From Promethearchaeota archaeon (GTDB taxonomy: Archaea > Asgardarchaeota > Lokiarchaeia > Sigyniarchaeales > SOKP01), in NCBI GenBank assembly GCA_016840085.1, contig JAEOTA010000051.1:32001-96000 (forward strand): 64,000 bases of DNA, given 5' to 3'. The stretch's first letter is position 1. Every line of letters begins with the position of its first letter. A program made the position numbers and the translations under genes. Shown one piece after another: positions 1 to 64,000 of the stretch. The notes below the pieces were generated by a model that searched no databases, was not told where the DNA came from, and was given only the letters and a program-made list of their open reading frames with translations.

Positions 1-1122
1 CTTATTTGTTTTTAATATGTGAGAATTTAATTGAAACACTAATTTTTTACTATTTCTATTTTTTGCATGAACTAGATAATTCTTTACAAAACTTTTTTGT
101 TCTATTTCATTTAAATAAACTTTACGTTCTTCAGGATTCTGCCAAAAATCATGCACATCTCTGTTTGTTAAATTCTCAGAGCTGTCATAACCAAGTAATT
201 CACAAAATGCTGGATTATGATTTAATAATACACCCTCCCAGTTTACTTGATAAAAACCCATATCTAAATTATTGATCATACTTCTGTACTTTTCTTCTGA
301 TTTTCTTAACATTTTCTCTGCTAAAACACGTGTAGTAATATCACGAACTATCCCTTGAATAACCTTTTTCCCTCCAATTTCAAACAAACTGGAGGAAACC
401 TCAGCTAGAAAAATTTTACCGTTTTTCTTTTTAAAACTAATTTCAAATCTTATTACTCCTGATTCAGAAATCTCTTTAAAAGCTTTTTTAGAGGTTTCAA
501 GTTCTGATTCAGGATGAAGTTGAGATATATTCAACGATAGGATCTCCGATTCAGTATAACCGAATTGATCTAATACTTTTTGGTTTACATCTATGATATT
601 TCCTTCAAGATCATGAAGAAAAATAGCATCATTTGAATGGTGAAATAGATTGCTATATTGTTCCTCGGATTCCCTTAACTCTTGAGTTCTTAAATTAACT
701 ATTTGTTCTAATTCTTCTTTAAATTTTTTCTCTTCTTCCTTTCTTTTAGTAATATCACGAAATAACCCATAAAAACCAATTTTATTTCCCTTAGAATCAT
801 ATTTTAAATATATAGAAGTTTCACCAATAATATTATCTCCTTTATTATTCATGAATTGGTATTGAAAATCTGTTAATGGTTTTTCAGTCCGAAAAACATA
901 ATTAAATCCTTCAAAAACTTTTTTTCTATTTTTTTCATCAGTTATATATTCATAATTTAATCCTAATAACTCCTTTTTAGAATATCCAGTAAGCTTACGT
1001 AATGAATCGTTAAAGTAAGTAAAATTACCTTTTAAATCGACTTCGAAATAACATTCTTTTATTGTTTCTAATAATTGTAAAAATTTATTTTCAGAAAACT
1101 CCACTTTTTTTCCTTTAACCAA
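1..1122 (-). CDS. Multi-PAS domain sensor protein (probably a histidine kinase), truncated by the left window edge
   Basis: Not in the ORF track. Manual translation from TTG at 1122 gives MVKGKKVEFSENKFLQLLETIKECYFEVDLKGNFTYFNDSLRKLTGYSKKELLG. Further PAS starts follow (SEEQYSNLFHHSNDAIFLHDLEG; SEEKYRSMINNLDMGFYQVN). No kinase domain is visible inside the window. Confidence 0.85.
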   Translation of the reverse strand, partial: MVKGKKVEFSENKFLQLLETIKECYFEVDLKGNFTYFNDSLRKLTGYSKKELLGLNYEYITDEKNRKKVFEGFNYVFRTEKPLTDFQYQFMNNKGDNIIGETSIYLKYDSKGNKIGFYGLFRDITKRKEEEKKFKEELEQIVNLRTQELRESEEQYSNLFHHSNDAIFLHDLEGNIIDVNQKVLDQFGYTESEILSLNISQLHPESELETSKKAFKEISESGVIRFEISFKKKNGKIFLAEVSSSLFEIGGKKVIQGIVRDITTRVLAEKMLRKSEEKYRSMINNLDMGFYQVNWEGVLLNHNPAFCELLGYDSSENLTNRDVHDFWQNPEERKVYLNEIEQKSFVKNYLVHAKNRNSKKLVFQLNSHILKTNK

Positions 1123-1418
1123 CTATTTTCTTTACTAATTTTTAAAAATCCCTTAATCTACATAAATACGTATCCTACAGAAGAAAAGAATTTTTTATTA
1201 TGACATTAATGAAATATAAAGTATTTAACTTTTATTTAAAAAGAGTTATGCTCTATTCCTTTGTAAATTATTAACAATTTTAAATTCTATATTCTTAAAA
1301 CTCATAACTTAATTAAAATCCCGCTAATATCTTTATTTTTATAAATGGTAAGAAATAAAAACTTATCTGCGTTTGATTTTATACAAGAATCTTATTTAAA
1401 TCTAATTTTGATATATTA

Positions 1419-1718
1419 ATGACAGACTCAAAAAAAGACTATCAAAAAATTCTAGGTTCAGTTCAAAAACCAGTTATCGGGGAAGCTGGAAAAACTGGAA
1501 CTTGGAGCTCCAAAAAACCAGTGATAGATTTAGATAAATGTATTCCTGCTAAGTCCGGAAAACTGAGCTGCTTTAATTGTTGGTTATATTGCCCTGAAGC
1601 GGTAATCACTAGGACTATTCCACCTAAAATAGATTATGAATATTGTAAAGGCTGTGGTATATGTATGGAAGAATGTCCTGTGAAAGCTATATCAATGGAG
1701 GAGGTGAAACTTGAATGA
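1419..1718 (+). CDS. porD: 2-oxoacid (pyruvate):ferredoxin oxidoreductase delta subunit, 2x[4Fe-4S]
   Basis: TGTW..KPVID..KC, CWLYCPE and IDYEYCKGCGICMEECP motifs; overlaps porA. Confidence 0.9.
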   Translation: MTDSKKDYQKILGSVQKPVIGEAGKTGTWSSKKPVIDLDKCIPAKSGKLSCFNCWLYCPEAVITRTIPPKIDYEYCKGCGICMEECPVKAISMEEVKLE

Positions 1719-3007
1719 CTATTAGAGAAAAGAAAAAGATGTTGATTGATGAAAATGTTACAATTCTAACAGGAAATCATGCTGCAGCACATGCTTTTAG
1801 ACAATCAAAGGTTGGTGTTGTTTCTGCTTATCCGATAACTCCACAAAGTCCTGTTGTTGAAAAAATTGCTGAATTTATAGCAGAAGGAAAGTTAAATGCA
1901 AGATTTGTAATGGTCGAATCAGAACATTCTGCTCTTGCTGTATGCTGTGCTGCTTCTGCAACAGGTTCTAGAGTCGGCACAGCAACTTCAGCTCATGGAT
2001 TGGAATTTATGTATGAAATGTTACCATGGGCAGCGGGAAATAGACTACCATTAGTTATAAATCTAGCCACAAGGTCGCTTGGAGCACCTTGGTCTGTCTG
2101 GACAGATCACTCGGATTTTATTACGATTAGAGATGTAGGTTGGATGCAATTCATGTGCGAAAATAACCAAGAAATTTATGATACAAACATTCAAGCTTTT
2201 AGAATTGCTGAAGATAAGCGAGTTTTTTTACCAGCAATTGTAGCATATGATGGATATATATTATCACATACAGTTATGCCTGTAAAATTAGAAAATCAAA
2301 AAGACATAGATGAGTTTTTACCACCTCTTAAGCATCATATTAATTTATCAGATATTTCAACAATTAAAGGAATAGATCCTGTTACAACGCCTCATGTTGT
2401 TAAAAGAGAAGAAGGAACTGCACCAGGATATTATGAATATAGATATGCCTTGCAGAAAGCATTAGAAAATTCAATAAATATAATTAAAGAAGTTCATGAT
2501 GAATTTGCTGAAAAATTCGGTAGAACTTATGGAAATGGTGTATATAAGGCAATTAATACCGAGGATGCGGATATAATAATATTTGGAATGGGATCTGTGG
2601 CTTCTCAATCTAGAATTGCTGTTAAAAAACTCAGAGAACAAGGATTAAAGGTGGGATTGGTAAGTCTGAAACTTTTTAGACCCTATCCCTCAGAAGAATT
2701 AAGGGAATTTTTCAAGGATAAGGAAAATATAGTGGTCTTTGACAGAGAGATTGGATATGGCTATGAAGGTGTTCTATCTTATGAATTGAAAGCTGCCCTC
2801 TATGGATTAAAGACAAGACCAAATATTAAAGGATTTATTGTGGGATTAGGAGGAAGAGATGTAAAAACTGAACATATCATTACTGGTGTTCGTCGAGCTT
2901 TAGATGATTTTAAAAAAGGAATTTTCACCAATAAAACAGAATTTTTGGGATTACGATTAGAAGAATTAGAAGATTATGATGAAAAAACTTATTTTGCAGA
3001 GAGGTGA
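1715..3007 (+). CDS. porA: 2-oxoacid:ferredoxin oxidoreductase alpha subunit
   Basis: TGNHAAA, AYPITPQS, ESEHSA, LKLFRPYP and GLGGRD motifs. Confidence 0.93.
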   Translation: MTIREKKKMLIDENVTILTGNHAAAHAFRQSKVGVVSAYPITPQSPVVEKIAEFIAEGKLNARFVMVESEHSALAVCCAASATGSRVGTATSAHGLEFMYEMLPWAAGNRLPLVINLATRSLGAPWSVWTDHSDFITIRDVGWMQFMCENNQEIYDTNIQAFRIAEDKRVFLPAIVAYDGYILSHTVMPVKLENQKDIDEFLPPLKHHINLSDISTIKGIDPVTTPHVVKREEGTAPGYYEYRYALQKALENSINIIKEVHDEFAEKFGRTYGNGVYKAINTEDADIIIFGMGSVASQSRIAVKKLREQGLKVGLVSLKLFRPYPSEELREFFKDKENIVVFDREIGYGYEGVLSYELKAALYGLKTRPNIKGFIVGLGGRDVKTEHIITGVRRALDDFKKGIFTNKTEFLGLRLEELEDYDEKTYFAER

Positions 3008-3013
3008 GAAGCG

Positions 3014-3913
3014 TTGGTAAATGTGATGGAACTTCCTGAAGAAGAATATATATATCCAGGCACACGTGCCTGTGCGGGTTGTGGAATGGCACTAATATAT
3101 AGAATTGCTCTCAAAGCTTTGGGTGCCAATACTATTATAACAGTCCCCGCATCTTGTTTAACAGTTCTACATGGCATGCAAGGTTTTTGTACTACCAAAG
3201 TTTCTGTTTATCACACACCATTTGCAACTACAGGCGCGGCAGCATCTGGAATCTTAGCCTCATTAGAGGATAAAAATTTAGCAGATAAAATAACTATTCT
3301 TGCTTTTGCGGGAGATGGTGGGACAACAGATATAGGTATTCAAGCTCTAAGTGGAGCTGCAGAAAGAGGAACAAATTTCATCTATGCTTGCTATGATAAT
3401 GAAGCATATATGAATACTGGTGTTCAAAGAAGCGGTTCAACACCATTGGGAGTCCAAACAACTACCACTCCTAGGGGAAAAGCGGTTCATAAGAAAAATA
3501 TGCCTAAAATTTTAGAAGCCCATGGAATTCCTTATGTTGCCACCGCAAATGCTGCTTACCCACTTGATTTATATGAAAAATTTAAAAGAGCAAAGACTAT
3601 TAAAGGCACTAAATATATTCACATAATTTCTCCTTGTCCACCTGGGTGGGGATATGATCCAAAAGATACAATCCTCATAGGTAGACTCGCAACTCAAACT
3701 GGATTTTGGCCCCTTTATGAGGTTATAAATGGAAAGTTTGAATTATCGAAACCAAGTAAAAAATATTTGGATCCATCAAAAATAACGCCGATTGCAGAGT
3801 ATTTAAATGTCCAAAAAAGATTTAGATCTATAGATGATAAAACAGTACTACTTTATGAAGAGTATATTAATAAATTATGGAAAGAAATAAAGCAAAGACT
3901 TGATAATAAATAA
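3014..3913 (+). CDS. porB: 2-oxoacid:ferredoxin oxidoreductase beta subunit (TPP-binding)
   Basis: ACAGCG, GDGGTTDIG, DNEAYMNTG and SPCPPGW motifs; GAGGTGA lies 6 nt before the TTG start. Confidence 0.93.
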   Translation: MVNVMELPEEEYIYPGTRACAGCGMALIYRIALKALGANTIITVPASCLTVLHGMQGFCTTKVSVYHTPFATTGAAASGILASLEDKNLADKITILAFAGDGGTTDIGIQALSGAAERGTNFIYACYDNEAYMNTGVQRSGSTPLGVQTTTTPRGKAVHKKNMPKILEAHGIPYVATANAAYPLDLYEKFKRAKTIKGTKYIHIISPCPPGWGYDPKDTILIGRLATQTGFWPLYEVINGKFELSKPSKKYLDPSKITPIAEYLNVQKRFRSIDDKTVLLYEEYINKLWKEIKQRLDNK

Positions 3914-4031
3914 TATTGAGAGTCTAATATTTTCACTATTAATTTAAAACTTTTTTATCTAATTTTTTTAATTACCAATATTGTATGGAAAAGAATAAAA
4001 AGTAATTTTAGTTAAGATAAATAGAGAATTC

Positions 4032-4814
4032 ATGCTTAGAACATATATTTTCAATGAATCTAAATCTAGTTGGACAGAAGAAGATCAACGTTTACTATTA
4101 CATGATGTTTGTGTATTTTTAGATGAAACAAATAAAAAAATCTATATATGGAATGGTCCAAAAAGTTCCAAAGAAAAATTCAAAAAAGGGTTTGAATTAG
4201 TTGGGGAGATTCTTTCTAATTATCCTGATTTGAAACTCCAACTAATAGTATTAAAGAAAGACATTCCAACTAATATTGAAAGTAAGCTTAATTCTATGTT
4301 GGAATCTGCAAAAAAAGAGGAAATCACAACACTTTTGTTTAGTAGATTATCAACGATACGTTTTTATTTTATTTTTTTATTAGGTGTAATAATATTACCA
4401 ATAATTGCATTAGCAAATTTGAGCTTATCTTTAATATGGCCAGTTTCTAATGGAAATTATGAAGTAAGTAGTGCATTATATGAAATGTGGATAAATATTT
4501 CTAAGATAATAATGATTATAACCCTAATTCTATTTATCTTAAATACAATAATAGGGATAATCGAAATAGAAAACCAGGTTATAATTTTTTCTACAGCTGG
4601 TTTAATTATATCTATTGGAATAGTGATTTATTTAAATTTTGGCATCTTTCTTTTCTTATTTCAAGAAGGATCAACATTAACCGATTACTTGATTTCACGA
4701 GAAGATCTATTTTTCTTTTTCTTTCTAAACTTGATTGCAATCCTAATTTTCGAAATTCCAAATATATATAAATTTGTATCTTTTTTGAAGACTTATCGAA
4801 AATTTATAATGTAA
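4032..4814 (+). CDS. Gelsolin-like domain fused to about four transmembrane helices
   Basis: N-terminal LLLHDVCVFLDETNKKIYIWNGPKSS resembles the gelsolin core LxxxDxxILD...IYVWxGxxSS; four long hydrophobic segments follow. Confidence 0.7.
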   Translation: MLRTYIFNESKSSWTEEDQRLLLHDVCVFLDETNKKIYIWNGPKSSKEKFKKGFELVGEILSNYPDLKLQLIVLKKDIPTNIESKLNSMLESAKKEEITTLLFSRLSTIRFYFIFLLGVIILPIIALANLSLSLIWPVSNGNYEVSSALYEMWINISKIIMIITLILFILNTIIGIIEIENQVIIFSTAGLIISIGIVIYLNFGIFLFLFQEGSTLTDYLISREDLFFFFFLNLIAILIFEIPNIYKFVSFLKTYRKFIM

Positions 4815-4839
4815 AATTCATTTTTTAGCTGAATAGAGT

Positions 4840-5718
4840 GTGGAAGTAGCAAAACTACTTACGAGCTTGGAAAAGGAAGACTTTAGGATATTAATGGCAA
4901 TTGAAATAGGTATGCGGAGATCTGAATATGTGACAGTAAGTAATATCAAATTTTACTCAAGATATAAGATGGAAGAAACTTTATTTCGCTTAAATAGAGT
5001 TCATAAACTGGATTTGATAATTAGAGATGCTTCAAAGTATGAAATCGGATATACTCTTAACTCAAAAGCGTATGACTTGCTTGCATTACATACATTAGTA
5101 GAGAAAAACATTATTAGTCAACTTGGACCTCTAATAGGAAAAGGAAAAGAATCGGATGTATACAGTTGTATGGATGATCATGAAAACATCTTTGCATTAA
5201 AAATTTATCGCATGGGGCGAACTAGTTTCAAAAGCATTAAGAATTTAAGAGATCTCATAGGTGAAAGAGGACATTTTTCTTGGTTGTATATAAATAGACT
5301 AGCTGCTAAAAAAGAATTTGAAGTCTTAGAAAAGATTTATAAACTTAGTTTAAATACTCCAAAGCCTATAGCGTATAATAGACATATTGTTGTTATGTCT
5401 TATTTGAGAGGAAAAGAATTAGTTTATTATAAAAATATTGATAATCCCGTGAAAATTTTTAATAAAATAATAAAACAAATGAAAGAAATTTATCAAAAAG
5501 GACGTATGATTCATGGGGATTTGGGTGAATTCAATATCGTATTAGACGAGAAAGGGAATATATTAATCATTGATTGGTTGCAATGGGTACCACGTGATCA
5601 CCCTAATGCGAAATCTCTTCTTAAAAGAGATATAAAAAATGTTTGTAATTATTTTCAAAGAAAATTCAATGTTGAAAGCAATGTAAACGGGATCATAAGA
5701 GACTTTTATAAGAAGTAA
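4840..5718 (+). CDS. rio2: RIO2-family Ser/Thr kinase
   Basis: N-terminal wHTH (EDFRILMAIEIGMR), GKGKESDVY, IHGDLGEFNI, IIDWLQ and LLKRDIKNV motifs. Confidence 0.93.
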   Translation: MEVAKLLTSLEKEDFRILMAIEIGMRRSEYVTVSNIKFYSRYKMEETLFRLNRVHKLDLIIRDASKYEIGYTLNSKAYDLLALHTLVEKNIISQLGPLIGKGKESDVYSCMDDHENIFALKIYRMGRTSFKSIKNLRDLIGERGHFSWLYINRLAAKKEFEVLEKIYKLSLNTPKPIAYNRHIVVMSYLRGKELVYYKNIDNPVKIFNKIIKQMKEIYQKGRMIHGDLGEFNIVLDEKGNILIIDWLQWVPRDHPNAKSLLKRDIKNVCNYFQRKFNVESNVNGIIRDFYKK

Positions 5719-5730
5719 ATAAAAAATAAG

Positions 5731-6327
5731 TTAGTCCTTTAATTTCTTTCCAATAATTATATAATCTTCTAAATTTTCCATATTTATAATTTCAGAGTTC
5801 TTTATTTTAGATTTCACAAGACTTATTAATGTTGTCAAATCAAATTTTTTCTTTAAAAATGATAATTTAATCTCTGCATTTTTTTTACATACTCGCAACG
5901 ATTCTCTAATTCCTTCCTTGATGTAAGGTAAGTTTTGAAAAGATGTAAGTGAAAAAACTGAATTAATGGTTTTGTCTCTAATTGGCAAATTTTCTATATC
6001 AGACAGTATCAATATTGGGTTTGAAAATCCAATCTGAGAGATTTTAGCTTTAAATTCTAATAACATGCTCCAAGAAATATCAATACCTATATAGATATAC
6101 CTTATTATCCCGTGATAATTTATTGAATTTATTAGATATTCAAATAATAATCCAGTACCACAACCCATATCTAAAATGATTTTTTTATTGAGATTATAAT
6201 CTTTTATAACTATTTCATATTTCATTTCTTGGATTGTTGCATATCTTTTATCATAGAAATAAGCTGTAGAATTATATTTCTCAATAATTTTCTTCTTTTT
6301 ATTATTATCTTTAAAAAACTCTTCCAA
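5731..6327 (-). CDS. Class I SAM-dependent methyltransferase
   Basis: ILDMGCGTG, GIDIS and DIENLP motifs. Confidence 0.88.
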   Translation of the reverse strand: MEEFFKDNNKKKKIIEKYNSTAYFYDKRYATIQEMKYEIVIKDYNLNKKIILDMGCGTGLLFEYLINSINYHGIIRYIYIGIDISWSMLLEFKAKISQIGFSNPILILSDIENLPIRDKTINSVFSLTSFQNLPYIKEGIRESLRVCKKNAEIKLSFLKKKFDLTTLISLVKSKIKNSEIINMENLEDYIIIGKKLKD

Positions 6328-6457
6328 GAAGATTACCAGATAAATTTATTCTTCAAATTTTAATGTGTAATAAAGAAAGGTTTTAATTCAAAAAAATCTA
6401 TCTTTAAATAATCTTTTTAATAGATATATTTAAGATTTTTTTGATGAAGGTATAAAA

Positions 6458-6721
6458 ATGTCAACAAGAAATAGCACTCAGCAGAGGTCAAAAAACCCTC
6501 TCATGATACTCCAGAATGCGCAGAATTCCATTATTTTACTCAGATTAAAAGATGGAACAGAATATAGAGGTTTATTGAAAGAAATTGATGCATATATGAA
6601 CATGATATTAGAAGACGCGACAGAGCTCTTAGAGGGCACGCCTGTTGCGAAGTATAACGAAATTTTCATTCGTGGTAATAATCTTTTGTTTATTAAACCC
6701 GATGCTTCTCAAATCACATAA
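6458..6721 (+). CDS. lsm: Sm/LSm-family RNA-binding protein
   Basis: Sm1 (LKDGTEYRGLLKEIDAYMNMILEDA) and Sm2 (IFIRGNN) motifs. Confidence 0.93.
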   Translation: MSTRNSTQQRSKNPLMILQNAQNSIILLRLKDGTEYRGLLKEIDAYMNMILEDATELLEGTPVAKYNEIFIRGNNLLFIKPDASQIT

Positions 6722-6775
6722 ATAGAGAAGCTCTAATTAGATTATAGGATATTAAAACAGATCTAGTTGATTTTC

Positions 6776-7684
6776 TTATAATTCTATTATTTTCGGAATT
6801 ATTTTATTGTTTCTAATAAGTGCAAATGATGCGGGATTTGGTGAATAAGATCCTCTATAATTTGCTGAAGAAAATATAGATAATAATTTTTTTTTGAAAA
6901 ACCAACGATATCCCTCTGGAAAACATTCATGTGCTCTAATAAGATATTCAAGATTATTATTCCTCATGAAGTTATTAAAAGCGTCTTCTCCAAAAAAATA
7001 AATCCCAGAACCTCGAAAACTATTAGCAAAACCTTGTAGTTCTGATTTAGGATCATTCCACATAATTTGAAATATACCCTTTGAGATTGATTTGAATATT
7101 TTAATCATATCTTTCGTTTTATAACCTTTTAATTTTTTAAGAATTTCAGTGTCTTGAGAGATTCCTCCATGCAGACATAAAATAGTGCTATTGATTAACG
7201 CACATATAGGGAGGACATCATAAACCGTTAAAATTTCATTGAACTTCTTAGAATCTTTGAACTTATGCATAAAATCCTGAAAAAAACCATAATATTGATT
7301 CATTTCAAGAGTCTCATGATTTCCTCTAAGTAGATAATATCTTTGAGGATTAAGAATTTTTAAAGTTAATACAATCAATAAACATTCTAGCTGTTTAGGC
7401 CCTCGATCAACGATATCTCCCAGAAATATAACCATGTTTGGATTTTTTTCCTCTATAATTTCAATTAATTTCACTAATGTCTCGAAATTCCCATGAATAT
7501 CTCCAATTACATAAATCATCTCATCTTTATTTTTCAAATTAAATTCTAACAGTATATTTTCATTTTCGAAAATTTTTTTAGCATTTTGTAGAATTTTAAT
7601 AATGTCATCAAATTTTAAATTAGAAAACAAGTGTGGATTTTTTATCATATCCTTTAAAAAGGCATAGTTAATCAAAATTCCCAA
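6776..7684 (-). CDS. PPP-family Ser/Thr protein phosphatase
   Basis: GDIHG, GDIVDRG, RGNHE, HGG, WNDP, RAHE and FSSANY motifs. Confidence 0.93.
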   Translation of the reverse strand: MGILINYAFLKDMIKNPHLFSNLKFDDIIKILQNAKKIFENENILLEFNLKNKDEMIYVIGDIHGNFETLVKLIEIIEEKNPNMVIFLGDIVDRGPKQLECLLIVLTLKILNPQRYYLLRGNHETLEMNQYYGFFQDFMHKFKDSKKFNEILTVYDVLPICALINSTILCLHGGISQDTEILKKLKGYKTKDMIKIFKSISKGIFQIMWNDPKSELQGFANSFRGSGIYFFGEDAFNNFMRNNNLEYLIRAHECFPEGYRWFFKKKLLSIFSSANYRGSYSPNPASFALIRNNKIIPKIIEL

Positions 7685-7832
7685 CGCTCAAAAATAAGAT
7701 ATTTCATTTTTTTTCTTATTTTTAATATTATTTCTATAATTTTTATTAGTAAGGAAATTTAAATTAAAAACAGAATTAGTAGAAAATTCTAGAATTTTAA
7801 TAAAATAAAATAATTAATTTTCAATAGAAAAT

Positions 7833-9905
7833 TTGTCAATTCAAGATTTTATTGCTCATTTAGATAAAGTTATTATAGATTTTGAAACTGGAAAACCGGA
7901 TAATAAGAGTATAGGAATAATTTATACTCCGCAACCTATTGTAGATTACATTGTTTCAAATATTTTTAAATTATATTTTGAAGAATTTTTTAATTTGCAA
8001 AACTCATCTAAATCAAACTCATTTATGAGTATATTAAAACATAATTTGTGTAAAAATGCTAATTTAAAAACAAAATTTGTTAAAAAACTAAAAACTATTA
8101 AAGTTTTGGATCCTGCTTGTGGATCTGGAAGATTTATGATTTCTGTAGCTGACAAACTGTTTTATTTTTATAAAACGCTAAACACGGGGTTAGATGATTA
8201 TGAGATAAAACAATCTATAATAAAAGATAATTTATATGGTATTGAGATTGAAGAAACTGCTTTTTTTATCACAAAATTACGATTATTATCTTGGCTTTTT
8301 TCTGGTTGTAAAAAACGGATTAATCTTCCTTCTTTTAATACAAAGGATTTAAATCTCGAAGAAATTAGCCAAATTGTTAATAGCCTTGACATAAAATTTA
8401 ATGTATTTAATTTAGATTTTCTTTTGGCGTTTGATTCTGATAAATACGATATAATCATAGGAAATCCACCTTATGTAGAAAATAAGAAAATAAAAAATAC
8501 AGAATTTAAAAAAAAATTAACTAAAAGATTCAAATCAGCTTATAGGTTATTTGACCTCTCAGTTGTCTTTATCGAGAAATCATTAGAGCTATTGAAAGAA
8601 AGAGAAGGTTTTTTATCTATGATAACAACAAATAAATTCTTATCAGCAGATTACGGTATCCACATAAGAAAGATGCTTATATTTGATACTGAGATTAAAG
8701 AAATTATTAATATATCCTCTCTTCCTATCTTTGGAAAAACTGCTGCATATCCAATTATTTTTTCCCTTAAAAAATCAATACCTAAAGTAAATAATACAAT
8801 TAAAATTAAACGGTATGAGGAATTCAATGAAATATTCGAAAATAGCAATATAAAATCACAATTTCTGCCTCAAAAATTAATAAAAAAAATTCCTGCTTTT
8901 GTCTTTCCCATCTTTGGTCAAATTAATTTAATAAATTATTTATACACTAATTTTAAACCTTTAACGGAGGTAATTAGTGATTTGAAAATTCTTTATAGAC
9001 CTTATGGATTTATAAACTGGTCCAAACACCTCAATAACGTTAAAGATAATGTAAATTTTAATAGTGGTCTATTGTTATGTGGAACAGGAAATATTGCAAA
9101 ATATCATATAAAATTTGATAAACTAATTAAAATCGCAAAAAAAATTCTTCCAATTTCTTACTTCAAATATCAAAACGAATTTAAAGATATTTGGAAGGAA
9201 TTAATGGGTGAAAAACTAATTTTCAGAGAAATAGCTAAAGAATTAACATGGATGTATGATCCAGGAATTTACACAAACGTAACTGGATTATATTTTGTAA
9301 GAATTCCCTCATTTAATCAGAATAAATTATTTTGTCTTTTAGCTATAATGAATTCAAGATTAATGGATATCATATTTAAAACCCTATTTAGTTCTCTTCA
9401 TATGGCAGGGGGATATATGAGATTTAATGGAAGTTTTATAAAAAGATTACCTATGCCTCATAAATTTCCTTTAACATTATCACATTGCGGAAAAATTTTA
9501 CAAATACTTTCCCAATTGGATTATGATTTAAATTCTGATTATAACTTTAAAAATCATGAGTTAAAATTAGCAAAAGATAAGTTTCAAATAGAAATAGTGA
9601 ATTTATTAAAGATTTTTAATAATTTAAGTAATTCTTTGGTGAATTTACTATATCTAGATGAGTTATATCTTGATTCTAACAAAGATTTCAATTACTTGAG
9701 AGAATTATTATATTCAAATATTCAGTTAAATAAGATTCAATTTAAATATTTACTACCTCGATATCAAATAAAAAATTATCACACTTTTACGATAGAAGAG
9801 TTAGAGCTTACTCTAGATGAGATTAAGAATTCATTAAATAAGATCTTAGAAAATGAGATTCTATTAAATCAAATTCAAGAAACCCAATATATAGAGTTAA
9901 TATAA
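7833..9905 (+). CDS. N6-adenine DNA methyltransferase (Eco57I/TaqI-like) with C-terminal target recognition domain
   Basis: YTPQPIV, VLDPACGSG and IIGNPPY motifs; TaqI_C-like tail (EKLIFREI, LLAIMNS, IKRLPMP). Confidence 0.88.
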   Translation: MSIQDFIAHLDKVIIDFETGKPDNKSIGIIYTPQPIVDYIVSNIFKLYFEEFFNLQNSSKSNSFMSILKHNLCKNANLKTKFVKKLKTIKVLDPACGSGRFMISVADKLFYFYKTLNTGLDDYEIKQSIIKDNLYGIEIEETAFFITKLRLLSWLFSGCKKRINLPSFNTKDLNLEEISQIVNSLDIKFNVFNLDFLLAFDSDKYDIIIGNPPYVENKKIKNTEFKKKLTKRFKSAYRLFDLSVVFIEKSLELLKEREGFLSMITTNKFLSADYGIHIRKMLIFDTEIKEIINISSLPIFGKTAAYPIIFSLKKSIPKVNNTIKIKRYEEFNEIFENSNIKSQFLPQKLIKKIPAFVFPIFGQINLINYLYTNFKPLTEVISDLKILYRPYGFINWSKHLNNVKDNVNFNSGLLLCGTGNIAKYHIKFDKLIKIAKKILPISYFKYQNEFKDIWKELMGEKLIFREIAKELTWMYDPGIYTNVTGLYFVRIPSFNQNKLFCLLAIMNSRLMDIIFKTLFSSLHMAGGYMRFNGSFIKRLPMPHKFPLTLSHCGKILQILSQLDYDLNSDYNFKNHELKLAKDKFQIEIVNLLKIFNNLSNSLVNLLYLDELYLDSNKDFNYLRELLYSNIQLNKIQFKYLLPRYQIKNYHTFTIEELELTLDEIKNSLNKILENEILLNQIQETQYIELI

Positions 9906-10051
9906 GAGATTATTACAATGGATCTCTTCATATTTAAAAAAATCAATTTAAATGATTTTTAGATTTGTGTTTTTAAAAAATATTAAAATTAAATTTTAGC
10001 AAAGATTATATACTTAAAAAATTCAAATATTAAAAAGAATGAGTAATATAG

Positions 10052-10384
10052 GTGAAAAACATGGCAAAAAAAAAAAATAGTACTCCTGCTGAAGAGGAAG
10101 ATTATGAAATTCCAATAGGAAAAGTAGATGAGGATGGAGATGAAATTTTAGATTTAGAAGATTGGAAAGATAACCTAGAAGAAGATATTGATTATGATCT
10201 TAGTAAAGTTAAAGACGATATGCTAGTTGATGAAACTGAGGATGAATCGTTTGGTTATGAAATCGATGAAGCAGAAGCGCTTTTGAGAAAAGTTAAATGT
10301 GCTCCATGTCCTGGCAGCTCAAGTAAGCGAAACTGTAAAGTTAGAGATGATTTTGGGTGTCCTCCCGATAAAGCTAAGAAATAA
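10052..10384 (+). CDS. Small acidic protein with C-terminal four-Cys motif
   Basis: D/E-rich N-terminal part, then CAPC..NC..FGC. Probable start is ATG at 10061, after GGTGA. Confidence 0.7.
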   Translation: MKNMAKKKNSTPAEEEDYEIPIGKVDEDGDEILDLEDWKDNLEEDIDYDLSKVKDDMLVDETEDESFGYEIDEAEALLRKVKCAPCPGSSSKRNCKVRDDFGCPPDKAKK

Positions 10385-10534
10385 GACTCAACCAGACAAA
10401 TTATCTTAAAAGATAATCAAGATCTAAGAAGAAATTTTATAAATTTTTTACTATTTCATTAATATAAAAATTTTTATTTCTGTCCCAATTCTATCTTTTG
10501 GTAATTAAATGCATAGATTTCTTAAGATTATTTA

Positions 10535-11548
10535 TTGTTGTGGAAACTTTTGCTATCAAATACTCAAAAACGCATAATATTAGTATTTATTGACATTTTG
10601 TTTAGTTGGTTTATTTGGCAAGTAAATATTTCTTTAGGAAATCCATGCTATTCTACAGCTTTTTTTAGATGTTTTATTTTATCAACAACAACGTTTTTAA
10701 TAGTTTATACACCATTTGAAATTTATTGGTCTTTTCGAGACCTTTGGTTTGATCGTTGGATTAATCTCAGCTCTAAGGAAATTGAAGTTTCTGAAATTAA
10801 AATTGATTTAAAAGATGGATTTTTGGCAGCGAATATTATAAAAAATCGAAATTCAGCAAAAGTTAAATTAAAAAGCTCAATAATAGTAATTTGTCATGGT
10901 TTCTCTGATACAAAAGAAACCCTTCAGTATTATTACTTTCCATTAGTTTACCAAGGATATATTGTGTTAGCCTATGACGCCAGAGGGACAGGAAAGTCTA
11001 AAAAATTAGGGAAAAGAAGTGATTTTTTAAAAAGAATCGAGGATTTCAAGAAAGTTATTGAGTGGATAAATTTAGAAAAAGAACTCTCTGAGTTGAAAAT
11101 TTACAGTATTGGTTTTAGTATTGGAGCAATAAGCGTATTATGCGGAGGTTTTTTAAACAATAGAATTAAGAAAATAATTGCTATCTCATCAATGTCTTAT
11201 TATAAACAAAACATTCCAAAACATAATCCCGTAGTTATGTTAAGCTATTTACTTAAAAGTGTGAAACTATTCCCAAATAAGGAAGAGAACGAGAAATTAT
11301 CACCATATTTAGTAATCAATAGTGCTAAAAAAGATCTTAGTAAAGAAGAATGGAAAAAATTATCAAGAAGAGTTATGTTGGTTCACTGTAAAAATGATAA
11401 AGTTATAAAGTTCAAAAATTTTGAAGAAAATAGAATACTTCTAGAAACACCTGAAAGAAATCTAATTATCTTGAAAAAAGGGGGCCATTCTCAAAAGAAA
11501 AACGAATCTTCATTAGTAGGGGCTACACTTAGCTTCTTGTATTCATAA
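10535..11548 (+). CDS. Alpha/beta hydrolase with N-terminal membrane segments
   Basis: CHGF, YDARGTG, GFSIG nucleophile elbow, NDKVI and GGHS motifs. Confidence 0.88.
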   Translation: MLWKLLLSNTQKRIILVFIDILFSWFIWQVNISLGNPCYSTAFFRCFILSTTTFLIVYTPFEIYWSFRDLWFDRWINLSSKEIEVSEIKIDLKDGFLAANIIKNRNSAKVKLKSSIIVICHGFSDTKETLQYYYFPLVYQGYIVLAYDARGTGKSKKLGKRSDFLKRIEDFKKVIEWINLEKELSELKIYSIGFSIGAISVLCGGFLNNRIKKIIAISSMSYYKQNIPKHNPVVMLSYLLKSVKLFPNKEENEKLSPYLVINSAKKDLSKEEWKKLSRRVMLVHCKNDKVIKFKNFEENRILLETPERNLIILKKGGHSQKKNESSLVGATLSFLYS

Positions 11549-11650
11549 TTGATAAAGCAAAGAATGCTCCTCCTTAATTGTGGGGGTTAAATAGTACTCT
11601 TTTAAATTAGATTAAAAAAATCTAAATTAAAAGAAGTTTCTTAAAATTAA

Positions 11651-11833
11651 ATGTTTAATTGTAAAATATGTGGAAAAGAAATTGAAAGAGTAAACTTAAA
11701 ATATGTTTTTCAGTTCACATTAGGAGATAATAAATTTGGAAAATTTATTGGTAAAGAGACTTTTTATTGCCATGTTAATTGTTTAAATGAATACACTTCT
11801 ATTAAACTAAAATTAGAACTACCTATTACTTAA
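11651..11833 (+). CDS. Small putative zinc-finger protein
   Basis: CKIC ... CHVNC in 60 aa. Confidence 0.5.
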   Translation: MFNCKICGKEIERVNLKYVFQFTLGDNKFGKFIGKETFYCHVNCLNEYTSIKLKLELPIT

Positions 11834-11863
11834 AGAATTAAATTTTCTTATTTACCATCAGAA

Positions 11864-13030
11864 TTAATAAAGTTTGATCATTTCTTTTATCGATTCAATA
11901 ACTAATATAATACTTGCATTAACTTTTTTAAGTTTCTCCTTAAAATAATTTGTTTCTTTTTTAGATTTCTCAATTTCTTCGAAAATGTTAAAAAAGTGTT
12001 TTTCAGACTCTAATTCCATTGCATATACATTTTTTCGTTTTGTAGCATCATTCATATTTACTAAACATCCATGGTCATGAAAGTGATGATTAAATGCTGG
12101 AAAATAGGTTTCCCATAATAATTCTTTTAACTTTTCATAAACGTTTTGAGCAAGCTCCTTACAGTATTTCTTACTCCTATTGCTATAACAAAAATAGAAT
12201 GATAATTTTTTATAATTACTAGCTATATACTCTTTCAATCTTTCATATACTATATCTAATTGTTTAGTTGTTAAATTTATATGAGTGTGATTAGTATTAG
12301 GTGTACATTTATAAAATAAAGGTTTCCTAAAATGGGGTATATTATAGAGTTTGATAATATTATATACTATTGCCTCCTTAAGCCAGTGTGAAAATTTGTA
12401 AGTAATTGAATCTTTATTTAAATTTTCAATTAATTCTGTTGAAAATCTTTTAAGAAGAGAAGTTTCATGAAAATCAAGTATATATATCGATATATCCTCA
12501 TTTTCCCAGAATTTTTCCAATAAATTCTTCATAATTCTCGCATGTTCTGGAATGTTAAATTGATTTAAATCATTTTCTCCTTTATTATATTCCGGGATAA
12601 AAGTTCTCCTCCAATATCGATTTAGATTTGTACCATTTTCTAAAAAATATCCTGATTTATTTTCTTTTTTAGGATATAAAAATCCATAGGGATTCATTAA
12701 TGGAGCAAAAATTAGAATCTGAAAATTTAATAAAATTTCATTTATGGAAATCTTCGATGTTTTAATCATATTAAGAAATTCTAAAAACCCAAATAATCCA
12801 TTATATTCATTATGCTGTGCACCCACAAAAACCTTTACAAATTTAACTTTATTTGGATCCAATTCTTTTGAGATAATAATAATTGGAACTTTTCCTTCAG
12901 AGGTTTCAAATTCTAAATAATTTAAATCATCTAATTTACTAAATTCCTTAAATTTAGTTAAAATTTTTTCATATAATTTGTTTCTATTCGGCAAATCTAA
13001 TAATTCTTTTAAAGTCTCTAAGCTCACCAA
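11864..13030 (-). CDS. M14-family zinc carboxypeptidase / succinylglutamate desuccinylase-like hydrolase
   Basis: GAQHNE (HxxE-like, one residue short), NPYG, NGTNLNRYW, LDFHE and a candidate catalytic Glu in AMELE. Confidence 0.75.
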   Translation of the reverse strand: MVSLETLKELLDLPNRNKLYEKILTKFKEFSKLDDLNYLEFETSEGKVPIIIISKELDPNKVKFVKVFVGAQHNEYNGLFGFLEFLNMIKTSKISINEILLNFQILIFAPLMNPYGFLYPKKENKSGYFLENGTNLNRYWRRTFIPEYNKGENDLNQFNIPEHARIMKNLLEKFWENEDISIYILDFHETSLLKRFSTELIENLNKDSITYKFSHWLKEAIVYNIIKLYNIPHFRKPLFYKCTPNTNHTHINLTTKQLDIVYERLKEYIASNYKKLSFYFCYSNRSKKYCKELAQNVYEKLKELLWETYFPAFNHHFHDHGCLVNMNDATKRKNVYAMELESEKHFFNIFEEIEKSKKETNYFKEKLKKVNASIILVIESIKEMIKLY

Positions 13031-13033
13031 GGT

Positions 13034-14473
13034 TTAATCAACAACTGTATCCCAATCAGAGAAATTTATAATTATTTCATAGTTTCTTACCATACTCGCA
13101 AATAATACACAGCCAATACAAAACAAATTTACAAAATCATCTTTAGTCAAATTTAATAATTTACAATTTTTTTCTGAGAATCCAATTCCTCTCTCGACTT
13201 CGATTTGCCCATTGTAACCAGATAAATTTACTACAAATTCCTGTTTATCTAAACCGGTACTAAAGCTTCCACGTGCAATTCTTGCTAATCCCCCTATTGG
13301 GATTATCATATTATTCCGTTGAGCTAAATATATCCTTAAATCGAATGTATGTTTTTTTTCCCGCCAATCAATCAAAGAAAAATTTGCCTTTTCTTGAATA
13401 GTATAGGGAAAAGGATTACGATTTTTCATAAACTTTGCAAAAAATTCCCTTTTGCTTTCTTCAATAATGCGTTTAATGTTTGCGGAATCTTCGTCTATAG
13501 ATACTGGAAATATTCCTGCTCCCCCTGAACCCCCACTTGGTTTAATAACAAAAGGTTTTTTATACTTTTTTAATAAATATTGTAGTTTATTAATTAAATC
13601 TACTTCACTAAATGCTTTAGTAAATAGAAGGTATCTAAGATTGTATTTTTCTAAAATATCTTTACTGAAATAACTAGCTAAATATGTTAGAGATTTATCA
13701 TCAGTGATTCTAAATATAGGATTAATAATAATAGTGTTAATTTGATGGTAATTTTCTTTGATTTGCATTATAAATTTCTCATCATTTAAACGTCTTGTAA
13801 TTCCATCACCTATTAAAACACTAACTTCCTCACTCTTATATTTAACCCAATTATTTGAAAATGAGAGTGTATAAGAAAGCTGTTTATAATCTGCAATTAA
13901 AAAGACAATATCCGCTTTAAAATCTTTATCAAAGTTTTCTGTATTAAAAATTTTAACAGAATAAAATTTCGATTTTAAAGCTTTTCTAAAATATTCAATC
14001 ATAATAACTTTTTCGTGAATTAACGCATCATTAACAGGCACCCCAACTAATACAAAAACCTTATTATCGTCATGTTTATTTAATTTTATTGCTTGATTAA
14101 TGGCTTCAAGATATCCATTAAATAATAATTCTTGCTGTTTTTTTGAGATTATTGAAAGTCCCCTATGCGATCCTCCATTTGTTTCTAAGAGAAAAAACCT
14201 TTTACCCTCTGGTTCATCAGACACCATAAAATCGATACTACCGGCATAGAAAGAGTTAATATTGATAAGAAAATTATCATTATCTTTTTCCATTTTCTCT
14301 AACGCTCTCGTTCTAATTAAATCAATAAAAAGGTTTTCTTGTGAAGCTCTTAATTCAGCAAATGATACTAAATTAAGTCCTAATGAGTGGCCTAATTGTA
14401 TTAATTCTAGATCTGAATCTGATATACTAGTAGACATTAGCTTAAGAAATTTATTTAGCAAACTTTCTTCCAT
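13034..14473 (-). CDS. Circularly permuted ATP-grasp amidoligase
   Basis: The D...ExN motif (SIDF..FLLETNGG) is near the N-terminus, ahead of DDK, VIKPSGGSGGAG, IQEK, FDLRIY, GGLARIA and VVNLS. Confidence 0.8.
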   Translation of the reverse strand: MEESLLNKFLKLMSTSISDSDLELIQLGHSLGLNLVSFAELRASQENLFIDLIRTRALEKMEKDNDNFLININSFYAGSIDFMVSDEPEGKRFFLLETNGGSHRGLSIISKKQQELLFNGYLEAINQAIKLNKHDDNKVFVLVGVPVNDALIHEKVIMIEYFRKALKSKFYSVKIFNTENFDKDFKADIVFLIADYKQLSYTLSFSNNWVKYKSEEVSVLIGDGITRRLNDEKFIMQIKENYHQINTIIINPIFRITDDKSLTYLASYFSKDILEKYNLRYLLFTKAFSEVDLINKLQYLLKKYKKPFVIKPSGGSGGAGIFPVSIDEDSANIKRIIEESKREFFAKFMKNRNPFPYTIQEKANFSLIDWREKKHTFDLRIYLAQRNNMIIPIGGLARIARGSFSTGLDKQEFVVNLSGYNGQIEVERGIGFSEKNCKLLNLTKDDFVNLFCIGCVLFASMVRNYEIIINFSDWDTVVD

Positions 14474-14632
14474 TAAAAATCAATTAAAGACAATACAGTT
14501 ATCTTATATTAATTTTAATACAATCTTTTTTTATATTTTTTTACTCATTATTAAAAAAAGTCTCGTTCTTTATGCATTAAAAAAATAGAGAAGAATCAAT
14601 AATCTAATCTTTTCTAGTCTTTAAAGATTTAA

Positions 14633-15865
14633 TCATAAATATAAATATCCTTGATGATTCCCTTTTATAGATAATCTCAGGCTCCCAAGTAAAATTTTTT
14701 TTACTTGAAGTTGTTGTTTATAAGTTAAGTTTGAGTAAAGTAATATATAGTTCTTCTCAACATTTATTGTAAATAGGAGCCCTATTTCTGTCAATTCAGA
14801 ATTCTCTGTGAGTAAGCCTATTATAACATAGTGATAAGGAAGATTAATGAGATCATTAATGTCAATTTTCTTTTCAATAATAGTATCATTATCTTTATCG
14901 TAATCCATTTTTATAAATTCGATATCATCTAATGGAATTGAAATTTTTCTAAACTCTTCAAATTTTTTGGAAAATTGACTTTGTCTCAAAAATCTTCTCT
15001 CTTCTTTATTTTTATCATAAAAATATTTGTTTATTTCCTTTATTAAATAGATTTTTCTATCTTTTCTTAAGGTTGATGCTGTTTTTTGTATATCTTTTAG
15101 TTCTTCAATTGTATCATCATGAAATATGATTATGATATCTGGATCTACTGTTTTTATGAAAAAGTTTTTGTAGAGTATACCTGCTTCAGTTTTGATCCAA
15201 CCATCTGTATCGATTAAGATAAAATCAGTATTTTTATTATTTTCAATATATCTGTCAATTAATCTCTTACAAGAAAGAGAAACAATAAATTTATAATTTC
15301 CCTTTGGAAATGTGTTTCCTATAAAAACTGTTTCCTCAGAACTGACATTTTCACTTGATATAATATAATCCTTAATTGTACCAATGTTTAAAGTCGTAGG
15401 AAGATATATTATTTGCTGTCCAAGATCAGAATCGAGATAACCCCCTTTTAATCCCTCTTTAATAAAACTATTAGCTAAATACTTAATAAGAGTTGTTTTT
15501 CCACTACTAATTCCTAATACCATTATTTTTAATGGTGAACCAGTTTTCTGTTTTAATTTTTTTATAATTTCGTCTTTAATTTCAACCCATTGAGGAAAAA
15601 TAGAATTTTCTTCGATTAAATTAAGATTTTCTTCAAGGTTAGTGTAAATTTCTAATTTTGAATTCTGTTGCGCATATAAAGGAAAGATTTGGGCACTTTG
15701 TATTATTAAAACATTTTTTTCTTCAATACCAAGTTCTCCTTGACTACCGGTTCCTTTGATAGGAAGAAAAATCTTATTAAATACATCTATTTTTCCTTCT
15801 AATACTGTTATTCTTGCAGGGCCTTTTACCAATAAAGTATTTCCTTTATCAATATTTTTAATCAT
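14633..15865 (-). CDS. Clp1/Grc3-family polynucleotide 5'-kinase
   Basis: TLLVKGPA N-terminal domain, GISSGKTT P-loop, LDSDLGQ, LIDTDGW and ERRFLR lid motifs. Confidence 0.88.
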   Translation of the reverse strand: MIKNIDKGNTLLVKGPARITVLEGKIDVFNKIFLPIKGTGSQGELGIEEKNVLIIQSAQIFPLYAQQNSKLEIYTNLEENLNLIEENSIFPQWVEIKDEIIKKLKQKTGSPLKIMVLGISSGKTTLIKYLANSFIKEGLKGGYLDSDLGQQIIYLPTTLNIGTIKDYIISSENVSSEETVFIGNTFPKGNYKFIVSLSCKRLIDRYIENNKNTDFILIDTDGWIKTEAGILYKNFFIKTVDPDIIIIFHDDTIEELKDIQKTASTLRKDRKIYLIKEINKYFYDKNKEERRFLRQSQFSKKFEEFRKISIPLDDIEFIKMDYDKDNDTIIEKKIDINDLINLPYHYVIIGLLTENSELTEIGLLFTINVEKNYILLYSNLTYKQQLQVKKILLGSLRLSIKGNHQGYLYL

Positions 15866-16080
15866 AGGTTATTCATCTTAGATCGACAATAATTTAAAAG
15901 TATTATTCAATTATGATTTTTTTTAATATCTCTAATTTACCCTTTTTTTTTACGATAAAAATTAAGTATGGATATTCAAATATTCTTCTTATAAAATGTA
16001 TATTAATCATAATTTAGGTTTTTAAAAATTGCAAAAGTCTAATCTTGATATTTTAAGTAATTTATTTAATAATAAATAAT

Positions 16081-16845
16081 TTAAGGACAAATTTTTTTTA
16101 TAAATTTTATAAGTTCTAAAACAATTTGATTATGATCTGGGCTATTTAATATTGGATGATCATTATGTTCTAACCAAATTTTCCACTTTTTTTTAGAATT
16201 AATGTTATTGTAAATATAATTCATGCTATCTTTTTTAATTACAGAATCAAATCGCCCTTGAAATAATAATGTTGGACAATTCACTTCAGTTAATGATTTT
16301 TTTATTATTTTCATCAATTTTTTTATTTTTGGCACGATATTTAAGGGTATCTTATCATAACCAACCCATTTTTGATTTGTATCTTTTCTAAATTGTTCTG
16401 AATCAACAGCGTGATATTTCATAAAAATTTTAAAGAATGGTACCAAATAAATTAAAAATGAACGAATACCTATTGGTGTGCTTATAGTAAAAATTCCATC
16501 TAAGTTATAATTTGTAGCTAATAGTAAAGTTAAAACACCACCCATAGAATGACCTCCTACAACAATCATATCACATTTATTCATCAACTTGCCCAAATCC
16601 TTATCTAAAGCAGATTTCCAATCATCAATATGAACATTCTTTAAATCTTCAGGTGTAGTCCCAAATCCCGGGAGTAAAGGAACATAAATAGTATAATCTC
16701 CTCTTGCGTGCAAATCTTCCGCTAAAGGTTTCAGATCAGCACAAGTTCCTCCTCCTCCTCCATGAATGATTAAGAGTCCAATTTCATTTCCTTCAAAATA
16801 AAACGGACCCGCACCAGGCATTATTTTTAATTTATTGCCTTTCAT
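16081..16845 (-). CDS. Carboxylesterase (Est30/YvaK-like alpha/beta hydrolase)
   Basis: PFYFEG, LLPGFGT, GHSMGG, QGRFDSVI and HNDH motifs. Confidence 0.9.
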   Translation of the reverse strand: MKGNKLKIMPGAGPFYFEGNEIGLLIIHGGGGGTCADLKPLAEDLHARGDYTIYVPLLPGFGTTPEDLKNVHIDDWKSALDKDLGKLMNKCDMIVVGGHSMGGVLTLLLATNYNLDGIFTISTPIGIRSFLIYLVPFFKIFMKYHAVDSEQFRKDTNQKWVGYDKIPLNIVPKIKKLMKIIKKSLTEVNCPTLLFQGRFDSVIKKDSMNYIYNNINSKKKWKIWLEHNDHPILNSPDHNQIVLELIKFIKKICP

Positions 16846-16955
16846 TAAAACTCAAATTTAAATTATAATTTCATGATTATTACCATTTATTATCGAAAAA
16901 GGAAATATTTTTAAAAACAAATTACCCTTAAATAAATTTTAATTCTTATAAATAA

Positions 16956-17483
16956 TTACTTTCTATGGGCCCTATAGCAAGGAATGCACATTGTGCTATT
17001 TTCATAAAACATAAGTCGATTATTCATAGTAAGTTCACCACAAATATCACACGGAATTGATTCCTCTATTTCTGCCAATCCAGGGGGATTGAAATCTAGT
17101 TCGTATATATTAAAAATATCCTTAGGTTTTGACTTTAATATTTTTTGAACCCTCTCCATTTTTGATAACTTTTTATCTCCAAAATCCTTATTCTTAATGG
17201 CTAATTTCACCGCTTTTTCAGTTTCTCTATTATAGAAATAATAATTAAGTTTTCCATAATCTTGGTGAATTAAATTACCTTTACCGTATGTAGTTCCTAA
17301 TAAAACTTGGAGTGCATCAACACTACAATTATCATTCTCAATAACAGCCACCACCTCTTCGTTAGGAGAATATTTAAATCCATTCTCTAACATGTATTTT
17401 GCAGCTAGGACACCTATTGCTAAGCCTGGACATATATGCCCATGAAATTTAACTGCTTTTTCCATTAAATCTTTAGCTTCCAT
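16956..17483 (-). CDS. fmdE: FmdE-family protein
   Basis: FHGHICPGLAIG, NCSVDALQ, GKGNL and a C-terminal CxxC..CxxC. Confidence 0.9.
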   Translation of the reverse strand: MEAKDLMEKAVKFHGHICPGLAIGVLAAKYMLENGFKYSPNEEVVAVIENDNCSVDALQVLLGTTYGKGNLIHQDYGKLNYYFYNRETEKAVKLAIKNKDFGDKKLSKMERVQKILKSKPKDIFNIYELDFNPPGLAEIEESIPCDICGELTMNNRLMFYENSTMCIPCYRAHRK

Positions 17484-17591
17484 AGATAATTTAAGAATTT
17501 TTTTTTTGATTAAATTTCAATTATATAATTTATTACATGTTTTAAATATATTTAATATAGAATGTATTAATAAGAGCATCAATCTATAAAG

Positions 17592-18083
17592 ATGAAATTA
17601 TTAGTAGATGCAATGTTAGGAAGATTAGCGCGTTTCCTTAGAATTTTTGGATATGATACTATATATGCAAACGATTTGATTGACTACTTTAAAATTAATC
17701 CTGTTCCAGATGAAAAATTAATTGAATATGCTCAAAAAAATAATCGGATTATTATAACTAAGGATTACCCTCTCTCTAAGGGTCTTAGAAACAAAAGTCT
17801 ATATCTGAAAGGAGAGGGAGTATATAATTACTTATACCAACTTAAAAGAAGGTTAGGATTAAGTTTTGATTTTAAAATTGAACGAGCAAGATGTTCGAAC
17901 TGCAATTCACCTTTAAAAAAAATTAAAGATAAAAGTTTGATAAAAAATATTGTTTTAAAAGACACATTTAACCATTATAATGAATTCTTTCAATGTTCTA
18001 ATCTAGATTGCAAAAAAATCTATTGGAAAGGGACTCATATTGAAGATATTGAAAACAAGTTAGAAAAAAAGTTCAATATATAA
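17592..18083 (+). CDS. Mut7-C RNase (PIN-like domain plus Zn ribbon)
   Basis: VDAMLGRLARFLR, IITKD, RCSNCN and C..C.KIYWKGTH motifs. Confidence 0.92.
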   Translation: MKLLVDAMLGRLARFLRIFGYDTIYANDLIDYFKINPVPDEKLIEYAQKNNRIIITKDYPLSKGLRNKSLYLKGEGVYNYLYQLKRRLGLSFDFKIERARCSNCNSPLKKIKDKSLIKNIVLKDTFNHYNEFFQCSNLDCKKIYWKGTHIEDIENKLEKKFNI

Positions 18084-18091
18084 ACTTATTT

Positions 18092-18322
18092 CTATTTTTT
18101 CTTAAAATATTTATCTTTTATTTCCATGAATCTTTGTTTTGTTTTTTCTGCAAGTTCAGTATAATTACCTTTCATATACATACTGTAGGCTTGATTTAAT
18201 AATTCAAGACACTTTCGATATTCTATATTCTTAAAATGATTTTCAGAAAGAGATACCAAATAGTCTCCCTTTTTTTTATAAAATTCTATAAATTGCTCTG
18301 ATGTATCAATTTTCTTATCCAT
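18092..18322 (-). CDS. Small helical (TPR-like) hypothetical protein
   Basis: ORF with a TPR-like pattern (YRKCLELLNQAYSMY). Confidence 0.55.
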   Translation of the reverse strand: MDKKIDTSEQFIEFYKKKGDYLVSLSENHFKNIEYRKCLELLNQAYSMYMKGNYTELAEKTKQRFMEIKDKYFKKK

Positions 18323-18435
18323 TCTGTTTTGAAAATCCGAAATTTGAATTTAAATATATGATATCTTATATTGTTAATTATAATAAATTAACTATAATTA
18401 TTACATTCTTATATAAGTAGTTTTTGATGAATCAT

Positions 18436-19869
18436 TCAGATTTGTTCAGCTCTTTCACGAAATTTTTCCATATCAACCACGATTCCTTTTAAACGCGATT
18501 CATCGGCAGCAAAAGCCATTAAGTGACTCTCAACTGTCTCCCGTGCATTTGTTAAAGGTTGAGTTTTTTCTTTATTAATGAGCGATTCAATGTAGGCATC
18601 TACTAGTTCAAAATTTCCTACACCATGCTCACCGGATTCACGTGTCAATTTTTTTCTATGTACAAGTTTTTCTGAGCCTGTAAAATGATCATAGAGAATA
18701 ATTTTCTCACCACTTATATGAAATTCACCTATTAATGTTGCTTTTGTTCCATCAATTCTTAAAGTACGACCTTCTTGTTCGCTGAAACCATGCATCGTTA
18801 AATTAGCTGTAACTCCGTTTTCAAATTCAATATTAACGACTTGATGATCTACTACATCATTATTGCAACGATATACACATTTTCCATATTGACTATTTTT
18901 AAGAATCTTAAGCTTAGCTTCATCAGTATAATCTTCTTTCTGGCCGGTATATAAATAATAAATTGGAAAGTCTCGATAATACCGTAATTCCTTAAGCGGT
19001 GTTACAAATTTTGAAATATATTTTAAAAATTTCACATAGTTCTTTCTTAACTTACCTAATATCTTTAAAAACCTGTTATCGCTTTTCTCCATCAATTGAA
19101 TTTGTGGGATAATATCAATATATATTCTTGGAGCGTAATAAAGGCATTTATCTTTAGCAGGGCATCCCTCTAAACAATATTCTGGAGCTCCTTTTGGAGC
19201 ATTCTCAGGTTTAAAATGCATTAAACTTCCAAAAGAACTAACTTTCTTTGGAAGTGAACCAACTAAATGAAAAAGTAAATCAAAATCATGACAACATTTT
19301 GCTAATATCATTGGAGATGATTTTTCTACATTTGACCATGGGCCTCTGATAAAACTATGGGCGTAATGATACCACATTACATTTTCTCTATGAGAAATAT
19401 TAACAATATCTCCTAATAATCCTTTTCTTGCTATTTCATATACAGTTGAAAAAAAATCAGTGTATCTTAGAACATGGCTCACCCCTAATACTCTTCCTGT
19501 CTCTTCTACTTTTTTAACTATTTTTATACAATCTTCTAGTCTATGAGCCATAGGTTTTTCTAAAAGCACGTGATACCCTTTTTCTAAGGCTAGTAATGTA
19601 GGTTTTGTATGCATTTGATCTTGCGTGCAAACAAATGCTACATCTGCTAATTTTTCTTCTAAAAGTAAATCTTCCCAACTTTTATAGCATCTATTTGAAG
19701 GAATCTTATGGAGTTTAGCAAATTTTTCACATCTAGTTTTAATAGGTTCAGCTACAGCAATAAATTTTAATTTTTTTTTATTTTTCAGAGCATATTCACC
19801 ATATGCCTGAAGCCCCCTTCTCCCAGCTCCAAGCATTACCGCAGTAATTGGTAATTTAATCTTAAACAC
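18436..19869 (-). CDS. Gfo/Idh/MocA-family oxidoreductase
   Basis: LGAGRRG, VLLEKPMA, HVLRY, KCCHDFD and DVVDHQVV motifs. Confidence 0.92.
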   Translation of the reverse strand: MFKIKLPITAVMLGAGRRGLQAYGEYALKNKKKLKFIAVAEPIKTRCEKFAKLHKIPSNRCYKSWEDLLLEEKLADVAFVCTQDQMHTKPTLLALEKGYHVLLEKPMAHRLEDCIKIVKKVEETGRVLGVSHVLRYTDFFSTVYEIARKGLLGDIVNISHRENVMWYHYAHSFIRGPWSNVEKSSPMILAKCCHDFDLLFHLVGSLPKKVSSFGSLMHFKPENAPKGAPEYCLEGCPAKDKCLYYAPRIYIDIIPQIQLMEKSDNRFLKILGKLRKNYVKFLKYISKFVTPLKELRYYRDFPIYYLYTGQKEDYTDEAKLKILKNSQYGKCVYRCNNDVVDHQVVNIEFENGVTANLTMHGFSEQEGRTLRIDGTKATLIGEFHISGEKIILYDHFTGSEKLVHRKKLTRESGEHGVGNFELVDAYIESLINKEKTQPLTNARETVESHLMAFAADESRLKGIVVDMEKFRERAEQI

Positions 19870-19967
19870 CTATAATGATGATATTCTATAGAAGAAGAAT
19901 TCATAAAAATCTAAAGTTTTCAATAGATTACCATAATTAGTGATTTTTAAAATAGATAATCATTATT

Positions 19968-20201
19968 TTACTCCTTGTTAGAATTTTCAAGTTGATCTCT
20001 ATAATTGAAAACCGCTTTAGCTATTTCCCCCAAATATGCAACTGGAGTCATTGATTTTCCACACTTGTTACATTTAAAATCAACCATGCCTTCTATCGAA
20101 ATCATTGCCCCATCATCACAAAAAGCACACATTTCGAAAGACCATTTGTCTATTACTTTCATTATTTTTTCTATAAATTCTTCTTGAATTGATGCTGTCA
20201 T
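19968..20201 (-). CDS. Small zinc-ribbon protein
   Basis: CAFC...CNKC; GTGA lies 6 nt before the ATG. Confidence 0.65.
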   Translation of the reverse strand: MTASIQEEFIEKIMKVIDKWSFEMCAFCDDGAMISIEGMVDFKCNKCGKSMTPVAYLGEIAKAVFNYRDQLENSNKE

Positions 20202-20307
20202 GATAAATCACATTACATTATTTTACTATTATAGTTAATTATTTTTATTTTTTTTTTTGAAAACAAAATAGTAATTAATCATCTATTTAAGAAGCTTATG
20301 TTGAAAT

Positions 20308-21420
20308 TTAAGATTTAAAGACTTTTGGAATAAAACCTTCGATTAATAAACAATCAAGTAATACAACTGCTGTCATAGCTTCAACTACTGGAATGACCCG
20401 TGGTGCAATGCATGGGTCATGTCTTCCAGAAAATTCAATTTCTACATTTTTATTCGTTTCAATATTTACTGTTTTTTGAGAGATGCCTATAGAAGAAGGT
20501 GGTTTTACAACAACTGTAAATTCAATAGGCATTCCTGTAGAAATTCCGCCAATTATGCCACCCGCATCATTTTTCATAGTTTGTACTTTTCCATCTTTAA
20601 TAACCCATGGATCATTATGTTCAGATCCTTTCATTTGTGCTGATTTAAATCCTGCTCCAAACTCTATACCTTTTATGGCAGGGATGGAAAAAATAGCCTT
20701 ACTTATGATAGATTCAAGGCCATTGAAAACTGGACCTCCCTTCCCCTCTGGAAAATTTTTTACTATGCATTTTATGGACCCTCCAATTGAATCTTTTTGA
20801 TTTTTGACTTTAATAATTAATTGTTCCATTAACTTGGATTTTTCGCTGTCTAATGCTCTAATTAGAGATTTTTCTCTTAAATCGATCAATTCTTTGTAAT
20901 CGTATAACGTATAATCTTTTTCATCAAGTATATCTCCAATACTTTTTGTATATGCTAATATAGTTATATTGCATTTTTGTAATATTTGTTTAGCTACAGC
21001 TCCCGCGATCACAAACCCCGCTGTAACTCTGCCAGAAAATCGTCCTGAACCCCGATAATCAGAATTTCCCCCAAATTTTATTAATGCTGTATAGTCTGCG
21101 TGAGAGGGTCGTAGAAATTTTTTAAATTTTTCATATGGTAAGGAATTAATATCTTTATTTTCTATAGTTAAACAAATTGGAGCTCCAGTTGTTTTTTTAT
21201 TGAAAATCCCTGATAATACTTTTACTTTATCTTCTTCATTACGTGAAGTTGTGAGGTTAGATTGACCAGGTCTTCTCATATTTAATTCTTTCTGAATTAG
21301 TTCTAAATTAAAATCGAGTCCTGCTGGAACCCCATCTATAATTATTCCAATTAATTTGCCATGACTCTCTCCAAAAGAAGTTATTTTAAAAATTGTACCA
21401 AAAGAGTTGTCCACACACAA
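20308..21420 (-). CDS. aroC: Chorismate synthase
   Basis: FGESHG, RRPGQS, RPSHAD, GGISTG and GRHDPC motifs. Confidence 0.97.
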   Translation of the reverse strand: MCVDNSFGTIFKITSFGESHGKLIGIIIDGVPAGLDFNLELIQKELNMRRPGQSNLTTSRNEEDKVKVLSGIFNKKTTGAPICLTIENKDINSLPYEKFKKFLRPSHADYTALIKFGGNSDYRGSGRFSGRVTAGFVIAGAVAKQILQKCNITILAYTKSIGDILDEKDYTLYDYKELIDLREKSLIRALDSEKSKLMEQLIIKVKNQKDSIGGSIKCIVKNFPEGKGGPVFNGLESIISKAIFSIPAIKGIEFGAGFKSAQMKGSEHNDPWVIKDGKVQTMKNDAGGIIGGISTGMPIEFTVVVKPPSSIGISQKTVNIETNKNVEIEFSGRHDPCIAPRVIPVVEAMTAVVLLDCLLIEGFIPKVFKS

Positions 21421-21505
21421 TCACTTCTATTTAAACTTCATAAGATCATAATTTTTCTTCAATATTTAATTAATATTATATCTTTTACTTTCTATTTATT
21501 ATTTA

Positions 21506-22822
21506 ATGGATCTCAAAATTAATCCATTAGCAAACAATTTAAGCGGTGAAATCATAGCACCAGGATCTAAAAGTTACTCACATAGAGCTTTTATAGCTGC
21601 TAGCCTTGCAGATGGGATTTCTATAATTAAAAATCCTTTAGTTTCTGGAGATGCTGGAGTTACTATAGATATTTTAAGGTTATTAGGAATAAAAATCTTA
21701 AAAATAGATGGTAACTCTTATATTATAGAACGTTCAAGAGGCTCATTTAAGCCCTATAGAAGAGCTCTTGATTGCAAAAATTCTGGAACTTCCATAAGAA
21801 TTTTTAGTGTTTTAAGTTTATTAATTAAAGGAGGACTTACGTTAACAGGCGAATTTATAAGACGGAAGCGACCTCTTCTTCCTCTCCTCAACGCAATAGA
21901 ATCATTAGGAGCAAAATTTAAACTATCTGATGAAAAACTTCAAATTAAACGTAAAAAAGTCCTCTGTAATAAAGTAAAGATTCCTGGAAATATAAGCTCG
22001 CAGTTCATAACAGCTTTATTAATGGTATGTCCATTATTAAAGTGTGATAATAAAGATTATATTGAAATTGAACTAACAACCTCATTAGTTTCATCACCAT
22101 ATATAAAAATTACTTTAGATGTATTAAACTCATTTGGTATACATATTCAAGAAAATTTCGAAGATGGAAAATTTTATATAACAACCGAACAAACTTATAG
22201 AGCCCAATCCTATGAAATTCCAGGAGATTTTTCTTCTGCATCATTTCTTATCGCTGCTACAGTATTGTCCTATAAAAAATCAAAATTAATTATTAACAAT
22301 TTAAGTACAAACGATTTTCAAGGAGATAAAAAAATAATTGAAATCCTAAATAGAATGGGAGCTAATATTAAAGTTGATGAAAATCAGAAGCAAGTAATTG
22401 TTAAGGGAAATCTAAATAAATACCCTTTAAAAGGCTTGGAGATCGATTGTCATGATATACCAGATCTATTTCCTATTTTGGCAGTTATAGGTGCTTTAGC
22501 GGAAGGCAAGACTATATTATATAATGCTTTACATCTTAGAAGTAAAGAAAGTGATAGAATTTCTGTTATGGCTCGCGAATTAGAAAAAATGGGAGTTGAG
22601 GTAATAGAAGAAAATGATAAGCTAACAATACTTCACTGTAGTAACTTAAAGGGCACTATTATAGATCACGATAACGATCATAGAATTGCAATGGCTTGCA
22701 GTATTGCTGCCTTGTATGCTAATCCCAATTCTCAAATAAAAAACATAGATATTGTAAATGATTCTTATCCTACATTTCTAAATGATTTAAAGAAATTAGG
22801 AGCTCAAATAGAATTAGTTTGA
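21506..22822 (+). CDS. aroA: EPSP synthase
   Basis: PGSKSYSHR, NSGTSIR, SSQFITALL, LRSKESDRI and DHRIAM motifs. Confidence 0.97.
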   Translation: MDLKINPLANNLSGEIIAPGSKSYSHRAFIAASLADGISIIKNPLVSGDAGVTIDILRLLGIKILKIDGNSYIIERSRGSFKPYRRALDCKNSGTSIRIFSVLSLLIKGGLTLTGEFIRRKRPLLPLLNAIESLGAKFKLSDEKLQIKRKKVLCNKVKIPGNISSQFITALLMVCPLLKCDNKDYIEIELTTSLVSSPYIKITLDVLNSFGIHIQENFEDGKFYITTEQTYRAQSYEIPGDFSSASFLIAATVLSYKKSKLIINNLSTNDFQGDKKIIEILNRMGANIKVDENQKQVIVKGNLNKYPLKGLEIDCHDIPDLFPILAVIGALAEGKTILYNALHLRSKESDRISVMARELEKMGVEVIEENDKLTILHCSNLKGTIIDHDNDHRIAMACSIAALYANPNSQIKNIDIVNDSYPTFLNDLKKLGAQIELV

Positions 22823-22836
22823 ATTATTTAAAGATA

Positions 22837-23247
22837 TTATCTAAAACTTTTCTGTCTTCGGGCACGAGCTTTTTTCCCGCCGAATTTCTTTGGTTCTGTT
22901 CTCCGTGAATCACCACTTAACAAAGAATCATCATATTCTCTGAAAGCTCGTTCTATTGTTTTTGTGCCTATAAATTTATAAATTGATTTTGCAATAGCCA
23001 TGCGTACAGCATCAGTTTGACCCATTTTTCCCCCACCCTTAACTCGAACATTGATATCACATTTCTCAAGCTTAGGATGATTTATTATTTCAATAGCTTC
23101 TTGTATTCTCATCCGAGCGATTTCAGGTTCATATAGATCTAACGGGACGTTATTAATTTTTATTTGTCCTTTTCCTGGATGTATTAACACTGCTTTTGCT
23201 ATTGCACTTTTCCTTTTACCTGATGCTTGAATTACTTTCAATGACAT
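22837..23247 (-). CDS. rps9: 30S ribosomal protein S9 (uS9)
   Basis: GKRKSAIA, KGGGKMGQ and RTEPKKFGGKKARARRQKSFR motifs. Confidence 0.97.
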   Translation of the reverse strand: MSLKVIQASGKRKSAIAKAVLIHPGKGQIKINNVPLDLYEPEIARMRIQEAIEIINHPKLEKCDINVRVKGGGKMGQTDAVRMAIAKSIYKFIGTKTIERAFREYDDSLLSGDSRRTEPKKFGGKKARARRQKSFR

Positions 23248-23251
23248 TTTT

Positions 23252-23725
23252 TTAAACCTCAGCTTCTTTTTTATTCCATCCTATGCGTAAACAAAGATTT
23301 TCCAAGGTAATGTACTTATTATAAAATGAAAGGCGCTTCCTGTCTACATTGTTGATTTCAATGGGTTTCAATTCTTGGTATCTATTTTTGAAGCGTTCTG
23401 GGATGTCTGTAATATATACATGAATTCTTTTTAAAGCTTCTTTTCCCCGGAGTTTTTTTCTTGGAAGCATTTGTTTTATGACTCTTCTCATAAAAGTGTC
23501 TGGTCTTCTTTCATGAAACGGGCCTCTACGAGGATTTGTCGCGGTTGTAATATTTAATTTAGCTAAGTATTTTTCGTGAATATCTCTCTTAGTTCCGCTT
23601 ATAATTGCATCTTTAGCATTAATAATTACTATATTCTCTCCCAATAGTGCTTTTTTTGCAATTTGACTACAAAACCGACCTAATATCTTATTGGTAGCAT
23701 CTATTAATTGATATGTTATTACCAT
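23252..23725 (-). CDS. rpl13: 50S ribosomal protein L13 (uL13)
   Basis: IDATNKILGR, RGPFHERRPD and MLPRK motifs. Confidence 0.96.
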   Translation of the reverse strand: MVITYQLIDATNKILGRFCSQIAKKALLGENIVIINAKDAIISGTKRDIHEKYLAKLNITTATNPRRGPFHERRPDTFMRRVIKQMLPRKKLRGKEALKRIHVYITDIPERFKNRYQELKPIEINNVDRKRLSFYNKYITLENLCLRIGWNKKEAEV

Positions 23726-23748
23726 TGTTTCAAACTCTCACATTATTA

Positions 23749-24105
23749 TTAATAAAAAATCTTTACTCCATTACCTTTAGGATTTTGTTCCAATAATTCT
23801 TCTATTGAAATTAATTTGCTTCCTGAAGATTCCATTTTTTTCTTAGCAGATTTTGAATATTCTAAACATGCTATTGTTAGAGTATGGTTTAAATCACCTA
23901 CTCCTAATACTTTACCTGGAACAACTATAACATCATTTTTTTTTGTTTTCTTATCAATACGATATAGATTCACTTTAACTTTATTCCTTCTTGGACCACT
24001 TAATTTTTTTGAGATTGTTCTCCATATTTTTATTTTTGTTTTCCATAAATCTCTTATTAATACTCTAATGTAATAATTTGACGGTCCGGTTATTTTATGA
24101 GACAT
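23749..24105 (-). CDS. rpl18e: 50S ribosomal protein L18e (eL18)
   Basis: VNLYRID, VVPGKVLG and NPKG motifs; conserved operon position. Confidence 0.95.
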   Translation of the reverse strand: MSHKITGPSNYYIRVLIRDLWKTKIKIWRTISKKLSGPRRNKVKVNLYRIDKKTKKNDVIVVPGKVLGVGDLNHTLTIACLEYSKSAKKKMESSGSKLISIEELLEQNPKGNGVKIFY

Positions 24106-24182
24106 TAAAGGCTCCTATTCATGTTTTAATTCATTAAAATTGATATTTAAAATTCTTGATATTTTAATAAATTTTGGATAGA

Positions 24183-25016
24183 TTATGTTTTTATTTCAAT
24201 TGCCGCAAGTTTTTCAATAAACTCATCAACCTTTTCCAAAAAGATCTCGAAAGTCTTTTTAATTATCATCGCAAAAGGTAAAACACCATCACTTTCAATA
24301 AAAAAAATATAAGTATTTACCTTTTCACCTACTTTTATTGCTTTTTCTGGACAATCTCTTACGCAAGATTCACATAATGTACATTTTTTCCAATAATCCT
24401 CTAATAATTTCGGAGTTTTTTGGTTTGAAAAATCATACAATTTTTCTGGACACATTCTAGATACGATACATCTATCTGGACATTTAGCACATTTATTGTC
24501 ATCAAATTCTATTTCTGGATAAAATCTATAGAAAACATTAGATACAGCTTGCCATTTTACATGATCCTTTGTGATACCTAAGATTGCATACGCTTCTAAA
24601 ATTAGTTTATCATTTTTATCAATTTTAACTATTGGAATAGTAGGATCTACAGGAATTATCTTTGGATCATTTGATTTAAGATCACCAGAATATATTTCTA
24701 AGGGTGTATTCGTTGTGTTTGTTACTTCACATGTTAAAGAGACTTGGCACAAAGGACACCCATATCCCCCGCAGGTACAATCACGAGGTAATTTATAAGT
24801 ATCTAAGTCAGTAGTGAGGGGTATTAAACCTAAACGGTGTGAAATTATCTCATCATAGAGAGGGCTATCATTTTTTAAAATGATTACCTCATCAATAGCC
24901 ATAACAGGTATTTCAGATTGAATGATTCTTCTAATTGCATTTGCCATTTCGATGGAAATTCCCTCAACAACAAAAGACAATTTATGTTCACTTTTTTCGA
25001 GAACTTCAAGATTCAT
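24183..25016 (-). CDS. rpoD: RNA polymerase subunit D (Rpo3)
   Basis: ANAIRR, DEIISHRLGLIPL and HVKWQ motifs, plus a ferredoxin-like insert. Confidence 0.96.
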   Translation of the reverse strand: MNLEVLEKSEHKLSFVVEGISIEMANAIRRIIQSEIPVMAIDEVIILKNDSPLYDEIISHRLGLIPLTTDLDTYKLPRDCTCGGYGCPLCQVSLTCEVTNTTNTPLEIYSGDLKSNDPKIIPVDPTIPIVKIDKNDKLILEAYAILGITKDHVKWQAVSNVFYRFYPEIEFDDNKCAKCPDRCIVSRMCPEKLYDFSNQKTPKLLEDYWKKCTLCESCVRDCPEKAIKVGEKVNTYIFFIESDGVLPFAMIIKKTFEIFLEKVDEFIEKLAAIEIKT

Positions 25017-25113
25017 AATGCATTAAAAAATTAAAATTTAAGATTAGAATAACAAGGATAATCTGCCATTTTAGATAAGTTTTATTATTCTAGAAAAAAA
25101 AGAGTAAAATTAA

Positions 25114-26442
25114 TTAATAAAACTTTATATATTCATAGGCTTTATTTTGAGATTGGAAGCAATACTTTATTTCTTGAAAATTTTTTCTAAATTCGGTAAC
25201 TTCATCTCTTACCTTTTTAGGGTCCTTCTTATCAATTAACAATTTTTTAAAAAATTCAGCAATATCCACCATTTCGCTTTTACCCATACCTAACCTAGTG
25301 ACTTCAGATGTCCCAATTCTCAAACCACCTGGGTTTTGATAGTGTCTACCTGCTGCGATATCATACGGTAAAAGATTGCGATTAAGAATTATATTTGCTT
25401 CTTCTAATCGTTTTTCGATATCTCCGCCCAATCCAATACTTTTTTCAAAATCTGTAATATCAACAACAATTTGATGGGATTCAGTAAAACCTTTATGTTC
25501 CATCAACACTTTCAATCCCCTTTCATATAAAGCTTGTCCAAGAGTTTTTGCATTTTCGATAACATTTTTATGATATTCTTTCCCAAATTCTAGCATTTCA
25601 GCTAATGCGATAGCTAACCCTGCAACATTATGTAGATGATGATTGGATAGCAAAGCTGGAAAGGCACATGATTTTAGTGTTTCAATCAAGTCTTCCCTAT
25701 TTGATACAAGAGTTCCATGTTGAGGCCCTGGGAGTGTTTTATGAGTACTTAAAGACATCGCATCCGCCCCTTCTCTTAAAGGATCTTGGAAATATCCTGA
25801 ACCGATTAATCCAGCTACATGTGCTGCATCATAACCCACATAAGCTCCAACTTCTTTTGCAACATCACCTAATTCTTTAATTGGATGCGGGAATAAAAAT
25901 ACTGAACCTCCAAATAAAACTAATTCAGGTTCAAATTCTCTAATGATTTTTGCTGAACCATCAATATCAAGATTCATTTCATCATTATCAAATGCTAAAT
26001 ATTCAACATTTATTCCTCTTGTCGTTCCTGCGGTACCAAAAATTTCTCTCCCACTTTTTGCAAATCGAGGACCATGTGAAATATGACCCCCCCGAACAAT
26101 TGACATGCAACACATTTTTCCATTATTATCTGATGTGAATGCATTATACATAACTAAGTTAGCAACAACTCCAGATACTGGGCGAACATCAGCATGTATA
26201 CATTTGAAATATTCATTAGCAAGATCCATGCAGATATCTTCAATTTGGTCTATATATGTACACCCTGCATAAACACGTTGTCCACTCCAACCTTCTGCAT
26301 AACGATGTGAAAAATCTGTTGCACAGGCTTCATCTACTGCAGGGCTGGTAATATTTTCAGAAGCTATTAAAGGAATCGATCTTTGAAACCAATCATGGTG
26401 TTCAAGTAAGAGATTTCGGATTTCAGCTATTTTTTTCTTCAA
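25114..26442 (-). CDS. glyA: Serine hydroxymethyltransferase
   Basis: PLIASEN, YAEG, GGHISH, STHKTLPGP (PLP Lys) and GLRIGT motifs. Confidence 0.97.
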   Translation of the reverse strand: MKKKIAEIRNLLLEHHDWFQRSIPLIASENITSPAVDEACATDFSHRYAEGWSGQRVYAGCTYIDQIEDICMDLANEYFKCIHADVRPVSGVVANLVMYNAFTSDNNGKMCCMSIVRGGHISHGPRFAKSGREIFGTAGTTRGINVEYLAFDNDEMNLDIDGSAKIIREFEPELVLFGGSVFLFPHPIKELGDVAKEVGAYVGYDAAHVAGLIGSGYFQDPLREGADAMSLSTHKTLPGPQHGTLVSNREDLIETLKSCAFPALLSNHHLHNVAGLAIALAEMLEFGKEYHKNVIENAKTLGQALYERGLKVLMEHKGFTESHQIVVDITDFEKSIGLGGDIEKRLEEANIILNRNLLPYDIAAGRHYQNPGGLRIGTSEVTRLGMGKSEMVDIAEFFKKLLIDKKDPKKVRDEVTEFRKNFQEIKYCFQSQNKAYEYIKFY

Positions 26443-26715
26443 TTTAAATCATTCTCTAATTTTTAGTTTAAACGTTAATAAAATAATAACTCTTCAATTT
26501 TTTTAAATCTTTGTCAGAACTCTAAATTTATTTAATAATAAGTAATAAAACAGGTTTAAACTCTTATTAGATTCACCCAATTTAGACTTTTAGGGAAAAT
26601 GTGAAAAAACAAACAAAATAAGAGTTAAGGTTCATTACATAGTAAATTTAAAAGTTATCAGATAAATTGATTAGCATTAAATTTGAAGATTAATAAGAAC
26701 ACATTTGCTAATGAG

Positions 26716-27615
26716 TTATTCTTTAGACTGTTCTAAAATTAATCGAGCTTCAAATAAATTTAATTTTTTACCAGCTTTTTGTTTTTCCAAAGCCGTTGCT
26801 AATTTATCTTGTTTAATTTTTTTTAATATTTCACTTCTCTTACTAATTTGACGCGGTCTCGTAGAAGGTTTTCTGCTAGGTGTGTATGGTCTTTTTCCCC
26901 TAGAAATTTTCTTCCTTTGATTCATTAAATTCAAATATTGTTCATGGTATCGGTCTGCAGATTTCTTATTTTCGATCAATTCTTCTTCTATAATTCTTTT
27001 ATTTTCTTTAAGTTGATCTACTTTTTGAAAGGTCTCTAACATTTTAGCATGATATTCTTGAGATTTATTTGACCATTTATTTAATTGTTCATAGATTTTA
27101 TTAAGATTAATCTTAACTATCTCACTTTTTCTTTCAATCCTAAAAAGATCGCTATTCTGTTGCACTGCAAAATAATTTTGTTTCATTTCTGCTAATTCTT
27201 TTATTTTATCTATAAGAGCGTTTTCTTCTGAGATATCTAGATTTTCAATCTCAATTCTTCTTTCTAAATTATCTATTTTCCGTTCAATTTGTTTAATCGA
27301 AACAATTGTATTTGGCTTTTTATTATTTTTTCGAATTGCCTTTTTTTCTTCTGTTAATTTCTCTAATAAGGTTTTATATTCAATTTTTTTGTCTTTTAAC
27401 TGTTTTACTTTATCATTCCAATAATCTCTTCTCTTTTTATATTTTTCTTTCGCAAATTTTAATAAATTATTAATTTCAGTTTCGTTTTCTTGTAAGTTAT
27501 TGATATATTCCTTCGTTTTTGCATTCAAATCATCTCTTTTCTTACGAATATCATCGATTATGAGTTGAAGGTCTCTAAGAGATTTTTGAGAGCTATTAGG
27601 TTTATTTCTACTCAT
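26716..27615 (-). CDS. Conserved archaeal long coiled-coil protein (COG1340-like)
   Basis: Heptad-rich K/E sequence, KKRDDLN, EENALIDKIKEL, and C-terminal AGKKLNLFE. Confidence 0.75.
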   Translation of the reverse strand: MSRNKPNSSQKSLRDLQLIIDDIRKKRDDLNAKTKEYINNLQENETEINNLLKFAKEKYKKRRDYWNDKVKQLKDKKIEYKTLLEKLTEEKKAIRKNNKKPNTIVSIKQIERKIDNLERRIEIENLDISEENALIDKIKELAEMKQNYFAVQQNSDLFRIERKSEIVKINLNKIYEQLNKWSNKSQEYHAKMLETFQKVDQLKENKRIIEEELIENKKSADRYHEQYLNLMNQRKKISRGKRPYTPSRKPSTRPRQISKRSEILKKIKQDKLATALEKQKAGKKLNLFEARLILEQSKE

Positions 27616-27775
27616 AAATTAATTCATTAAAGAGTATTTAATAAAAAGATTTTTTAAAAAGTGTTTAAGTAAATACATTGAATATTTTTTATATATTTTA
27701 TGTAAATAAATCAGAAATAAAAGTTAGGCTACTGATAAAAAATTAAAGATTTATTAATTTTAGAAATAATAAAGA

Positions 27776-28654
27776 ATGAAATTAAATATGACTCCTAAAA
27801 TAGTAAAGGAAAATGATTTAATTTTCTTGGTACTTGATGATAGAAGGAGATGGCTAGTGCAGTGTCAATCTGGAGCCACTTTCCATACACATAAAGGAAT
27901 AATTGAATTTGATGATATAATAGGGAAAGAATTTGGGACTGTGATTTTTTCAAAACCATTTGAAAAACAAGGTTATAAGTTTTACGTGTTAAAACCTTTA
28001 CCTTCTGATTATATAATCCATATGACTCGTAAGACTCAAATAATTTATCCTGAAGATGCTGGAATGATTCTACTCTACTCAGGTATTGGACCTGGAAGTA
28101 TAGTCATTGAAGCTGGTTGTGGTTCTGGAGCTCTGACATGTATCTTAGGGAATTATGTTCGTCCAAATGGGCATGTATATTCTTATGATAATCGCGAAAA
28201 ATCGATAAAAAGAGCGAATAAAAATGTAGAAAAAGCAAAATTAGACGAATTTGTTACTATAAAATCAGCAGATATTATAACTGATAATTTAAATCAAACT
28301 GGTGTAGATTCTGTAGTTTTAGATATTGCTGAACCATGGAATTCCATTGTAAAAGTTAAAAATTATTTAAAGTTAAGTGGAACGCTTTTTTCATTTTCCC
28401 CAACCATTGAACAAGTGAAGAAAACTACGTTTGAGATGAGAGAAAATGATTTTATTGAAATAAAAACATTTGAATTAATAAAAAGAAAAATTCAAGTTAG
28501 AAAGAATGCTACTCGACCTGAAGTGAGAATGATTGGTCATACGGGCTATTTAACATTTGGAAGGAAAGTTAAAGATATGAAAAATCCTTATAGAGAAAAA
28601 AAACCAAAAGTAAAAGAAAAGATAAATATGAATGGAATGCCTTTAAGAAGGTGA
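27776..28654 (+). CDS. trmI: tRNA m1A58 methyltransferase (TrmI/GCD14)
   Basis: FHTHKG, RKTQIIYPED, EAGCGSG, LDIAEPW, FSPTIEQ and IGHTGYL motifs. Confidence 0.95.
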   Translation: MKLNMTPKIVKENDLIFLVLDDRRRWLVQCQSGATFHTHKGIIEFDDIIGKEFGTVIFSKPFEKQGYKFYVLKPLPSDYIIHMTRKTQIIYPEDAGMILLYSGIGPGSIVIEAGCGSGALTCILGNYVRPNGHVYSYDNREKSIKRANKNVEKAKLDEFVTIKSADIITDNLNQTGVDSVVLDIAEPWNSIVKVKNYLKLSGTLFSFSPTIEQVKKTTFEMRENDFIEIKTFELIKRKIQVRKNATRPEVRMIGHTGYLTFGRKVKDMKNPYREKKPKVKEKINMNGMPLRR

Positions 28655-28660
28655 GATATC

Positions 28661-28993
28661 ACGGATATTGACTATAAAGATTTTTTAAAATTAGATATAA
28701 GAGTTGGTTTTGTAAAGAAATGTGATAAAATTCCTGACTCAAATAATTTATATAAAATGATGGTAGATTGCGGAGAAAATAATCTAAGACAAATTGTATC
28801 AGGTATTTCTCAATATTATACCTCGGAAGATTTGATTGGTAAGAAAATTATCGTATTAACTAATTTAAAACCTCGAAAATTCATGGGAATTGAAAGTCAG
28901 GGAATGTTATTAGCTGCTGATCATAATAATGAGCCATTTTTATTAAAAATTGATGAAAGAAAACCAATACCCCCCGGATGTAGAATAAAATAA
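28661..28993 (+). CDS. Trbp111/MetRS C-terminal-like tRNA-binding OB-fold protein; start extended to a probable ACG
   Basis: The ORF track starts at 28757, but the frame upstream reads (T)DIDYKDFLKLDIRVGFV, the conserved N-terminus. NLKPRKFMGIESQGMLLAA follows. Confidence 0.85.
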   Translation, partial: TDIDYKDFLKLDIRVGFVKKCDKIPDSNNLYKMMVDCGENNLRQIVSGISQYYTSEDLIGKKIIVLTNLKPRKFMGIESQGMLLAADHNNEPFLLKIDERKPIPPGCRIK

Positions 28994-29416
28994 TTAAAAA
29001 CCTTTATATTGTGCCCCTACTTTAAATTCTTTCTTTTTCTTGAATCGTTCGGTCTTAAAAAAATGTTTCTTCTTTTCTGGTAAAATTTCCACGTACTTTC
29101 TTAATATGTCTTCTAAATATTCCTTCGTTTCTTTACTACTAGTGATTTTATTTGGACCAGATAAATATTCTAATATTTCTTTATCTTTAGATTCTGGAGA
29201 TAAACCTAAATTTTTAATTGGTATATGAACAGAATGTAAGAACCAACCAACAGACTTATCATCGTGAGCAATTATTTTTAAAATATTAGCTTCCTCTTTC
29301 TTGATTTTAAAATCAAGTAACTTTTTTCCTGGTTTTATTATTATACTAGCATATAAAGGAATTTTATTCTTTGTATCATGTATTTTTTTATAAAACGATT
29401 TTAATTTTTCACTCAT
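28994..29416 (-). CDS. Hypothetical protein
   Basis: 140-aa ORF filling the gap, with typical codon usage. Confidence 0.65.
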   Translation of the reverse strand: MSEKLKSFYKKIHDTKNKIPLYASIIIKPGKKLLDFKIKKEEANILKIIAHDDKSVGWFLHSVHIPIKNLGLSPESKDKEILEYLSGPNKITSSKETKEYLEDILRKYVEILPEKKKHFFKTERFKKKKEFKVGAQYKGF

Positions 29417-29531
29417 AACAATTCAAAAAGTTAAAAACAAATATGTATTAAAAAGAATAAATTAAAATTCATAAATAAATTTATTATTTAATAGTTAAGC
29501 TTAAATTCTATTCTCCCCTGAGGACATTAAA

Positions 29532-30572
29532 TTGAACTCTTTAGAAACTCTAGAATATTATTTCAAAAAGAAAATCGCTATCCTAGGAGGGATGGAAACT
29601 TATAAAGATGAGCTTCAGAAAAGACTAAGCTCAAATTGTTTGCCATTAGAAAATAAGCAAAATATTGGTGTGAATATAAGTAAAATCGATTTTATATTTA
29701 AATTAAATAATAAATTTGAATTTCTTTTATGGAATATTGATTGTAGACAACAAAGAGCTTTTTTGCGAACAGTTTTCTACAATGGTGCTGATGCAATAAT
29801 TATTTTGATATCAGAAACGAAAACTATTCAAATTATACAATATTTGAATGAAATACAATCAAGATTACCTGAAGTAACTCTAATTTTCTGTGTGATTCTT
29901 GAAAAAATTTCAAAAGATGAAATTATTGAGCTTTATTTTAAGAATGAAGAGTTTAGAGATCTGCTTGAGATGTATAGTATTGAAATTAATGAAATTACTG
30001 ATCCAGCAGAAATTTTAAACCAAATATCACAAATTTGTATGACAAAAGTATATGAAAAAGAATCAGAAAATAATTATATTATTGATTTTATCTCTCATAA
30101 TCTGTTATTTCGTAATTCTATGATACATGATCATTGTAACGATTATTATGAACCAGATTCTACTAGATTAAAAATCCCTAAAAAAATCGATACTGAATTA
30201 TTAATTAAATATATCCAAAAATCTAATTTAGGGGTTCATTATGAGCCTATTAATTGGATCAAAATAAAAAATGAAACATTTGGTACTTTTTCATTATATC
30301 TTAAAAATGGCAATGTATATTATTTTCCTAAGCTATGTGAGACTTGTAATGATAAAAAATGCATGAAATTTAGAAAAGCCCCTTATTTCATTTGTATTGA
30401 GGCAAGAGAATCATTTGGTTGGACTAATGTCAATGGATTCAGCCAAAACGAACTTCTGGTTTTAGCTAAAATCTTTGCTTTAAAGGAGGGAAATGAAACT
30501 ATTTTACCTAAATCAATTCTAAAGCAAATTAAAAAACTTAATAAATGTGAAAAAAATAAAAAATTCAAATGA
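29532..30572 (+). CDS. Degenerate Ras/Rab-like GTPase-fold protein with C-terminal Cys-rich domain
   Basis: KKKIAILG, NIGVNI, FLLWNI and FYNGADAII mimic a Rab fold, but G1 and G3 are degenerate; CETCNDKKC..C follows. Confidence 0.7.
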   Translation: MNSLETLEYYFKKKIAILGGMETYKDELQKRLSSNCLPLENKQNIGVNISKIDFIFKLNNKFEFLLWNIDCRQQRAFLRTVFYNGADAIIILISETKTIQIIQYLNEIQSRLPEVTLIFCVILEKISKDEIIELYFKNEEFRDLLEMYSIEINEITDPAEILNQISQICMTKVYEKESENNYIIDFISHNLLFRNSMIHDHCNDYYEPDSTRLKIPKKIDTELLIKYIQKSNLGVHYEPINWIKIKNETFGTFSLYLKNGNVYYFPKLCETCNDKKCMKFRKAPYFICIEARESFGWTNVNGFSQNELLVLAKIFALKEGNETILPKSILKQIKKLNKCEKNKKFK

Positions 30573-30991
30573 CAGTAGTTTTTAAAACATTTGAATTAAG
30601 ATCTAAAGCTTATTGTGATTTAATTAATATAACTGATCACGTTCAAAACTCTCTATATGATAGTGGTCTTAATAATGGAATTGTAAATGTTCATGTTGCA
30701 GGGTCAACAGGAGCAATATCCACTATAGAGTATGAACCTGGATTAGTTCAGCATGATATCAAAGAACTTTTAGAAAAATTAATTCCTTATGATAAGAATT
30801 ATGCGCACCATAAGACTTGGCATGATTACAATGGAGCTGGTCATTTGAGAAGTTTTCTTATTAAGACTTCACAGACATTTCCATTTAAAGATCAGAAATT
30901 AATACATGGAACCTGGCAGCAGATAGTTTTCATCGAATGTGACGAGAAAGGGAGACATAGGACCATTTATTGTACTATTATCGGAGACTAG
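30569..30991 (+). CDS. YjbQ/UPF0047-family protein
   Basis: INITD, GSTG, EYEPGL, NGAGHLRS, GTWQQI and E.D motifs. Confidence 0.92.
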   Translation: MTVVFKTFELRSKAYCDLINITDHVQNSLYDSGLNNGIVNVHVAGSTGAISTIEYEPGLVQHDIKELLEKLIPYDKNYAHHKTWHDYNGAGHLRSFLIKTSQTFPFKDQKLIHGTWQQIVFIECDEKGRHRTIYCTIIGD

Positions 30992-31043
30992 GAATCGGAG
31001 ATTAGGTAAATAATAAATAAATTAAAAAAAATACAATTAATTA

Positions 31044-31349
31044 TTATTTTTTCTTAGATTCTTTAATTAGATCTTCCAATTCTGTAATTATAACGTGATA
31101 TTTATCTCGAAGCCGAATTTTATCAAACTTTTCTTTAAGATTTATAACTGATTCATCAAGATGTTTCAACTGTTCAGCGAACACAGGAATTCTCTTAAAG
31201 TTCTTATAAGATCTTTCTTTTAACCCAATCTGATACTCTAAATTTTCTAAAAACTTATTCTTAATTTCAATCAATAACATCAACCTTTTTTTAAAAATTA
31301 TATCATTGAGTAAAATCACAGTAATCGCTTTAAAAAATATAAATGTCAT
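31044..31349 (-). CDS. Small hypothetical helical protein (true start probably 31274-31280)
   Basis: ORF; AGGTTGA precedes the internal TTG. Confidence 0.5.
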   Translation of the reverse strand: MTFIFFKAITVILLNDIIFKKRLMLLIEIKNKFLENLEYQIGLKERSYKNFKRIPVFAEQLKHLDESVINLKEKFDKIRLRDKYHVIITELEDLIKESKKK

Positions 31350-31583
31350 ATAAATGTCATTAAAATAGCTTCAAAATTAGCGTTTTTAAAGTAGATTCTT
31401 GTAAAAATACGAAATTAAAGATATACGAATAATATTAAGAAAATATCTCAATATTATAACACACAATATATCAAATTACAATATTGTCCTTTCGAAACAA
31501 TCAAATAATGGATTCAAAGGGATTTAAAAGTATTTGAATCTATTATTTTATTAAATTGAAAAATTAGCTCTTAAGAATATGAG

Positions 31584-32510
31584 TTGATATTAATGGAAAG
31601 TTTCTTAAAAGTAATCATTAGTGGCCTTGATAACGCTGGTAAAACTTCAATTTTAACTGCTTTAGATAAAAAATATGATTTTGAAAAAGATATTGTAAAA
31701 TTAAAGCCTACTATTAGAGTGGAGTATCATAAGATGAATTTCCTTACTTCATTTGTCAATTTCTGGGATATGGGTGGACAAGATCAATATCGAGAGATCT
31801 ATATGAAGTATCAAGATGTTTATTTCGACGCAACTGATTTGCTTATTTATGTTATTGATATTCAAGACCCAGACAGGTTTGAGAATTCTCTTGAGTATTT
31901 AGACGCGATTTTAACTTTCTTTTCAGATAGCAATATGGATGTTCCGATAATCGTGACCTTGCATAAATATGACCCCAATTTAAAGGGAAATGAAGAGATC
32001 CTCACAAATATTGAAGTATTAAGAGAAATAATATTAGAAAAATATCCCGATTTTAAGATTCTCTTTCAGCAAAGTTCTATTTATGATATTATTTCTATTG
32101 TTCAATTAGTCTCATATGGTCTTTCTGTCTTTGATGAAAAATTTTTTGAGCTTTCTGAACTATTGGAAAGTTATTTAAGTGAATTTAAAAGCAAAGCTTT
32201 AATAGTTTTTGATCGTAATGGTATTATTGTCTCTGAATATTATAGTGATATTGAACCGGAAATTTACGTTGAATTGTTAGAATCTATTAAAGAGCATCTA
32301 TTTTTACTTAAAAGAATGGAGGAAGAATCTTATGAATATAATCATGATATTTCTTCTACTGAAGAAAAACTATTTTCGTATTTGCATAAGTTAAAAATAA
32401 AAACAGAATCTTTTTTTATATCAGTGGTCACTAAAAATAAAGAGGATTTATTAGATAAGTTTCCAGATTTTCTCGAGGATTTGACAAAAATTTTAGATGA
32501 GATAATATAA
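31584..32510 (+). CDS. Arf/Rag-like small GTPase with C-terminal roadblock/longin-like domain
   Basis: GLDNAGKT, PT, WDMGGQ, HKYD and SSIYD motifs; C-terminal ALIVFDRNGIIVSE. Confidence 0.88.
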   Translation: MILMESFLKVIISGLDNAGKTSILTALDKKYDFEKDIVKLKPTIRVEYHKMNFLTSFVNFWDMGGQDQYREIYMKYQDVYFDATDLLIYVIDIQDPDRFENSLEYLDAILTFFSDSNMDVPIIVTLHKYDPNLKGNEEILTNIEVLREIILEKYPDFKILFQQSSIYDIISIVQLVSYGLSVFDEKFFELSELLESYLSEFKSKALIVFDRNGIIVSEYYSDIEPEIYVELLESIKEHLFLLKRMEEESYEYNHDISSTEEKLFSYLHKLKIKTESFFISVVTKNKEDLLDKFPDFLEDLTKILDEII

Positions 32511-32518
32511 AATGATAA

Positions 32519-33631
32519 TTAATCAATAACTAACAGCTTTTTCGCTTTATCTATTAATTTTTCTTTTTTCCTTTGATGTTCCTTTATAAATTTTAACACT
32601 TTTTCAACGCATTCACGTTTATGATCTCCACACATTAATTCACCTTTAATACACATTTCAAAGTCTTCTGCTAATTTTTCATCATTTTCCTCAAAGTGAT
32701 ACATGAGCATTTTATACACCATGCATTTTTGAGGTTCTCCACCTAATTCTCTCTGTTCTTTCAAGTTTCTTCTACCCCCTGTAAGTGCTCCTTTAACCTT
32801 CTTTTCAATTGATTCAAGAGGTTCATTGAATGTAAAATAACTATTTGGATTTCTTTTAGCCATTTTTTCTGAACCATCAATTCCCGCTAATAAATAATGA
32901 TAAGTAGCACCTGGTAAGAAAAATGTCTTATAATTTCTACGTGTTAAATCTCTGGTAAGGCGAATATGGGGATCTTGGTCAATTCCTACCGGCACAAGAG
33001 TTGGTTGAGGGCCTTCTACCACCTGTGGGAGCAAGATATCTCCTACTTGAATTAAAGATGAAATATAAAGTCCAAATGGTCGTTCACCATAAATAGCGTT
33101 TAACATATTCTGGGTTACTAGCCTACTAACCTTAAAACAGATATCTTTTACTTTTGGCTCTTTTGATTGTCTCCAAATATACGCTTTTTCTGGTGAAGGA
33201 TCCAAACCAAGAGCTAATATATCAGCTAGATTATCTACGGCGGTCTCTTCTGCTTCCTCCCATGGTATTCCGTTATCTTCCCAGCTTTCAATGTCTGCAA
33301 TTCCATAATATGCCTTACCTCCCATTTTTTGAAATTCAACGATTTCTAAAGCTGTAGTTGCCGTTCCTAAATGAAATGGCCCAGAAGGTTTAATTCCACT
33401 CATTACTGCCCATGGTTGATCTTTTTCTATAGCTTTAAAAACAAGCCCTAAATCCCGATGTCCAAAAATAATTTTCCTTCGAATAAAACGATTATTATCC
33501 ATCTTGAGTCGCAAAGATTCTGATATTTCATCGATACCGAACTCCTTTATCAACCTTAAATAATCTTCTTCAATAATCGCTGAAGAGCCCCAAGGATCAA
33601 TCTTAAAATTGTTAGTCAAACCTTTCCTCAT
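32519..33631 (-). CDS. trpS: Tryptophanyl-tRNA synthetase
   Basis: IDPWG, GIKPSGPFHLG, QVGDIL, PVGIDQDPH, KMAK, TGGR and CGDHK motifs. Confidence 0.95.
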   Translation of the reverse strand: MRKGLTNNFKIDPWGSSAIIEEDYLRLIKEFGIDEISESLRLKMDNNRFIRRKIIFGHRDLGLVFKAIEKDQPWAVMSGIKPSGPFHLGTATTALEIVEFQKMGGKAYYGIADIESWEDNGIPWEEAEETAVDNLADILALGLDPSPEKAYIWRQSKEPKVKDICFKVSRLVTQNMLNAIYGERPFGLYISSLIQVGDILLPQVVEGPQPTLVPVGIDQDPHIRLTRDLTRRNYKTFFLPGATYHYLLAGIDGSEKMAKRNPNSYFTFNEPLESIEKKVKGALTGGRRNLKEQRELGGEPQKCMVYKMLMYHFEENDEKLAEDFEMCIKGELMCGDHKRECVEKVLKFIKEHQRKKEKLIDKAKKLLVID

Positions 33632-33686
33632 CTATAATTAATTGTTATTAAAAAAAATATAAACAAAATAATAAATATTCATAAAT

Positions 33687-34106
33687 ATGAAAAAAATTTC
33701 TAAAGTACAAATTGAAGAATTCATAGATCAATTAGACTTCTCGAAATTTGGAGATTTAGGAGAATTATTACCTATTGTTGCACAAGACTATCAATCAAAT
33801 GAAGTTTTAATGCTAGCTTATATTAATAAAACAGCACTAAAAAAAACATTAGAAACAGGTTTTGCCCATTACTATTCAAGATCAAGACAGAAAGTATGGC
33901 AGAAAGGGGAAGAAAGTGGGCATGTCCAGGAAGTTAAAGGAATATTTGTAGATTGCGATAATGACTCACTTCTGATGAAAGTAAAACAAATTGGAAGTGC
34001 TTGTCATAAAGGATATTATTCGTGTTTTTACACCACATTTATGAACGGTGAATTAAAAATTATTTGCGAAAAAATATTCAATCCAAAAGAAGTATACAAA
34101 AATTAA
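33687..34106 (+). CDS. hisI: Phosphoribosyl-AMP cyclohydrolase
   Basis: YYSRSRQ, WQKGEESG, DCDND and ACHKGYYSCF motifs. Confidence 0.96.
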   Translation: MKKISKVQIEEFIDQLDFSKFGDLGELLPIVAQDYQSNEVLMLAYINKTALKKTLETGFAHYYSRSRQKVWQKGEESGHVQEVKGIFVDCDNDSLLMKVKQIGSACHKGYYSCFYTTFMNGELKIICEKIFNPKEVYKN

Positions 34107-34224
34107 ATTTAAACAATTTTCATTTAAAATTTCAAATTTCTAAAATTTTATATATTTCTTTATATAAAATATATTGATTTTGATTTGAATTAATAATTAT
34201 GATTTATATAAGGGTTGAATTTTA

Positions 34225-34683
34225 GTGAAGAAGGAGAAGGCACTCGATGAAATTGATAAAGACATACTCAGAATCTTACAAGAGGATGCAAGAACTTCAT
34301 ATAGAAAAATTCAAGAAGAACTAGGAATCTCAATAGGGACTATACATAACAGAATTTCAAAATTGAGAAACACAGGGATAATAGAAGGATTTACATTAAG
34401 AATTAATAACGAAAAATTAGGATATAAGTTAACGTTCCTCATTCGAATTAATTGCGATGGTAAACACACTGAGGAAATATTAAATGATATTAAAAATATA
34501 CCTGAAGTTTGTTCAATTTTCCATACCACGGGAGAACAGTCAGCAGCTTTAATATGTCGATTCAAAGAATCTGAGGATGTACATAATTTCATCAGGGAAC
34601 TGAATAAGAAGGAATATATAACCCGAACTAATTCCAACATGATTCTTAAAGAATATAAAAATAGTTCTTTCGTTGAAATTTGA
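34225..34683 (+). CDS. Lrp/AsnC-family regulator
   Basis: LDEIDKDILRILQEDAR, HTH and TTGE motifs. Confidence 0.92.
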   Translation: MKKEKALDEIDKDILRILQEDARTSYRKIQEELGISIGTIHNRISKLRNTGIIEGFTLRINNEKLGYKLTFLIRINCDGKHTEEILNDIKNIPEVCSIFHTTGEQSAALICRFKESEDVHNFIRELNKKEYITRTNSNMILKEYKNSSFVEI

Positions 34684-35041
34684 GATTTACTACTTCTGGA
34701 TTAAAAATTTATCTTGAACTTACTCAAGAGATATCAGATCATCTTTCCTCTTTAATAGATTTACTAGACTTTTGGGTAAAAAGAAATAATAATCCTTTAT
34801 TTCATTAATATAGTTTCTTATCGAATCCTCAAGACTAAATTGTCCATTAAGATAACTTTGAAATTTTTTTTCTGAGAGAAATTATAAGAATTTTTTTGGA
34901 ACTTAAATTACTAGTTGCTATTTCAGAAAACTTTTTTTAATTTTATGATTTAGAGATCTATAAATATCGTTTCAAAAAATAATCTTTCAAAAAAATAAAT
35001 GAATGAATTGATATCAAAAGTAAATAAAAGAGTGAAGAAAA

Positions 35042-36631
35042 ATGTCTGGAGTACCAATAATCATATTGAAAGAAGGTACAGAAGAAGTTCGTGAGAAAGA
35101 AGCCAGAAAACAGAATATTTCAGCTATGGTTGCCATTGCTGAGACCGTACGGTCGACTTTAGGGCCAAAAGGTATGTCAAAAATGCTGGTTGACTCCTTG
35201 GGGGATGTTACTATCACAAATGACGGAGCCGAGATACTTAAAAATTTAGACATTGAGAATATTGCTGCGAATATGATGGTCAATGTAGCAAAATCTATGG
35301 ATGATGATATAGGAGACGGAACAACATCTGTTGTATTATTTTCTGCTGCTCTCCTAGACAATGCTTTAGATTTAATCGAACAGGGTATTCATCCAAAACC
35401 CATTATACATGGATATAAATTAGCAGCTGATAAATCTCTTGAAATAATAAAGAATATAGCTGAAAAAATTTCAAAAGATAATGATGAAGTTTTAAAAAAT
35501 GCAGCGAAAACAGCAATGAATGCCAAAGAAATTGCGCCTCTAAAGGAATTTTTCGCAGATTTAGCATTAAAGGCAGTAAAACATATAGCTGATGATGAAG
35601 GAAATACATTTTCGAAAATTTCTAATGTTAAAATCGTGAAAGCTCCTGGTAAATCTCTAAAAGAGTCAGAACTAATTAATGGTGTATATATTCAAAAAGA
35701 AAAAGTTAATGCTATGATGCCTCAATTGATAAAGGATACTAAGATAGCTGTCATCCGTAGAAAACTAGATGTGAAAAAGACAGAATTTGATGCTCAAGTT
35801 CGAATTTCAAGCCCATCAGAAATTCAGAAATTTATAAATCAAGAGGAAAAAATACTATTGGATTACCTGAAAGTCTTTAAAGATTTAGGAGTTAATATGA
35901 TAGTGAATAGTAGTGATATTTCTGATAAATTTGGAGCCTTTTTAGCCCGAGAAGGAATCGCAGCTATTAAAAGTGTTGGTGAGTCCGATTATAAGTCAAT
36001 ACTTAAAGCTGTGGGGGCCAAACTCGTTGATGATTTAACAACCTTAAGTGAGGATGATTTAGGTTTTGCTAAGAAAGTAGTTTTCGAAAAAATTGGAGAT
36101 GATGACTATACGCTTTTTTCAGGCTGTAAAAATCCAAAATCAGTATCAATATTACTTAAGGGTGGCCTTGATAAAATTTTGAGTACTGCTGAGGTTGGTT
36201 TACACGATGTATTATCAGTAATAGCAAAAGTTATGGATACTAAAACAGTTGTAGCTGGTGGAGGTGCGATTTACCTCGAACTGGCAAAAAGAATCAGAGC
36301 CTATGCTAATGAAATTAGTGGAAAAGAGCAACTCGCAGTTTCAGCCTTTGCACTTGCTCTTGAAGAAATTCCTAAGAACTTAATAAAGAATGCGGGATTG
36401 GAGGAAATTGAAAAGCTTACTGAATTAAGAGCAGGTCATAAAACTGATAACGATAAATGGATTGGAATCGATACTATATCTAATACAATTGAAGATAATT
36501 TTCAAAAAGGAATTATTGAACCCGCAGAATTAATCAATCATCTTATTAAATCTGGAAGTGAGTTAGCTAATCTAATTCTAAGAATTGACAGAATTATTAG
36601 TTCAAAAGGTTCAAAACCAGGATTAGAATAA
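35042..36631 (+). CDS. Group II chaperonin (thermosome) subunit, divergent paralog
   Basis: STLGPKG, TNDG, GDGTTS, AGGGA and ILRID motifs; no GGM tail. Confidence 0.93.
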   Translation: MSGVPIIILKEGTEEVREKEARKQNISAMVAIAETVRSTLGPKGMSKMLVDSLGDVTITNDGAEILKNLDIENIAANMMVNVAKSMDDDIGDGTTSVVLFSAALLDNALDLIEQGIHPKPIIHGYKLAADKSLEIIKNIAEKISKDNDEVLKNAAKTAMNAKEIAPLKEFFADLALKAVKHIADDEGNTFSKISNVKIVKAPGKSLKESELINGVYIQKEKVNAMMPQLIKDTKIAVIRRKLDVKKTEFDAQVRISSPSEIQKFINQEEKILLDYLKVFKDLGVNMIVNSSDISDKFGAFLAREGIAAIKSVGESDYKSILKAVGAKLVDDLTTLSEDDLGFAKKVVFEKIGDDDYTLFSGCKNPKSVSILLKGGLDKILSTAEVGLHDVLSVIAKVMDTKTVVAGGGAIYLELAKRIRAYANEISGKEQLAVSAFALALEEIPKNLIKNAGLEEIEKLTELRAGHKTDNDKWIGIDTISNTIEDNFQKGIIEPAELINHLIKSGSELANLILRIDRIISSKGSKPGLE

Positions 36632-36636
36632 TATAA

Positions 36637-36657
36637 TTTTTTTTATTTTTTATTTTT
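36637..36657 (+). terminator. Oligo-T archaeal terminator-like tract
   Basis: Interrupted T runs immediately after the chaperonin stop codon. Confidence 0.45.
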
Positions 36658-36808
36658 ATAATCTATTAAAATGAAGAGATTCTCTACAATCTGTAAAAAA
36701 TGCTTTCTCTATAATTAGTTAACATTAAAAAATTTGAAAAATTTTCTTATTACACATTCATTTTTATTTTAAATTGATTTCACAGATAAAAATTCGAAAA
36801 TATATATT

Positions 36809-38683
36809 ATGGAAGTTATCGATCAAGAAAATCTAAAGAAATTATACGATCTAAGGAATGAAAATGTATTAAAGATCGTAAAGGAATTTGTTAGTATATG
36901 TAAACCCTCTAAAGTTACAGTTATAACAGATTTAAAAGAGGACATCGATTATTGCCGACTTAGAGCCATTGAAATCGGTGAGGAAATAGAATTAGCTACT
37001 GAAGGCCACACTACCCATTTTGATGGATTTTTCTCAATGTCTAACCATGATCAAGCAAGAGATAAGGAACATACGAAAGTCTTAGTACCAAGAGGACATT
37101 ATAGACCTCCCGCTATAAATACAATTGATAGAGAAAAAGGCCTTGAGGAGATTTTAGAAATTATGGAGGGATGTATGGAGGGTCATGAGTGCATAGTTCG
37201 GTTTTTTTGTTTAGGACCTAAAAACTCTAAATTTTCTATCCTAGCACTTCAACTCACAGATTCTTTTTATGTAGCTCATTCAGAAGACCTGCTTTACCGA
37301 TCTGGATACGAAGAGTTTAAAAAATTAGATGGATCTAATGACTTTTTCTATTTTATCCATTCTTCCGGGGAATTAATAGGAGACATACCAGTTACAAAAA
37401 ATCTTGACGATAGAAGAATTTACATTGATTTTGTAGAAAATCGTGTGTTATCTGTAAATAATCAATATGCTGGAAATAGTCTTGGATTAAAGAAATTGGC
37501 ATTAAGGCTAGCAATTTATAAATCTAATAATGAAGATTGGTTAACAGAACATTATTTTATCCTAGGAGTACACCCTAAAGAAAAGAATAGAGTCTCATAT
37601 TTCTGTGGAGCATTTCCAAGTGCATGTGGCAAAACAAGCACAGCCATGTTACCAGGTCAGACGATAGTTGGAGATGATATTGCTTATCTTAGGGTATGGG
37701 AAGATGGATATGCTCATGCAGTAAACATAGAAAGAGGAATTTTTGGTATCATCAAAGATGTGAACGCTAAGGATGATCCAGTAATATTTGAAGCATTAAC
37801 AACACCAAGAGAAACTATATTTAGTAACATTTTGATAGTGGAGGAATTACCTTATTGGATTGGTGATGGAAGACCAATCCCAGAAATAGGCATAAATTAT
37901 TCAGGAGAATGGTATAAAGGGAAGAAAGATAAGAATAATAAAGAAATTCCTCATGCACACCCTAATGCTCGTTATACTATTCGTATGGAAGAATTAGATA
38001 ATGTTGATCCAAATTTACACAATCCAAATGGAGTACCGATATTAGGGATATTTTATGGTGGGCGGGATAGTGATACAATGCCACCTATACTTGAAAGCTT
38101 AAGTTGGGAACATGGAGTTTTCTTGGGTGCTTCAATTGAATCTGAAACCACTTCTGCTACTCTTGGTGCTGAGGGGGTGAGAAATGCTAATCCAATGTCT
38201 AATTTAGATTTTCTCGTCATAAGTTTGGGAAAATACCTTAAAAATCATCTTAAATTTGGCACTAAATTAAAATTCTCTCCAAAAGTTTTTGCTACTAATT
38301 ATTTTCTTAAAAATAAAGATGGAAAATATTTGAATGGAATTTTAGATAAGTTATGTTGGGTAATTTGGTCAGAGGGTCGAACTCAAAATGATTTTGAGGC
38401 TATAAAAACACCTATTGGCTATATACCAAAATACTTAGACTTAAAGACTTTGTTTAAACAATATCTTGATAAAGATTATACAGAAAAAGATTATGTCGAA
38501 CAGTTTTCTATAAGAATAAATAATATTTTAGAAAAATTAGACCGAATTGAGGTTATTTATAAAAAAGAAAAAGATGTTCCGACATTTTTCTGGAATATTT
38601 TTAATAATCAGAGGATTAGTTTAAAAAATTTGAAGAAGGTGTATGGCATGGCAGAAATCTCACCAATACTATTAGAAAAATAG
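36809..38683 (+). CDS. pckG: GTP-dependent phosphoenolpyruvate carboxykinase
   Basis: YAGNSLGLKK, WLTEH, AFPSACGKT, VGDDIA, HPNARY and YGGR motifs. Confidence 0.96.
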   Translation: MEVIDQENLKKLYDLRNENVLKIVKEFVSICKPSKVTVITDLKEDIDYCRLRAIEIGEEIELATEGHTTHFDGFFSMSNHDQARDKEHTKVLVPRGHYRPPAINTIDREKGLEEILEIMEGCMEGHECIVRFFCLGPKNSKFSILALQLTDSFYVAHSEDLLYRSGYEEFKKLDGSNDFFYFIHSSGELIGDIPVTKNLDDRRIYIDFVENRVLSVNNQYAGNSLGLKKLALRLAIYKSNNEDWLTEHYFILGVHPKEKNRVSYFCGAFPSACGKTSTAMLPGQTIVGDDIAYLRVWEDGYAHAVNIERGIFGIIKDVNAKDDPVIFEALTTPRETIFSNILIVEELPYWIGDGRPIPEIGINYSGEWYKGKKDKNNKEIPHAHPNARYTIRMEELDNVDPNLHNPNGVPILGIFYGGRDSDTMPPILESLSWEHGVFLGASIESETTSATLGAEGVRNANPMSNLDFLVISLGKYLKNHLKFGTKLKFSPKVFATNYFLKNKDGKYLNGILDKLCWVIWSEGRTQNDFEAIKTPIGYIPKYLDLKTLFKQYLDKDYTEKDYVEQFSIRINNILEKLDRIEVIYKKEKDVPTFFWNIFNNQRISLKNLKKVYGMAEISPILLEK

Positions 38684-38702
38684 AATATCTTAAAAAATTT
38701 AA

Positions 38703-39383
38703 CTAAACCAAATATTTTAGCCCAGATTTTACCTTATATGTTTTACTAACTCTATCAAGCTCAATAAACCGTTTTATCTCAAGGTTATTTAAGAAATTAC
38801 GAATTTCAACCTTATCTTTATTCAACTCTTCTCCTAATCCTTTAACATCATTTTCATAAGTACGAAGAATTTGAAGTAATGAGGAATATTCTTCATATAT
38901 TACATTTACTAAATGTGTGATTGATTCTTTAATATTTAAGCCTGTTTCTGTGCTTGTTGGAAACATTTTGGTGTCTTCTGGCAAATAATTCTGTGTCCGT
39001 ATTACTTCTGGAGGACGAGCACCCTCAATATCTTGTTTATTAGCTAAAAAAACTATTGGGATCCCTGAGGGCAATAACTTCCGGATTGAATTCAAAATCA
39101 TAATTGCGCTATCGTCTTTTTCAGGATGAATTGCATCAAAAATAAAAATTATCCCATCGCTCCCACTTGTTACAATATTTCGCATAACAGAAAATCTTAA
39201 AAGACCCGGAGTTCCAAATAAAAATACATCAAAACCATTTAGCTTAATACTACCTAAATCCATCGCAACTGTATAATACTTTTCATCTTTACCTTTTGCT
39301 TCTACATTTAACGCATTCGAATCCAAGTGTTTAATATAACTCGATTTACCACACTGTAATGGTCCGGAAACGACGATTTTTAT
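38703..39383 (-). CDS. MglA/Arf-like small GTPase with C-terminal winged helix; start extended to a probable ATA
   Basis: The frame upstream of the 39326 call encodes IKIVVSGPLQCGKSS (P-loop). TVAMD, FGTPG and NKQD follow. Confidence 0.85.
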   Translation of the reverse strand: MKIVVSGPLQCGKSSYIKHLDSNALNVEAKGKDEKYYTVAMDLGSIKLNGFDVFLFGTPGLLRFSVMRNIVTSGSDGIIFIFDAIHPEKDDSAIMILNSIRKLLPSGIPIVFLANKQDIEGARPPEVIRTQNYLPEDTKMFPTSTETGLNIKESITHLVNVIYEEYSSLLQILRTYENDVKGLGEELNKDKVEIRNFLNNLEIKRFIELDRVSKTYKVKSGLKYLV

Positions 39384-39645
39384 TGTGAGTCACCAAAATT
39401 TTAATAACTACTTAGATTTTACTTATTTTATTTATATACTAAAATAATACCTTGGTATTAATTATAATTTTTTTATTATCTTTTTAATAGTTATCATGTG
39501 GTTTAAGTATTAAAATCTTTAATTCATTTTCAATTTTTTGTAGGATTATAATTTAAAAATTTAAAAAAAAATTAGATTGGGTAGACTAATCCTTTAGAAT
39601 AAGATATTGAGTATTTTATTGTAAATTTAATTGTATTTAAAATAT

Positions 39646-40776
39646 TTACTTTAGCCCGAATCCTTCTGCTCTTTTTGATTTTCTTTTACTAAAGCTAATT
39701 ATCTGAGCTAACATTTTTGATTTCTCTACAGAACTATTTAACTCATGTGGTTCTACAATATATCCTTTATTTAAAGCAAGATTATAGATTTCTTGTCCCA
39801 TTTTTGTACGAATCATGACAGTTGTATGATCTTTCTGCGAACCCAGCCCCCCAAAAGAAATATCTGCAAAATAATTTGAGAAATTTTCACAAACTCTACA
39901 TGCATGTCTCATAATATCTTGAAGTTCAGAGAATTCTATGGTTATAGGCACATCCTTATCTCTAAGATTAATTATCAGATTATCCTTTATATTTAACTTT
40001 TCAATATCATTAAAAGCAAATTTGAACCTTTCTTCAATTCTCGCCCTTGCAACATCATCAAATTTAAAATTTTCATAGCAAAATAAACCTAAAGTATATT
40101 CAACAATATGAGCAGGGATAATATTGAGTTCTTGCATTTTTCTAATCGAGTGAATCTGACAAGGAACTCCAACTACGGCAATTTTCATATAATCAGAAAA
40201 TACGATTTTTTTCAATTCGGAAATAGTTGATACAAATGTATTATATTTTCCTAATTCGGGAATTGGTCCTTTTGATTGATAATAAGTACCAGCAGCTTCA
40301 AGAATTTCCTCCTTGTTTTTCGCAAAAAAAGGAATTCTCTGAAATGAATTAATTCTTTTTGAAATAAGAGCACCATTAATCAAATTATTATCTAAAAGAG
40401 CAATTAAGATAGCTGTAACCACTCCTCCGTCTGTAGCTACTTCCCTTATTTTTGAACTTTTTGCTTGGGCTGAAACTATTTTAGACCAGTGCCCGATTGG
40501 GGGTTTGAAATTATATTTTTTGTTTAATTCACTATTTAATTCGAAAGTTTCAGGGCATATCAGATAACAAATCCCACAATGTAAGCAATTTTCTTCATTT
40601 GAATAATGTGGGGGACCATCCTCAGTCATTTCAATTGCACCAATATCTGCTGCTGAACAAAAACTAACACATCCTCCACATTCTCCACATATATCCCTTT
40701 CATGAACTTCCTTGATGAGATCCTCGAAGGATTTAGGTAACTCTTCATTTACATTTAATAGATGATTATCAGTCAT
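39646..40776 (-). CDS. FrhB/FdhB-family F420-interacting subunit with N-terminal ferredoxin domain
   Basis: CGECGGCVSFC, CLHCGICYLICP, TDGGVVT, VGVPCQ, GLFCYENF, ACRVC and ADISFG motifs. Confidence 0.92.
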   Translation of the reverse strand: MTDNHLLNVNEELPKSFEDLIKEVHERDICGECGGCVSFCSAADIGAIEMTEDGPPHYSNEENCLHCGICYLICPETFELNSELNKKYNFKPPIGHWSKIVSAQAKSSKIREVATDGGVVTAILIALLDNNLINGALISKRINSFQRIPFFAKNKEEILEAAGTYYQSKGPIPELGKYNTFVSTISELKKIVFSDYMKIAVVGVPCQIHSIRKMQELNIIPAHIVEYTLGLFCYENFKFDDVARARIEERFKFAFNDIEKLNIKDNLIINLRDKDVPITIEFSELQDIMRHACRVCENFSNYFADISFGGLGSQKDHTTVMIRTKMGQEIYNLALNKGYIVEPHELNSSVEKSKMLAQIISFSKRKSKRAEGFGLK

Positions 40777-41145
40777 AATTTTCCTTTCTGTTTTCTTTCC
40801 TTTAGTTAACTAATAATTTTCAAACATTTTTTAATGTTATAATTTTTATGAAAAAAACTATATTGAAATGATATAAATCGTTTATTTTTTTTCAGTTTAG
40901 TATAGAATTTTGAACTTTTTTTCCCAATTTAATATTAGATTTTTATTATACCATTTTTACAATAATATCTCTTAATCTGCAGATTTCCTAATATTTCGAA
41001 TTTATATTCATTATTGATAATTTAAAAAGTCATAATATTTCTAAATCAATACTTTTTTCTTACTCATTTATCATTTTAATAAAAAAAAGTGTCGCAAATT
41101 TTTAAAAAAGTTACTAAAATCTGAAACAGTAAAAAATCTTTAAAT

Positions 41146-41163
41146 ATTAAGATCGATCTTAAT
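41146..41163. promoter_or_regulatory. Perfect 18-bp palindrome ATTAAGATCGATCTTAAT next to a TATA-like TTTAAATA
   Basis: Read directly in the divergent frhB-like/hdrC intergenic region. Confidence 0.55.
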
Positions 41164-41295
41164 TATAATATTGAAAAAGATTATTGTATTCCTTAAAAAT
41201 ATAATAAACACATTATTAAAATTGTTAATATTTATAAAATAAGAAAAGCAGAATCTTAAATATATTAAATTAATTAAAAAAAGGCTTAAGCAATT

Positions 41296-41799
41296 ATGCA
41301 GATGGTCGATTTTGAATTTCGAAATGAAATATTTAAAGAAGACTTTTCATTGAATTATTGTTATCAGTGTGGAACTTGTTCTAGTTCATGCCCTGTAGCA
41401 TTTATTACTAGTGGTGATTATAATCCTCGTAAAATTATTGAAGAATCCCTTTTAGGTTTTAAGGATTTATTGATAAAAGATCAGAAACCGAATGTATGGT
41501 TGTGTTGTACGTGCCAGATGTGTGTAGAAGAATGTCCACAAAACGTCATTTTAACAGACATTTTTGAGAAGATTAAGAATAAAATCGTTCAATTAGGGGA
41601 ACCATATCCTGAAGCTTTTAAAGTGCAAGCAAAAGCAGTAATAGAAAATGCTTTAGCAATTTCCCTTACACCATCAATCACACGAAGAAGAGAACAATTG
41701 GGATTACCCAATATCGAGTCTGCAGATATTAATGAAATAAAGAAATTATTGGGAGCTACAGATTTTGAAAAGAAAATTAAACTTAATGGTGGTAAATAA
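41296..41799 (+). CDS. hdrC: Heterodisulfide reductase subunit C-like
   Basis: CYQCGTCSSSCP and WLCCTCQMCVEECPQ motifs. Confidence 0.93.
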   Translation: MQMVDFEFRNEIFKEDFSLNYCYQCGTCSSSCPVAFITSGDYNPRKIIEESLLGFKDLLIKDQKPNVWLCCTCQMCVEECPQNVILTDIFEKIKNKIVQLGEPYPEAFKVQAKAVIENALAISLTPSITRRREQLGLPNIESADINEIKKLLGATDFEKKIKLNGGK

Positions 41800-41804
41800 G
41801 TAAA

Positions 41805-42674
41805 ATGTCTTATAATTATTTTTTAGGTTGTGTAATTCCTGGAAGACTTCCATTTTTAGAAGCTTCAGCGCGAAAAGCTTTTGACAAAATTGGTGTTAAA
41901 GTTGGAGATCAAGCTAAATGTTCATGTTGTCCGGATCCTACAGGAGTAGCACAATTAGATCATGAAAGTTTTTTAGTTTTAGGTGCAAGAAATTTATGTC
42001 TTTTTGAAGAAAGTAATAATAATGTGTTGAGTTTATGTTCTGGATGTACAGAGACCCTTAAAACCGTTAAATTTATCTTAGATAAAGATAAAGAAAAGAA
42101 GAAAGATATTAATTCGAAATTAAAACTAGTAGGAAAGAATTATAAGGGAGATGTTGAGATAAAGCATTTTGCCCAAGTTTTATATGAAAATCTTAATAAA
42201 ATCAAAGAAAAGGTCAAAAAACCTTTAAAAGATTTAAAAGTCGCGGGTCATCCTGGTTGCCATTATCTTCGTCCATCTGAAATAATGAATTGGGATGATC
42301 CACTTAATCCTGAAACATTAGATATGTTAATTGAAGCGATTGGAGCAGATCCTATAGATTATAGCTTAAAGAACGATTGCTGTGGAAATCCATTAGATAA
42401 ATCTGATAAAGATATCTCTCTCAGTATGTTAGAAAGTAAACTCAAAAGTATGAAAGAAGCAGGAACAGACTGTATTGCAGTTGTTTGTCCCGCTTGTTAT
42501 CAACAATTTGATTTTAATCAGAGGGAAGTAAATAAAAAGAAAAATACGAACTATAATTTTCCAGTTTTCTATATAACTGAATTGATTGCTGTAGCATTAG
42601 GAATAGATACAGAAGAACTTGGATTAAACTTCCATAGGATTAAGGTTAACAATATTTTAGAAAAAATTGCTTGA
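41805..42674 (+). CDS. hdrB: Heterodisulfide reductase subunit B-like
   Basis: YFLGC, CCPDP, CSGC, HPGCH, CCG and CPACYQQFD (two CCG domains). Confidence 0.93.
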   Translation: MSYNYFLGCVIPGRLPFLEASARKAFDKIGVKVGDQAKCSCCPDPTGVAQLDHESFLVLGARNLCLFEESNNNVLSLCSGCTETLKTVKFILDKDKEKKKDINSKLKLVGKNYKGDVEIKHFAQVLYENLNKIKEKVKKPLKDLKVAGHPGCHYLRPSEIMNWDDPLNPETLDMLIEAIGADPIDYSLKNDCCGNPLDKSDKDISLSMLESKLKSMKEAGTDCIAVVCPACYQQFDFNQREVNKKKNTNYNFPVFYITELIAVALGIDTEELGLNFHRIKVNNILEKIA

Positions 42675-42697
42675 AATAGCAGAAAAGGTGTTTTTAT

Positions 42698-43993
42698 ATG
42701 GATGAAAATTCAAAAAGTGTAATGATTATAGGAGGAGGAATAGCAGGGATTCAGGCATCTTTAGATTTAGCTGAAAGAGGTTTAATAGTTGAATTAATTG
42801 AAAAAAATGCATGTATTGGAGGAAGAATGGCTCAACTTGATAAAACTTTTCCCACAAATGATTGTGCTATTTGTATTTTAGCACCAAAACTTGCAGAATG
42901 TTTTCGACATCCTAATATTAATTTACACACTTTATCAGAAGTAAAAAGTTTATCAGGTCAAGCAGGTAATTTCAAAGCGAAGCTATTAAAGAAAGCAAGG
43001 TATGTAAAAGAAGATGAATGTATCAATTGTGGTCAGTGTATAGAAAAATGTCCAATGAGAGTAGATGACGAATTTGACATGAACTTGAGAAAACGTAGAG
43101 CGATTTATATAGATTATGTTCAAGGAGTTCCCTCAATAGTGACGATTGATAGGGAAAATTGTCTATTCTTCACAAAACAGGCTTGCAGAATCTGTGAAAA
43201 AGTATGCGAAAGAGAAGCAATAGATTTTGAGCAACAAGATGAAGAAATTGAATTAAATATTGGATCAATCATCGTAGCAACTGGATATGATATCTTTAAT
43301 CCAAAATCCATTGAATCATTAGGGTATAGTAGATATCCAAATGTAATAACTGCTTTAGAATTTGAACGATTAATTTGTGCGTCAGGACCTTTGGGCGGTC
43401 ATTTGATGAGACCATCGGATAAAAAAGAACCTAAGAAACTTGCTTTTATTAATTGTGTAGGATCAAGAGATATAAAAAACAATCCATATTGTTCATCTTG
43501 CTGTTGCATGTATACCACAAAAGAAGCTATGATTGCTTATGAGCATGATAATGAAATAGAAACTTCAATATTTTATATTGATCTTAGAGCCGCCGGTAAA
43601 GGTTTCCGAGAATATATTCAAAGAGGAAATGATGCATATGCCATTAGTTATATTAAAGGAAAAGTAGCTAAAATATTAGAAGACGATCAAAGAAATCCTC
43701 TCATTATTTATGAAGATATTAATACCTCACAAGTTAAACAACTTAATTTTGATTTAGTTATTTTAGCTACTACTATGGTACCTAAAAAAGATGCCGTTGA
43801 ATTAGCAAAATTATTAGGAATTGAACTAAATGAATATAACTTTTATAAGGGAAACTATTTCCATCCACAAAAATCATCTAAAGAAGGAATATTTCTCTGT
43901 GGGGCTTGTAGAGACCCAATGGATATTCCTAATTCAGTAATCGATGCAAGTGGAGCAGCTGCTAAAGCTGCAGAAATAGTAATGAGGGATTAA
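42698..43993 (+). CDS. hdrA: HdrA-like flavoprotein (FAD plus inserted ferredoxin module)
   Basis: GGGIAG, LDKTFPTNDCAIC, CINCGQCIEKCP, CVGSRD and YCSSCCC motifs. Confidence 0.92.
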   Translation: MDENSKSVMIIGGGIAGIQASLDLAERGLIVELIEKNACIGGRMAQLDKTFPTNDCAICILAPKLAECFRHPNINLHTLSEVKSLSGQAGNFKAKLLKKARYVKEDECINCGQCIEKCPMRVDDEFDMNLRKRRAIYIDYVQGVPSIVTIDRENCLFFTKQACRICEKVCEREAIDFEQQDEEIELNIGSIIVATGYDIFNPKSIESLGYSRYPNVITALEFERLICASGPLGGHLMRPSDKKEPKKLAFINCVGSRDIKNNPYCSSCCCMYTTKEAMIAYEHDNEIETSIFYIDLRAAGKGFREYIQRGNDAYAISYIKGKVAKILEDDQRNPLIIYEDINTSQVKQLNFDLVILATTMVPKKDAVELAKLLGIELNEYNFYKGNYFHPQKSSKEGIFLCGACRDPMDIPNSVIDASGAAAKAAEIVMRD

Positions 43994-43996
43994 AAA

Positions 43997-45664
43997 ATGT
44001 CAGATAATGAAATAAGAATTGGAGTTTTTATTTGCCATTGTGGTACAAATATAGGCGGCGTTTTAGATATATCTAGTTTAACTGATTACGCTAAAACATT
44101 ACCAAATGTAGTTTATGCTGCTGCTAATCTATATACCTGTTCAGAAGTTGGATTAAACGAAATCAGAGAGAATATAAAGGAACATAATTTAAATCGTGTT
44201 ATGGTAGCATCCTGTTCTCCACGAACACATGAACCTTTATTTAGAGCAACCTGCCAAGAAGCGGGTTTAAATCCTTATCTATTTGAAATGGTTAACATTC
44301 GAGATCAAGATTCTTGGGTTCATATGAAAGAACCAGAAAAAGGCACTGAAAAGGCTAAAGATCTTATTAGAATGGGTGTGTATAAAGCAGCTCTGTTAGA
44401 GCCATTAGAAAAAGTACAAGTTGGTGTAACCCCTTCTGCTTTAGTTATTGGCGGGGGTATTGCTGGAATGAATGCCGCATTGACTTTAGCAAACCAAAAT
44501 TTTGAAGTAAATTTAATAGAAAAAGATTCTGAATTAGGAGGATTAATCAGACATTTAAACAAAGTATTTCCTACTAATGAAGATGCTTCCAATTTATTAG
44601 AAATACGAAATTTAGTTCAAAGTCATAAGAAAATAAATGTATATACATCTGCTATTTTAGAGAAGATTGAAGGTTATGTAGGGAACTATAAAGTGAATAT
44701 TAAACAAAATAATAATATCATAGAATTTGATGCGGGTGTAATTATTGTTGCTACTGGAGCAATCCCTTTATCGCCAGATGGTTATTATGATTATAATGGA
44801 AAAAATATAATTAGTCAATTAGAATTAGAGGAATTACTAAAAGAAAATAAAGTTAATGCAAATAATGTTGTCATGATTCAGTGTGTGGGATGTAGAAATG
44901 AAGAGCGGAAATACTGTTCAAATATATGTTGTATGACCGCTCTTAAAAATGGAATGTTAATTAAGGAACAAAATCCCGATGCACATATTAATATAATTTT
45001 TCGAGATATACAAACTCAGGGGGTTACTTATGAGGAGTATTATAGAAAAGCAAGAGAGATGGGCATTTTATTTATAAAATATTTACCTGAAAAACCTCCA
45101 ATCATTAAGAAAGATCATATTGAAGTTTATAATGAATTTATGAATCAAGTAATTGGATTACCTTATGATCTTATTGTCTTATCAATGCCTCTTATTGCCA
45201 ATGAAGATTCAGAACAGTTAGCTAAAATGTTAAAAGTTCCATTAGGAGAGAATAAGTTCTTTTTAGAAGCTCATGTGAAATTACGACCTGTCGATTTTGC
45301 TACCGATGGTGTATTTTTATGTGGTTCTGCTCATTGGCCAGCAGATATATCAGAATCAATATCACAATCTAATGCAGCAGCTTCAAGAGCAAGTACAATA
45401 ATATCTAAGAACATGCTTGAAGTAGAAGGATCAACAGCAGAAATTAATACAGATTTATGTGTGGGTTGTGAAGCATGTATTAAAATTTGCCCCTATAGAG
45501 CAATATCTAAAGATGAGGAGACTGATATTGTAGTCGTTAATAAGGTGATGTGTAAGGGCTGTGGTGTATGCGGTGCTAGCTGTCCCCAAAATGCTATTAT
45601 TATTCACCATTTCACAAGCGATCAAATTATGGCAGAAATTATGACTTATGGAGGTGGAGTATAA
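43997..45664 (+). CDS. hdrA: HdrA-like flavoprotein (N-terminal Fe-S domain, FAD, C-terminal ferredoxin)
   Basis: IGVFICHCG, SCSPRTHE, NIRDQ, GGGIAG, EAHVKLRP and two CxxCxxC motifs. Confidence 0.92.
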   Translation: MSDNEIRIGVFICHCGTNIGGVLDISSLTDYAKTLPNVVYAAANLYTCSEVGLNEIRENIKEHNLNRVMVASCSPRTHEPLFRATCQEAGLNPYLFEMVNIRDQDSWVHMKEPEKGTEKAKDLIRMGVYKAALLEPLEKVQVGVTPSALVIGGGIAGMNAALTLANQNFEVNLIEKDSELGGLIRHLNKVFPTNEDASNLLEIRNLVQSHKKINVYTSAILEKIEGYVGNYKVNIKQNNNIIEFDAGVIIVATGAIPLSPDGYYDYNGKNIISQLELEELLKENKVNANNVVMIQCVGCRNEERKYCSNICCMTALKNGMLIKEQNPDAHINIIFRDIQTQGVTYEEYYRKAREMGILFIKYLPEKPPIIKKDHIEVYNEFMNQVIGLPYDLIVLSMPLIANEDSEQLAKMLKVPLGENKFFLEAHVKLRPVDFATDGVFLCGSAHWPADISESISQSNAAASRASTIISKNMLEVEGSTAEINTDLCVGCEACIKICPYRAISKDEETDIVVVNKVMCKGCGVCGASCPQNAIIIHHFTSDQIMAEIMTYGGGV

Positions 45665-46435
45665 ATGGCATTTGAGCCAAAAATATTAGGATTTTTATGT
45701 AATTGGTGTTCATATGCGGGAGCAGATTTAGCTGGTGTCAGTCGAATCCAATATCCAACTAATATCCGGGTTATTCGAGTCATGTGTTCAGGGAGAGTTG
45801 ATCCTGTGTTTATAGCTGAAGCATTTATACAGGGTATTGATGGAGTGCTTGTTTTGGGATGTCATTTAGGAGATTGTCATTATATAAGTGGAAATTATGA
45901 AGCAGAATTAAAAATGAAAATGTTAAGTAAATTACTATCTGTAATAGATTTCTCTGATCGATTAAATCTTGATTGGGTTTCGGCTTCAGAAGGAAATAGA
46001 TTTGCTCAAATTGTAGGCGATTTCACTGAACAGATACGTAAATTAGGTCCATCTCCTGTTAAAGATAAAAAACATAAAAAAAACATCATTGATAATCTCA
46101 ATGCCATAAAATACACTTTGTGTGATTCACGATTAAGAGCTCTAGTTGCTAGGCAAAGAGAATTAACAACAGAAGGAAATGTCTATGGTGACATAATACC
46201 GACGGAGGAATTTGAGATGATACTTAATGACGCTATTGAAAACGAATTTGTGCGTCATATAATTTTAGAGAAAATAAAGAATAAAGGTAAATCTGTCCCT
46301 GATATAGCAAAAGAAATTAAAATTGAACCTCATAAGGTTTTACAGCATATTGTAACTCTAAGGGCTCGTGGTTTAGTTGATGTTGACCAAATAAATGAAG
46401 AAATTCCTACATTTATTTCAATTAAGGTGGATTAA
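45665..46435 (+). CDS. mvhD: MvhD [2Fe-2S] subunit with C-terminal winged-helix extension
   Basis: FLCNWCSY, MCSGRV, GCHLGDCHY and WVSASEG motifs; tail SVPDIAKEIKIEPHKVLQHIVTLRARGLV. Confidence 0.9.
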   Translation: MAFEPKILGFLCNWCSYAGADLAGVSRIQYPTNIRVIRVMCSGRVDPVFIAEAFIQGIDGVLVLGCHLGDCHYISGNYEAELKMKMLSKLLSVIDFSDRLNLDWVSASEGNRFAQIVGDFTEQIRKLGPSPVKDKKHKKNIIDNLNAIKYTLCDSRLRALVARQRELTTEGNVYGDIIPTEEFEMILNDAIENEFVRHIILEKIKNKGKSVPDIAKEIKIEPHKVLQHIVTLRARGLVDVDQINEEIPTFISIKVD

Positions 46436-46437
46436 GA

Positions 46438-49400
46438 ATGGATAAGGTTGGTTCAGTTTTAGTTGTCGGTGGTGGAATAGCTGGCATTCAAGCCTCAATG
46501 GATCTAGCAGATTCGGGATACAAAGTATATTTAGTTGAATCTTCAATGAGTATTGGAGGTGTAATGTCTCAATTAGATAAGACATTTCCTACTAATGATT
46601 GTGCTATATGTATACTTGCCCCTAAGTTAGTAGCTGCAGGACGACATGAAAACATTACATTATTAATTAATACTTCTGTTGAAAAAGTCGAAGGAAAACC
46701 AGGTAACTTTTCTGTTGAATTAAAACAAAAAACTCTATTATTGGATCAAGAAAAATGTACAGGATGCGGTGTTTGTGCTAAAGAGTGTCCTGTAGAAGCA
46801 ATAGACTTTTTTAATGAAGGTTTATCAAATCGGGCTGCGATATCAGTAAAATTTCCGCAAGCAGTTCCCTTAGTTTTTTCAATTGATCAAGATTTATGTA
46901 TTGGTTGTGGTTTTTGTAAGGGTGTTTGTAAAGCTAAGGCAATAGATTACACTCTTGAGGATAAGATCACTAATTTAAATGTCGGAGCAATAATCTTGTC
47001 ACCCGGTTTTGATGAATATGATCCAAAACTTACACAGCAATTTGGCAATGGAAAATATTTGAATGTAGTAACAAGTATAGAATTTGAGCGAATATTAAGC
47101 GCAAGTGGCCCTCATTCCGGACTTATTCTTAGGCCCTCAGATGGGATAATTCCAAGAAAGATTGCTTTCCTACAATGTGTCGGCTCCAGAGATAAGAAGT
47201 ATGGTGCAGAATATTGTTCATCGGTTTGTTGTATGTATACAGCAAAAGAGGCTGTAATCGCTAAAGAACATATGGACATCATTGAACCAACAATTTTCTC
47301 AATGGATATAAGAGCCGTTGGAAAAGATTTCGATAAATATATAGAACGAGCTCAAAATGAGTACGGTGTGAGATACATTCGAAGTAGAATATCAAATATT
47401 AAGGAATATAATGACACAAAAGATTTAATACTTTATTTTGAAAATGAAGATGGAATAGTAGTTAATGAGGTTTTTAATTTAGTAGTTCTAGCAGTAGGAG
47501 CATTACCAAACCATAGTACAAAAACCTTAGCAAAAAAATTAAATATAGAATTGAATGAGTATGATTTTTGTAAGACAATGCCATTTTCTCCGATAGAAAC
47601 ATCGAGAGAAGGTATTTACGTATGTGGCATGTTCTCAGAGCCCAAAGATATCCCAGAGACAGTAGTAGAAGCGAGTGCCGCTGCAGGAGCTGTAAATGTG
47701 CTTTTATCAGATGTTAGAAACACTTTAATAACAGAAAAAAAGTTACCAAAAGAGATTGATGTTAGTGGGGAACCACCACGAATTGGAGTTTTTATTTGTC
47801 ATTGTGGCATTAATATTGGTGGAGTTGTAAACGTTCCTGAGGTTGTTGAATATGCAAATCAATTACCAGATGTTGTTTATGCTGAAAGAAATTTATACAC
47901 TTGCTCCGCTGATACACAAACGAATATAAAAGAAAAAATTAAAGAACATAATTTAAATAGAGTAATAGTTGCTTCATGTACACCAAGAACCCATGAACCC
48001 TTGTTTCAAGCAACCATAAGAGAGGCTGGATTGAATAAATATCTATTTGATCTAGCAAACATTCGAGACCAATGCTCATGGGTACATATGCATGAACCTG
48101 AAGAAGCTACAGAAAAGGCCAAAGATCTTGTACGAATGGCTGTAGCAAAATCTCGTCAACTAGTTCCTTTGCAAGAGCAACAAGTAGAAGTTATACATAA
48201 AGGATTAGTAATTGGAGGGGGAGTTGCAGGAATGAGTGCGGCCTTAAATTTAGCTGATCAAGGTTTTGAAGTATTCTTAGTTGAGAAGAACGATAAATTG
48301 GGGGGTTTTTCTAATAATATTTATCAAACAATAGAAAATTATGATGTTCAAGAACTTCTCAATAATTTAATTGAGAAAGTTAATAATCATAAGCTTATTA
48401 ATGTGTTTCTCAACGCTAAAATAAATTCTATTGGAGGATATGTTTGTAATTTTACGACCAAGATTGCTTATGGCGTGGAAAAACAAACTAAAGAAGTTAA
48501 ACACGGAATTATAATAGTCGCAACAGGTGCGTCTGAATATCATCCAAAAGACGGAGAATATCTTTTTAGTAAAGATGAAAGAGTTATTTTGCAATCTGAA
48601 CTAGAAAAAACTCTTTTTACCGATGAAGATAAAATAAAAAAATTAAAATCTATAGTTATGATACAATGTGTTGGTTCAAGGAATGAAGAACATCCTTATT
48701 GTAGTAGAATATGCTGTATTGAAGCCATTAAAAATGCATTAAAAGCAAAAGAAATCAATCCGAACCTTAATATCACTATTTTATATAGAGATATTAGAAC
48801 CTATGGATTTAAAGAAAAATACTATAATTTAGCTAGAGAGAAAGGAATCTTATTTATCAGATTCAATGAAGATAAGCCACCAGAAGTGAATATTGAAAAT
48901 GAAACATTAGTCGTAAGCTTAAATAAACCTGATATTGGAAATATTAATATAGAAACAAATTTAGTGGCTTTAAGTGCTGGTATAGTAGCTGATGGAGAAT
49001 CAAATGAAAGTTTAGCGAAGATGCTAAAAGTTCCTATAAATGAAGATAATTTCTTTTTAGAAGCTCATGTTAAACTAAGACCTTCAGATTTTGCAACTGA
49101 TGGAATCTTTTTATGTGGTACAGCTCGTGGAACTGCCACAATTAGTGAAATTATTGCTCAAGCAATGTCAGCTGCTTCTAGAGCGACAACGATTTTATCT
49201 AAAGATATTTTAGTGACTGAAGGTATTATTGCTAAAGTTGATCCCGCTTTATGCATTGGATGTAATAGATGTGCTGAAGTGTGTAATTATGGTGCAGTTG
49301 GTGTAAAATATGAGGAAGGTCTAATGGTTTCTGAAGTAAATCCTTTACTTTGTAAAGGTTGTGGAGATTGCGCAGCTGAATGTCCCGCAGAGGCTATAAC

Positions 49401-49899
49401 ATTGAGTCATTTTGGACGTATTCAAATTGAACCTATGATAACAGAAGCCGCTAAAATTGAAATTTCTGATGGGCAACCTAAAATTGTGGCGTTTCTCTGT
49501 AATTGGTGTAGTTACGCTGGCGCAGATTTAGCTGGTGTGAGTCGTTATCAATATCCTCCAAATATAAGAACTATACGAGTTATGTGTTCTGGTGGCATTC
49601 CTAAAAGTTTTATATATCAAGCCTTTTTAAATGGCGCTGATGGTGTCTTCATTGGTGGATGTCATCTTGGCGATTGCCACTATATTGCTGGAAATCAGGA
49701 TACTTTAAGAAGAACTAATGAAATTGAAAAAACACTAGGATCTCTCGGTATTCATCCAGAAAGATTTCTGCGAAAGTGGATTTCTGCGAGTGAAGGAAAG
49801 CTTTTCGCTCAAACTATTACTGAGTTTACCGAAAAAGTGAAAGAATTAGGTCCTATTGAAAATGATTATAAAAAAAAAGAGGTAATAATAACAAAATAA
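46438..49899 (+). CDS. hdrA: HdrA-HdrA-MvhD fusion (large two-FAD HdrA-like polyferredoxin)
   Basis: Two GGG(I/V)AG FAD motifs, DKTFPTNDC, IGVFICHCG, several CxxCxxC, and C-terminal FLCNWC/GCHLGDCHY. Confidence 0.92.
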   Translation: MDKVGSVLVVGGGIAGIQASMDLADSGYKVYLVESSMSIGGVMSQLDKTFPTNDCAICILAPKLVAAGRHENITLLINTSVEKVEGKPGNFSVELKQKTLLLDQEKCTGCGVCAKECPVEAIDFFNEGLSNRAAISVKFPQAVPLVFSIDQDLCIGCGFCKGVCKAKAIDYTLEDKITNLNVGAIILSPGFDEYDPKLTQQFGNGKYLNVVTSIEFERILSASGPHSGLILRPSDGIIPRKIAFLQCVGSRDKKYGAEYCSSVCCMYTAKEAVIAKEHMDIIEPTIFSMDIRAVGKDFDKYIERAQNEYGVRYIRSRISNIKEYNDTKDLILYFENEDGIVVNEVFNLVVLAVGALPNHSTKTLAKKLNIELNEYDFCKTMPFSPIETSREGIYVCGMFSEPKDIPETVVEASAAAGAVNVLLSDVRNTLITEKKLPKEIDVSGEPPRIGVFICHCGINIGGVVNVPEVVEYANQLPDVVYAERNLYTCSADTQTNIKEKIKEHNLNRVIVASCTPRTHEPLFQATIREAGLNKYLFDLANIRDQCSWVHMHEPEEATEKAKDLVRMAVAKSRQLVPLQEQQVEVIHKGLVIGGGVAGMSAALNLADQGFEVFLVEKNDKLGGFSNNIYQTIENYDVQELLNNLIEKVNNHKLINVFLNAKINSIGGYVCNFTTKIAYGVEKQTKEVKHGIIIVATGASEYHPKDGEYLFSKDERVILQSELEKTLFTDEDKIKKLKSIVMIQCVGSRNEEHPYCSRICCIEAIKNALKAKEINPNLNITILYRDIRTYGFKEKYYNLAREKGILFIRFNEDKPPEVNIENETLVVSLNKPDIGNINIETNLVALSAGIVADGESNESLAKMLKVPINEDNFFLEAHVKLRPSDFATDGIFLCGTARGTATISEIIAQAMSAASRATTILSKDILVTEGIIAKVDPALCIGCNRCAEVCNYGAVGVKYEEGLMVSEVNPLLCKGCGDCAAECPAEAITLSHFGRIQIEPMITEAAKIEISDGQPKIVAFLCNWCSYAGADLAGVSRYQYPPNIRTIRVMCSGGIPKSFIYQAFLNGADGVFIGGCHLGDCHYIAGNQDTLRRTNEIEKTLGSLGIHPERFLRKWISASEGKLFAQTITEFTEKVKELGPIENDYKKKEVIITK

Positions 49900-49935
49900 T
49901 TATTTTATCAAGTTCAAAAATTAGGAGTTTTTTAA

Positions 49936-50634
49936 ATGATAATTACTAAACAAAAAGATATTGAAGAAATTTATGATATGATCAAACCGTATTCGAAACT
50001 TTTAGTTGCAGGGTGTGATGGTTGTTGTCAACCTCCACGTTCTATTAATGAAGCCAAAGTTCTAGCACAGATGCTCGAATTGAAAGCAAGGAGTGAAGGC
50101 AAAGAATTAAAGTGGAGAGCTATCACTGTTTTAAGGCAGTGTGATGATAGGATTGCAGCTACAACAATAAGACCATTTGTTGAAGAATATGATGCAATTG
50201 TCTCATTGGCATGTGGTTTAGGAGTGGGTATGTTGAATAGAATATTCCCTAATATTCTAACTTTTCCAGCACAAGACAGTATGTTTGGAGGTGCAGAGAT
50301 TAACGGAGAAAATTATTTTGCCGAATATTGTGAGACTTGCGGTGAATGTTTATTAGGAGTTACAGGTGGCATTTGTCCTATGGCTGGTTGTGCTAAAAAC
50401 TTGAGTAATGGCCCTTGTGGTGGTCAAGTTGAAGGCAAGTGTGAAGTAGGAGGGTATATACATGATTGTGCGTGGGTAAAAATATGGGAACGACTAAAGA
50501 AATTTAATAGGCTTGATTTATTCACAAAATATAGACCTCCACGGAATTATCAATTATGGTCAAGTCCACGATTTATTCATATCTATGAATCTATTTCAAA
50601 TGAGGTAGAATCCAAAAAGGAGGAAGAAGCATAG
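49936..50634 (+). CDS. metV: MetV (MTHFR-associated Fe-S/Zn subunit)
   Basis: MIITKQK, GCDGC, RQCD, ACGLG, C..CGEC.LG.TGGICP..CAK.L.NGPCGG and CAW motifs. Confidence 0.9.
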   Translation: MIITKQKDIEEIYDMIKPYSKLLVAGCDGCCQPPRSINEAKVLAQMLELKARSEGKELKWRAITVLRQCDDRIAATTIRPFVEEYDAIVSLACGLGVGMLNRIFPNILTFPAQDSMFGGAEINGENYFAEYCETCGECLLGVTGGICPMAGCAKNLSNGPCGGQVEGKCEVGGYIHDCAWVKIWERLKKFNRLDLFTKYRPPRNYQLWSSPRFIHIYESISNEVESKKEEEA

Positions 50635-50635
50635 A

Positions 50636-51568
50636 ATGGCTAATAGACCCGCATTTAGTAATTTAGTAAAAACAATTAGAGAAGGGAAGTTTGTATTCAC
50701 TGGTGAATTAGAACCTGAGAAGGATTTTGATTTAAGCCATGTGCTTCATTCTGCAGAAGAAATGAAAAAAACTGGAAAAATAGTTGCTGCTAATGTCACC
50801 GATGGACCACAAGGAGATGCTTACACATGTTCAATGGTTCCTTGCTATTTAGTTCAAGAAAAAGTTGGACTAGAAGCTATCTGGCAGATGACCGTTAGAG
50901 ATAGAAATCGAATTGCTTTATTTGGTGATATCTTGGGTGGAGCAATTCTCGGGCTTAAAAATTTACTTGCTTTAACCGGTGATCATTCTGCTCTTGGCGA
51001 TCATAAAAATGCTAGACCTGTATATGATTTAGATTCTACTCAATTGATAGACCTTGTTTCGAAGATGGTTGATGAAGGAACAGATCTAGAAGGAAATGAA
51101 ATAGGAGGTGGAAAACTTGAAATAAACGTGGGGTGTGCTGCAAATCCGAATTCAAACCCACGAGAACCTGAAATTTTAAAAGTTGGTAGAAAAGTAGAAG
51201 TAGGCGCAGATTTCATTCAAACTCAAACTTCATTTGATATTGACGATGCTAAAGAATTTTTAAAAGAATTAGAGAGATTCAATATTCCGGTCTTACTTGG
51301 TTTATTCCCTATTAAAAATTATGGAATTGCGTGGTACTTTAATGAATATATCCCAGGTGTTTCAGTTCCTAAGAATTTTCTAGATTCTTTAAAAGCAACC
51401 AAAAAGATTAAAGACAAAAAAGAGAAATACGCTAAAATTGACGAAATAAATTTAGGATTTTTTGAGCCATTTATCAAAGAAATTAAGAAAACTACCAAAG
51501 CTGCTGGTATTCACTGCATGGCAGTTCACTATGAAAGATTGTTTAATCCACTCCTCAAAGATTTCTAA
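50636..51568 (+). CDS. metF: Methylenetetrahydrofolate reductase
   Basis: TGELEP, NVTD, RDRNRIAL, LALTGD, GADFIQTQ and GIHCM motifs. Confidence 0.93.
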   Translation: MANRPAFSNLVKTIREGKFVFTGELEPEKDFDLSHVLHSAEEMKKTGKIVAANVTDGPQGDAYTCSMVPCYLVQEKVGLEAIWQMTVRDRNRIALFGDILGGAILGLKNLLALTGDHSALGDHKNARPVYDLDSTQLIDLVSKMVDEGTDLEGNEIGGGKLEINVGCAANPNSNPREPEILKVGRKVEVGADFIQTQTSFDIDDAKEFLKELERFNIPVLLGLFPIKNYGIAWYFNEYIPGVSVPKNFLDSLKATKKIKDKKEKYAKIDEINLGFFEPFIKEIKKTTKAAGIHCMAVHYERLFNPLLKDF

Positions 51569-51652
51569 TATTAAATATAAAAAATTAATAAAATTTGATT
51601 TTTTGAAAATTAAATTAAATTTTTTTATAAATTAAGAAAAAAAACAAGAGGG

Positions 51653-52126
51653 TTGATAATGAAAAACCTTGATGAAAAAGATAAAAGAATACTTGAAATG
51701 CTTCTTGAGGATTCAAGACGACCATATCATGAGATAGCAGCAGACCCAAAGGTAAAATTATCTGAATCTACTGTAAGAAAAAGAGTTATCAAGCTACAAG
51801 ACGAAGGCGTAATTGAGAAATTTACTGTAAAGATCTGTCGCGAAGATGAAAGATGTATTATTGCTTTCATTACCCTTATTCCAAAAACCCTAGCTGAGAC
51901 AAAAGAATTATTGAGAGAAGCACAAATCCTTCCTCAATGTGAAGAAGTGTATTTCCTCGCCGGAGAATGTGGAGTTTTAGTAAAGGTTAATATTCCAGAA
52001 ATAGTTGAATTAGATGCATTAATAGAGTCATTTCGTGCTCGAGCCGATGTAAAAAGTGTTGAGAGGGTATGTGTCGTTTTAAGACCTATAAAAACTGTTT
52101 CACAATCTGAAAGTCGAATTTTATAA
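51653..52126 (+). CDS. Lrp/AsnC-family regulator
   Basis: LDEKDKRILEML, LSESTVRKRV and AGE motifs. Confidence 0.9.
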   Translation: MIMKNLDEKDKRILEMLLEDSRRPYHEIAADPKVKLSESTVRKRVIKLQDEGVIEKFTVKICREDERCIIAFITLIPKTLAETKELLREAQILPQCEEVYFLAGECGVLVKVNIPEIVELDALIESFRARADVKSVERVCVVLRPIKTVSQSESRIL

Positions 52127-52220
52127 TATTCTATTCTAACTATCTCTATGATAAATTAAAGTAGGTATATTTAAAAAGAAAATAATTAAGGTAATTGATC
52201 AGAAAATCATCTAAAACAAG

Positions 52221-52811
52221 TTATTTTTTCATAGCATTTGTAAAGACCATCTCATCACTGATTACATGCCAAGTTCTCCAACCATTTGCGATTTTTTCTT
52301 TAGCTTCTTTTATGAACGCATTATAGCCAATCTCACGACATCTTTTCAAATTTTCACAAGTATTTTTACTATATCTCGTGCAAATCATTTTAGTCATTTG
52401 TCCAGGATCAGCCATAGGTACTGGAGCAGATTTCTCATGAGAGCATGGCATTTCTGTCGTAGGATCGTAATCTTCACATTCAGCACAAGTCCAGTATCCT
52501 TTAGATTTGACACATTTCGCTATACCGCAAAATTGAGCAGCAAATCCTCCTGTAAAACATCCAGGACACTTTCCTCTATCAGCTTTTTCAATATATTGAT
52601 TCAATGTTTCCAAAGTCATTTTTATCTCATTAGGATTTAATCCAATAGCCATACTGTTATCTATTAAGTTTCCTCCTTCCCAAATACTCTTAAGTTTTCT
52701 TGCTGCTTCTAAACCTTCTCCAGTATATGTATCGCATCCTAAACAAATAATCCCACAAGGAGCGAGTATGCCTCTTTCTTCTTCTTTAACATCTTTTAAT
52801 TCTAATTTCAA
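52221..52811 (-). CDS. DUF3795-like Cys-rich protein
   Basis: LAPCGIICLGC, CPGC, C.IAKC..KG..TCAEC..PC and ENLKR..EIG motifs. Confidence 0.8.
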   Translation of the reverse strand: MKLELKDVKEEERGILAPCGIICLGCDTYTGEGLEAARKLKSIWEGGNLIDNSMAIGLNPNEIKMTLETLNQYIEKADRGKCPGCFTGGFAAQFCGIAKCVKSKGYWTCAECEDYDPTTEMPCSHEKSAPVPMADPGQMTKMICTRYSKNTCENLKRCREIGYNAFIKEAKEKIANGWRTWHVISDEMVFTNAMKK

Positions 52812-53049
52812 ATTTCATCCACCAAATTTTTTATTCATACCTTGAATAATACATTAAACCATACTTTTTTTATAAACACATAGTCTCTAATAAATTCAAT
52901 TTGAAAGCATTTTTTAATAAAAATATATCTTTTATATCAGTTTTTTTATATTGCAAAATATCATTAAATCTGTTAATTCAGAAAATTTAATTATAAAATA
53001 ATTAGATCCAATATAATTACTAAATAAAATAGATTGAATTGGAACAAGT

Positions 53050-53958
53050 ATGAAATTAGTATGCGACAATGTTTATGTAGTTAAACCTTATGATCCTCAT
53101 GCTGATGATTGTTGTGTTTATATGATTGATACAAAAAGTGAGGATGGTTTAGTATTAATTGATGTTGGGCTTAATATAGAACCAATTCAAGTTATTGAGA
53201 AAGAAGGTTTTTATTTAAAGGATATAAAACATTGTCTTATAACTCATGGTCATTTGGACCATTTTGGTGCTTGTTTTAAATTAAAAAAATTCAATGCGAA
53301 TATCAATTTTTACGCACATGAACTTGATGCTGACCAAATTGAGCAAAAACCAACCGGCCAATATATTGAACAATATTATGGAGATTACAAATATCAACCT
53401 GTTAAATTAGCAAAAAGAATTAAGTCTGATAATGAAATTCTAAAATTCGGGAAATCTCAATTCCAATGTATTCACATTCCAGGACATACTCCAGGATCAG
53501 TAGCTTATCTTCTTGAAATAAGGAAAAAAAAGATTCTTTTTGGTGGAGATCTTCCTGGTGTAGTTTTAAATTTTCGTGGCGATAATTTAGAAGAGTATCT
53601 CAAATCAATGCAAAAACTACTCCATTTCAATATCGATATACTATGCGAAGGACATGAAGATATTATAGAACCAGCAAAAAAAGTGAAGAAATTTATTAAA
53701 AAATACATGAACCTTAATGAAATGCTTAATTTATTTTTGGAAGAACCTAATAATATGGAAATTTTGCTTGATTTAACGTTTATATCATGTGAACTCGAAT
53801 TTTTTGATAATGCCCTTGATTTTTGTAATTACTTATTAGAAATTGAACCTGATAATGTTAATGGTCAAGAGTTATTAAAAAAAATTTTAAAGCAAAATCC
53901 TCAAAAAATTGATTGGATTAAAAGTCTCATTAATGAGAGCATTAAAAAAGAAAAATAA
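53050..53958 (+). CDS. Metallo-beta-lactamase-fold hydrolase with C-terminal TPR
   Basis: THGHLDH, PGHTPG, FGGD and EGH motifs; tail ALDFCNYLLEIEPDN. Confidence 0.9.
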   Translation: MKLVCDNVYVVKPYDPHADDCCVYMIDTKSEDGLVLIDVGLNIEPIQVIEKEGFYLKDIKHCLITHGHLDHFGACFKLKKFNANINFYAHELDADQIEQKPTGQYIEQYYGDYKYQPVKLAKRIKSDNEILKFGKSQFQCIHIPGHTPGSVAYLLEIRKKKILFGGDLPGVVLNFRGDNLEEYLKSMQKLLHFNIDILCEGHEDIIEPAKKVKKFIKKYMNLNEMLNLFLEEPNNMEILLDLTFISCELEFFDNALDFCNYLLEIEPDNVNGQELLKKILKQNPQKIDWIKSLINESIKKEK

Positions 53959-53990
53959 TTGCTTCTATCTAAAGATAATTTTATACTATA

Positions 53991-54146
53991 AGTGAAATTT
54001 TTGAGGATTACGAAAAATTGAAAACTCAGGAAGAACTTCATGATGATGCCTACATAAAGAATTTCCAAGCTATATTAAAAATGGGACTGGATAATTGGGT
54101 AAGAAAAGGAAAACGTTATTGGTTTGGAAGCGATCTAGACAACTAA
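53991..54146 (+). pseudogene. Orphan 3' gene fragment, possibly the C-terminus of a DUF3795-like protein
   Basis: Reads SEIFEDYEKLKTQEELHDDAYIKNFQAILKMGLDNWVRKGKRYWFGSDLDN*, bounded upstream by TAA. It could instead be a 42-aa ORF from TTG at 54018. Confidence 0.4.
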
Positions 54147-54154
54147 CTTTCTAA

Positions 54155-54748
54155 TTAATTAACAGCCGAAAGTAATTTGTATTTGTAATATTTACCTAAA
54201 ATTAATCTTAAGATGTCTTCAAAACATTCTAGGATTCCATTTCCGTTGATTGCTGCTGTATATCTTGAATCCACGTTTTTATATTTATGATACTCAATTT
54301 CTCTTAAAAATTCGGTAGGATTAAATTTATCCAATAAATCTTGTTTATTAAAAGCCAGTATAATCGGTATATCCTCAATAGATTCTTGGAAATATGTGAA
54401 AAGTTCTTTCCATGATGCTAAATTTCGACTATAAACTTCTTTATGAGAATCCAATACAAATATTATACCATCAACTGCCCGTAAAGTAATTGGTCTGGTT
54501 ATAATATAAAAATCTTGACCGGTTGTAGTATAAATATGAATTTTAAGGCGCCATTCTTCATTTTGAAATGTAACGGTTCCATAATCAAAAAATAACGTCC
54601 TATTTACAGTACTCTCGATGCTATATAGATCCTCCCCCTTACCTAAATGGGAAAATAACGCCTTGATTGATGTCGTCTTGCCTGAAAAAGCGGGTCCAAA
54701 ATATACAATTTTTATGCTAATAGTCTTATCAACAAAATCTACTATCAT
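54155..54748 (-). CDS. MglA-like small GTPase
   Basis: KIVYFGPAFSGKTT, RTLFFD, YTTTGQ, NKQDL and TAA..G motifs. Confidence 0.92.
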   Translation of the reverse strand: MIVDFVDKTISIKIVYFGPAFSGKTTSIKALFSHLGKGEDLYSIESTVNRTLFFDYGTVTFQNEEWRLKIHIYTTTGQDFYIITRPITLRAVDGIIFVLDSHKEVYSRNLASWKELFTYFQESIEDIPIILAFNKQDLLDKFNPTEFLREIEYHKYKNVDSRYTAAINGNGILECFEDILRLILGKYYKYKLLSAVN

Positions 54749-54920
54749 ATTGATTAATTTAAACCTAGATTTTTAAAAGGCAATGTTTTAGAGAAATTAG
54801 TCATAAAAATGAGATCAAAATTTAAATATTTTTGTACTCTAAATATTATCCATTTCAGTAAGGTTAATATGTGGATAATGGAGAAAAATCTGTAATTCTA
54901 ACGTTTGAGGAGTTTTATAT

Positions 54921-55357
54921 TTAATTTTCCCTTTTAAAATTTGGAAATATATATACAACGAGCACATTAAATAAAAGTAATATTGGAATTGAAATTACAA
55001 TTGGCATAAGATTGTCCCTTTCTGAGTTAAGTATTAGCGCTTCTGGAATTGAGATAATTAAGGGGATTACCTTATTAATTATTCCCACAATAATAATCTT
55101 CTTTTTTGATACTTTTTCTTGAAGAAACCTGAAGACGTAGTAAACAACAACAATTTGAAATATATAAAATTGAACATAATATCTCAATGGAGATAGATAT
55201 CTGAAAGAGTAATAAGTTGAATATTCCTAAATCATTGCTGTTATAGAATTAGGATCAGGACCTAAATCTATATGATATCCATAAGGTGCTAAAAAAACTA
55301 TTATGATTAATTAAATTCCTAAAATGATTATTACAAATTTTTTTTATCAAATACCAT
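54921..55357 (-). pseudogene. Disrupted membrane protein gene
   Basis: The frame continues upstream of 55187 as IIVFLAPYGYHIDLGPDPNSITAMI*EYSTYYSFRYLSPLRYY, with an in-frame TAG. More stops or frameshifts lie towards the ATG at 55357. Confidence 0.6.
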
Positions 55358-55453
55358 GTTTATGATTCCTACTTTCTAAGTAAGGGCAATTTATTCAACT
55401 AACTTTCAATTTAAGGAAATTTGAATTATATTAGATAAGAATTTTTGAAAAAT

Positions 55454-55831
55454 TCATTTCAAAACGGCGCGAGCCTTGTCTAAGTTGTCAACTCCGATCA
55501 CTATTCTGTTATTCTCAGCAAAATATATTAAATCAATATTAACGCCAGCACTACCAATTTTACGAGCCATGTTTCCTCCTGTACCTGGTTTTCCCACAAT
55601 ATTGCCAATATCTATAACTAAAACGTCCCGTACAGCCCGTACTTCATAACCAGCTTCTTCGAGTATGTAGCGAGTGGTAGTTTCCTCTTCCACGAGAATA
55701 TGTATTATAGCTTCACCTTTCGAGGGAAATCCACATATTCCTTCCATATTAATGCCATTTTTGCCTAATAGTTCGCCCATATCAGCTAACTTACCTGGAC
55801 GATTTTCCAAAACAACAGTTAAATCTTTCAT
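55454..55831 (-). CDS. Tandem ACT-domain protein
   Basis: VLENRPGKLA..GINMEG and KPG..ARKIGSAGVNIDLIY motifs. Confidence 0.88.
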   Translation of the reverse strand: MKDLTVVLENRPGKLADMGELLGKNGINMEGICGFPSKGEAIIHILVEEETTTRYILEEAGYEVRAVRDVLVIDIGNIVGKPGTGGNMARKIGSAGVNIDLIYFAENNRIVIGVDNLDKARAVLK

Positions 55832-56053
55832 TATTTTATTCCTCCTATTTTATTTTTTTTTAATGTTCAATACTAATTACTAACATTAAAGTAAAATTTA
55901 TTTAATAATTATATTCTTATGGATTATTATGCTAAAATGTCTATTTTACTAGGTAAATATTAAGCACATAATGCTGAATTAAGAAAATTTGAGACTCTTA
56001 ATGATTTAAATCTATATCCCAATGAATTCAAGTAATCGTAGAATAGTTATTAG

Positions 56054-56767
56054 TTGGAATTAATTATGAATAAAGATAATATTAGAGATCATTGGAATTT
56101 AACTGCTTTAGAATATCAGAAAAAGCGTCAAATTTCATATAATGATATTGAATATGCAGACGGATACGCAAAAGAATCTGAGCTTAACTTATTAGGTGAT
56201 GTTAAGGGAAAGAAAGTGATTGAACTTGGATGTGGTGGTGCTGAAAATTCTATAATACTTGCGAAACAAGGAGCTAAATGTACTGGAGTGGATTTATCCA
56301 TTGAACAATTAAAATATGCCCGAAATTCAGCAGAAAAGCATGGCATTGATATTGAATTAATTGAAGGTGATTTTGAGAACCTATTTATGCTTGGTAATAA
56401 ACGTTTTGACATTGCGTTATCTATATTCGCTTTAGATTGGGCGCAAGACTTAAAGGTTGCTTTTAAAGAGGTTTACAGAATTTTAAGAGATAAAGGCATA
56501 TTTGTTTTTAGTATGCAACATCCAACTTGGAATCTTTTAGGTGAGAATCCATCGGAGCTTAAAATAACTGAAAATTATTTTAAAGAAATATGGGAATGGG
56601 AGGAATCAACAGGAATTCCTGTTAAAGTTCATGCTTCTAAAATTAGCGATATCATAAATCAGTTAATTCATACAGGCTTTAGTATAGAAAGAATGCTTGA
56701 ACCTTCTTCAGATATAATAAAATTTGTACCCTCGACTATTATTTTTAAAGTAATAAGAAGATCATAA
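56054..56767 (+). CDS. Class I SAM-dependent methyltransferase
   Basis: VIELGCGGA, GVDLS and EVYRIL...HP motifs. Confidence 0.9.
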   Translation: MELIMNKDNIRDHWNLTALEYQKKRQISYNDIEYADGYAKESELNLLGDVKGKKVIELGCGGAENSIILAKQGAKCTGVDLSIEQLKYARNSAEKHGIDIELIEGDFENLFMLGNKRFDIALSIFALDWAQDLKVAFKEVYRILRDKGIFVFSMQHPTWNLLGENPSELKITENYFKEIWEWEESTGIPVKVHASKISDIINQLIHTGFSIERMLEPSSDIIKFVPSTIIFKVIRRS

Positions 56768-56774
56768 TCTAAAA

Positions 56775-57425
56775 ATGAAAAAGAAAGAAGATCAGATTAA
56801 AGAGATTAAAAAATATCGAAGGAAATATTATGATGACTATGCTGTGAATTATGATAAAGAATGGTGGAATGATGAGGATGCATTTGATGAATTCAAGGGT
56901 TTTAAAAAATTGGTACATGTCCAACTTAATGAGATAGTTTTGGATATTGCCACGGGGACAGGGACATTTTTGATAGAAATGGTGAAATCAGGTGGTATCG
57001 GTTACGGTATCGATCAATCCCCAAAGATGCTTGATCACTTAAAACAGAAAGTTATCCAATATAAATTAGAACATAGGATTAAGGATGTTCGAGTTGGGGT
57101 AGCAGATCAATTGCCTTATCGTGATCAGTTTTTTAACTGGGTAACATGTATAGGAATGTTTGAATACTACCCTTTAGAATATATAAAACGGGTATTCGAC
57201 GAAATTATAAGAGTGCTTAAACCTAGCGGAAAATGCTTTGTAGATATTATTAATCCTTATAATATTAAAGTTGAAAAAATGACATGGGTCTTTAAATATA
57301 ATTTAGATGATTTTGAGAGATTAATACAATCTTATGGTTTGAAAATTTTAATAAAAAATAAAGCAGGATATATGCTTCAATATCTCCTATCAAGAATAAA
57401 CAGTAAAAAGACTGTATTAAATTAA
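56775..57425 (+). CDS. Class I SAM-dependent methyltransferase (UbiE-like)
   Basis: VLDIATGTG, GIDQSPKML, LPY and RVLKPSG motifs. Confidence 0.9.
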   Translation: MKKKEDQIKEIKKYRRKYYDDYAVNYDKEWWNDEDAFDEFKGFKKLVHVQLNEIVLDIATGTGTFLIEMVKSGGIGYGIDQSPKMLDHLKQKVIQYKLEHRIKDVRVGVADQLPYRDQFFNWVTCIGMFEYYPLEYIKRVFDEIIRVLKPSGKCFVDIINPYNIKVEKMTWVFKYNLDDFERLIQSYGLKILIKNKAGYMLQYLLSRINSKKTVLN

Positions 57426-57460
57426 AACTACACAATTAATAAAAATCTAAAATAATTTCC

Positions 57461-58405
57461 ATGCAAGTCCATATTAAGTTTCTTGAACCTAGCGATTTAC
57501 GTGAAATTGTTAGGGGTTGGAATGTAGTGTTAATAAACGATAAATTAGATGAGAAAAAATTTAGTAGGATAGTTTTTGAAGATCCCAATTATGAAAAAGA
57601 GGGAAATCTAGTAGGAATTCAAGAAAATAGATTTGTTTCTTACGTAGGTGCTGTAGTTCGAGAAGGAATTAAAGGCAAAGATGGAAAGGGCCTTCCAAAA
57701 CATAAAGACATAGGATATATCAAGTGTTCCTTCTCACTTGAGAATTATCAAGATACAGAACAACAACTCTTCCACCAAGTGCTTAAGTATATAAAAAATA
57801 AAAAGAAAAAGAGGGTAATGGTTGGAGAGTATACTGGAGAATATTTTTTCCCCGGTATAGATGAAAGATATGTTAATGAACTTAATTTTTATCGAGATCA
57901 AGGATTTCAAGAAATTGATACTAATGAAGATTTAGTGCTTGATCTAAAGGATTATGAACCAACTGAATATCAAATTGGCAAATTAAAACATATAGGTTCA
58001 CTAGGTATAAAAATTATACCATATGATCCAAAATATTTGGATTCACTGAGATTTCTTGTAAAAGATCTAAATTATCCACATTGGTTTCCAAAAGGTTGGG
58101 ATATAAACTATGGGAAGAAAGGAAATCCGATAATTGCCATATTAAATGATCAAGTTCTTGGGTGGGCAGAATTCTATCCGACTTATTATGTCCCAGATTC
58201 TAATATGGGTTCGTTTGGTCCTATTGCTGTGCTTAAAAAGTTTAGAAAAAAGGGTATTGGATCTTGCTTATTAATGGAAGCACTTCTGCAAATGAAAAAA
58301 AGAAAAGTTCCAAAAGTATATGCAGGTTGGGCGGAAACTCCTTTCTATTTAAAAAACAGATGGAAAATTGTCCGAAAGTATATTGTTTTTGAAAAACAAC
58401 TTTAA
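57461..58405 (+). CDS. Tandem GNAT acetyltransferase
   Basis: C-terminal FGPIAVLKKFRKKGIG and FY motifs; degenerate N-terminal GNAT domain (FYRDQGF). Confidence 0.88.
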   Translation: MQVHIKFLEPSDLREIVRGWNVVLINDKLDEKKFSRIVFEDPNYEKEGNLVGIQENRFVSYVGAVVREGIKGKDGKGLPKHKDIGYIKCSFSLENYQDTEQQLFHQVLKYIKNKKKKRVMVGEYTGEYFFPGIDERYVNELNFYRDQGFQEIDTNEDLVLDLKDYEPTEYQIGKLKHIGSLGIKIIPYDPKYLDSLRFLVKDLNYPHWFPKGWDINYGKKGNPIIAILNDQVLGWAEFYPTYYVPDSNMGSFGPIAVLKKFRKKGIGSCLLMEALLQMKKRKVPKVYAGWAETPFYLKNRWKIVRKYIVFEKQL

Positions 58406-58422
58406 AAACTAGAATTGAATCT
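58299..58422 (+). repeat. Direct repeat A, copy 1 (3' end of the GNAT gene)
   Basis: About 124 bp matching 61368-61491 with 5 mismatches. Confidence 0.93.
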
Positions 58423-58591
58423 AATGAGCTTAAAAACAACAGCAATAGCTTTATCATTGTTGAATAATGTAAATGCTTCCGTTTTTTCAAGACTTTTTGA
58501 AAAATCAAGTTTTAAATCAATTTAACAATTAATAATTTTTAGCAATTAATCAATAAGTAAATTTCTAAAGCTACATTGTTTCCAGTATAAA

Positions 58592-59092
58592 ATGATAGAT
58601 CATCCTAAAGATGCATGGGAACGGTTTTTAGATGAATTCTATGAAACTTTTTCTGTTATTGGAACGACACATTATAAAATCTTCATATGTGGTTCTTATG
58701 TTGGTAAGCATTTTGATAATTTAAAGGAGATAAAAAGTTTAATATCTGAAGAATCTGATAACTATCTTGCTTTTTTTGAATCAGATTTTCAGAAAACATA
58801 TGAAGAAAATTATATTTTTAAATTTGATTTATTAGCAGACTTTTCTAATGAGATAATAATGATAATCGAACATGATCGTGGAGGACATATTTTAGAAATG
58901 GGAATAATACTTGCAATAAGAGAATATTTAGATAAAACTTATACTTTTGTCTTAAGGGATGCACCAATTACATTAATGTTAACAAGAGGAGGTCTTCTTT
59001 CACCATTTTTCAGAGAGGGAGAGAATTTATTTTATTTTAACAATATTGATGATTTAAGATCTAAAATTTTAGAACATTTAGGTTTTACGTAA
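58592..59092 (+). CDS. Nucleoside deoxyribosyltransferase/TIR-like fold protein
   Basis: KIFICGSY..AFFESDF..IIMIIEHDRGGHILEMG, an NDT-like G-x3-E-x-G pattern. Confidence 0.55.
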   Translation: MIDHPKDAWERFLDEFYETFSVIGTTHYKIFICGSYVGKHFDNLKEIKSLISEESDNYLAFFESDFQKTYEENYIFKFDLLADFSNEIIMIIEHDRGGHILEMGIILAIREYLDKTYTFVLRDAPITLMLTRGGLLSPFFREGENLFYFNNIDDLRSKILEHLGFT

Positions 59093-59143
59093 TTATATAG
59101 ATAAATTAGAAAATGAAAATATTAATTTAATTTTCAAGAACTA

Positions 59144-59485
59144 TTAAGTTAATTTCTTAAAAAGATCCTGAAATTTAGATTTTATTTTAGTTAATCCTAA
59201 TTTCTGAAGTAAATTCAATGATCTTTCATTTAGAGAATAAAATGAACGAAATTCATTGCGTTTATATTCCTTCTTTTTTTCATTCTTGACTAAATTATGA
59301 TCTTTAAGATATTTTAAATGATGATCTAATTGATTTGGTTTTGTTAACGGTAGTAATTCTTTCAATTGAGTAAAAGATAAGGGCTTTTCGCTAGCAAATA
59401 GAGTAAGCATAATTTTATATCTTGTTTTTTCAGTAATTATTTCTAAATCTTTTCTAAGACTTTCAGATTCTTCAAATATTTGCAT
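59144..59485 (-). CDS. ArsR-like winged-helix regulator
   Basis: TRYKIMLTL, LSFTQLKE, LDHHLKYL and FYSL motifs. Confidence 0.85.
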   Translation of the reverse strand: MQIFEESESLRKDLEIITEKTRYKIMLTLFASEKPLSFTQLKELLPLTKPNQLDHHLKYLKDHNLVKNEKKKEYKRNEFRSFYSLNERSLNLLQKLGLTKIKSKFQDLFKKLT

Positions 59486-59566
59486 TTTTTACTACAACCT
59501 CAATATATATTTTTTCAAATTTGCTTTATCTCATTCTATAAATGGAAAAACAGATATTTAAATATT

Positions 59567-59584
59567 ACTCAATTAGGATTGAGT
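59567..59584. promoter_or_regulatory. Inverted repeat ACTCAAT-N4-ATTGAGT upstream of the wHTH gene
   Basis: Read directly; adjacent to ATATTTAAATAT. Confidence 0.4.
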
Positions 59585-59721
59585 CAATGATCATTATATT
59601 ATTATAATATATAATGTTTATTTAAAGTATTAATTAATTTAAGAAAATTACTTCTTCTGAAAAATAGCCATTAAAAATTAAAAATAGAATTTTAAAAACA
59701 CTATTTTACATTATACTTTTG

Positions 59722-59784
59722 ATTTTTTTGGCTAATTCCTTCGCTTCCTCATCGACGCTCTCGAGAATCTCAAAAATTTTCTCA
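59722..59784 (-). repeat. Repeat B, copy 1 (orphan gene tail ...ILESVDEEAKELAKKIK)
   Basis: Matches 63214-63276; the first 49 bp have one mismatch. Confidence 0.88.
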
Positions 59785-59822
59785 ATTATTTCAATAAGAA
59801 ACTATTTCTATTATAAGATAAT

Positions 59823-60216
59823 TTATTTGATTTTGTGGGAGAGTTTATGGACGATCCACCATTTATCATTGATTTTCATCAGGTTAAAAGTAATCAATAT
59901 ATCCAACTTCTTCACATTCAATTCTTAGTTTTGCCGCGGCATTATTCCCCGTTACATCAATATAATAAAATTCAGTAGTCCAAGCTAAGTTTTTGTTCAC
60001 TTTTTCTGGATCATACCAAGATAAATACTCTGCTTTATCAACTATTCTCAGTTGTTTATTTTCATCAAATAGAAAAAACTTCCATTCATCATGCAAAATA
60101 CTTTTATAAAGTTCTGGATCGCTTCTAACGTGACCCTCATGGTAATAATCCATAATAGCCTTCTTTATAGAATTTTTTTCAGTTTCTTCAATATTTTCGG
60201 GTTGATTGCCTGACAT
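59823..60216 (-). pseudogene. NTF2-like (lumazine-binding-2 type) gene interrupted by a +1 frameshift
   Basis: Ends YIDYF* at TTT-TAA; the +1 frame continues NLMKINDKWWIVHKLSHKIK*, the typical family C-terminus. Confidence 0.8.
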
Positions 60217-60373
60217 TATTTTTCATTTAATTTTATGATTTATCATTTTAAACAGGATTAATGATAAAAAAATAAAATAGTTTTTTTAACTTTTCTTACT
60301 AATTTTTTCATTTTTTTTTTTTAAAATGGAATATTATATATAACTAAATATTAAACTGAAATAAATTATTATA

Positions 60374-61219
60374 ATGACAATTAAAAATAGGAAAAACACA
60401 CACACATCTTCAAAAGATTTACGACCCATCGAAATAAGCACTAAACGAGCAAATAGATATAAGAAGGGCATGAAATTATCTAAAATTCCTGGAATAAAAT
60501 ATATTTTTAAACATATTTTTAGTCCAAAAAACTCTACTGGATCGCCAATTCCAATAAATAAGTCTTTAGGAACTTATGAGAATCAAGTATTACCATTAGT
60601 GGTAACGGAATATTTCATTAAAAAAGCAAGCCATATTGTATTAATGGATTGTCCCTGTCGAAAAGCTAATAAATGTGAAGATCACGACTATAAATTAGGA
60701 TGCACTTGGTTGGGTAAGGCTGCTGCAAGGATTGAAGTCAAAAATTTTTCTGGTGCTCATCACGCTACTGTAGAGGAAGCACTAGAGCGGGAACGCTTGG
60801 CTTATGAAAATGGATTAGTACCTCATTTAGGTAGGCTCAGAGCAGATTCTTGGAAATATGGTGTTCTACCTGATACTGGACATTTCATGAGTTTATGTCA
60901 TTGCTGTTCCTGTTGTTGTATCCTAAGTACTATTAAATATGGTACATCTGCAATAAGAAAAATCCTAAAGAGAATGGAGGGTGTAACCGTTAATATAAAT
61001 AGGGATATATGTGTCGGCTGTGGAGAATGCTTTAAAGTCTGTATATATGATGCAATGAAAATGATTGATGAAAAAGCAAAGATCGATCAAGATGCTTGCT
61101 TAGGTTGTGGACGCTGTGCTAGCACATGTCCAAATCAAGCTATCACTATAATGATTGATGATTATAGCCGAATTGATGAATTGATTGCTCATATTGAAAC
61201 TTATGTTGATGTTACCTAA
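60374..61219 (+). CDS. 4Fe-4S-binding protein (Cys-rich N-terminal domain plus 2x[4Fe-4S] ferredoxin)
   Basis: CPCR..C..GC, CHCCSCCC, CVGCGECFKVC and CLGCGRCASTCP motifs. Confidence 0.9.
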   Translation: MTIKNRKNTHTSSKDLRPIEISTKRANRYKKGMKLSKIPGIKYIFKHIFSPKNSTGSPIPINKSLGTYENQVLPLVVTEYFIKKASHIVLMDCPCRKANKCEDHDYKLGCTWLGKAAARIEVKNFSGAHHATVEEALERERLAYENGLVPHLGRLRADSWKYGVLPDTGHFMSLCHCCSCCCILSTIKYGTSAIRKILKRMEGVTVNINRDICVGCGECFKVCIYDAMKMIDEKAKIDQDACLGCGRCASTCPNQAITIMIDDYSRIDELIAHIETYVDVT

Positions 61220-61367
61220 TGTTAATATTGTTTTATTTTATTATTTAATAATCTGTTAAAACTTAGAGATTTCCCAAAAACTAGACTTTTACTCTCACTA
61301 CTAAAAATAAGTCTAAAATCCACTCGAGTTAATTACGAATTTGAAAATCTTCTCAAAAATTTTAAAG

Positions 61368-61491
61368 AAAGAAAAGATCCAAAAGTATATGCAGGTTGGG
61401 CGGAAACTCCTTTCTATTTAAAAAACGGATGGAAAATTGCCCGAAAGTATATTGTTTTTGAAAAACAACTGTAAAAACTAGAATTGAACCT
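61368..61491 (+). repeat. Direct repeat A, copy 2 (orphan GNAT 3' end)
   Basis: Encodes RKDPKVYAGWAETPFYLKNGWKIARKYIVFEKQL* with no upstream gene body. Confidence 0.93.
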
Positions 61492-61593
61492 GGATCAAAG
61501 TTAATGGATTCAAATTCTCCTACGAACCTCTTTCACGAGAGCTTTTATTAGATCTGCTTTAATAGAAAAATAAAAGAGATAATAAAAAAACAT

Positions 61594-62937
61594 TTATTTT
61601 AATTTTTTCTTTAAATATATTGCTGTTATCACACAAATAACACTAATTAACAGTAATAAGGGATAACCAGGAATTACTGGTTCTCTTTTTTTAATGGTGT
61701 TTTCAACCCCATATTTCACCAAAACCATATCACCATTCTCCATCCCAAAACTATATGTGGTTCCCGAAAGATAAATGTTTTCTGACGAATCCACTGCCAC
61801 TCCATTGCCCAATTCCTTAGAAGTCCCCCCCCATATGCGACTCCATTGCTGCACACCCGAGCTGCTATATTTCACCAAAACCATATCTGGTTCTCCTACA
61901 TCGGAGTTTGTTGTATATCCTGTAATATAAATATCATCAGATGAACTCACAGTAACCCCATGACTTTCATCAGAATAAATTCCACCCCATATACGACTCC
62001 ATTGCAGCCCACCAGAACTGTTATATTTCACCAGCACCATATCATTTTCTCCCACCACAACACTGTATGTATCTCCCGCAAGATAAACATTGTCAAACGA
62101 ATCTATTGCCACTCCGAAACCAACATCCCAATCACGCCCTCCCCATATACGACTCCATTGCAGGTCACCAGAGCTGTTATATTTCACCAGAACCATATCT
62201 TCAACCCACGGCTCGTAAAAAACTGTTTCTCCCGCAAGATAAACATTGTCTGACGAATCTACTGCCACCCCATGGCCCTCATCATATCCGCCGAAGCCCC
62301 ATGTCTTATTCCATTGCAGCCCACCAGAACTGTTATATTTCAAAAGAATTACATCCTTACCTCCTACACCGTAACTCGATGTGTATCCTGTAACATAGAC
62401 ATTGTCTGATGAATCTACTGCCACTCCAAACGCAATATCATTTTCAGTTCCACCCCATGTACGATTCCATTGTTGTACACCAGAACTGTCATATTTTATC
62501 AAAACCAGATCAGTTCCTCCTGCCCCGAAACTATATGTGGTTCCCGAAAGATAAATGTTTTCTGACGAATCCACTGCCACTCCATGCCCATTATCATGAT
62601 AACTTCCACCCCATGTACGATTCCATTGCTGTACACCAGAACTGTTATATTTTACCAGAACCAGATCAGTTCCTCCTGCTCCGAAACCATATGCTTCTCC
62701 CGCAAGATATACATTATCTAATGAATCCACAGCAATTCCATTGCCACGATCCTCAAAACGCCCACCCCATGTGCGATACCAATCAACTTCAAAAGAATTA
62801 CTGGCAGATGAAGAGCTTCTAATATTCCTGCTAGCCTTAGCATCTTGTTCATTAAAAAGTGTGTTTGTCTCTTGGAATATGAGACTAAAATACAAGATAG
62901 AAATAAATACTATTATAGAATATTTTTTTTTTTTCAT
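61594..62937 (-). CDS. Secreted seven-bladed beta-propeller (SBBP-repeat) surface protein with Loki-CTERM-like anchor
   Basis: Signal peptide; seven ~52-aa repeats W.RTWGG..D.G.GVAVDSS.NVY..G.T..D.VLVKY; tail IPGYPLLLLISVICVITAIYLKKKLK. Confidence 0.9.
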   Translation of the reverse strand: MKKKKYSIIVFISILYFSLIFQETNTLFNEQDAKASRNIRSSSSASNSFEVDWYRTWGGRFEDRGNGIAVDSLDNVYLAGEAYGFGAGGTDLVLVKYNSSGVQQWNRTWGGSYHDNGHGVAVDSSENIYLSGTTYSFGAGGTDLVLIKYDSSGVQQWNRTWGGTENDIAFGVAVDSSDNVYVTGYTSSYGVGGKDVILLKYNSSGGLQWNKTWGFGGYDEGHGVAVDSSDNVYLAGETVFYEPWVEDMVLVKYNSSGDLQWSRIWGGRDWDVGFGVAIDSFDNVYLAGDTYSVVVGENDMVLVKYNSSGGLQWSRIWGGIYSDESHGVTVSSSDDIYITGYTTNSDVGEPDMVLVKYSSSGVQQWSRIWGGTSKELGNGVAVDSSENIYLSGTTYSFGMENGDMVLVKYGVENTIKKREPVIPGYPLLLLISVICVITAIYLKKKLK

Positions 62938-63194
62938 TTTTTTTCTTTAATGTATATTTTTGGATTTAAAAATTTGTAATTAAATTTCAGATATAAACTT
63001 TATACTAAAATACAATATACGTAAAAGAACAACCATTTCCTTTATATCCATACTAATAATCTACAACTCTATTCTGCAATAAATTATTTTAAATACATTT
63101 GCAGAACTTGATAAAAAAATATAATAAAATAATTGAGCAAGCCGGAAAAAATTTAATTCAACACACCTTATAATGAGATTAGTCATGTCCCAAA

Positions 63195-63326
63195 TTATAG
63201 TAATTGTTCCTTAATTTTTTTGGCTAATTCCTTCGCTTCCTCATCGACGCTTTCGAGAATCTTAAATAATTCCTCAGGAGTAACAAGTAACGCCGCATCA
63301 AGCAGCTTTTGAAGTTCAATGACCAT
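63195..63326 (-). repeat. Repeat B, copy 2 (longer orphan gene tail, or a 43-aa ORF)
   Basis: Reads MVIELQKLLDAALLVTPEELFKILESVDEEAKELAKKIKEQLL*; core 63214-63276 matches 59722-59784. Confidence 0.75.
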
Positions 63327-63378
63327 GTTAATCCATTTCTTCTTCTGAAGATTGAAAATTACTTAATAAAATTCTTTA

Positions 63379-64000
63379 TTATTCTCTTAAAATCTCAGTG
63401 TATAATTTATTGATAAAAATGTTGAATTCTCCACTAGAAAATTTGACATTTAGTAAAGGAGTTAATAAAGCAGGTACAAAGCTCTCATTTTCATAAACAG
63501 GAACAATTTTTAATAAGCCTTTTTTTCGGAGTTGGAATGCCGCTTGCCATTCATCATTCACTGCTTTAGAGTTTAAAGCATTTTCAGAACAGAAAAGCAC
63601 AAATACATTACATTCCTTAAGAGTTCTCTCCATATATTCAACGATATTCTCTCCACTATCTACTTCCCAATACAATACTTTATTGATTTCAGGATATTTT
63701 TCTAAACTCTTTACAACCTTAGGTAATTGAAAATACTCTGAATCCAAAGTAGAATAACTTAAAAAAACATTAAACTCCTTAAATATTTCAGGTATAAATT
63801 CTAGACTAGGTACTACTTCGAATACAACTGATTTAGTGCTCGAGAAATACTCTGCAATTATCTCTTTATTATGAATCATCTTCTGAATTACACCCTCAAT
63901 TAACTTTTCATCTTTAATGCCACTGCTCTCAATTATTTCAGCAAGTTGTAATCGCGAAAATTTCTTCCCTAAATTTATAATTGTCTTTTTGAGTGAATTA
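63379..64000 (-). CDS. TIR-domain protein preceded by a PCI-like winged helix; 5' part lies beyond the window
   Basis: The frame is open to the edge: ..FSRLQLAEIIESSGIKDEKLIEGVIQKMIHNKEIIAEYF..VVF. The TIR domain follows: VFLSYS, FVLFCSEN..SKAVNDEW, IVPVY and PALL. Confidence 0.85.
   Translation of the reverse strand, partial: NSLKKTIINLGKKFSRLQLAEIIESSGIKDEKLIEGVIQKMIHNKEIIAEYFSSTKSVVFEVVPSLEFIPEIFKEFNVFLSYSTLDSEYFQLPKVVKSLEKYPEINKVLYWEVDSGENIVEYMERTLKECNVFVLFCSENALNSKAVNDEWQAAFQLRKKGLLKIVPVYENESFVPALLTPLLNVKFSSGEFNIFINKLYTEILRE

Follow-up and report, generated by a model that had tools for sequence, protein, structure and literature searches.

Two adjacent genes in the genome of a Promethearchaeota archaeon raise the question of whether a ligase and a hydrolase encoded side by side make and break the same amide bond, and in what kind of molecule. 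The window analysed is a 64,000-nucleotide stretch of contig JAEOTA010000051.1, and all coordinates refer to it. The original prediction was a circularly permuted ATP-grasp ligase with an M14 carboxypeptidase, acting as a reversible amino-acid ligation module on proteins or on a small metabolite. The ligase gene (P0001; 13034..14473, minus strand) starts with ATG and encodes 479 aa. The partner gene (P0002; 11864..13030, minus strand) starts with TTG and encodes 388 aa; a GTG lies one codon past this start. The open reading frames agree with the predicted two co-oriented genes, and the 3-nt junction (13031..13033, minus strand) reads TAA-acc-TTG from the ligase stop to the partner start. Instead of a gap, other genera have an 8–28 nt overlap of the two genes, which suggests a single transcript and coupled translation. 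The AT-rich intergenic region 5′ of the ligase (14474..14632, minus strand) contains a TATA-like TTAATATAA about 35 nt ahead of the ligase ATG, a putative ligase promoter. Beyond this region lies a Clp1-type P-loop polynucleotide-kinase-like gene (14633..15865, minus strand; Pfam CLP1_P, E = 5e-27). No biosynthetic genes pointing to a substrate were found near the pair.

All the predicted ATP-grasp motifs were located in the ligase: SIDFMV (79–84), FLLETNGG (94–101), IKPSGGSGGAG (310–320), IQEK (359–362), FDLRIY (377–382), GGLARIA (394–400), and VVNLS (414–418). The ATP-binding half (residues 310–418; 13220..13546, minus strand) comprises K311, the Gly-rich loop 314–320, the IQEK hinge, FDLRIY with R380, and VVNLS. 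It was delimited by motifs, conservation, and Pfam ATP-grasp matches that stay below threshold (residues 286–403). The relocated Mg-binding strand pair with D81, E97, and N99 (residues 79–101; 14171..14239, minus strand) is covered by strands E77-87 and E90-99 of the AF2 model (pLDDT 91.5). D81, E97, N99, K311, and R380 are near-invariant in an alignment of 38 family members (A3) reaching down to 18% identity; judging by this conservation, the motifs are not chance matches.

Fold comparison bore out the circular permutation. The best Foldseek and VIA matches of the ligase model are permuted ATP-grasps. Permuted structures align to the ligase from residue ~16–58, with the N-terminal Mg segment included; classical ATP-grasps align to 137..463 only, and ~50 residues at their own C-terminus find no counterpart. 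The ligase sequence has no ExN after VVNLS. The fold, the ATP-binding Lys, the Gly-rich loop, and the acidic/Asn Mg ligands of the ATP-grasp superfamily are all present, and, as in the permuted clade, the substrate and ATP domains come after the Mg-binding strand pair in the chain. The circular permutation of this ATP-grasp ligase is genuine, and its ATP/Mg site is intact.

The ligase belongs to a small unannotated enzyme family, counting 68 representatives in 1.8 billion proteins, whose unusual permuted topology is also that of eukaryotic glutathione synthetase. Its members are labelled "hypothetical protein" in the sources. No Pfam or NCBIfam model exists for the family, the NCBIfam search giving noise only, and PDB searches with phmmer and hmmsearch (single proteins, profiles A1 and A2) returned nothing significant. 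The ligase scored 22.2 bits against YheC/D (PF14398; cut-off 26.8), with residues 293–403 matching profile positions 37–152 of 255. YheC/D membership was rejected on the score, the partial match, and the permuted topology of the ligase. The score against CP_ATPgrasp_2 (PF14403) was also below the Pfam threshold, and the ligase is not a member of TTL/TTLL (PF03133). The Pfam models of eukaryotic glutathione synthetase matched neither the ligase at E ≤ 1 nor 38 relatives at E ≤ 0.1; the likeness to these enzymes is one of fold only and not of family membership. These searches place the ligase within no characterised family, and the prediction held in this respect; the enzyme would represent a new one, of carboxylate-amine ligases with a circularly permuted ATP-grasp.

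The closest structural relatives of the ligase are glutathione synthetase, GspS/YgiC/YjfC, Cp1B, and the GshA-like 3k1t, all known or annotated small-molecule or small-peptide ligases. The eukaryotic glutathione/homoglutathione synthetases (2hgs, 8fbz, 1m0w, 3kal) matched over the full length in Foldseek (E 6e-13 to 1e-9) at 11–13% identity. They are permuted, carry the Mg-binding E-x-N before the ATP-binding Lys, and join a small peptide to an amino acid by carboxylate-amine ligation, but they are not paired with a hydrolase. Homoglutathione synthetase condenses γ-Glu-Cys with β-alanine. The structural-genomics entry 3k1t (Methylobacillus flagellatus "putative gamma-glutamylcysteine synthetase") has the same permuted topology at 13% identity, without a sequence-level match. 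To our knowledge, the function of 3k1t itself was never shown, and we know of no M14 partner for it. GspS, trypanothione synthetase, and E. coli YgiC/YjfC, which are peptide-spermidine ligases, share the permuted topology as well. The hydrolase half of GspS is a fused CHAP amidase and its amine is a polyamine, whereas the Lokiarchaeial ligase is accompanied by a separate M14-fold enzyme. The permuted topology is also that of fungal Cp1B, which is among the standalone enzymes that form amide bonds in E-64 biosynthesis (PMC12568646). For Pfam CP_ATPgrasp_1/2 (e.g. PDB 3n6x), the ligase remained below the thresholds. The usual partners of those two families (alpha-E domain, transglutaminase, NTN hydrolase) are absent among the annotated ligase neighbours.

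The partner showed the M14 alpha/beta catalytic fold in the comparison of its model, and its best structural match is M14 proper. All the predicted motifs were found: QHNE (72–75), NPYG (113–116), NLNRYW (135–140), LDFHE (185–189), and MELE (338–341). Across 24 partner sequences, H73, E75, N137, R138, H188, E339, and E341 do not vary. The prediction did not stand as regards the first Zn ligands: Q72-H73-N74-E75 (12806..12817, minus strand) is HxE and not the canonical HxxE, and it is invariant in the 24 homologues. Compared with GQHGNEWNG in the related AstE-like partners, it is one residue short, and an ungapped hhalign places the template Glu on Y76. The candidate third metal ligand H188 (12467..12469, minus strand) ends model strand E181-190, a position we take to be that of His196 in carboxypeptidase A. 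N137-R138 and E339/E341 follow in the order and secondary-structure elements expected of M14. The E339-L340-E341 segment (12008..12016, minus strand; model strand E335-343) holds the candidate general-base Glu, which by motif order would be equivalent to Glu270 of carboxypeptidase A. The partner has no Pfam match; PF00246 finds nothing in its whole genome and matches 9/24 of its homologues (best E 6.1e-6). Compared with the M14 metallocarboxypeptidases (CPA/CPB/CPD/CPT; CCP5), the partner has 10–16% identity and ~75 additional residues separating its second His from the Glu strand. It is structurally nearer to M14 proper than to AstE/AspA (succinylglutamate desuccinylase, aspartoacylase, DoeB) and MpaA/CphZ, and it does not have the C-terminal beta domain that makes up the AstE/AspA "hybrid" with the catalytic domain. 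The partner is probably a divergent M14-fold metallohydrolase-like protein with a candidate metal site.

The ligase occurs in 137/400 Asgard genomes and in 120/134 genomes of one Lokiarchaeial family; its listed homologues share 67–94% identity and carry the source names Promethearchaeota and Lokiarchaeota, in support of an Asgard origin. Its near-universal presence and high identity in this major family suggest that its product probably matters there, be it a metabolite or a modification, and these Lokiarchaeia are relatives of eukaryotes. The linkage of the pair was confirmed: the hydrolase lies directly downstream of the ligase on the same strand in 85/85 genomes with both genes. The ligase is kept and the hydrolase lost in ~36 genomes, and decayed hydrolase remnants were found in three genomes, so the hydrolase is dispensable for the role of the ligase and might have a different target. 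Sister genomes show three states, namely ligase with hydrolase, ligase alone, and neither. They form a natural experiment through which the product could be discovered by comparative metabolomics or proteomics; simple in vitro assays are another route.

The M14-like protein could also lack hydrolase activity and serve as a pseudoenzyme or a binding partner; or its function could have nothing to do with the ligase, the pairing being a matter of inherited gene order only. The metal motif one residue short, the loss or decay of the gene in about one third of the genomes with the ligase, and its faster evolution (56–89% identity against 67–94% for the ligase among listed homologues) are consistent with this. 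We regard it as distinctly improbable: none of the seven residues listed above varies in any intact copy of the gene, and start/stop overlaps are maintained. Ligase relatives in Hadarchaeota and Chloroflexota (30–40% identity) adjoin an AstE/AspA-type hydrolase in 11/16 loci. This recurrence agrees with the predicted pairing of the ligase with an M14-superfamily hydrolase. The hydrolases in these two phyla have the canonical HxxE, and the gene orders vary, so regional synteny does not explain the pairing. An Asgard orthologue of the partner from family f3 matches both hydrolase profiles (A2, 2e-32; A7, 2e-7).

We consider it moderately probable that the pair forms a bicistronic module whose two enzymes make and break an amide bond within a small molecule or a short peptide. 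From the observed folds, permutation, catalytic-residue conservation, gene linkage, and distribution, we infer the chemistry, the action of both enzymes on the same bond, and the small substrate. The ligase would spend ATP to activate a substrate carboxylate as an acyl-phosphate, and an amine would then receive the acyl group. This amine would most likely be the α-amino group of an amino acid, since the partner keeps the N-R pair with which M14 enzymes grip a free C-terminal carboxylate. The same pair suggests that the product has its carboxylate free; in GspS and YgiC/YjfC the amine is a polyamine instead. The partner would cleave the bond made by the ligase or else shorten the product, be it for recycling or as a means of control. 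Bifunctional GspS, with its synthetase half and its amidase half, offers a similar arrangement, but here the hydrolase is optional. A more distant ligase subfamily has an MFS exporter next downstream in 9 loci and is also present as tandem paralogues, which may provide a small-molecule context. Several points speak against the small-molecule module, among them the lack of telling biosynthetic neighbours and the loss of the hydrolase noted above. The fold relationship of the ligase does not fix its function, and HxE in place of HxxE leaves the Zn site of the partner a candidate only. M14 proper mostly acts on peptide and protein C-termini, so a protein substrate is possible. The recurrent neighbours with an HD domain, a Clp1 domain, or RtcB-like motifs hint at nucleotide or RNA chemistry that the module leaves unused.

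Of the predicted reversible ligation, the small-molecule option is thus the favoured one, and the protein-tag option was weakened by the relatives, the exporters, and the dispensable "eraser". In that option, the ligase would add one or more residues to a protein C-terminus or an acidic side chain as do TTL/TTLL, RimK, and LysX, and the M14 enzyme would remove them like a CCP. Every protein-modifying ATP-grasp matched is non-permuted and aligned to the common core only; alignment over the full length was confined to ligases known for, or annotated with, small molecules or small peptides as substrates. No protein with an acidic C-tail emerged as a candidate substrate, and the acidic neighbour has a basic tail end. 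The "eraser" has been lost repeatedly, and exporters are paired with sister subfamilies. TTL/TTLL- and CCP-like protein tagging is, in our view, quite unlikely. The original prediction rightly claimed no orthology to TTLL/CCP: TTLLs are non-permuted and match the ligase no better than Ddl, RimK, or synapsin. The Lokiarchaeial pair is not orthologous to the TTL/TTLL and CCP enzymes of the tubulin code, and the data do not currently support a tubulin-code origin story.

The prediction had also named a glutamylated cofactor as substrate, and this option lost ground. The ligase would then extend the glutamyl tail of a C1 or redox cofactor of the methanopterin or F420 type, and the hydrolase would trim it. 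A precedent exists in the ATP-grasp glutamate ligases CofF and MptN, but these are classical RimK-type, non-permuted enzymes. The distant ligase subfamily adjoins MCH and a RimK-like gene in 2–3 metagenome loci, and MCH is encoded in Lokiarchaeia and the Hadarchaeota genome. MCH is absent from 3/5 module-bearing genomes tested, two of which are closed Chloroflexota chromosomes, and the methanopterin tail was for this reason rejected as a general explanation. No cofactor genes flank the pair within the window. A cofactor-tail role appears very improbable.

A recurrent third gene, missed by the prediction, encodes an unnamed ~400-aa family with RtcB-like motifs (A8). In 11/16 Hadarchaeota/Chloroflexota loci it is no more than a few kb away from the ligase; it adjoins the ligase in the Asgard genome G128 and lies ~1.8 kb upstream on the same strand in G139. 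HD genes accompany A8 in L006, L020, L062, L065, and L067. The A8 motifs follow what we take to be the RtcB order, and hhalign placed GKsNHF on GsGNHF and mHxSG on HtGSRG (E 0.005). The relation to RtcB is unproven because the hhalign probability is 7%, PF01139 does not detect A8, and neither Pfam nor the PDB gives a sequence match. The identification of A8 as RtcB was rejected on these grounds and kept as a lead only.

The pair may be half of a larger module comprising A8 and an HD phosphohydrolase, with the Clp1-type kinase alongside in this lineage, which acts on a phosphorylated, nucleotide-linked, or RNA-end substrate. The ligase would then add an amino acid or amine to such a molecule. 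In favour, besides the A8 and HD linkage and the motif alignment, the window's own genome encodes A8, on a separate contig (E 2.6e-133), the protein atlas leads from A8 to clusters bearing RtcB, and in genus g12 A8 is also absent from 5/7 ligase-less genomes, although this co-loss may be one event among kin. On the other side, A8 is far commoner than the ligase (212/400 against 137/400 Asgard genomes), and in the family of the window the two are unlinked. The Clp1-type gene lies upstream of the ligase in most sampled genomes of the Lokiarchaeial family. This adjacency was down-weighted as functional evidence because the whole region is syntenic across the family and four genes are inserted between the two in genome G276. 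With the weak A8–RtcB match, the larger module appears unlikely. We speculate, with still less confidence, that four enzymes (ligase, hydrolase, A8, HD) form an undescribed module that builds or edits a molecule containing both a phosphodiester and an amino-acyl amide, the ligase forming the amide and the hydrolase removing it, or alternatively that the ligase tags a protein C-terminus reversibly in an Asgard archaeon, in a prokaryotic forerunner of tubulin-code logic. An amino-acid-decorated RNA end and a nucleotide conjugate are examples of a four-enzyme product.

In G139, arginine decarboxylase and deoxyhypusine synthase genes lie between A8 and the ligase. A polyamine link was considered and rejected: the A8-PvlArgDC-DHS trio is a synteny of family f3 that is kept even without the ligase, so it says little about the ligase.

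The permuted ATP-grasp ligase gene (13034..14473, - strand) encodes 479 aa from an ATG start. Its M14-like partner (11864..13030, - strand) encodes 388 aa from a TTG start that is followed one codon on by a GTG. The ligase stop codon TAA is followed by acc and then by the partner start; the G+C content of the window is approximately 29%. By the names given to its homologues in the source databases, the window belongs to Promethearchaeota/Lokiarchaeota. A motif search of both proteins recovered each motif quoted in the original prediction at its given place. An AT-rich spacer of 159 nt upstream of the ligase carries a TATA-like element approximately 35 nt before the ligase ATG. Judged from sequence, these elements are consistent with a separate bicistronic unit.

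The AlphaFold2 (AF2) model of the ligase, built from a 38-member alignment, had a pLDDT of 91.5 and a pTM of 0.91. Its top Foldseek matches were eukaryotic glutathione synthetases (8fbz, E 6e-13), followed by 3k1t, plant homoglutathione synthetase, nematode GS-like effectors, and Cp1B, and further down by YjfC/YgiC, GspS, 3n6x, and trypanothione synthetase. The first classical ATP-grasp in the list was biotin carboxylase (approximately 1e-4). In the VIA structure search, which is independent of Foldseek, every classical enzyme (among them ArgX/LysX, Ddl, RimK, GshB 1gsa, synapsin, CPSase, TTLL11, TTLL6, and TTL) aligned to residues 137..463 of the model only. The aligned part was its own residues 1 to approximately 230–280, and its C-terminal Mg-binding strands were left unmatched. 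This pattern is expected if ligase strands 77–99 stand in for the classical C-terminal strands.

The 38 family members showed 18–74% identity to the query. Near-invariant residues were Q45, D81, E97, N99, G100, G105, E154, D223, N251, K260, Y264, K311, P312, G318, G320, P356, Y357, and R380. The D...ExN block (79–101) is thus conserved like the ATP-binding Lys and the FDxR Arg. With the unmatched classical strands, the circular permutation of the original prediction is real, and the active site appears complete.

The best Pfam match of the ligase was ATPgrasp_YheCD, at 22.2 bits against a cut-off of 26.8 and over residues 293–403 only. Searches against NCBIfam and PDB sequences gave only noise, which places the ligase outside characterised families. 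When 1.84 billion representative proteins were searched exhaustively with phmmer, only 68 matched at E ≤ 0.001. Length and architecture were uniform in all those aligned, and no classical ATP-grasp family was among them. Homologues of both proteins are named hypothetical in their source databases, and no paper in the literature searched joins a permuted ATP-grasp with Asgard archaea.

Pfam gave no match for the partner, and PF00246 found nothing in the whole genome of the window. Among 24 partner homologues, nine matched Peptidase_M14 (best E 6e-6) and five matched AstE_AspA_cat. The AF2 model (pLDDT 91.0) resembled M14 carboxypeptidases in Foldseek (E ~1e-6, probability 1.00). In structural comparison, CphZ (16.2), DoeB (15.0), AstE/AspA (12.6–14.8), and MpaA (13.9) scored lower than M14 carboxypeptidases. 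The residues invariant in the 24 sequences (H73, E75, P110, N113, N137, R138, H188, E339, and E341) sit in the secondary-structure elements expected of M14 in the model. The M14 zinc motifs first proposed hold in fold and invariant residues, but H-N-E stands in place of H-x-x-E in the first metal motif, with H73, E75, and H188 as the candidate metal site. Alignment of the partner AQH-NEYNG with GQHGNEWNG of AstE-like partners showed a one-residue deletion, common to the orthologue in a second Asgard family; without the gap, hhalign moves the Glu onto Y76 of the partner. Enzymes of these kinds, and the logic of a ligase with a hydrolase, are already known; the family, its archaeal topology, HxE, and the module are new variants.

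In a survey of 400 Asgard genomes, the ligase was present in 120 of the 134 genomes of the window's family, 2 of 14 in the sister family, and one further genome of the same class. Other Asgard genomes gave only weak partial matches typical of other ATP-grasps. The M14-like gene was found in 85/134 and 2/14 genomes of the two families. By coordinates, the hydrolase lay immediately downstream of the ligase on the same strand in every genome with both, and the genes overlapped by 8–28 nt in several genera. The linkage on which the original prediction depended was seen in all such genomes, but pairing is not obligatory. In one genus (g12), 35 of 42 genomes had the ligase and only 8 the hydrolase. 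The window's own genus included eight ligase-only genomes, two of them 100% complete. Three further genomes retained only short hydrolase remnants, interrupted by stop codons, immediately behind the ligase, and in two fetched loci the hydrolase was cleanly deleted with flanking genes intact. Retention of the ligase where the hydrolase is lost or decayed means that its role is independent of this hydrolase. In genome G128 (L020:5189-6643), the ligase lacks an M14-like neighbour and is instead convergent with the gene of an M20-family peptidase; in this one genome, the peptidase could be a non-orthologous replacement.

A profile built from relatives 30–40% identical to the ligase matched 16 loci, in archaea of the Hadarchaeota and bacteria of the Chloroflexota (Anaerolineae). 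In 11 of them, an AstE/AspA-family protein of approximately 320 aa (Pfam E 1e-18 to 1e-21, canonical HGNE) adjoins the ligase, in variable order and orientation. The M14-like orthologue of Asgard family f3 had matches to both hydrolase profiles (2e-32 and 2e-7) and so connects the two partner kinds. The pair of ligase and M14-superfamily hydrolase is thus conserved across two domains, beyond what regional synteny can explain. In a ligase subfamily at 20–26% identity from metagenome contigs, an MFS exporter follows in nine loci and tandem copies also occur, an arrangement typical of small-molecule synthesis and export. Tandem ligase copies were observed in L005, L007, L013, and L014 (Anaerolineae) and in L091 and L095/L096 (metagenome). 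The first copy in L095/L096 belongs to an 837-aa open frame that has approximately 360 extra N-terminal residues and no Pfam match.

The folds nearest to the ligase model are those of enzymes known or annotated for small molecules or short peptides. In homoglutathione synthetase, gamma-Glu-Cys is coupled to beta-alanine, and YgiC and YjfC are peptide-spermidine ligases. GspS both forms and hydrolyses a single amide bond, a precedent inside the permuted clade for the make/break pairing proposed here. Cp1B is one of the standalone amide-forming enzymes in E-64 biosynthesis (PMC12568646). The conserved N-R pair of the partner points to a product whose carboxylate is free, and hence to the addition of an amino acid. 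These folds, the GspS precedent, and the N-R pair favour a make-and-break module, which we consider somewhat probable: ligase and hydrolase would form and cleave a small amide compound, with the hydrolase optional. The reversible-ligation module of the original prediction is favoured by folds and linkage in this small-amide form. Its protein-tagging form, in which the two enzymes would act like eukaryotic TTLL/CCP, found no positive support and is unlikely. A methanopterin or cofactor-tail role, including the glutamylated cofactor first suggested, is not general, as shown by the MCH co-occurrence test.

A P-loop kinase of the Clp1 type (14633..15865, Pfam E 5e-27) lies upstream of the ligase in most sampled genomes of the window's family. 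The whole 15–20 kb region is syntenic in the family, and in one genome four genes separate kinase and ligase, which makes a functional link less convincing. The M14-like gene faces a convergent alpha/beta-hydrolase gene (Hydrolase_4, S33-type; 10535-11548, + strand), whose product is hydrophobic at the N-terminus. This hydrolase gene keeps its place in all genera examined, including genomes that lost the M14-like gene. A conserved 110-aa protein (10052-10384, + strand) is rich in lysine at the N-terminus, has an extended acidic region, and carries a Cys4 motif (KCxPCxG...C...GCP) at the C-terminus. It had no Pfam match, and its gene stays in one block with the ligase pair down to the most divergent genus studied. 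A 690-aa ORF (7833-9905, + strand) carries IIGNPPY, typical of N6-adenine DNA methyltransferases, and holds its position in several genera.

A third gene, A8 (approximately 400 aa), was likewise present in 11 of the 16 Hadarchaeota/Chloroflexota loci. Its conserved motifs are KPNxCGM, GKSNHF, HxSGxELRG, NHQG, PHGGGY, and a C-terminal P....LK, whose order we take to recall the metal, guanylyl-His, and C-terminal Lys motifs of RtcB. A8 was not detected by PF01139 and had no Pfam or PDB sequence match. With hhalign, two motifs aligned to canonical Asgard RtcBs, at only 7% probability (E 0.005), and the protein atlas leads from A8 to clusters with PF01139 in 13% of their members. In the window's genome, A8 (E 2.6e-133; L018:1465-2712, contig C68:16170-17375) lies beside metG on a different contig; other Asgard loci with A8 are L020:8098-9306 and L021:1013-2230. 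An HD gene often precedes it. The gene order is metallophosphoesterase-HD-A8-ligase in G128 and A8, arginine decarboxylase, deoxyhypusine synthase, small ORF, ligase, M14-like in genome G139. This proximity and the 11 loci underlie a minority reading in which A8 would join the pair in a larger module. Against it, A8 occurs in 212/400 Asgard genomes, far more than the ligase. In these genomes it occurs alongside a canonical RtcB. A8 was also missing in five of seven ligase-less g12 genomes, against approximately 1.3 expected by chance, but these may be kin with a single shared loss. A8, decarboxylase, and deoxyhypusine synthase show family-level synteny independent of the ligase, and A8 may be tied to polyamine/hypusine metabolism or merely syntenic. 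In three genomes of Asgard family f3 (L021:1013-3842, L064, and L065), A8 is followed by a pyruvoyl-dependent arginine decarboxylase and deoxyhypusine synthase. In three Anaerolineae loci (L009, L010, and L017), A8 and the ligase are closely preceded by a tandem array of two or three paralogues; those in L017 are U32-family peptidases.
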